The notes below the pieces were generated by a model. It was not told where the DNA came from. It worked only from the letters and a program-made list of their open reading frames with translations, and ran no database searches. This document shows positions 1-37,017 of a DNA stretch of 37,017 bases, one piece after another; position 1 is the stretch's first letter, and the number at the start of each line of letters is the position of its first letter. The DNA lies in IMG/VR virus record IMGVR_UViG_3300045988_143004. The stretch is one strand, 5' to 3'. The DNA comes from a virus. Position numbers and translations under genes: made by a program.

Positions 1-5588: not shown

Positions 5589-6120
5589 CTACTTCACCTC
5601 GCTTTCTAAATCATTCTGCATATTATCTAATAGTAATGCACTTGTTTGTGTTGTACTTAATAATGCTTCTATTGCTGTTATTCTATCTTCTAATGCTTTT
5701 ATTTTCTCTATATCGTTGTTTATATCTATGGATACATTTGTTATTGCTTGTAAATATTTTTCATAAATGTTTGCATCCTCGTCCGTATATTCTTTGTTGG
5801 ATTCGTACTCTGCGGAAGATGTTATTATTGTTTTTGTTATTAGATTTGTTGGGATTCTTTTTACTATTTTGTCTTCTTGCACTAAAAAACCGAACTACAC
5901 CAATCTGGTATCGGCCATTTGGTAAGTTCGGTAATACTGTTTTATTATCTACTATTTGTTGCTCATATACATCAAAATCATTTATGAATAACATTTTTTT
6001 AGCTAGGTTGTCCCACTCTTCGGAGAAATCAATGTCTATGTTATACAGGTCTATTGCTTTCGCATACGTATTTTCTGTTTCTACTATTTCTAAATAGTCT
6101 TTTTTTACTTTAAACTGCAT
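5589..6120 (-). pseudogene. Tail-fibre-associated protein split into two overlapping ORFs (5761-6120 and 5589-5882) by a 1-nt frame break
   Basis: ..RYQIGVVRF continues as (L)VQEDKIVKRIPTN.. if one base is removed from the A6 run at 5884-5889. Confidence 0.5.
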
Positions 6121-7637
6121 TATAACACCTCTTCTTCCGTTGTTTTTGTATATTCTAATGTTACATAACCATTAAACATACTCCTATCACCGTCAGTCTG
6201 TATTTCTATTGTTGTATTATCAACAGCCAATGCTGTATTGTAAAACATTTCTGTATTCTTGTATACTAGTGGCAAAGATTGCGTAAATTTTGTTTCATCA
6301 TTTCTTATTGCTATACCCTCTATTTTTGTAAAAATACTTATATTACTTATATTGTGTTGTACTTCTTTTTTGGTTGCATTAGGTAATGTTCCAAAATTTA
6401 TAACTTTTCTATATATTGTCTTGCCATCTATCCAGGTGCCTACTGCTTGTTCCTCCGTTGAATAAGTGCTGTTCCTTGTTATTTTTTCATTTAGTTCTTT
6501 CCCTTGTTTTGCGCTTAAAGCATCTGTTGCGCTTGTACTTTCTAAACTGTTTACTACTGTAGCAACTAATCCAGCACTTTGTTTTGCTTTTATTATGTAG
6601 GCCGCTACAAATGAAGGTTGAATGTTGTTATGTGGTTGTGAGCCTCCAGTTTTCCCTGCTAAATCATCTCCTGTGTAAAGATATTGATTTGCTGGAACAG
6701 ACCAACTGTATGCAGCTTTGCCTGAATTTCCACTGTTTCCTCCATCTAACGATTGCTTGTGGTTATGTTCTGGCATTTCTGCTACTGTTAATGTATGTGT
6801 CTTTTCCCCAAGTGTTTTTCCAATAGCATTAAAGTCAGTATCTTCTGCATCTAATCCAACAATAGTTCTTCCTTTAATGTTTGGAAGATTAAATGTTGTA
6901 CTTCCATCTCCTTCTCCAAAAGTAGTTCCAATTGCATTAAACAGTTCTGAATAATTTGTTCTGCTTATTGCACTTCCATCACAAATTAGCCAATTTTCAG
7001 GAGCAGTTGCTTTTGAATATGACATTATTGAACCAATTGGCAATGTATCTCCTGTTGCACTTCCTCCACCAACTGGATCTGCCCATTCAGTTTCGTTATC
7101 GAGATTAGATTTTTTAACTAGGACTTGTCCTGTTGTTCCTCCGGACGGGATTAATTTTTTTTTGTCATCGTTTGTAAAATCATTTGAACTTAGCCCTTTT
7201 CCTTCTTCTTTATCAACTTTTTTTTCTAATGCTTGTTTTGCTTTTAGCGATATGGGTTTGTTTAAATCTGACGTATTATCTACTTTATCTAATTCTATAT
7301 CACTTTTACTTAAAGTTATATTTATAACTTTATCTACAACTGGAATATCTTCTCCGTTTTTTTGTATTTTTTCGATTATATTGTGCTCTGCTTTTTCTTC
7401 TATATTATCTAATTTTTTTTTATCTTCTTTGCTCATAAATCCACTTAAACCAGCGGTTGCGTTCTTATGTACTAATTGCGTATTTTTAGTATGTGCATCA
7501 ATTTTATTGTCTAATTTGTCCCAGTTGTCATTTAGTGCTTTGCCTATATCAAATTCTTCCTCAGCATCTTTTTCTGGGTCCCATTTAAACAAATTTAATA
7601 GATTTGTAAAAACACTCATTTTTTTATCCTCCTTCAA
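6120..7637 (-). CDS. Tail fibre / receptor-binding protein with a phage tail-collar domain (505 aa)
   Basis: GSIMSYSKATAPENWLICDGSAISRTNYSELFNAIGTTFGEGDGSTTFNLPNIKGR ... GGSQPHNNIQPSFVAAYIIKA is the tail-collar signature. Confidence 0.8.
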   Translation of the reverse strand: MKEDKKMSVFTNLLNLFKWDPEKDAEEEFDIGKALNDNWDKLDNKIDAHTKNTQLVHKNATAGLSGFMSKEDKKKLDNIEEKAEHNIIEKIQKNGEDIPVVDKVINITLSKSDIELDKVDNTSDLNKPISLKAKQALEKKVDKEEGKGLSSNDFTNDDKKKLIPSGGTTGQVLVKKSNLDNETEWADPVGGGSATGDTLPIGSIMSYSKATAPENWLICDGSAISRTNYSELFNAIGTTFGEGDGSTTFNLPNIKGRTIVGLDAEDTDFNAIGKTLGEKTHTLTVAEMPEHNHKQSLDGGNSGNSGKAAYSWSVPANQYLYTGDDLAGKTGGSQPHNNIQPSFVAAYIIKAKQSAGLVATVVNSLESTSATDALSAKQGKELNEKITRNSTYSTEEQAVGTWIDGKTIYRKVINFGTLPNATKKEVQHNISNISIFTKIEGIAIRNDETKFTQSLPLVYKNTEMFYNTALAVDNTTIEIQTDGDRSMFNGYVTLEYTKTTEEEVL

Positions 7638-7639
7638 TT

Positions 7640-9730
7640 TCAGTATTGTATAAGTCCTTCGATTATTATTGTTGCATACATTGCACCTGTTTTTGTTGCT
7701 CCATCAATTCTGTCATTCACATTTTCTAAAGATGTTTCTATTTTTAATCTATTTATGCCTTCAATTAATTCATTCGAAATATCTAAAGATTCAATTTTTT
7801 CAGATGAATAGGATTCTTTAGATGGAACTTGTGCTGTAAAACCATTTTGCCCAAAAGCGTTATTAATTTCTTCATAATCATCATTGTCAACATTTTCCCA
7901 TACATCTCCTCCAAAGTTAGCTGCTAATAAACGGTTATTTATATTACTACATTTATATAATTTTACAGATCTTGCATATCCCCACGAATTTTTAACTTCT
8001 CCAGTTTCTAAATCTGTTATAGTCCAATAAACAGGTGTATGTGTTAAAATTACTTTTGCTTGTTTTATTTTTAAATTTTTAGGTATTGGTATATCTATAA
8101 TTATGCTTTTTTTTTCTAAATCTTCTTCTTCAAATTTATACTCAAATCCTACATTCCCACTTCCGGAATAAATATATGTGTTCATTAATCCGTCTTCGCC
8201 TAAAATTTGCGTATTACTACCCATTAAGATTCCTGTTTCGTCTATTGTTACAATTGCATTACCTTCACTATCAAGGACTTCTATTTTTCCATTAGAACCA
8301 TTTATTCCTCCAACTTTTAATGTTCCACCTTTTATTCTGTTAGCGGATAATGTTCCTGCTGTTATAAAATTTGCTACTATTTGTCCGTTCATGGTTATTG
8401 CTGTTTCATATGGTCCATTTATGCCTTTGCTCGAGTAAGCAAATCCATTTATATTCCAACGCCATAAGTGTTCTGCTTTATCAATGTCTAAATTATCGGA
8501 AATATACAATTCACCATCTTTTTTTATTACATATCCACCATTAAATTCTTTGATTAATTCAGTGGCTTTACTAACTGCTTCTTCATACACATTTGGAATT
8601 TCTTTAGTAACTATATCAGATATTTGTTTTTGTATAGGACCTTTCGTTTTATAGGTATTATCAAACTTGGTTTCGCCTTTTGCACTCCAGGTTTGTGAAA
8701 CTGCTCCAGTATACTCCCACGAAATTCCTCTTATGTAAGTTAAATAATTAATATTTTTCGTATCAGTTATATCTATCATATCTAATACATCCATAGATAT
8801 ATCAGGTATACTCGCTTTATACTCATAAGTTATGTATGTATACCCTTGCATTTTTATTAAGATTTTTTGTGCCACTTCATCAGTTATAAATGGATTCTTT
8901 TCACTTAGCTCTAATATATATCCATTATCCTCGCCTATTACATAATCTTTATTGTATTTTATTTTTTGAATATTAATATAACTTTCTGCTGGAACAAATT
9001 TATTATAGGCTCCTTTTTCAATTTTCTTTACAGGTTCATTGGCAAATGTCCTTATTTCACCTCTTCCTGATCTGTTTATTATATATATACCACAGGCACA
9101 TTCTGCAATGTATCCTAATATTTCTTTCCCAGTATATCCTTTTGGAACTTCATTTATTATCACATCTTCATTGTAAAAACTGCTTGAATTTGAATTGATT
9201 TTGAAATAATTGTGTACATCTTTATATAAATCTTTAATTGTAAATGGTGGTGTTAAACTACATTCATATTCTTCCTCTAAATATTTTGTTTTATCTTGTA
9301 ATTTTATTGTTATAGTTTCATTTTCATTTTTATTAATTTTAGTAGGATAAAATATCCCTTGTGGAATCCACAACGATGTAAGGTGCTTTATTTTAAGTTT
9401 ATTTATTTCTTTAATAGATGTTTTATTAATTTTTTTTACCGTATACAAATCATCCACAGATAGTTTTAATTCAATTTTAAATTCTTTATTTTCAAATTTT
9501 ATATTATCTAACTCATTTTCAAAATTTAGTAATGTTATATCGACTGTTGCTCCGTATACACCACCAATAGTAAATTTTTCACCATCATTTGTATTTAAAT
9601 CGTATTTTATACTTTTTATATCTTTATTTGTTAGAACTATATTATTTAATATAATTCTTGCTATAATTAATAGCTCTTCATTTTTTAATACCTCTTGATA
9701 ATAAGGATTTTTATTATACATATATATCAC
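7640..9730 (-). CDS. Tail tip / minor structural protein (Tal-like, prophage-tail family), 696 aa
   Basis: WRWNINGFAYSSKGINGPYETAITMNGQIVANFITAGTLSANRIKGGTL is typical of siphovirus tail-tip proteins; positioned after the tape measure and Dit. Confidence 0.6.
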   Translation of the reverse strand: MIYMYNKNPYYQEVLKNEELLIIARIILNNIVLTNKDIKSIKYDLNTNDGEKFTIGGVYGATVDITLLNFENELDNIKFENKEFKIELKLSVDDLYTVKKINKTSIKEINKLKIKHLTSLWIPQGIFYPTKINKNENETITIKLQDKTKYLEEEYECSLTPPFTIKDLYKDVHNYFKINSNSSSFYNEDVIINEVPKGYTGKEILGYIAECACGIYIINRSGRGEIRTFANEPVKKIEKGAYNKFVPAESYINIQKIKYNKDYVIGEDNGYILELSEKNPFITDEVAQKILIKMQGYTYITYEYKASIPDISMDVLDMIDITDTKNINYLTYIRGISWEYTGAVSQTWSAKGETKFDNTYKTKGPIQKQISDIVTKEIPNVYEEAVSKATELIKEFNGGYVIKKDGELYISDNLDIDKAEHLWRWNINGFAYSSKGINGPYETAITMNGQIVANFITAGTLSANRIKGGTLKVGGINGSNGKIEVLDSEGNAIVTIDETGILMGSNTQILGEDGLMNTYIYSGSGNVGFEYKFEEEDLEKKSIIIDIPIPKNLKIKQAKVILTHTPVYWTITDLETGEVKNSWGYARSVKLYKCSNINNRLLAANFGGDVWENVDNDDYEEINNAFGQNGFTAQVPSKESYSSEKIESLDISNELIEGINRLKIETSLENVNDRIDGATKTGAMYATIIIEGLIQY

Positions 9731-10096
9731 CTACTGTTCAACAAAATCAGCACTTAATCCTTCCCATACAAATGTTCCGTCATCTTCAACTACAAGAACT
9801 GGCGCTGTTCTATTACCTACATACATTGCTTTAGTTTCATATTTTCCTGTTTGTGGGTCTGGATAAGTAACTGAAAAAAAGACATCTTTAATAGATGTCA
9901 AAATTTTACTTATTTCGTCCCATTTTAAAGGACCCCACTCATTACTTATTGTTCTTTTTACAGCTACTCTATTTCTGTGCAATTTTGCATTTGCATCTGT
10001 ATCAGAATTGATATCCTGGTCAGCTATTACGACTTGACATTTTTTAGGTGCTGGAATTGCCACTCCGTTTACTTTTAATATTGTAATTCCTTCCAT
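9731..10096 (-). CDS. Small distal-tail-type protein (121 aa), assigned by position
   Basis: Lies immediately downstream of the tape measure. No motif recognised. Confidence 0.35.
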   Translation of the reverse strand: MEGITILKVNGVAIPAPKKCQVVIADQDINSDTDANAKLHRNRVAVKRTISNEWGPLKWDEISKILTSIKDVFFSVTYPDPQTGKYETKAMYVGNRTAPVLVVEDDGTFVWEGLSADFVEQ

Positions 10097-10109
10097 TTTT
10101 TATTCTCCT

Positions 10110-13100
10110 TTAAATAAAATCTAAAATTGATTTATCAGTCTTTGACTGTAGCAGTTTCATGCCTCTAATTACTGCTCTTGCAATCTCTATGTCTGAGATA
10201 CTTAAAACAATATCTCCTCCTGTGTTTTTTAGGTATTTCAAAATTTCTTTCAATAATCTAACAATTTCACTATTATCAGTACCTTTGAAATTTTTCAACT
10301 CGTCAGCTACGATTGAGTGTATTTTATCTTCTGGTGCTACTATTTCTCCTTGATGTCTATTATCTCCTATCATTGCTAATTGAGGCGTATTTGCTTTAAC
10401 ATATCCACCTTGTGCTAAATATGGGATTTGAGGAACACTAACTGTACTTAACCAGCTAAACGGCTGAAAATCCATTATTCTTACATTTCTTATTGTTCTT
10501 AAGGCTGAATTTATTGCATTAAATGGGATTGATACAACTCTATTTATTCCAGAAATTAAACGATTTACGATTGATTTAAAAGCATTGCCTATACCATCTT
10601 TAATTCCATCAAAAATTTTTCCTCCCGCACTGAAAATATTTTTAACATTATTCCAAGCATTTCCAAAAATACTTGAAAACCAATTTCCAATTGAACCAAA
10701 TACATTTTTAATTCCTTGCAAAGCTCCTTTTGCACCATTAACAACTTTATCTTTTATTGCGTTCCATATATTTCCAACAGAATCTTTTAAACCATTCCAA
10801 ATTTTTCCCCAGGTATCTTTTATGCTATTTAATATATTAGAAAGAACTGTCTTTATTAGATTTATCTTAAATGATATGTCTTCTTTTATTCCATTAAGTA
10901 TCCCGGAAACAGCCTCTTTAATTCCATTCCAAATGTTTGAAAATAAATTCTTTATAGTATCTAATATTCCTGTTACAAAATCTTTAATTGCATTCCAGAT
11001 TCCTTCAAAAATTCCTTTAATTGCATTCCAAATTCCACTAAAAATTGATTTAATACCATCCCAAGCTCTGCTCCAATCTCCTGAAAATACACCTGCTATA
11101 AAATCTATTAGTCCTCCTAATGCCTCAAAAATACCTCCAACAACACTGCTGATTACTCCAAATACATCACCAATCAAATTTCCTAAAGTTTGAATTATCG
11201 GCTGAAGAACTGGTACTACATTTTCAACAATCCAATTTATTATTGGAACAAGCCATTGATTCCATAATTCAGAGATAACATTAACCAATTTTCCAACAAA
11301 TTCTAAGAAACTATTAACCATTGGCTGTAAATGTTGCTGCCACAAATCGTCAAATTTCTTTGCCCACTCATCAAGTATTGGTTTTATATTTTCGTTCCAA
11401 ACTTTCAAACAGGTTTCCAAAATGCTGGAAAACCCATCTTTGATATTTTCTACTGCTGGTCTAATATAAGTATCATATACCTCCCAGAATTTTGAAAATG
11501 TATCTTGTATGCCTTGTTTTATAGTTCCTAAAATAGAACTAACTGGTTGCAATATTCCTTCTAAAGATTCTTTTATTAAATCTTTGTTTTCTATAAAAGG
11601 CTGTGTTATCATATACAAAATGTCATAACCAATTTGTCCGCCAATTTCAATTATTCCAAAAAGCCCATCGGTAAAAATTGCAATTATATCAGCTGTGCAT
11701 TGTTTTGCCTCTGGTCCTCTAAAAATTGCAAAAATATCAGCAAAAGTTTCAAAAATATCTCCTGCTAAGTCCCAACCTGCAGAAGATATGCTAAACATAT
11801 TTATTATATGTTCTTGTATATCTTCCTGATTTTGCTCTAAAAAATTAGCAATTCCTCCTAATAAATTATCTGCTATTGTTACTCCAATACTTGCAACACT
11901 ACCTGTTAATCTTCCAAGATTATATAGTACTGTATCTATCCATTCATTTGCATATTCACTTATATCAGAATCAGTAAATATTTCAATTAAAGCTGTTTTA
12001 ATTCTTTCGCAAGAATTTATTATTTCATCAAATCCAGTATTTTCAAATGCATCGTTAAATCCTTCTTTAAATATTTCTATTAGTTCTTTGGCTTTATTAG
12101 CTAAAGCTCCCATTTGCGTATTTGCTTTTTGCATTGTAGAATCTAATAAATTCGCTGAATCTATACCTCCACTTGCTCCACTTCCAGAGCTACTATCATC
12201 TTTACTTGGAGTTAAATTGTTTATTTGGTCAATACCTCGTAATCCTTGCAATGCTTTTTTGGTTTTTTTAGCACTTTCGCCTATTCCATCTACTGCATTA
12301 CTTGCATTGTTTGCTTCTGTTGCCAAATTTGACACAGAGCTTGAACTATCATCTCCTCCTGCATTTCCAAAAATCATTTCTGTAAATGATTTAAAATAAT
12401 TAGCTAATATTTGAAGCTTTGAAATTACTAAATTAATAACTTTTATGACAGGAGTAAATATATTTATTAATCCTTGTCCTAAACTTGCTTTTAATTCATT
12501 AAATCTTAAACTTAGCACTCTCGTTTGATTTGCCCAACTATCACTTGTTCTTGCAAAATCTCCACTTGCTATACTAAGTTTATCCATTACAAATTTATAT
12601 CTTAGTGCCACTTTTTCCTGCTCAGACATTTTAGATGTGGTTTTTCCATACCCATTTGCCAAAGCATATTGGTCAAGTGCATTTTGTGTCATTACAACAC
12701 CTAAATCCTTTAAGCTTTCAGTCTCTCCAGTAAAAACTGATTTTAATTTTGTATAAGACTCATCTGAACTTAAATTGTAAAAAGAAGCAACATCTCCAGT
12801 TAATCCAGTTAATGTTTCAGACATTTTTAATGCTTCCTCATTTGAAAAACCGAACGATTTAGACATTGCTCCAAAAGTACCTACATATTTCTTTGTAACT
12901 GTTTGTCCTAATCCGAATTGTTCTATTGCATTCTGAGCAAATTCATTTACTTGCGTATTTAGATCCCCAAATGTAACATCTACAACATTTTGAACTTCTG
13001 ATAAATTAGAGCCTAGTTCAATACACTCTTTCCCAAAACTTACAATTGCTTTTACGGAAAATGCAACTGCAGCAATCTTTCCAATTTTTCCTAAAGCCCC

Positions 13101-13208
13101 TTCAATTCCAGAATTTTTAACTGTATTTGTTGTGTTTTTAAGCTGTTGATTAAATGGATTAGAATTTAAAACTAATTCCATATCAACAGCTCCAACATTT
13201 GTACTCAT
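10110..13208 (-). CDS. Tail tape measure protein (about 1032 aa from ATG 13208; the ORF track starts at 13232)
   Basis: Size and position fit. It contains long helical repeats (IWNAIKGIFEGIWNAIKDFVTGILDTIKNLFSNIWNGIKE..). AAGGAG precedes MSTNVGAV. Confidence 0.9.
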   Translation of the reverse strand: MSTNVGAVDMELVLNSNPFNQQLKNTTNTVKNSGIEGALGKIGKIAAVAFSVKAIVSFGKECIELGSNLSEVQNVVDVTFGDLNTQVNEFAQNAIEQFGLGQTVTKKYVGTFGAMSKSFGFSNEEALKMSETLTGLTGDVASFYNLSSDESYTKLKSVFTGETESLKDLGVVMTQNALDQYALANGYGKTTSKMSEQEKVALRYKFVMDKLSIASGDFARTSDSWANQTRVLSLRFNELKASLGQGLINIFTPVIKVINLVISKLQILANYFKSFTEMIFGNAGGDDSSSSVSNLATEANNASNAVDGIGESAKKTKKALQGLRGIDQINNLTPSKDDSSSGSGASGGIDSANLLDSTMQKANTQMGALANKAKELIEIFKEGFNDAFENTGFDEIINSCERIKTALIEIFTDSDISEYANEWIDTVLYNLGRLTGSVASIGVTIADNLLGGIANFLEQNQEDIQEHIINMFSISSAGWDLAGDIFETFADIFAIFRGPEAKQCTADIIAIFTDGLFGIIEIGGQIGYDILYMITQPFIENKDLIKESLEGILQPVSSILGTIKQGIQDTFSKFWEVYDTYIRPAVENIKDGFSSILETCLKVWNENIKPILDEWAKKFDDLWQQHLQPMVNSFLEFVGKLVNVISELWNQWLVPIINWIVENVVPVLQPIIQTLGNLIGDVFGVISSVVGGIFEALGGLIDFIAGVFSGDWSRAWDGIKSIFSGIWNAIKGIFEGIWNAIKDFVTGILDTIKNLFSNIWNGIKEAVSGILNGIKEDISFKINLIKTVLSNILNSIKDTWGKIWNGLKDSVGNIWNAIKDKVVNGAKGALQGIKNVFGSIGNWFSSIFGNAWNNVKNIFSAGGKIFDGIKDGIGNAFKSIVNRLISGINRVVSIPFNAINSALRTIRNVRIMDFQPFSWLSTVSVPQIPYLAQGGYVKANTPQLAMIGDNRHQGEIVAPEDKIHSIVADELKNFKGTDNSEIVRLLKEILKYLKNTGGDIVLSISDIEIARAVIRGMKLLQSKTDKSILDFI

Positions 13209-13258
13209 GCCTATTTTTCTCCTTTCTTTCAAAGGTAAAAGTAGGCATCGGCTAACTA

Positions 13259-13402
13259 CTAGTTATTTTTAACTGTGTTGCTCGCTCTATCTTTTTCATC
13301 TATATAAATTATTTTTTTGCATCGCATACATTTTATTTCTCCTTTGCAAAAAAAAGCCTTTAGCAACAATTGCTTACAAAAAGGACATCTTATTTCTTTC
13401 AT
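13259..13402 (-). CDS. Com-like zinc-ribbon protein, 47 aa (MKEIRCPFCKQLLLKAFFCKGEIKCMRCKKIIYIDEKDRASNTVKNN)
   Basis: Not in the ORF track; hand-translated. It closely parallels phage Mu Com (MKSIRCKNCNKLLFKA....IEIRCPRCKRHII). Its ATG overlaps the upstream stop (ATGA). Confidence 0.6.
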   Translation of the reverse strand: MKEIRCPFCKQLLLKAFFCKGEIKCMRCKKIIYIDEKDRASNTVKNN

Positions 13403-13788
13403 TTGCTACCACCTGCCATTTCTTTAAAGGCTTTTTGCATCTCGAGGATTGCTTTTTCGTAATCTTCTTTACTTACCTTTTTTGCTATTTTATTTCTATA
13501 TTCCCATCTGATGTTTTTTTGCTCTTGTGTAAAGTTTTTTAAAGTGTCTTCATCGTCTTCACTTCTAATTTGAACTATATTCCCCAGTGGAGTATCTGGC
13601 ATCAAGCCAGATATTAATGTACATAGCTCTGCATAATTCATATCTTTTATTTCTTTACGGATTCTTATTCCATATTGTTTATTTAAACTAGCCTCTATTA
13701 AAGGCCAGTCTTCTTCCATGTCATACCACAATTCGTTGTTGCTATTGCTTTTGAAATCGTTTTTCCATCTCATCATATGTAATTTCAT
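13399..13788 (-). CDS. Tail assembly chaperone, T-part (frameshift extension of G)
   Basis: Overlaps the 3' end of the G-like ORF by 47 nt in another frame, between the major tail and tape measure genes. Confidence 0.6.
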   Translation of the reverse strand: MKLHMMRWKNDFKSNSNNELWYDMEEDWPLIEASLNKQYGIRIRKEIKDMNYAELCTLISGLMPDTPLGNIVQIRSEDDEDTLKNFTQEQKNIRWEYRNKIAKKVSKEDYEKAILEMQKAFKEMAGGSK

Positions 13789-14047
13789 TGATTTGTGCTA
13801 ATATCGCAATAATAATTATTTGCAATTGTTTTACTGTAACTTTCATTTCTTTTATTTCTTTTACAGCCATTTCTCCTAAAAGCATTTCTATTGCAGTATA
13901 AAACTCATTTATTGTAGAATCTTTCTTAAATACTTCTCCTACGCGAAGCATTGTTTCTGCAGAACAGTCTATTTCATATGTCTTGTTTTCTGCTATTGTT
14001 ATTGTTTTTTTGTCACAATCTAATTTATCGATTATATTTAAATCCAT
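13742..14047 (-). CDS. Tail assembly chaperone G-like (101 aa)
   Basis: Position and size fit, and it has the overlapping downstream ORF. Confidence 0.6.
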   Translation of the reverse strand: MDLNIIDKLDCDKKTITIAENKTYEIDCSAETMLRVGEVFKKDSTINEFYTAIEMLLGEMAVKEIKEMKVTVKQLQIIIIAILAQINEITYDEMEKRFQKQ

Positions 14048-14097
14048 AATTTCCCTCCTAAATAATATTTGGATAAGAGGATAAAACCTCCTATCTG

Positions 14098-14568
14098 TTA
14101 TTTTTTAGCTGCTTGTGTTGTTTCAACACTTTGTGATGCGGCTTCTGTATAAGTTGGCTTTCCGTTTGACATTACATCAAATTCTAGTGGAATAACTTCT
14201 GTTGACTTTCCAGCTCCCCAATTTGTTATGTTAAATATTGCATTTTCAAATACTAATTTTGCACCATTTGGAAATGTCCATTGTAAACATCCTTCAACTT
14301 CTCTTCCATTTTTTAGTGTTAATCCTGCTACATAATCGTTTCCAGTATCTCCAAAATTTCTTTTTCCAGAAATTGAAATAGTAACAGATTTAGAAGTCAT
14401 CAATCTTCTAACCCATCCTTTTTGGTCTAATGGATTCCATTCTTCTACTCCATTATCTAATTTGACTGAGAAACTTTCCATGTCTGCTATATCTGTTAAT
14501 GAATCTTTACTAGCACCAACTTGAAATTGGTTTTCATATACTGGATATACTCCTGTTTTAGTTGCCAT
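14098..14568 (-). CDS. Major tail protein (156 aa)
   Basis: Position fits, the fold is beta-rich, and a hairpin (14068-14091) follows the gene. Confidence 0.65.
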   Translation of the reverse strand: MATKTGVYPVYENQFQVGASKDSLTDIADMESFSVKLDNGVEEWNPLDQKGWVRRLMTSKSVTISISGKRNFGDTGNDYVAGLTLKNGREVEGCLQWTFPNGAKLVFENAIFNITNWGAGKSTEVIPLEFDVMSNGKPTYTEAASQSVETTQAAKK

Positions 14569-14972
14569 TATTTTTCACCCTTTCTATATAATAAATTAAA
14601 TTCTATTGAAAACTTATATACATTGTTTTCATCTGCTCCTAAATCAATAGGTCCATTATATAAACACTCAATTGAGCAATTATAATCATCAATAAAAAAA
14701 GAACTACAGTCTAATAGTTCATAAATCTTATTGGCCATCGTTTCAGCCATATTATAATTTTTTGTCCATTTTAATAATAAAGTAATTGGTAATATTCCAT
14801 AACTTTTTAACTTTTTATATTTAGAATTATCTTCTAATTGTCTACGATTAGCATATAAAGCAATTGCTTCGTCTTGGTTTTCGTCCATTTGGCCTATTGA
14901 CCACTTACTACATTCTAGTATTACAGTTTTTAAGTAATCTTTTAACTTTAATGTACTTATTTTAGATATCAT
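14568..14972 (-). CDS. Tail completion / terminator-type protein (by position)
   Basis: Overlapping start and stop codons within the head-tail joining cluster. Confidence 0.35.
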   Translation of the reverse strand: MISKISTLKLKDYLKTVILECSKWSIGQMDENQDEAIALYANRRQLEDNSKYKKLKSYGILPITLLLKWTKNYNMAETMANKIYELLDCSSFFIDDYNCSIECLYNGPIDLGADENNVYKFSIEFNLLYRKGEK

Positions 14973-15334
14973 CCTTCATTTCTCCTTTTTAATAACTTTG
15001 CAAAATATTTTGAAGGTAAATCCTTTTTACTTCCATTTAAATAATCATCGAAATAATACTGTTTTGCATTTGGATTTTTACCTTGTTTTATATGTATTTC
15101 CGGGTCAAAATATACTTTTCTAGCATAAGGTGTGTCTACAATTATTGTTGCAACACCTCTTATTGATTTTTTATCATCGACAAACGTACTATCATTTTGC
15201 ATTGTCCCAGTATCAAATGGCATAGTTTGACTCTGAATTAAATCGGTCTTTATTGCCTCTGCAGTATCTATTAATGCTAATCTGGCATTTTCATTTATTT
15301 TTTCTATATTTTTATTATTAAATGTTATCTTCAT
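14969..15334 (-). CDS. HK97 gp10-like neck protein (121 aa)
   Basis: QSQTMPFDTGTMQNDS matches the P.dTG.l..s motif of the gp10 family. Confidence 0.5.
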   Translation of the reverse strand: MKITFNNKNIEKINENARLALIDTAEAIKTDLIQSQTMPFDTGTMQNDSTFVDDKKSIRGVATIIVDTPYARKVYFDPEIHIKQGKNPNAKQYYFDDYLNGSKKDLPSKYFAKLLKRRNEG

Positions 15335-15335
15335 A

Positions 15336-15683
15336 TTACATCAACTCCAATGTTGTGTGATGAACTGTTCCATCTGGATTTCTTGGTCTACTTGCTTGAT
15401 AAATTTCATACTCTATATCATTTGTTATTACTTGTCCACCACTTATTTTCTTTATATTTGGTGCTATATCTCCTAGCAATATTACTTTCCCTACAAGCTG
15501 AATCTTTCTTCCATCTGGACTAATTATAATTTTTGTTGTTTCAACAAATCTACATTTTTGTTTTTTTAAATTTAAAGAAGTTAGAGGCTCACCGTTTTCA
15601 GATAAGCCTTCTTGATATATAATTACATCACATTTATTATTTAATAATCTTTTCAAGTGTTTTGGATTTAATTTTTTTATCAT
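15336..15683 (-). CDS. Head closure / head-tail joining protein (115 aa)
   Basis: Assigned by size and position. Confidence 0.4.
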   Translation of the reverse strand: MIKKLNPKHLKRLLNNKCDVIIYQEGLSENGEPLTSLNLKKQKCRFVETTKIIISPDGRKIQLVGKVILLGDIAPNIKKISGGQVITNDIEYEIYQASRPRNPDGTVHHTTLELM

Positions 15684-16063
15684 ATTGTTCTGTTGGTCAA
15701 TCCTGTTTTTTTCAAATAAAAAAAGGCTAATTTTGATATATTTAATTTGTCTGCTATATTTTGCGATTCCTTTTCATTTACTGTTAAGTCTCCTCCGATT
15801 GAATAACTGGATATACTATCATCATCATATATGCCTTCTTCTTTTATATATTCTGCTTGTATACAAGTTGCTTTGATTATTAAATCTTTTTGTTGTGTTG
15901 TTAAATTATTAAATCCTCTTCTTTCAATTCTTGTTAATGTTGCCCTGTTGACATCTATTGAGGCTAACTCTAAATACTTTTCTGTTTCTTCACTTTCTAA
16001 TACTTTAGAGCCATATTTGTAATAGTCCTCTTTTGTTGCATAAACATTTATCATTTGCAACAC
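15680..16063 (-). CDS. gp6-like head-tail connector protein (127 aa)
   Basis: Lies after the capsid gene; helical N-terminal region typical of the family. Confidence 0.45.
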   Translation of the reverse strand: MLQMINVYATKEDYYKYGSKVLESEETEKYLELASIDVNRATLTRIERRGFNNLTTQQKDLIIKATCIQAEYIKEEGIYDDDSISSYSIGGDLTVNEKESQNIADKLNISKLAFFYLKKTGLTNRTI

Positions 16064-16066
16064 CTC

Positions 16067-16273
16067 TTATTTTACTTTCTTTTCTAATTCAGCAACCTTT
16101 GCTGTTAGCTCTTCATTAGATTTTGTTAATTTTTTTAGTTCTTTTTCTAAATCTTTAGAATCTGCTTTTTTAGTAGCTCCTAATTTAGAAAATCCCATAG
16201 CTTCATATTGTAATAATTCTTCCTCTTCTATAGATAATATTGCATTATCTTTTTCTATTTTTATTTTAGCCAT
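16067..16273 (-). CDS. Small coiled-coil protein (68 aa), hypothetical
   Basis: ORF between the capsid and connector genes. Confidence 0.5.
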   Translation of the reverse strand: MAKIKIEKDNAILSIEEEELLQYEAMGFSKLGATKKADSKDLEKELKKLTKSNEELTAKVAELEKKVK

Positions 16274-16283
16274 TTAGAACCTC

Positions 16284-17216
16284 CTATTCAGCAGTATATG
16301 TTTCAGTATCAACATCAACATATATACTGTCAATTTTATTGTCTTTTCCGTTTGGGAATACAAATGTATCAGATAAACTTCTGTCTTGATATAAGTATCC
16401 ATCTCCATCTGTGTGTTGCCCTGGATTAAAGTAATAAATACTTGCAATTTTTGGTACTGTCTTAACAGTTAATGGAGATGCTATTAAAACATTAATTTTA
16501 TGAGATGTACTAGCAACAGGTACAAATCCGTCAGTAAAATCAAATTTATCATAGAATCTTTCATCATCAATTACTTCTATCAGTGTTACTCCATCAATAT
16601 CTGTAATTCTTGTTTCTATGCCAATACCACCTTCTGCAATTTGTGTCATTTCTATTTTTCTTGTAAAGTCTGTAGATTGTTCTAATAAATCCATAATTGT
16701 AGAATTTACGTATGCAATTAATGCACCTTTTGCCACATATCTTCTTAATTTTCCAGCACTTAACATTGCTTTTAATTTTCCATATACATTTTCTTTTGTA
16801 TATGAAGACAATGCTGTTGAACTGTGATATCCTGTTAATTTTTGTGCTTCTGTAGCAACTTTAGAATAGAAGTATGCATCCATTTCTGGTATTTGTTGTG
16901 TTTTATGGAATACTTCTGAAATATTTTTAATAGATGCTGTTTCATTTGTTTCATCTACATCTATTTTATCTACTAAAAATGATATATCTCTATCATGTGT
17001 TAATGTAAAAGGCACATCAGTTTGTGCAAATGTTCCTTTGTTCCATCCACCTAATCTACTATGTGCTTTGTAACCACTTGTACTCATTTGTGTAAAATGA
17101 AATGTTTTGGCACTTAACCATTTAACTGCTGTAGTTACAAATGGTGAAGTTAAAGATTCTTGCTCCATAATTTCTAATAGGTCTGGAGCCCATACCTGTG
17201 CATAATTTAATGCCAT
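16284..17216 (-). CDS. Major capsid protein (310 aa)
   Basis: Lies after the scaffold gene; size and N-terminal MALNYAQVWAPDLLEIMEQES.. are typical of Firmicute siphovirus capsid proteins. Confidence 0.75.
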   Translation of the reverse strand: MALNYAQVWAPDLLEIMEQESLTSPFVTTAVKWLSAKTFHFTQMSTSGYKAHSRLGGWNKGTFAQTDVPFTLTHDRDISFLVDKIDVDETNETASIKNISEVFHKTQQIPEMDAYFYSKVATEAQKLTGYHSSTALSSYTKENVYGKLKAMLSAGKLRRYVAKGALIAYVNSTIMDLLEQSTDFTRKIEMTQIAEGGIGIETRITDIDGVTLIEVIDDERFYDKFDFTDGFVPVASTSHKINVLIASPLTVKTVPKIASIYYFNPGQHTDGDGYLYQDRSLSDTFVFPNGKDNKIDSIYVDVDTETYTAE

Positions 17217-17229
17217 AATTAATTACCTC

Positions 17230-17829
17230 CTAAAATGAATTAAACCTGTTCCATCTTTTTGTGGCTACAGGCTTTTTACTTTTTGAATTGTCATCAGAGT
17301 TACTTTGTGTTGCTCCGAATTTAAATCCTTTTTCTTCCTTTTCTTCTTCCTTTGCTATTTTTAACTCAGGAAATTCAGAAATTACTGCGTTGATTTCATC
17401 TTCTAGCTTTTTGGTGTCTATTACTCCATTTTCTAAAACTTTTGACATATCAACTAATCTTGCTGCTCTTTCAACTTTCTTAACATCAACACCAGCTTTG
17501 GCCATAGCAAGTGCTATTTTGTCAGTATAGTCTGTTTGAACAGTCTCTTTTTGTTCTTCTTGTCCTTTGTCTTCTTGCTTGTTTTGAGTTTCTTGAACTT
17601 GTTTAGAAGTTTCACCCTGTTCTGCTTTTTCAGCGCCTTTTGCGTACATTCTTCTTATAAATCCATCTAACTCATCTTGATTTTTGAAAACTATTGAACC
17701 ATCTTCGCCTTTTTGAGCTACTTGTTTTTTAGCTTTCTCACCCTCATTTTTATTTTCAGTTTTTTGCTCGTTTTGAGCATTCTCTGTTGCAGTTTGAGTA
17801 TCTGCATTTTGTTTTTTATCGTCTTCCAT
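17230..17829 (-). CDS. Scaffolding protein (199 aa)
   Basis: Highly charged E/K/Q-rich helical protein immediately upstream of the capsid gene. Confidence 0.7.
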   Translation of the reverse strand: MEDDKKQNADTQTATENAQNEQKTENKNEGEKAKKQVAQKGEDGSIVFKNQDELDGFIRRMYAKGAEKAEQGETSKQVQETQNKQEDKGQEEQKETVQTDYTDKIALAMAKAGVDVKKVERAARLVDMSKVLENGVIDTKKLEDEINAVISEFPELKIAKEEEKEEKGFKFGATQSNSDDNSKSKKPVATKRWNRFNSF

Positions 17830-17913
17830 ATTGGAACCTCCCCCGTTTAAGGTCCGTCGACCATAATTTTTGCAATAAAAAAAGAGCCTTTTTTAAAGCT
17901 CTAATTTTAAAAA

Positions 17914-17987
17914 TGGCACAAGTTAATGGATTTGAACCATTGCAAACAGTTTTGGAGACTGTCGTGCTACCATTACACTAAACTTGC
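17914..17987 (-). tRNA. trnW: tRNA-Trp (anticodon CCA), 74 nt with encoded CCA end
   Basis: Hand fold: acceptor GCAAGTT/AACTTGT (G1-U72), D arm GTGT-AATGGTA-GCAC, anticodon arm ACAGT-CTCCAAA-ACTGT, variable TTGC, T arm AATGG-TTCAAAT-CCATT, discriminator G, CCA. Confidence 0.85.
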
Positions 17988-17991
17988 ATAT

Positions 17992-18021
17992 AAAAAAACA
18001 CCTACATTTCTGCAAGTGTTT
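17992..18021 (-). terminator. Rho-independent terminator after the zinc-ribbon gene
   Basis: On the minus strand, AAACAC-ttgcagaaatgtag-GTGTTT followed by TTTTTATA. Confidence 0.5.
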
Positions 18022-18029
18022 ACATTTTA

Positions 18030-18317
18030 TTAATAATACTTAGGTCTTACTATCATCCAAATTATCCATAGTCCTCCAGTTATACAAATCATAAATATAT
18101 CAAACAAAATTGAATGTTTTCTTCTAATAGGTCCTTGATTAACACTACTTGCTGAAGCAGAAGAAGATGAAGAAGCAGAATTATTTATTATAATATTATC
18201 TGGTTTATTACTTTTTAATTCTTCTACTTGTCTTCCACATTTTGTACATATTATTGCATCTTCTGGTATTTTTTCACCGCAATGCTTGCAAAATTTCGTT
18301 TTTATTTGAATTTCCAC
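18030..18317 (-). CDS. Zinc-ribbon protein with Ser-rich linker and C-terminal TM segment (95 aa, GTG start)
   Basis: CKHCGEKIPEDAIICTKCG, then SASSSSSASASS, then ILFDIFMICITGGLWIIWMIV. It has its own promoter and terminator inside the head module. Confidence 0.65.
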   Translation of the reverse strand: MEIQIKTKFCKHCGEKIPEDAIICTKCGRQVEELKSNKPDNIIINNSASSSSSASASSVNQGPIRRKHSILFDIFMICITGGLWIIWMIVRPKYY

Positions 18318-18351
18318 AATATTTCATCCCTTTCCGTATTTATTTCGAAAG

Positions 18352-18395
18352 AGTATATCATTATTTAATATATATTTGTGTCGAAATTTGTCGAA
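18352..18395 (-). promoter_or_regulatory. Promoter with two perfect tandem Spo0A boxes: TTCGACA-aat-TTCGACA, 21 nt, TGaTATACT (extended -10)
   Basis: On the plus strand TGTCGAA is at 18379-18385 and 18389-18395 (10-bp phasing). The -10 (plus-strand agtata) is at 18352-18357, preceded by TG. Spacing is the same as at 942-985. Confidence 0.55.
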
Positions 18396-18407
18396 CAATA
18401 TAAAATT

Positions 18408-18557
18408 TTATTTTTTTTTAAACCATTCATTAATTTTTCCATTCTCAATTGCTTTTGAAAACTCTTCTGCTTCTTTTTTCATCTCATCTGTTATTTCAAC
18501 ATTTTCATTTATTGGTATTGGTTTAGGTATTTCATTTATCCATCTAGGATTTTTCAT
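18408..18557 (-). CDS. Small ORF, 49 aa (MKNPRWINEIPKPIPINENVEITDEMKKEAEEFSKAIENGKINEWFKKK); candidate immunity or partner of the MuF-ART toxin domain
   Basis: Not in the ORF track. Its ATG overlaps the stop of the MuF-ART gene (TAATG). Confidence 0.4.
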   Translation of the reverse strand: MKNPRWINEIPKPIPINENVEITDEMKKEAEEFSKAIENGKINEWFKKK

Positions 18558-20050
18558 TAAATTTCCCTCCATAATAAATAATATTTACCAGCTACTTTCT
18601 TTATATTTTCAACGATAAATCTACTATTTCTTGGATATAATATTTCAGATTCGTCTGGATTAAAGTTTCTTAAATCTTTTGCTTTGTTTGATGCTGTATA
18701 TATTATTACATTAGCATTTTTATTGTAATCGTTTCTACTTGAAAAAGATAAATATTCATTAAACATTATTGGTTTATTAATTTTATTCATACGTATAAAT
18801 TTTTTTAATTTTTTCTCATCTGTTATATCTAAAGCTCTAACTATATTTCCATTATAATTTTTGCATTTATCTAATGCTTTATCTAAATGTTTGATTATAT
18901 GCTCTTGAATACCATCTGGTTTAAGATTATTCCTTAATATTTCATTTATTTTATAACTTTCTGAACTTATGTATTGGTTTATTGCATATTGTTCATCATC
19001 TGTCAGACCTATTTTACTACTTTCTATTTCAATTTTCAATTCATTAGCTTTATTTTGATATTTTAATACATTTTCAGGTAATAAGCTTCCTATTGCCAAT
19101 CTTTCACATTGTTTCTGTCTTTGTTGTAAATATTGAGTATATTTATCTTCTTCATTGTGATTGTGTTTTGCTTCTATTACTTCTTCTGGTTCTTCGTTTA
19201 TGCCTTCATAATATGTACTTGTTCCATGGTGGCATCTAGGGTGAAATAAGCCTCCTGCTATTGCTGTACTTAGTAGTGGATATTTGCCATCATTTTCTGT
19301 GCCACCAGACCATACATTATCTATATATACTCTGCCTTCCCATGGTGTACATTTATCACACGCTCCGCCATGTTTAGATACATATACTAATGGATTGCCC
19401 AATTTCTTACGCATTTCACCTTCTCCCATTAAATTTGCTCTTTTATTTGCCGTTCTAATAGCCATGTCGCAGTAATCTGCAATATTATGTTTTGTTCCAT
19501 TTTTATATTCAATACAATTAAAACCTCTTGTTAAAAAATCTTTACTAGCCATATCAATTGCTTGCTTTACTGTTCCTGCTCCTGTATTAGCAAATACTTG
19601 TGCTTTATATATTATTTGTCTATATTGATCATTTGCCATTCTTAAAGTTGCATATTTTACATCTTTCATGTCTGTTTTCGTACTTTTTATTAATGCATCT
19701 AATTTCCTATGATTTAATCCAAAAAAAGATCCACCTAATTGTGAATCTTCTTTCCTTATAATCCCTGATTGTATTGCTTGTTTGTTGGTTCTTCCAGCCC
19801 CTTCTTTGAATTGTTCTTTTATATGCTTATATAAATATTTATTTAACCCTTTTGTGTTATTGTTAAATATTTCTTTATTTGCTTTTTTGTAATCTTCAAA
19901 TTGTTTTATTTTTAATGCTTGCCATTGTGGCCAGTCAAATCCTTCTGCTTTTTCATCTTCTTTATGACTCCATAATGTTCTTTTCATAGAAGCTATTAAT
20001 TGTAATTCAATTTCTTCCATTACTTTTTTTATATCATATTCATTTTGCAT
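18557..20050 (-). CDS. Minor head protein (SPP1 gp7 / Mu F-like) fused to a C-terminal R-S-E ADP-ribosyltransferase domain (497 aa)
   Basis: MuF core: ..KHGGACDKCTPWEGRVY...LFHPRCHH. C-terminus: YAINQYISSESYKINEILRN (Y..Y..iN..LR), VRAL, YLSFSSRN (STS-like), PDESEILYPR (ExE). Confidence 0.8.
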   Translation of the reverse strand: MQNEYDIKKVMEEIELQLIASMKRTLWSHKEDEKAEGFDWPQWQALKIKQFEDYKKANKEIFNNNTKGLNKYLYKHIKEQFKEGAGRTNKQAIQSGIIRKEDSQLGGSFFGLNHRKLDALIKSTKTDMKDVKYATLRMANDQYRQIIYKAQVFANTGAGTVKQAIDMASKDFLTRGFNCIEYKNGTKHNIADYCDMAIRTANKRANLMGEGEMRKKLGNPLVYVSKHGGACDKCTPWEGRVYIDNVWSGGTENDGKYPLLSTAIAGGLFHPRCHHGTSTYYEGINEEPEEVIEAKHNHNEEDKYTQYLQQRQKQCERLAIGSLLPENVLKYQNKANELKIEIESSKIGLTDDEQYAINQYISSESYKINEILRNNLKPDGIQEHIIKHLDKALDKCKNYNGNIVRALDITDEKKLKKFIRMNKINKPIMFNEYLSFSSRNDYNKNANVIIYTASNKAKDLRNFNPDESEILYPRNSRFIVENIKKVAGKYYLLWREI

Positions 20051-20058
20051 TTAATCAC

Positions 20059-21531
20059 CTACTCTAATGGTTCCATTATATTAGGCTCTTCTTTTTCAAT
20101 TATTCCTGCTTCTTCTTTTAACCTTTTTACTTCTTCTTCTTTTTCTTCTTCTGTTAAGCTATCACCATACATTGTATCTACAGTCTTTTCAATACTCATT
20201 ACATTTTGTCCTGGTCTAGCTTTTGATACTGTTTCTACTGTTGCTTCAAAACTTGGATTAGCATATTCTTTGAAATCTACTACTGTTTCATATTCTCCTG
20301 CTGTTTTTCCTTGTGCTAAATCATATGTTTTTAGACATATTGTAACTAACTTAGGAATAACTTTTTCTAATACGTCAATTACTTTTCCTCTTGTATATTG
20401 TGTTGCCTTCTCTTTTTCTCTTTGGGCATCTGCATTATCTAATTTTTTTACATCTATTCCCAATGTTGATGGACTTATTAACCCTTGCAAACACAAATCT
20501 AATGCAGTTATATATGACTGTAACATTCCTTCATAGTCAAAGTCTCCTTTTTCTCTTGTAATCTTACTGCTTTCTGTTTCCGATGTTGTACTTCCTACTT
20601 TAGCGTATCTATTATCAAATGTATTGGGCTTTAATAAATCTCCATTGTCATTTGTTGGTATCAAATCTTCGGGAATATATGTTATTGTTCTATTATCTCT
20701 TAATGCATCTATCCATTTACTCCACACTTCGTCAAAACTATCGAACGCATCCAATTTTTTCTCTAATATACTTTGTCCTCTGCCTTTATATTTCTTTGAT
20801 TTATTAAACATCATAGGTACAGCCAACATAAAATTTGTGTCTCTTGGTTCTTTTAAATCTGCTGTTTCTGGAATGGCTTTGTAATTATCCATTAATTTGT
20901 CATTTTTGTATAGTTCATATTTTATTCCATTTTTTGAGTATTTTTCAAAAAAAGTGTAGCAAGCATCTTTTTTATGGTATTTATTTTTAAAGTTTATTCC
21001 TGTTATCCTTCCTCTTGTATATTCGTAATCAACATCCTGTCCAGAATAAAACTCTATTATTGGATATTTACTTATGTCTGTATCATAACTTATCTTAAAT
21101 GCACCATCGCATTGCACAAATACATCAATTATTGCTTGTTTTAATGTTTCTTTAAAGTCATTTTCTTTTGCTATCTCCTCCCAATTTGTTTGCGCTTCGT
21201 TGTTTCCTTTAACTTTTATTTTATTGAAACTATCAACTGTTATATCGGCTAACATATCAACTATCATAGTAGGTAATCCAGTATGTATTTTTCTAAAATT
21301 TATACCTGTTGTACTTTGTGCTGCCCAAAATTTTGCATTTCCCATTAAGTCGTCTGTTTGAGTGTAATATTGATGTAATTCTGATGCGTCTCCTCTATAC
21401 CATAATAAATTTCTAAAACAGTTTCCTTCAAATGTATTCGTTTCTTGTATTGTTATTGTATCTCCTACGCTTGGTTGTATTTCTAACCAATTTCGTATTA
21501 CATTTTTAATTTTATCGTTGACTGCTCCCAT
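20059..21531 (-). CDS. Portal protein (SPP1 gp6-like), 490 aa
   Basis: Size fits, it lies between TerL and MuF, and it has an acidic C-terminus. Confidence 0.85.
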   Translation of the reverse strand: MGAVNDKIKNVIRNWLEIQPSVGDTITIQETNTFEGNCFRNLLWYRGDASELHQYYTQTDDLMGNAKFWAAQSTTGINFRKIHTGLPTMIVDMLADITVDSFNKIKVKGNNEAQTNWEEIAKENDFKETLKQAIIDVFVQCDGAFKISYDTDISKYPIIEFYSGQDVDYEYTRGRITGINFKNKYHKKDACYTFFEKYSKNGIKYELYKNDKLMDNYKAIPETADLKEPRDTNFMLAVPMMFNKSKKYKGRGQSILEKKLDAFDSFDEVWSKWIDALRDNRTITYIPEDLIPTNDNGDLLKPNTFDNRYAKVGSTTSETESSKITREKGDFDYEGMLQSYITALDLCLQGLISPSTLGIDVKKLDNADAQREKEKATQYTRGKVIDVLEKVIPKLVTICLKTYDLAQGKTAGEYETVVDFKEYANPSFEATVETVSKARPGQNVMSIEKTVDTMYGDSLTEEEKEEEVKRLKEEAGIIEKEEPNIMEPLE

Positions 21532-21532
21532 G

Positions 21533-21901
21533 TTATTCTCCTAACTCTACTAATCTCCAATCTTCTGCAAGCATATCTGCCTGACTTGCTAACCAGCCTA
21601 ATTGAACACCTGATGTTCCTACAAATGCTATTGCTTCATGTTCTGCATTTATCGTTTCATTATTAGTATTTTTATAACTAATATTAGTTGCTAATTCTAT
21701 ATATTGATTTTTTCCATTCCAACCTTGTCTTTGTACTCTTTTTCCATCTTTTAAATATTTAATTGCTTGTCCAAAATCAAATAATTCCTTTTTATCTTTT
21801 TGTATTAATTGTTTATATCTATCTTTTATAATAATTAACTCGTCATATTTATTTTGATCTACTGTTATTGTAGGTGTACTAAAAATTCTATCTAATGCCA
21901 T
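21533..21901 (-). CDS. DUF2829-family protein (Tad2-like), about 122 aa from ATG 21901
   Basis: FDFGQAIKYLKDGKRVQRQGWNGKNQYIEL ... GWLASQADMLAEDWRLVE are the hallmark DUF2829 motifs. GGAGG precedes MALDRIF. Confidence 0.65.
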   Translation of the reverse strand: MALDRIFSTPTITVDQNKYDELIIIKDRYKQLIQKDKKELFDFGQAIKYLKDGKRVQRQGWNGKNQYIELATNISYKNTNNETINAEHEAIAFVGTSGVQLGWLASQADMLAEDWRLVELGE

Positions 21902-21903
21902 AA

Positions 21904-22170
21904 TTATTTTTCCTCCATTCTTATACATTTATTTTCAAACTTTTTATATGCATCAAAGTATAATTCTTTTTTATCTCCATTATATGTTAATTCGTAATAC
22001 ATACCATCAAATAATGTTGTGCTTAGTAACGCTTTATGATTTTGTAGTGTCTTACAGTACCATACATCAAACACTTCAAATTCTGGAATATTATCACTTC
22101 TATCTAAATGTTCTTTTGCATATTCCTTCACTATTTCTTTACATTTTTCTATAAATTCTTTACTTCCCAT
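21904..22170 (-). CDS. Conserved phage hypothetical protein (88 aa)
   Basis: ORF directly after TerL. DVWYCKTLQNHKALLSTTLFDGMYYELTYNGDKKELYFDAYKK resembles a family common in Firmicute phages. Confidence 0.55.
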   Translation of the reverse strand: MGSKEFIEKCKEIVKEYAKEHLDRSDNIPEFEVFDVWYCKTLQNHKALLSTTLFDGMYYELTYNGDKKELYFDAYKKFENKCIRMEEK

Positions 22171-22173
22171 TTT

Positions 22174-23541
22174 CTATTCCTCACTCTCATCTTTAATTAA
22201 TTTCTTTATTACTTCCCAATTACCAATTTTCTTTTTATGTGGTAACCAAGCATATTGGCAACCATTTATTGAGTGGTCGTTGCCATCTTCTGGCTGATTA
22301 TCTTCATTAAATGAATATTTATTACATTCATCTATATAGTCTTTGCAAGTTTCAACAATTAAAAAATCACCAGTATTCAACCAACTTTCTTGTAGTTGAA
22401 CTCTAGTGATTATCTTTGTCTTTTTCCATGCATTTTCAAAGTTATATACTAAAGCATTTTGCCTTTTTGCTTTGTTTGCTTCCATTATTGTTCCCTGGTC
22501 TGCATTATCTATAAAACATGTTCTTGCAAATCCCCATTCATTTTTAAACTCTTCCATAAATTGTATTATCCATTGAACTACATCACTTGGTGCAAATGGT
22601 ATTGTTCTATCTCTATTATTAAATGTTCTTTCTTTTAATAATACACATTTATTATCTATTGTTATTCCTATACCTTCTAGTGTTACTTTATCGTGGCTTT
22701 CTTTTGAATATGATGTATCACAACCAATAGAAAATAGCTTAAATTTCATTTGTTTTGCTTCTTCTACTGTTATTATGTTTTTAGGTTGTAAATTAAAGCA
22801 TAGCCCTGTTGCTTTTCCTCTTAGTCCTTGTATCTTGTTTTTATATAGTTTCGTTCCTATTGGAGCAACTGTTTTTTTCTTTTCTATTTCTTCTTCTGTC
22901 AAACCTTTGTTATCATAAAAAGTAAAAAACCAATATCTATAATTTTTCTTTGGCTCAACTTTGTTTAGTTCTTTCATTATTTCAATTGGTACGTCATTAG
23001 CATACTTCTTATATGGTCTAGCATGATTTATTACTTCATCATAAATAGGTAAATTAGGATCATCTGGATTTAATGTTATGCACAAATAATCATTTCTTGT
23101 TAAGATTTCTCTAACAAAATCTATATCAGCTATATTACCTTCATCTATGTACACACAACCATATTGTCCCCCTAATGCATTCTCCCATTGGTCTTTATTT
23201 TTATAACTTAATACATATATAATTTTATTTTCGAATTTTATATGTGGGAACTTATGGTCTTTATCTCCATTTCCACAATATATAGCATTTTTGTGTATAT
23301 CTAATATTCCATTATCTTGATTTATTATATTTTTTTCAGCGACACCTGTTGTTCTTGCTGCAATTATATGCTCTTTTTTGTTAGATGCTGATATCTTTCG
23401 CATAAACTTAATGCCTGCTGCTATTGTAGTTTTTCCTGAGGCTGTTGTTCCTTCTAGTATATCAACATCAACATTTTCAGTTGTATTGCAAAAGTCAATA
23501 TATTTTTCTGATAATTCAAAGTCTTTTTCTTCGTCATTCAT
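22174..23541 (-). CDS. terL: Terminase large subunit (455 aa)
   Basis: Walker A GTTASGKTT, Walker B-like CVYIDEG, and a C-terminal nuclease region (CFIDNADQG..). Confidence 0.9.
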   Translation of the reverse strand: MNDEEKDFELSEKYIDFCNTTENVDVDILEGTTASGKTTIAAGIKFMRKISASNKKEHIIAARTTGVAEKNIINQDNGILDIHKNAIYCGNGDKDHKFPHIKFENKIIYVLSYKNKDQWENALGGQYGCVYIDEGNIADIDFVREILTRNDYLCITLNPDDPNLPIYDEVINHARPYKKYANDVPIEIMKELNKVEPKKNYRYWFFTFYDNKGLTEEEIEKKKTVAPIGTKLYKNKIQGLRGKATGLCFNLQPKNIITVEEAKQMKFKLFSIGCDTSYSKESHDKVTLEGIGITIDNKCVLLKERTFNNRDRTIPFAPSDVVQWIIQFMEEFKNEWGFARTCFIDNADQGTIMEANKAKRQNALVYNFENAWKKTKIITRVQLQESWLNTGDFLIVETCKDYIDECNKYSFNEDNQPEDGNDHSINGCQYAWLPHKKKIGNWEVIKKLIKDESEE

Positions 23542-23908
23542 TTAGTCCTTCACCACCTAATTGTTTGCAAATATCTGCAAATTTTTTAGAAGGTTCTACT
23601 TCATTCTTTATTCTTTCTGTAGGTTTATATCCTGCTCTATCAAGAATATCTTTTACTGCTTGCATTTTTATATATTCGTTATTTGATTTTAATAGTTTCT
23701 TCAGTTCCTTTTGTGCTTCTACTGCAAGTGAACCAAAATTTTCTTTTATATTTTTCTCTATTTCATTTTTAAATTCTTTATCTTTTTTCCAGTTGCATAT
23801 TGTCTGTTCTGTTATTTTTAATTCTTTTGCTATTTGTTTTTGTGTTTTATTTTCTATAACCATTAAGTTTATACATTGCATTTGTTTTTCACTTAACACT
23901 TGGTTCAC
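23534..23908 (-). CDS. terS: Terminase small subunit (124 aa, HTH)
   Basis: KTQKQIAKELKITEQTICNWKK is an HTH, followed by ..VKDILDRAGYKP. It overlaps the terL start. Confidence 0.7.
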   Translation of the reverse strand: MNQVLSEKQMQCINLMVIENKTQKQIAKELKITEQTICNWKKDKEFKNEIEKNIKENFGSLAVEAQKELKKLLKSNNEYIKMQAVKDILDRAGYKPTERIKNEVEPSKKFADICKQLGGEGLNE

Positions 23909-23934
23909 CCCTTCCTAATTAAAATTTATTAAAA

Positions 23935-24054
23935 TTATTTTCTTTTAAATTGTTTTATCATTACATCTATTATTGTAACAAAAATAAAAAGAGTAAATGC
24001 TATTGCTAATGCTCCTAAACAACTTAATATTATTCCCAGAAATATATTCCACAT
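23935..24054 (-). CDS. Small membrane protein, 39 aa (MWNIFLGIILSCLGALAIAFTLFIFVTIIDVMIKQFKRK)
   Basis: Hand-translated; fills the gap upstream of terS. Confidence 0.35.
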   Translation of the reverse strand: MWNIFLGIILSCLGALAIAFTLFIFVTIIDVMIKQFKRK

Positions 24055-24058
24055 TATC

Positions 24059-24337
24059 TTACACTTCCTTTCCTGTTACCACATCTACTATTTTTATTGT
24101 TACATCTGCTTCCCAGATATAATAACTTCCTATTTTAGATAATTTCTCATTCTGATTTTCTAATATTACTTTTCTCTGCTCTAAATTTAACTTTTTGCTT
24201 ATTTCTTTTTGACTTTCTATTGTATTATTACATGTATAACCTTTTTTATTTAATACCTTTATTACTAGTTCATTTTTTTCTTTAGAAATTTTCTGTATAA
24301 GATTCTTTTCCTTCTTTGATTTTACTTTTAGATACAT
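24059..24337 (-). CDS. Hypothetical protein (92 aa)
   Basis: ORF in an operon context. Confidence 0.5.
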   Translation of the reverse strand: MYLKVKSKKEKNLIQKISKEKNELVIKVLNKKGYTCNNTIESQKEISKKLNLEQRKVILENQNEKLSKIGSYYIWEADVTIKIVDVVTGKEV

Positions 24338-24343
24338 AATATA

Positions 24344-24556
24344 TTACCTCCCCCGCAAACATTTGTTCTTTATTAAGTATGGACAATAAACTTTTTGTTC
24401 TTTTAGGCTTGTTATAATTAAAAAAGAACAATTTCTACAACTTGTAGGTAACTGTTCTTTTATACTGTCTAATCTTTCTTTATGCTCTGCTTTTTCTCGT
24501 GCAGTGTACTGTTCTATTGCTAACTTATCGTTATAGACTAACTTTCTTGCACACAT
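24344..24556 (-). CDS. Cys-rich hypothetical protein (70 aa)
   Basis: ORF containing CRNCS...CPYLIKNKC. Confidence 0.5.
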   Translation of the reverse strand: MCARKLVYNDKLAIEQYTAREKAEHKERLDSIKEQLPTSCRNCSFLIITSLKEQKVYCPYLIKNKCLRGR

Positions 24557-24569
24557 ACTAAATCTCCCT

Positions 24570-24743
24570 CTACCACTCTGTTAATTTTGGCCTTTTTTTA
24601 AACTTTGTTTTATCTTTTATGTAATTACAACATTTTACAGATAAATCTACAGTTATATGTATATTGCAATCATTTTCATTTTTATTTGCACAATATTTAC
24701 ATATTTCTGTTTTGTATTTTTTAAAAAGATTTTGTTTATTCAT
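24570..24743 (-). CDS. Cys-rich hypothetical protein (57 aa from ATG 24743)
   Basis: GAGGGGGA RBS before MNKQNLF; contains CKYCANKNENDCN..CCN. Confidence 0.5.
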   Translation of the reverse strand: MNKQNLFKKYKTEICKYCANKNENDCNIHITVDLSVKCCNYIKDKTKFKKRPKLTEW

Positions 24744-24768
24744 AATTATCCCCCTCACTTTTATTGGC

Positions 24769-24807
24769 AAAAAAAGACCTTAATTACTCTTGTAAAAGCA
24801 ATTAAGG
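24769..24807 (-). terminator. Rho-independent terminator 25 nt upstream of the first late-operon ORF
   Basis: On the minus strand, CCTTAATT-gcttttacaagagt-AATTAAGG followed by TCTTTTTTT. Confidence 0.6.
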
Positions 24808-24881
24808 CTGATTAATTTAAAAATATATTGGATTAATTATTTAACTTTTCTTTTTTTAGACACACTTTTAAATCTACTGTT

Positions 24882-24959
24882 ATTATAACTTGACAATCCT
24901 AAAAAATCCACTAAAAAATCTCAAAAAACTCTCAATTTTTTCCTTAAAAAGTCTCAATT
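24882..24959 (-). promoter_or_regulatory. Putative late promoter region: TATAAT (plus-strand attata at 24882-24887) preceded by two pairs of direct repeats
   Basis: The minus strand reads AATTGAGAcTTTTT..(22-bp phase)..AATTGAGAgTTTTT, then GAgATTTTTTAG-tG-gATTTTTTAG. There is no good -35. Confidence 0.35.
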
Positions 24960-25361
24960 TTATTTTACGTATCCCAAAGCTCTTGCAAAACTTATTAATG
25001 CACTATATTGTAACCTAAAATATGTGGCTTTGGATATGTTTAATAAATTTCGTACATCGTTGGTATTGTTTCCTGGTAGCAAATATCTTAATCTTATTAT
25101 ACTTTTCATATCTCCTTGCAATCTTCCAAAAACTCTTTCTATTGCAAAAATTTTTTTTCTTACTTCTTCATCGTAAATCATTGCGTTTTCTATTACAGAT
25201 TGTCTCCAGCTGTTTTGCTGAGCTGTAAAATTTTCTTCCCAAAAACCACCAATTGTGACCGGTTCTCCTCCCAGACCTTCACATTCAATTCTAACAATCC
25301 AATCTGGATATTTTCTTAAATCCGCAATTGTATTTCTCTTTGCTTCTTTACTTAACTTCAA
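24960..25361 (-). CDS. RinA/ArpU-family late transcription regulator (133 aa)
   Basis: Size fits, it is the last early gene before the packaging genes, and the C-terminus is sigma region-4-like: IIRLRYLLPGNNTNDVRNLLNISKATYFRLQYSALISFARALG. Confidence 0.65.
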   Translation of the reverse strand: MKLSKEAKRNTIADLRKYPDWIVRIECEGLGGEPVTIGGFWEENFTAQQNSWRQSVIENAMIYDEEVRKKIFAIERVFGRLQGDMKSIIRLRYLLPGNNTNDVRNLLNISKATYFRLQYSALISFARALGYVK

Positions 25362-25555
25362 TTATATGTACCTCCTAATTTTTTTAAAAATTTTGTTTGT
25401 TGTTGTATTAACTCATTTAGCGCATTTTCTAATATTTTATCTGGATTTCGTTTAACCCAATTCTCTATTGTATCTTTTATCCAGTTCCCTAATGCTATTC
25501 CTGTTTCGCTATTTATATATGGCTCTTTAATATTATTAATTTCTTTCTGTTCCAT
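25358..25555 (-). CDS. Hypothetical protein (65 aa)
   Basis: ORF; its stop overlaps the next start. Confidence 0.5.
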   Translation of the reverse strand: MEQKEINNIKEPYINSETGIALGNWIKDTIENWVKRNPDKILENALNELIQQQTKFLKKLGGTYN

Positions 25556-25591
25556 TTTTTCTTATTTCCCTTTTTTACGATCTATTAATTT

Positions 25592-25999
25592 TTATAATCC
25601 TAATTCTTCTAAAGTATACTTTTTGTCAAGTTTCATATTCTGATACATTGTGTTCTTTTTAAAATTTGGTAAATTTATTATAGCAAAGTCTTTGATGTAA
25701 ATTACTATACCTTCCATATCGAAACCACAATCAAACTTTTCAATATTTTCAACTTTGTTTCTAAATGGTTTTATAATATTGCTTAAATACTCTTTTTCTT
25801 TTGCTGTTAATATGTCTTTTACTTCCTCTAAATCATGAACTGTAAACCAATACGAATATCTCCATCCTTTATATCTAACTCCATAGCAATTATTAGACCT
25901 GCCCTCCTTATCAAAATCTTCGTTGTCTACTTCTGCTATTTTTCCGATTTTCCCTGTTCTAATTATCTTAACTCTTTGTCCTACTTTAAATTTATTCAT
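25592..25999 (-). CDS. Hypothetical protein (135 aa)
   Basis: ORF in the early operon. Confidence 0.55.
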   Translation of the reverse strand: MNKFKVGQRVKIIRTGKIGKIAEVDNEDFDKEGRSNNCYGVRYKGWRYSYWFTVHDLEEVKDILTAKEKEYLSNIIKPFRNKVENIEKFDCGFDMEGIVIYIKDFAIINLPNFKKNTMYQNMKLDKKYTLEELGL

Positions 26000-26001
26000 A
26001 C

Positions 26002-26388
26002 TTATTCCTCACTTTCTAGAAATTTCTTGCAAAAAAATATATGTATATCTTGTTTCTCTAATTCATCGCCTCTGCTCCAATCTCTTTCCATTCCATTACA
26101 ATTATTTAATTCAGCATAGATATTATCAAAACAAATTTCCCAACCATTTTCAACCATATAATTTTCCATTAAGTCTATTATTTTGTTTTTCTCTTCATTT
26201 TCTTTTAATACTTTTTGGTAATTTGGTAAAACACTTAAAAATAATAATATTATAGGTTCTTTCATCGCTATAATGCTTGTTGCAGTTAATTGTTCTGTTT
26301 TATTAGCATTTTTTATAAGAAAATCCAACTCTTTATTTATTTTTTTTATTAATATTTCAATATTTCCTTCTATACTATTTTCTTTCAT
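26002..26388 (-). CDS. Hypothetical protein (128 aa)
   Basis: ORF in the early operon. Confidence 0.55.
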   Translation of the reverse strand: MKENSIEGNIEILIKKINKELDFLIKNANKTEQLTATSIIAMKEPIILLFLSVLPNYQKVLKENEEKNKIIDLMENYMVENGWEICFDNIYAELNNCNGMERDWSRGDELEKQDIHIFFCKKFLESEE

Positions 26389-26400
26389 TTAAATCACCTC

Positions 26401-26625
26401 CTAATTAACAATTCCTAAACATATTTCTTTATCACATTCAGGACATTTAATATAAGTTTTATATGTGGGTAAGAATGTTGTAAAGCAAAATGTTTTTTCT
26501 ATTTCAGTATTATTGTTATTATATTCAAATTCACAACCACATAACGGACAAATTGCTATTTTATTTTTAGAATATTTATTTCCGTGTTTTATTATTTTCA
26601 ATCTAGCCACCCCAATTCTTGACAT
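26401..26625 (-). CDS. Zinc-ribbon hypothetical protein (74 aa)
   Basis: CPLCGCEF ... CPECDKE. Confidence 0.5.
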   Translation of the reverse strand: MSRIGVARLKIIKHGNKYSKNKIAICPLCGCEFEYNNNNTEIEKTFCFTTFLPTYKTYIKCPECDKEICLGIVN

Positions 26626-26828
26626 TTCTTATTTATTGCTTGTAGTTCTTGCATTGTTACTCTATATCTATTTTCATCTATAATATCTATTGTTTCATAT
26701 TTTGTATTAAATGAAAATGTTTTCGCTAAATCTTCATTTTCCCATTCTTCCCAAAATCTTGAAAATATAATATCTAAATTTTTCTTTTTATATCCTAATT
26801 CTTCAAGCATCTCATCAGCTGTTTTCAT
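26598..26828 (-). CDS. Hypothetical protein (76 aa from ATG 26828)
   Basis: AAAGGAG RBS before MKTADEML. Confidence 0.5.
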   Translation of the reverse strand: MKTADEMLEELGYKKKNLDIIFSRFWEEWENEDLAKTFSFNTKYETIDIIDENRYRVTMQELQAINKKCQELGWLD

Positions 26829-27147
26829 ATGTATCACTCCTTTCAAGCTTTTTTGGCTCACAATCTTCTATAGTAGCATAGTAAACATTATCATCAAATA
26901 TAAGTCTTAATAAAATATCTAAATCATCGATTATTAGTCCCTTTCTATTGCCAATTACTTTTTTTCTTGTTTCTGTTGCCACTATAGGTTCTGGCATTTT
27001 CTCTTTTATTCCAATTTGGTAAGCTTTGTGCTCTATATCTTTTTTATGTTTGTAATTAATGCAAACTATTGGCATTTGTTTTTCTACTGATAACTGGATT
27101 GCTTTCATTGTTTTTCCGTTTGCTTTACTTCCATAATATATTTTCAT
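26815..27147 (-). CDS. Miniature P-loop-like protein (110 aa from ATG 27147)
   Basis: GSKANGKT fits Walker A (GxxxxGKT) and GLIIDDLD is Walker B-like. Confidence 0.4.
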   Translation of the reverse strand: MKIYYGSKANGKTMKAIQLSVEKQMPIVCINYKHKKDIEHKAYQIGIKEKMPEPIVATETRKKVIGNRKGLIIDDLDILLRLIFDDNVYYATIEDCEPKKLERSDTYENS

Positions 27148-27166
27148 GTCTTGTTTTCCCCCTCTC

Positions 27167-27289
27167 TTATCCACCACAACTCATTTTTAAAACTACTATA
27201 GTACCTATAAACCAACCAAATACTAGTGCACTAAATGCTATTGCTAGTAGTTTTACTATTAATTTTAATATTGTTTTAAAATCATTCAT
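27167..27289 (-). CDS. Small membrane protein (40 aa)
   Basis: Hand-translated: MNDFKTILKLIVKLLAIAFSALVFGWFIGTIVVLKMSCGG. Confidence 0.35.
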   Translation of the reverse strand: MNDFKTILKLIVKLLAIAFSALVFGWFIGTIVVLKMSCGG

Positions 27290-27390
27290 TTTTATTTTTC
27301 CCCTTTCCTAATTTATAATGCTTTGCTCATCTTGCTCATCCTTCGTATAGCATAGATTTGTTAAATTTACTATTACATAATATGTTTAAT

Positions 27391-27594
27391 TCATTCTTCT
27401 CCTTCTTCTTTACGTAGTAATTTATAATTAATTATTAATACTTTATTTAGGTTACATTCTTTTTTTATAAACTTTTCAAGTTCTCGCAATTCTTCAATAC
27501 TTTCAATTTTTTTATTCCTAGTTACTTCTATACTTCCTGTTCCTTCATCGTATCCTCTTTTTTGAAGATATGCTATAAAATATATGTATTTCAT
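27391..27594 (-). CDS. Hypothetical protein (67 aa)
   Basis: ORF in the early operon. Confidence 0.5.
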   Translation of the reverse strand: MKYIYFIAYLQKRGYDEGTGSIEVTRNKKIESIEELRELEKFIKKECNLNKVLIINYKLLRKEEGEE

Positions 27595-27607
27595 TTAATC
27601 ACCTCTT

Positions 27608-28213
27608 TTATATCCATCTCACTATGCTTTCGCCTGTATATCCTTTTTGCCATACAAACCAACAATAACAAATTGCTGTTGCTTTATATTTTTCAAATTT
27701 TCCATTCATCGCACATAATTGTCTTTTACTATTTACGTATACAAATTTAGGCGGATATTTTTTAAATAGTTCTTGTCTAGCTTGTCCTTCAAGGAATTGT
27801 ATTTTTAAAAACATTATAGTGTAATATCCATCTTTTTGTATTTCTAAAGCTTTTTTAACAAACTCTTTTGCAAACTTATATGGTGGATTTGTTAGTATAT
27901 CTGCATCTATTTCAGTTGTATTTACTTTTAGGAAATCCATTTTTTCATCCTCGTAACCTCTATTAACTAAATCTGTACTGTATACATTATAATTTTTGCT
28001 TTTTAGTACTTTGCTTAGATGCCCTTCACCACAAGCACACTCCCATATGTCTTTATGTAATACAATTCCATCGTTTTCTAATTTGTCTAAAAATATTCTT
28101 AGTGCATTCGGATCTGTTGCATAATAATCATCTTTTTCTCTCTCTTTGTTAGTATGATTACTAGCTCCCATCGTTACATATATTGATTTACTATTTCCAC
28201 TCCAATTTTTCAT
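27608..28213 (-). CDS. Orphan N6-adenine DNA methyltransferase (201 aa)
   Basis: Motif I-like ECACGEGHL, then motif IV TNPPY. No adjacent restriction gene. Confidence 0.7.
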   Translation of the reverse strand: MKNWSGNSKSIYVTMGASNHTNKEREKDDYYATDPNALRIFLDKLENDGIVLHKDIWECACGEGHLSKVLKSKNYNVYSTDLVNRGYEDEKMDFLKVNTTEIDADILTNPPYKFAKEFVKKALEIQKDGYYTIMFLKIQFLEGQARQELFKKYPPKFVYVNSKRQLCAMNGKFEKYKATAICYCWFVWQKGYTGESIVRWI

Positions 28214-28226
28214 TTAATCACTCCTT

Positions 28227-28595
28227 TTAAACCTTTGTAATTTCTATTATGGTTTCTTCTCTACCTTTTTCATAAATTATTCTACTTCCGTCCCAGCTTT
28301 GCAAAATGTTGTAATTATCGTCTTCTAATACCTTGTATTTAACCAATATGTCTGCTATTGCATTCTCTAAATTTGTTAAATCTCTTTTTCGTTTATTTGA
28401 AACATAGAACGTACATTTTAAATTTACTGGATAAGTTATATTGTTTTTATATTTAATTAAAAATTTGCCACATTCTCGCTCGAAATTTTTATATATTTCT
28501 GACTGGCTTATGAACAATTTTCCAGTTCGTTTATTTACTAAAATTTGTTGACTGTTCTTTTTTGATCTGCACATAAGCGGTATTTTTATTATCAT
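28227..28595 (-). CDS. rusA: RusA-family Holliday junction resolvase (122 aa)
   Basis: DLTNLENAIADILVKYKVLEDDN matches the RusA D..N..K...D.L....i.DD motif. Confidence 0.7.
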   Translation of the reverse strand: MIIKIPLMCRSKKNSQQILVNKRTGKLFISQSEIYKNFERECGKFLIKYKNNITYPVNLKCTFYVSNKRKRDLTNLENAIADILVKYKVLEDDNYNILQSWDGSRIIYEKGREETIIEITKV

Positions 28596-28615
28596 TATTC
28601 AATTTTTTCTCCTTT

Positions 28616-28897
28616 CTAACTTGCAATTCTATATATTGCAACACTTTTATTTGTTACACTATCTATTGTTTTACCTACTATAATTACATATCTTTTAGTT
28701 AATAAATCCGTCAATCTCGGGCTTGCATTGTTTCTGTCTGGTGTATTTGTGTAACCTGCTAAATACATCTCCTCTGCTATCTCTCTTGCGGTCCTTTCTA
28801 TTCCATCTTTTAATATTTCTAGTACTTGTGCCTCTCTCTTGGTTATATTCACTTTTATAAAGCTTTCTCTTCTAGTTTCTCTTGTTATTTCATTCAT
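28616..28897 (-). CDS. Winged-helix DNA-binding protein (93 aa)
   Basis: REAQVLEILKDGIERTAREIAEEM.. has a MarR-like wHTH pattern. Confidence 0.45.
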   Translation of the reverse strand: MNEITRETRRESFIKVNITKREAQVLEILKDGIERTAREIAEEMYLAGYTNTPDRNNASPRLTDLLTKRYVIIVGKTIDSVTNKSVAIYRIAS

Positions 28898-28903
28898 TTG
28901 TTA

Positions 28904-29674
28904 TCACTCTCCTTTTAATCTATAATTGTTCTCAATCCCTCGAGCTTCTATTATTCTACCTTTACACATTTCTATAATTCTACTTCCTATAGCTTCATCA
29001 AAATCTAATAATCTATCTTGTATTAATTCAGAACTTAATATAATTGGTTTATTGTTTAGGTATCTATAATTTATTATTTCAAACATTATGTTTATATCAG
29101 ATTCAGTTGTTTTACCTTTTGCAAAATCATCTATTAGCAATACTCTAGCTGTTTTGTATTGATTTAATAGTTTGTTATATTGAATATCATCTGTTATTAC
29201 TTGTTTTATTTTCGTTACAGCCTCGCGGTATGGCATATATAGTACTCCTATATTTTTAGTCATTAGATTATTTGCTATTGCTATGCTTAAATGTGTTTTT
29301 CCACTTCCACAATTACCTAAAAATGCTATACTATTATTTCGCTCTTTTTCGATTTCTTCAAAACTCTTTACATAGCTTACAGCTATATTTTTGGCTTCTT
29401 CTTGAAATTTAGTAATTGTTTTAAATTCTCTAAAGCCTATTTTTTGGAATTGTTCTGCTATTCCAGAATGTTCTAATATTCTTTTGTATCTCTTTCTCTC
29501 TGCACATTCACATGCCCTTGCTGTTTGTGTTTCTATATCAAAAATCATTTCTGTATCTTTGCATTTAGCACATTCATATAAGTCCTGTATCATCGATTTT
29601 TCTTTCTGACTTTGCAAGGTTTGCTGCAAGATTGATGCTTGAATATTTGCTATTATTTGCTTTATCTGTTCCAT
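28904..29674 (-). CDS. DnaC/IstB-like AAA+ helicase loader (up to 256 aa; the start may be the internal Met at 29593)
   Basis: Walker A GNCGSGKTHLS and Walker B VLLIDDF. The N-terminal CAKCKD..ACEC may form a zinc site. As called, it overlaps the upstream ORF by 101 nt. Confidence 0.8.
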   Translation of the reverse strand: MEQIKQIIANIQASILQQTLQSQKEKSMIQDLYECAKCKDTEMIFDIETQTARACECAERKRYKRILEHSGIAEQFQKIGFREFKTITKFQEEAKNIAVSYVKSFEEIEKERNNSIAFLGNCGSGKTHLSIAIANNLMTKNIGVLYMPYREAVTKIKQVITDDIQYNKLLNQYKTARVLLIDDFAKGKTTESDINIMFEIINYRYLNNKPIILSSELIQDRLLDFDEAIGSRIIEMCKGRIIEARGIENNYRLKGE

Positions 29675-30387
29675 TAGTTCCTCCTTCTTTAGTTTTTATA
29701 GAATTATATTTTCCTTCTAGTATTGCAGTTGCTTTATCAATCCTCATTACAAAATCAAAATCTGCTTTCCAGCCTCTGTCATTATTACCTGTTAAAAAAC
29801 TAGAGTTATTTGCTATATTACATATTTGCTTAAATTGTTCCTCTGTAAAGTCTTTAAGGAATTTATCTATAGCTTTATTTCTTGTATCAGTTAATTTTTT
29901 TATTTGAGGAAGATTTGTACATGTGGAGTTATAAATTTCGACTATCACATTTCTTTTTTCTTCTATTTCTTTTCTATTATCTTCTTTTCTATTATCTTCT
30001 TTTCTATTAGGCGGTAGTACTACCGTAGTGTTACCGTAGTAGTTCTATACCTTTATCATCAATATGTGGGAATGTTGATTTTGTAGGCTTGTTAATGGTT
30101 TGATGTTTTAGAAAATTAGGGAGATTGTAGTAGGTCTGTCCATCATGTTTAAACAAAACTACTATATTTAATCCGCCTAAGTGGGAAAGCCATTTTTCTA
30201 AATCGGAAGCTCGGAAGTCGTCATATGGAAATATCAAAGACTTTAATAGCTTCGGATTTGCTCTGCCATATCCTTCATCATCTGCGTTACTAATTAAGCC
30301 CATAAATAACATTCTCTCTTGTATTGTACATTCTCCTAGTTTTTCGTCGGTCCAAAAATTAGGGTCAATCATTCTTTTTCTAGCCAC
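29574..30387 (-). pseudogene. Replisome organiser split into an N-terminal winged-helix half (30031-30387) and a Phg_2220_C-type C-terminal half (29574-30044, other frame)
   Basis: N half: MIDPNFWTDEKL..MLFMGLISNADDEGYGR. C half: LPQIKKLTDTRNKAIDKF...SSFLTGNNDRGWKADFDFVMRIDKATAILEGKY. The frames overlap only at 30031-30044. Confidence 0.55.
29966..30043. repeat. Putative replication origin inside the organiser gene: 3 tandem 15-bp repeats, a 12-bp palindrome and two 9-bp direct repeats
   Basis: (C/T)TTCTTTTCTATTA(T/G) x3 at 29966-30010; GGTAGTACTACC at 30013-30024; TACCGTAGT at 30021-30029 and 30032-30040 (11-bp phase). Confidence 0.5.
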
Positions 30388-30424
30388 ATCTTTAGTTCTC
30401 CTTTCTGATAACTAGAGCCAAGCT

Positions 30425-30715
30425 CTAGTTATCTAAATAATTTTTTCCAATAAGATTTATAAAGTCTTGTCTTGTATGTGTCTTCTCATATTCTTTTTGT
30501 GCTTCTTGCTTTAACATAAGATCTAATCTATGTCCATATTTTCCATGCACACCATGCGTTCCTCTATGTTCTACTGGTGTTAGCCAGACTTTAAAGCCTT
30601 CTTTTTCACTTATTTTTCTATTTGCTGTCCCAAAGAAAATATGATGTTCTTCTAACTCGTATGTAACTCCTGTTAAATAGCTTTCTTTTTTATTTTGCAA
30701 AATTGATTTAGCCAT
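30425..30715 (-). CDS. His-rich small protein (96 aa), possibly a His-Me/HNH-like nuclease
   Basis: LEEHHIFFGTANRK...VEHRGTHGVHGKYGH. The family is not securely recognised. Confidence 0.3.
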   Translation of the reverse strand: MAKSILQNKKESYLTGVTYELEEHHIFFGTANRKISEKEGFKVWLTPVEHRGTHGVHGKYGHRLDLMLKQEAQKEYEKTHTRQDFINLIGKNYLDN

Positions 30716-31037
30716 ATTTCGTTTGCCCCCATTCCTTGTTATATTGACTTTCCATTTCTCTTATCTTGAGTTTATAGAAGTTTATTCCTTCTTCTGCACT
30801 TCTTACCAATCCTTCTGCAATATCTCTCTTAAATCTCAAGTCTGCGATGTCTGGCATACCTTTTGCTATATCTGCTAAATGTGTTACTGCTTGTCCTTGT
30901 GCTCTTAATTCAATTAGCCTTTGACTTAATGCTACTCTATAATCTCTTTCTTTTTTTGCATAATCTTTTTGATACTTCTTATATTCACTCAATGTTACTT
31001 GCAAATCATTTATTGTATTTTCTATATCTTGCCACAT
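30708..31037 (-). CDS. Hypothetical coiled-coil protein (109 aa)
   Basis: ORF in the early operon. Confidence 0.5.
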   Translation of the reverse strand: MWQDIENTINDLQVTLSEYKKYQKDYAKKERDYRVALSQRLIELRAQGQAVTHLADIAKGMPDIADLRFKRDIAEGLVRSAEEGINFYKLKIREMESQYNKEWGQTKYG

Positions 31038-31052
31038 ATCAAACCTCCATTA

Positions 31053-31709
31053 TTAGAATGGAAGGTCATCTTTTATTTCTGAATCATTACTATCTTGTTG
31101 TTTTCCTTCTTGCTCTTTTTTTATTTCTTCATATTCTGCCACAAACTTGTCAAACCCAGTTTCCTCAAAATTTTCTGCTTTTTTTATTTTTTCTTGTATC
31201 CAACTAGGTACTTTGTCATAATTTTTCCATGTTTCTGCATTTTCTAAATCAAAATGACATGTATCTTTCAATAGTTCAATAGTTGTACCTTTCGGTAAAG
31301 ACATAATTGAAGTAATGTTATTGTATGTATTACCATTTTTCTCTTCTTTTATAATCTGCAACTGACAAGGTTTATTTAAGATATTTAATAAATTAAATCC
31401 TTGTAATTCTTCTGATGTAAAAGGTACCCCTCTCCAAGCTTGTAAGTCCTTCCTAAGATTACTTTTCTCTCCTAAGCTATATCCGTATTCCTTGCTAATT
31501 GTTCGTGGCATTTTTTGCCCATTTATTTCTACTTCTTCACCTAATATTGTCCATATCATCATAAATTTTCTTTGTGTTTTTCCAAACTTCTCGCTTGTTT
31601 GTTTTCCTAAATCAATCATCATGCTGCTTATTGCTGTATAAACTCCATTTTCTAATTTTTCTATACTTGCTCCCGCATTATCTCTTGCTATCATAGCCAT
31701 ATTAATCAC
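31053..31709 (-). CDS. SSB-like / DUF669-like protein with an acidic DDLPF tail (218 aa)
   Basis: The C-terminal ..SEIKDDLPF mimics the SSB C-terminal interaction tail. The fit to the core is weak. Confidence 0.4.
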   Translation of the reverse strand: MINMAMIARDNAGASIEKLENGVYTAISSMMIDLGKQTSEKFGKTQRKFMMIWTILGEEVEINGQKMPRTISKEYGYSLGEKSNLRKDLQAWRGVPFTSEELQGFNLLNILNKPCQLQIIKEEKNGNTYNNITSIMSLPKGTTIELLKDTCHFDLENAETWKNYDKVPSWIQEKIKKAENFEETGFDKFVAEYEEIKKEQEGKQQDSNDSEIKDDLPF

Positions 31710-31826
31710 CTATTACCTTTCTATCTATAAAATTCATAAAACTCATCGGAATCTAATCCGTAAATATCAATTAAATCTAAATAATCCATTATTTCTTAAC
31801 CTCTTTCTTACATTTTTACAAATCAT

Positions 31827-31967
31827 TTATTTTAATTTTCCTTCTCTTAATCTTCTTTTTAATTCTTCTTCAAACTCTTTTTTTACTTTATAGTTATTGT
31901 CTATCTCTATAAGCAATTCTGCATATCTTCTGTTAAATTCTTCCTGACTTAATTCTTTAACTTCCAT
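31827..31967 (-). CDS. Small hypothetical protein (46 aa)
   Basis: Hand-translated: MEVKELSQEEFNRRYAELLIEIDNNYKVKKEFEEELKRRLREGKLK. Its ATG overlaps the upstream stop. Confidence 0.35.
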   Translation of the reverse strand: MEVKELSQEEFNRRYAELLIEIDNNYKVKKEFEEELKRRLREGKLK

Positions 31968-32152
31968 TAAATTTTAGCCTCCTTCTTCAATTTAAAGTCG
32001 TTTATTTCCTCTGCTAAATAATGTATTTGGGAATAAAAATTATCTGTATCATCCACATCATTTAAAGCTTCCTTTGCTTCTATTAAGTACATTACACATT
32101 CTTGTAATCTGTTTATATCGTGTATTAAAATTTTTTTATCCATTTCTTCCAT
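31967..32152 (-). CDS. Hypothetical protein (61 aa)
   Basis: ORF in the early operon. Confidence 0.5.
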   Translation of the reverse strand: MEEMDKKILIHDINRLQECVMYLIEAKEALNDVDDTDNFYSQIHYLAEEINDFKLKKEAKI

Positions 32153-32231
32153 AAATTCTCCTCTTGCATTTTCTCTAAAATTATGTTAATATAATTTTAG
32201 AGAATGCTTATTTATTAGTATTTTTTTTGAA

Positions 32232-32498
32232 CTAGATATGTTTATCAGGCGCGTCTAGTTCTATTATTTTGTCTTCTATGTGTTGCACATAGTATCTTGC
32301 TATATCAAGTGCAGTTTCGTACTTTTCTTCTACTGTTAAATCTTTTAAAGTATCTACTAAAAGAATTTCGTTTAACTGTCTTGCATTTTCGCTTAAATAT
32401 TTTAATTTGCTTTCTTTAGTTACAACATCTCTCATCATCTCATGCTGTTTTTGCTCACTTCTCGCCATTTTTAAGATTTGTTCTATTAAATCTTTCAT
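32232..32498 (-). CDS. Hypothetical protein (88 aa)
   Basis: ORF in the early operon. Confidence 0.5.
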   Translation of the reverse strand: MKDLIEQILKMARSEQKQHEMMRDVVTKESKLKYLSENARQLNEILLVDTLKDLTVEEKYETALDIARYYVQHIEDKIIELDAPDKHI

Positions 32499-32756
32499 TT
32501 AAACACCTCCTAACAATCTTTTCATTTGTCTTTGCTCTGCTTGTACTTCCTGTAATGTCTTGCCTTTACTGTCTATGTTAAATATCACATTCACATTTCT
32601 TTGTGCCTTATGTACTTTCTTTATTTTCTTTGCTTTGTGTGCTTTCTTATAGCTTATTTCTGCAAATTTGTATGCTATGTATAACAATGCTATAGCTATT
32701 ACTGCACTTCCTAATATTAATGTTCCTAAAACTTGTTTTGCCTCTGCTAAACTCAT
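32499..32756 (-). CDS. Membrane-anchored hypothetical protein (85 aa)
   Basis: TM segment LGTLILGSAVIAIALLYIAY followed by a basic stretch. Confidence 0.5.
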   Translation of the reverse strand: MSLAEAKQVLGTLILGSAVIAIALLYIAYKFAEISYKKAHKAKKIKKVHKAQRNVNVIFNIDSKGKTLQEVQAEQRQMKRLLGGV

Positions 32757-32824
32757 ATTTTTTTCATCTCCTTTACATTTATTTTTTTTATTTATATAAT
32801 TACCTCGGATTGGAGGTGATTATA

Positions 32825-33031
32825 TTGTCAAATCAATGTCCTTATTGTGGAAGTTTACATTTCGGAAAAATTGAAACCGGTTCTCCTAATGTTAAATATG
32901 TATTAACTCAAGTTGATTTATCTTCAAATGCATTTTTAGCAACATCAGGATTGCCTGTAGATGCTTACGGTTGTTCCGATTGTAAAAAAATAATACTTTC
33001 TAGTGATAGCCTAAATTTCCATCAGAAATAA
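32825..33031 (+). CDS. Zinc-ribbon protein (68 aa, TTG start) on the strand opposite to the early operon
   Basis: GGAGGTGA lies 5 nt before the TTG at 32825. Contains CPYCGS ... CSDCKK. The N-terminal part of track ORF 32720-33031 is low-complexity. Confidence 0.45.
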   Translation: MSNQCPYCGSLHFGKIETGSPNVKYVLTQVDLSSNAFLATSGLPVDAYGCSDCKKIILSSDSLNFHQK

Positions 33032-33125
33032 TATTGGCTGTTATTTTTACATCAGTTGTTCCAGCAACTGGTGTTTTATTATTTAATAATTCTTTTAGCT
33101 CTTCTACCGTGCATTTTATTTCCAT
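33000..33125 (-). CDS. Possible 41-aa ORF (MEIKCTVEELKELLNNKTPVAGTTDVKITANIISDGNLGYH)
   Basis: GAAGGTGAG RBS. It overlaps the 3' end of the plus-strand zinc-ribbon ORF by 32 nt. Confidence 0.25.
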   Translation of the reverse strand: MEIKCTVEELKELLNNKTPVAGTTDVKITANIISDGNLGYH

Positions 33126-33213
33126 CTTCTCACCTTCTTTCGTTTTTTTTCTTAATTCTTTCGTGCAAATTTACGTGAATTTTTTTAGAATTAAATTTTT
33201 GAATTAAACATCC

Positions 33214-33417
33214 TTATCTGTATATTTGCTTTAATATTTCATAAAACTGATCTTTATCAGCTCTCATCGATTTTTCACCTATTTTTATTAGAACACCTTG
33301 CATTTCTTGCCTTTTAAATATTCTATATATTTGCATTGTTGTTGTACTTAGCTCTTCTGCTAATTCTTTAGCAGTTACATACTTTGTTCTTTTTTTGCTT
33401 AACATATTTGTAGCCAT
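33214..33417 (-). CDS. Excisionase-family (HTH_17 / MerR-like) DNA-binding protein (67 aa)
   Basis: YVTAKELAEELSTTTMQIYRIFKRQEMQGVLIKIGEKSMRADKDQFYEIL fits the Xis-type HTH pattern. Confidence 0.55.
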   Translation of the reverse strand: MATNMLSKKRTKYVTAKELAEELSTTTMQIYRIFKRQEMQGVLIKIGEKSMRADKDQFYEILKQIYR

Positions 33418-33449
33418 TTAAATCACCTCATTTTTCCTCACTTATTTTT

Positions 33450-33462
33450 TCACATTTTGTGA
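33450..33462. promoter_or_regulatory. Operator O1 (TCACATTTTGTGA), distal copy between cro-like and xis-like genes
   Basis: Perfect TCACA-N3-TGTGA palindrome, identical to O2 and O3. Confidence 0.6.
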
Positions 33463-33467
33463 TTTTA

Positions 33468-33653
33468 TTAATTAAAAAAAATATTTGTATCGAATTGTGG
33501 GTATGCTTTTTTTAATTTAGTTATAAATCCTCTGCTAGGTTTCCTTACACCATATTCAATTTTCTCGTATAGAGACTTTGAAACTCTTATACTTGTTGAA
33601 AATTCTGTGATTGTAAGGCCTAATGAAAGTCTAAATTCTTTTAACTGTTCCAC
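33468..33653 (-). CDS. Cro-like XRE HTH repressor (61 aa, GTG start)
   Basis: LGLTITEFSTSIRVSKSLYEKIEYGVRKPS is an HTH. It is divergent from the cI-like gene. Confidence 0.7.
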   Translation of the reverse strand: MEQLKEFRLSLGLTITEFSTSIRVSKSLYEKIEYGVRKPSRGFITKLKKAYPQFDTNIFFN

Positions 33654-33668
33654 TTTCTCACACCTCCT

Positions 33669-33783
33669 TCACATTTTGTGATTTTATTTTATTTCACATT
33701 TTGTGATTTGTCAATACCTTTTTTTTATTTTTTTTATATTTTTTCACATTTTGTGTTTTATGTTTACTTTTCACATTTTGTGT
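33669..33783. promoter_or_regulatory. Genetic switch region: operators O2 33669-33681, O3 33694-33706, O4 33744-33756, O5 33771-33783, plus divergent promoters
   Basis: The leftward promoter TTGACA-17-TAAAAT (33686-33714) has O3 in its spacer and O2 at +1. The rightward promoter TTTACT-17-TATACT (33763-33791) has O5 in its spacer. O4 and O5 are half-degenerate (TCACATTTTGTGT). Confidence 0.7.
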
Positions 33784-33813
33784 GGTATACTTTATTTGTT
33801 AGGAGGTGTTTTA

Positions 33814-34149
33814 ATGATTGGTAATAGAATAAAAATATTAAGAGAAGAACTTGGTTTAAAACAAGAGGAGCTTGCAAAAAAATTAAATATTTCTCCTAGT
33901 AGCATTGGAATGTATGAAACTAACAAAAGAGAGCCTAATAACGAAATAACTATAAAATTAGCCGATTTTTTCGGAGTATCTACTGATTATTTGCTAGGAA
34001 AATCTGACATAAGAAAATCTGATGCAGAAATAAAAAAAGAATTTGATTTTGCATACCACAAAGACGCAGAAGGCTTAACAGATGAAGAAATTGCTGATGC
34101 AATAAGATTCTATAAGCAAATAAAATACGGAAAAAAAGACAATAAATAA
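33814..34149 (+). CDS. CI-like XRE-family repressor (111 aa from ATG 33814)
   Basis: AGGAGG RBS. IGNRIKILREELGLKQEELAKKLNISPSSIGMYETNKREP is an HTH_3. The track ORF start at 33703 is an F/I-rich read-through of the operator region. Confidence 0.8.
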   Translation: MIGNRIKILREELGLKQEELAKKLNISPSSIGMYETNKREPNNEITIKLADFFGVSTDYLLGKSDIRKSDAEIKKEFDFAYHKDAEGLTDEEIADAIRFYKQIKYGKKDNK

Positions 34150-34173
34150 TTAAAAATACAAAGGAGATTAATA

Positions 34174-34971
34174 ATGAACGATAATAATTTACCTCAAATG
34201 GACATAAATGTTGATTTCACAAAAACAGTAGAAGACGCATATACTGATGGAATTTCTAAACCATTAAAAAGTAGTAGTAAAATTTTTACAACATTAATGG
34301 ACTTTTTCCATAATACTGTCTTATACCCTATGCAAAAATATAATTTATATGCAAATAATAAATTAGAAAATTATGCTATTGAATTACAAAATAAAGTTAA
34401 AACAATCCCTGCAGAGAATTTAGTAAGTCCAAGGGTTAATATTTTGGGACCTACCATTGATGGATTGAAATATAATTTAGATGAAGAATATATAAAAGAA
34501 ATGTTTACTAATATTTTAATGTCTGATATGGATGATAGAACACAAAATAAAGTTCTCCCTTCATATATTGAAATAGTTAAACAACTAAGCAAAGATGATG
34601 CTAAATTTATAACTAACTTAAAGTCTAATAATTTAATAGATGAATTACCAATAATTAAATTGAAATTAGTAAGTAACGAGAATAGTTCTTTTAATTATAT
34701 AAGTCCTAGTTTTATTTGCTTATCTGATGGAAACTACCTAGAAATTCCACAAATAGTACTAGACAATCTTACTAGATTGCAAATACTAGAAGTTGACTAC
34801 GAGACTTTTTTTCAAAATGCAACAAGTTATAATAAATCATTTGAAAATTTAAAAAAGATTTCTAAGTTCATTCAATATTCAAATAAACCAAATAAACACA
34901 TAGAGCCAAAAAAAGGATTATTATTATTTACAAGTTTTGGTAAAAATTTTATTGATGTAAGTCTTTCTTAA
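34174..34971 (+). CDS. Abi-alpha (DUF4393)-like abortive-infection family protein (265 aa)
   Basis: LDEEYIKEMFTNILMSDMDDRTQNKVLPSYIEIVKQLSKDDAKFITNL matches the ..mFa.LLa.smD......hPsFveIikqLspdEAkiL core. It appears co-transcribed with the repressor. Confidence 0.6.
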   Translation: MNDNNLPQMDINVDFTKTVEDAYTDGISKPLKSSSKIFTTLMDFFHNTVLYPMQKYNLYANNKLENYAIELQNKVKTIPAENLVSPRVNILGPTIDGLKYNLDEEYIKEMFTNILMSDMDDRTQNKVLPSYIEIVKQLSKDDAKFITNLKSNNLIDELPIIKLKLVSNENSSFNYISPSFICLSDGNYLEIPQIVLDNLTRLQILEVDYETFFQNATSYNKSFENLKKISKFIQYSNKPNKHIEPKKGLLLFTSFGKNFIDVSLS

Positions 34972-35146
34972 TTTTGTCAATATCTTGTTTTATTTTAGAT
35001 ATTTCATCAAAAGACTTTCCAATATAATCGCATTGTGTTTCAAAACCTTTTAAGTTTATATCATTTAACTTAATTATTTGATAGCAAGTAATTTTATAAG
35101 TTATGTAGCAACACAACAATATAATTAAAATATAAATTAAAAACAT
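34949..35146 (-). CDS. Small membrane protein (65 aa from ATG 35146)
   Basis: AGAGGTGA RBS. TM segment MFLIYILIILLCCYITY followed by a coiled C-terminus. Confidence 0.45.
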   Translation of the reverse strand: MFLIYILIILLCCYITYKITCYQIIKLNDINLKGFETQCDYIGKSFDEISKIKQDIDKIKKDLHQ

Positions 35147-35213
35147 TACAATCACCTCTACGTGAATTATATCATAATTTCTATAAAAACACATTAAATT
35201 TGGAGGAAAATAT

Positions 35214-35621
35214 ATGGAATTAAATAAATTGTATGACATAGTAAAAAGAGAAAATATATCTATAGAAGACTTCAAAATGAAAAATAAAGCAATTATAGAA
35301 CAAATAGATAAAGAATATTATATTGGATTAAATTATTCGAAAATAGAAAGCATTACAGAAGAGAAAGAACTTCTAGCAGAGGAACTAGGACATTACTATT
35401 GTAATGCTTTTTATAATAGCTCTTCTTCCCTGTCTTCAATTGCACAAAAAGAATATAGAGCTAATAAATGGAAATGTACTGTATTAGTTTCTGTAAACGA
35501 TTTAAAAGAAGCTTTTAAAAAGGGATTAAGAAATATATATGAAATCGCTGATTATCTAAGCTTATCTGAGGATACAGTTGCATTTGCTTATAATTATTAC
35601 AAAGAAAATTCTTATTTTTAG
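35214..35621 (+). CDS. ImmA/IrrE-like protein with a degenerate metal motif (EELGH instead of HEXXH), 135 aa
   Basis: ..YIGLNYSKIESITEEKELLAEELGHYYCNAFY has the layout of short phage ImmA/IrrE proteins, but the first His is Glu. Confidence 0.45.
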   Translation: MELNKLYDIVKRENISIEDFKMKNKAIIEQIDKEYYIGLNYSKIESITEEKELLAEELGHYYCNAFYNSSSSLSSIAQKEYRANKWKCTVLVSVNDLKEAFKKGLRNIYEIADYLSLSEDTVAFAYNYYKENSYF

Positions 35622-35631
35622 GAGGTAACTT

Positions 35632-36708
35632 ATGGCTTTTACTTATACAAAAAGATCTGATGGCAGACTAATGAAAAGAGTTTCCGTTAATGGAAAATTA
35701 AAAACACTTTATTCCGACAATGTTAAGGATTTAGAAAAACAATATATTGAATATAAACACTTAGATAATAAAGGTATTGAACTTGAAAACGAAACAATTA
35801 CAGTTTCAACATGGGCAGACGAATATTTAAAAACATATAAGAAAAATGTAACAAAGGGTACATATAAAATGTATTCTGATATTATCAGATTGTACATTAA
35901 ACCTAATATAGGAAATATTAAATTAAAAAAATTAAAGCAAAGTGACATCGTCAATTTAGTTAATACACTTGAAGAAAAAAAATTGACAAAAACAATAACA
36001 GATACATTAATACTTATAAAATCTATGTTAAATAAAGCTGTGGAAAATGATTACATATATAAAAATGTTGCTATTGGGATTACACCCCAAAAGCGAGCAA
36101 AAACAGAAAAAGTTCCATTAACAATCGAAACTATAGATAAAATAAAAGAACTTGCTAAAACCAATGATAATGCTTTTATGGTTTTATTTCTAATATATAC
36201 TGGTCTTCGTAGAGGAGAAATTATACCATTAAAATATAAAGATATTGACATCACTAATAAAATTATTAATGTCAACAAAGCTGTTTATATTGCTACAAAT
36301 CAACCAGAGATTAAAGATACTAAAAATCACGAAAATAGAAAAGTTCCGATTTTTAATATTATATATGGTAGACTTGCAGAAATGAAGGAAACCAATAAGG
36401 ATGATAATTATGTATTCCCTAGTAAGCATAATAAAATTATGAGTCAAACTTCAATTAGAAGAAAATTAGATAATGTTTTACACTTATTAAACAAAGACTT
36501 AGAAAAGGAAGAAGATAAAATTACATTTACTTTACACCAACTTCGTCATACTTTTGCTTGCATTCTGTATAAAGCTGGAATTGATGCCAAGCAAGCACAA
36601 CTTTGGACTGGACATAAAGATATTCGAGTATTGTTAGATATATATACACATTTAGATTCGCAAGACAACCAACAGGCTGTTGAAAAAGTGAATCAATTTT
36701 TAGGTTAA
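35632..36708 (+). CDS. int: Tyrosine integrase (358 aa)
   Basis: TGLRRGEI (Arg I), HQLRHTF (H-x-x-R) and GHKDIRVLLDIYTHL (His/Tyr nucleophile box). Confidence 0.9.
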   Translation: MAFTYTKRSDGRLMKRVSVNGKLKTLYSDNVKDLEKQYIEYKHLDNKGIELENETITVSTWADEYLKTYKKNVTKGTYKMYSDIIRLYIKPNIGNIKLKKLKQSDIVNLVNTLEEKKLTKTITDTLILIKSMLNKAVENDYIYKNVAIGITPQKRAKTEKVPLTIETIDKIKELAKTNDNAFMVLFLIYTGLRRGEIIPLKYKDIDITNKIINVNKAVYIATNQPEIKDTKNHENRKVPIFNIIYGRLAEMKETNKDDNYVFPSKHNKIMSQTSIRRKLDNVLHLLNKDLEKEEDKITFTLHQLRHTFACILYKAGIDAKQAQLWTGHKDIRVLLDIYTHLDSQDNQQAVEKVNQFLG

Positions 36709-36710
36709 AT

Positions 36711-36733
36711 TTGACACACCTATTTGACACACT
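36711..36733 (+). repeat. Copy A of the 23-bp motif TTGACACACcTATTTGACACACT; candidate integrase arm-type site pair
   Basis: Matches 22/23 with 36935-36957, in direct orientation. Begins 3 nt after the int stop. Confidence 0.8.
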
Positions 36734-36789
36734 AAATATGTTAAAATTGTTATATATGTTATATAATTTAATAATAATTTTTAAGTATA

Positions 36790-36822
36790 AAAACCGCCAA
36801 ATGTATTAAAATGGCGGTTTTT
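36790..36822. terminator. Bidirectional rho-independent terminator
   Basis: AAAACCGCCA-aatgtattaaaa-TGGCGGTTTTT, with an A-run before and a T-run after. Confidence 0.75.
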
Positions 36823-36826
36823 GTTT

Positions 36827-36876
36827 TGGAGCTGCTGGGGAGAATCGAACTCCCGACCTACAGGTTACGAATCTGT
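36827..36876 (-). other. 3' fragment (anticodon arm to CCA) of a tRNA-Thr(CGU)-like gene; candidate attP core
   Basis: The minus strand reads ACAGA-TTCGTAA-CCTGT AGGTC GGGAG-TTCGATT-CTCCC CAGCAGC T CCA. No D arm or 5' acceptor strand (GCTGCTG) lies upstream. Confidence 0.7.
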
Positions 36877-36898
36877 TTTCCGTAGCTCCTATATTACG

Positions 36899-37017
36899 TT
36901 ATTTTATTATTTCTTTGTGTGTTCATGTGTCTTCTTGACACACTTATTTGACACACTTTCTTTTCAAAAATGTTTCTATACTTTCTTCTATATTATTAAC
37001 ATTATTTGTTTTTGCAA
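36899..37017. repeat. Right arm of the perfect 119-bp terminal inverted repeat (contains motif copy B at 36935-36957)
   Basis: Exact reverse complement of 1-119. Confidence 0.95.

Follow-up and report, generated by a model that had tools for sequence, protein, structure and literature searches.

Background

Contig ends of length k in inverted form are known from plastid assemblies with their LSC/IR/SSC layout. Contigs built by MEGAHIT end in common sequences of length maxK at break points, and 119 belongs to the usual k-list of this assembler (PMC10914622). Among the contigs with inverted terminal repeats (ITRs) in IMG/VR, only 33% look complete according to CheckV (PMC8116208). Inverted copies of neighboring sequence have been described both in mutagenesis and in amplified DNA: template switching turns short imperfect inverted repeats into perfect palindromes (PMC7202029, PMC8604942, PMC7954356), and more than 85% of the chimeras formed in multiple displacement amplification were inverted with an intervening deletion (Lasken & Stockwell 2007), such chimeras priming at 2–21 nt of complementarity (PMC1855051).

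The window analyzed here, i.e., the whole 37,017-nt stretch of IMG/VR record IMGVR_UViG_3300045988_143004, ends in a perfect inverted repeat of 119 nt. With a probability of about three in four, it is a complete circular temperate-phage genome in attP form, broken open at a fold-back junction during de Bruijn assembly (MEGAHIT) with k=119.

The terminal inverted repeat

Positions 1–119 of the window are the exact reverse complement of positions 36899–37017, with 100% complementarity over 119 nt. Identity halts at 120/36898, base 120 being A and the complement of base 36898 being C, which confirmed the perfect inverted ends with abrupt inner edges described in an earlier note on this DNA. The two copies form the sole long inverted pair in the window (the runner-up is 46 nt at 74%), and an exact terminal inverted repeat of 119 nt cannot be explained by chance. 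The features of both ends are as follows, with a and a' denoting the inner 13 nt, and b and b' the remainder, of the right and left copies, respectively.

1–106, + strand: non-native inverted copy of the attP P' arm (b'), reverse complement of 36912–37017
3–74, + strand: displaced 3' part of a 49-aa ORF (the final 23 codons and the stop codon), lying on the strand opposite to the 5' part
107–119, + strand: native 13-nt AATAATAAAATAA (a'), inner edge of the repeat, in inverted microhomology with 36899–36911; sister contigs match at 100% from 107
107–174, − strand: 5' part of the conserved 49-aa ORF, which in the window enters the inverted copy and stops after 35 aa (70–174)
35632–36708, + strand: tyrosine integrase gene (int)
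36711–36732, + strand: paired TTGACACAC repeats of the P arm (starts 36711 and 36724), directly past the int stop codon
36827–36877, − strand: 3' fragment of tRNA-Thr(CGU), the att core; the tRNA-Thr is complete in lysogen contig L042
36899–37017, + strand: native copy, attP P' arm (a+b); elsewhere it runs into TCTTATAT and then window position 107
36935–36956, + strand: paired TTGACACAC repeats of the P' arm (starts 36935 and 36948), putative integrase arm-type sites; mirrored copy at 62–83
37012–37017, no strand: TTGCAA, a self-complementary hexamer at both extreme ends, possible center of a 232-bp palindrome

The native junction in other assemblies

Exact-protein look-ups retrieved the window phage from many independent assemblies, and 24 loci (about 20 distinct contigs) were fetched. 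The sources were MEGAHIT assemblies (k99, k109, k119, and k141), metaSPAdes scaffolds of up to 225 kb, Logan k31 contigs, and JGI. At all 24 loci, the sequence ending in TTGCAA (37017) was followed by the 8-nt TCTTATAT and then by the window from position 107 onward, the closest ones being 100% identical; the layout was the same in the distant relatives L003, L007, and L030. A single P' arm copy was joined to 107 in about 20 contigs, including lysogens in host scaffolds of more than 200 kb. These junctions indicate that the window is native from 107 onward and at 36899–37017, and that 1–106 is the odd piece. The native order is int, P arm, tRNA-Thr core, 21 nt, P' arm (36899–37017), TCTTATAT, and position 107 onward.

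The left junction of the window was present at none of the 24 loci, and the palindrome center (TTTGTTTTTGCAAAAACAAA) was absent from all of them. None of the other records of this phage ended in the repeat; they were a circle or a prophage instead. Neither the repeat nor the left junction nor the palindrome center was found by exact-pattern scans of the viral and genome contig collections. The scans of the JGI metagenome contigs were also empty, and a control pattern for the native attP was missing there as well, making this last result uninformative.

In its native form, the 49-aa ORF starts at 174 on the minus strand and reaches the P' arm by way of a' and TCTTATAT; 89 blocks of the public collection list its product (MEEEMLKEICKKYCKKERFILLLYKIAKTNNVNNIEESIETFLKRKCVK). 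The 35-aa product of 70–174 (−) occurs in no record of this collection, and the ORF is an artefact of the inverted left end. The left copy had been described earlier as containing the 3' half of a small ORF plus 66 nt downstream; the ORF portion was found as described (23 codons plus stop, 3–74), but the downstream stretch measures 45 nt.

A 114-nt segment between the 13-nt inverted repeats might instead act as a switch that flips in vivo, with one orientation caught at each contig end. The segment holds the P' arm sites and the 3' half of the 49-aa ORF, a flip would swap the C-terminus of this ORF, and the left end of the window does have the inverted and the right end the native orientation. 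However, neither the inverted orientation nor its partner junction x-a-ATATAAGA-TTGCAAAAAC (a = TTATTTTATTATT) was seen at any of the 24 loci, the truncated 35-aa product is likewise missing, the Logan k31 contigs pass unbroken through the attP site, and two of the four junctions would need to have been lost by chance. The 13-nt inverted repeat TTATTTTATTATT / AATAATAAAATAA, which is all that the two copies share natively, is AT-only and can be a chance pair, since exact inverted 13-mers within 300 nt occur in about four further cases in the window; it is not conserved in the more distant relatives L003 and L007. Unlike invertons of the Gin/Hin type or those with a tyrosine invertase, the window has neither conserved flanking repeats nor, in the scanned ORFs, a cognate invertase. 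We consider a switch of this kind very unlikely.

Attachment site and lysogens

In lysogen contig L042 (attR), int is followed by a complete tRNA-Thr(CGT). Identity to the window begins at 36826 in the attL contigs (L032–L034 and L037) and ends at 36877 in L042; the core is therefore the 51-nt 3' part of tRNA-Thr. The right repeat copy begins 21–22 nt past this core, so that both the truncated tRNA reported earlier and its distance from the repeat were borne out. Because the core is flanked on both sides by two direct TTGACACAC repeats, the right repeat copy is the P' arm of attP.

The TTGACACAC repeats are probably integrase arm-type sites. The region resembles a lambda-type attP in its arrangement, with int, a P arm carrying two direct TTGACACAC repeats, the 51-nt tRNA-Thr fragment, and a P' arm carrying two more, and also in that attL and attR were found in lysogens. 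It differs in that binding of the integrase to these repeats is a prediction.

Four loci inserted at tRNA-Phe (L003, L013, L014, and L030) have the P' arm, the TTGACACAC sites, and the left-end genes in common with the window. In the integrase comparison (window 35632–36708 versus L014:6001–7071), the protein of this related prophage at tRNA-Phe, which has the TTGACACAC motif too, was 64% identical to that of the window, and the first ~45 residues were nearly identical. Such near-identity would fit an arm-binding domain that reads the arm-type sites, and it looks as if the core specificity may have been exchanged and the arm-binding module retained in the tRNA-Phe relatives.

Phage identity, gene content, and host

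The window is a complete circular temperate tailed phage in attP form and is not linear-ended. Pfam and PHROG scans took in 40 ORFs, with the smallest ones left out. The right end codes for an HTH repressor, an Abi-alpha protein, an ImmA-like protease, and the tyrosine integrase. The head and tail genes comprise those for the small and large terminase, portal, MuF-ART, major head protein, and tail proteins; the replication genes comprise those for an O/DnaD-like initiator, a DnaC-like loader, and RusA, and a methyltransferase gene is also present.

The repeat is perfect and terminal, as genuine ITRs of a linear virion genome would be, and in simulation the contig was likewise obtained from a linear model carrying a 119-nt ITR. 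Several results run counter to this explanation. The length of the repeat is that of k; its sequence forms the attP arm of an integrase-bearing phage found both as a circle and as a prophage at tRNA-Thr; and the left copy disrupts a conserved ORF. Terminase, portal, the O/DnaD-like initiator, and the DnaC-like loader are present, and no protein-primed polymerase, terminal protein, protelomerase, or invertase was matched among the 40 ORFs scanned, in agreement with the earlier note. The window phage is in this respect unlike the linear phages of the phi29/PRD1 or N15 type, being without their end-replication genes in the scanned ORFs. Genuine linear termini are scarcely credible here. The earlier proposal of genuine termini or an invertible element was thus not supported on either count, the phage being integrative and circular, with no end-replication genes or invertase detected in the scanned ORFs and no inverted orientation seen.

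The predicted host, judged from relatives, is an uncultured human-gut Clostridium. Scanning the genome contigs with the HTH protein yielded only relatives of at most 58% identity, in uncultured Clostridium MAGs, and no isolate host. In the phage GenBank collection, the left 1.2 kb had no match. The nearest virus record (G001) has structural genes in common with the window, and both ends are absent from it.

The initiator is apparently split between 30031–30387 (−) and 29574–29948 (−), with the same two gene calls in the sister contig. The match of the former (118 aa) is limited to the first ~110 positions of the ~300-aa initiator profiles, and that of the latter (124 aa) is to the C-terminal third of such profiles (O-like/DnaD-like).

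The endolysin gene, at 4041–5081 (−), codes for a shortened C39-peptidase of 346 aa, and a separate 79-aa SH3 piece is encoded at 3736–3975 (−); in related prophages the endolysin proteins are intact (450–452 aa). Three other assemblies (two MEGAHIT and one metaSPAdes) code for an identical shortened endolysin and SH3 piece, and the frame breaks at homopolymer runs are therefore real in the lineage and not errors of the record. An origin of the record from a long-read assembly with homopolymer errors was rejected for the same reason.

The cargo beside attP (415–3500) differs among otherwise identical prophages (L032, L035, L036, and L039): a common HTH-Spo0E-like regulator is followed by SecB-like/200-aa genes, Fic, a PIN toxin, or a 357-aa gene. 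Owing to this variation, many assemblies break near the attP junction.

Repeat length and genome closure

Same-phage contigs of one ENA series bear names with the prefix k119_, by which MEGAHIT names contigs according to the final k. One sister contig, k119_200860 (37,101 nt), was 100% identical to the window over 3694–10081, 32632–37017, and 107–3738. Its ends map to 3694 and 3812, so that they overlap directly by 119 nt and the circle measures 36,982 nt; colinearity served to place the final 74 nt of this contig, and the overlap was computed rather than read directly. Closure of the sister as a circle with a 119-nt direct overlap indicates that 119 is the largest k of the assembler. A check of whether k equals 119, as suggested in the earlier note, was thus answered in the affirmative by the sister names and the 119-nt closure, the assembler and k of the window's own record being taken from these sisters and not from its metadata.

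After correction, the window measures 37017 − 106 + 8 = 36,919 nt, which is 63 nt short of the sister circle. The difference is one tandem-repeat unit in the ORF at 16067–16273, and since the gap amounts to this single unit, nothing else is missing from the window. This small head-module ORF, on the minus strand, shows copy-number polymorphism of a 63-nt (21-codon) tandem repeat (at 16076–16131 in the window). The window allele codes for 68 aa and that of k119_200860, G001, and others for 89 aa, and each occurs in many assemblies.

The closure also bears on a plastid-like layout, in which two long inverted repeats would surround an unassembled unique spacer and part of the genome would be missing. 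A longer-repeat model does reproduce the window in simulation; nevertheless, the corrected length equals that of the closed sister genome save for the 63-nt unit, and the single copy joined to 107 in about 20 contigs, lysogens in >200-kb host scaffolds among them, leaves little room for a second one. We regard this layout as highly improbable. Accordingly, the earlier suggestion that the record stops inside two inverted copies of a longer repeat was upheld as to the fixed length, which is the de Bruijn overlap indicated by the k119_ sisters, but not as to a native pair of longer repeats.

Graph simulation and the opening of the circle

An edge-centric unitig simulation was carried out at k=119. 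The native circle gave a loop, and a mixture of the native and the inverted segment gave a terminal inverted repeat of only 13 nt instead of 119, which speaks against the invertible switch. When 120–36898 was flanked by inverted copies of at least 119 nt, the resulting unitig was identical to the 37,017-nt window; the flanked models tried were a 232- or 238-bp palindrome, a longer repeat, and a linear ITR. These outcomes indicate that the length and the terminal position of the repeat come from the assembler.

In the reading that we prefer, a circular genome opened at a fold-back junction, the sequenced DNA would have held molecules in which the inverted P' arm abuts 107, joined at the 13-nt inverted microhomology, and the native junction would have been absent or pruned in the source sample. 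With two predecessors in the graph for the leading 119-mer of the P' arm, the unitig would then stop at the same node at both ends and show a perfect inverted repeat of exactly k. For this, the reads must hold b'-a'-120 and must lack TCTTATAT-a'-120, or have it pruned. The graph logic was demonstrated by the simulation, as were the native closure and the k value by the comparisons above. A considerable fraction of the library would then have been fold-back molecules, presumably at least ~20% at the site under the local-depth pruning defaults of MEGAHIT.

The repeat is like the maxK ends that MEGAHIT and metaSPAdes contigs share at branch points of the graph, described with COBRA for the joining of contigs, in that it has the length of the largest k, is perfect, terminal, and abrupt, and has the same node on both sides (PMC10914622). 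It is unlike them in that the phage has no native long inverted repeat, the inverted copy occurring in this record only, with 8 nt lost.

A pure software misjoin would require no fold-back DNA, the assembler itself having joined the reverse complement of the P' arm to 107. That the junction falls at a 13-nt inverted repeat and is absent from every other assembly would agree with such an error, and multi-k assemblers with local assembly steps do work with small words. However, 13 nt is below 21, the smallest k usual in MEGAHIT, and a k=119 unitig requires 120-mers that span b'-a'-120; moreover, the native circle simulates to a clean loop, and the sister sample closed the circle correctly at k119. 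A misjoin by software is therefore judged unlikely.

Origin of the fold-back

Within the preferred reading of a circular genome opened at a fold-back, the chances are roughly even that the fold-back is a real, sample-specific variant or a chimera of amplification or library preparation. It is possible, though on balance doubtful, that the dominant genotype in the sample really carries a perfect palindrome, made in vivo, in the P' arm of attP. Because the two ends overlap in TTGCAA, this palindrome would be 232 bp long. The palindrome next to attP proposed in the earlier note may thus apply to this one sample, with 232 bp instead of the 238 bp given there, but is not a property of the phage.

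The simplest origin of a real variant would be a pair of template switches, the first at the 13-nt repeat and the second at TTGCAA. The nascent strand would leave a', re-pair at the inverted 13-mer, copy the P' arm, and make a U-turn at the palindromic TTGCAA, and this double switch would skip TCTTATAT. The arrangement expected of template switching was found, with 1–106 being the reverse complement of 36912–37017, the 13-nt microhomology at the inner edge, and TTGCAA at the outer one. Self-complementary hexamers begin at only 2.0% of window positions; the terminal TTGCAA, with this chance rate, favors a palindrome centered there, although it is suggestive only. As in quasipalindrome mutation, the short spacer in the window is replaced by the exact reverse complement of its neighbor, and microhomology is found at both putative switches. 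In contrast to the typical case, the copied tract would be much longer, at least 106 nt, and its in vivo origin is putative.

The geometry of the fold-back would fit template-switch mutagenesis and the inverted chimeras of displacement amplification equally well. The difference from the latter is that a single chimera would have to dominate the locus in the library of the window. Since a random library chimera is far too rare to displace the native junction, an artefact would presuppose either a jackpot during amplification or poor effective coverage at k=119.

Implications for records and phage biology

As a genome terminus or a switch, the 119-nt repeat is not a real feature. Its length is the word size of the assembler, and the left copy consists of the attachment-site arm folded back in the wrong place; these are therefore not genome ends. 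Contigs with ITRs are flagged in databases as complete linear genomes, and the window record would be misread as an ITR phage; the 33% figure of CheckV fits the general unreliability of the ITR signal. The genome in the record is whole, with a fold-back end, and not truncated. Three defects lie at its ends: 8 nt are missing, 106 nt at the left are spurious or variant and inverted, and the small left-end ORF is made falsely short. For the curation of records, it is useful that the k-length inverted end marks here a single fold-back junction and not a native long repeat.

If the palindrome is true, it deletes TCTTATAT, adds a second, mirrored set of the integrase arm sites, and truncates the conserved 49-aa ORF, and a gut phage population would then harbor a long palindrome that is natural and close to fixation. 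Should the fold-back be real, it would provide a modest case of template-switch mutagenesis in a natural phage population.
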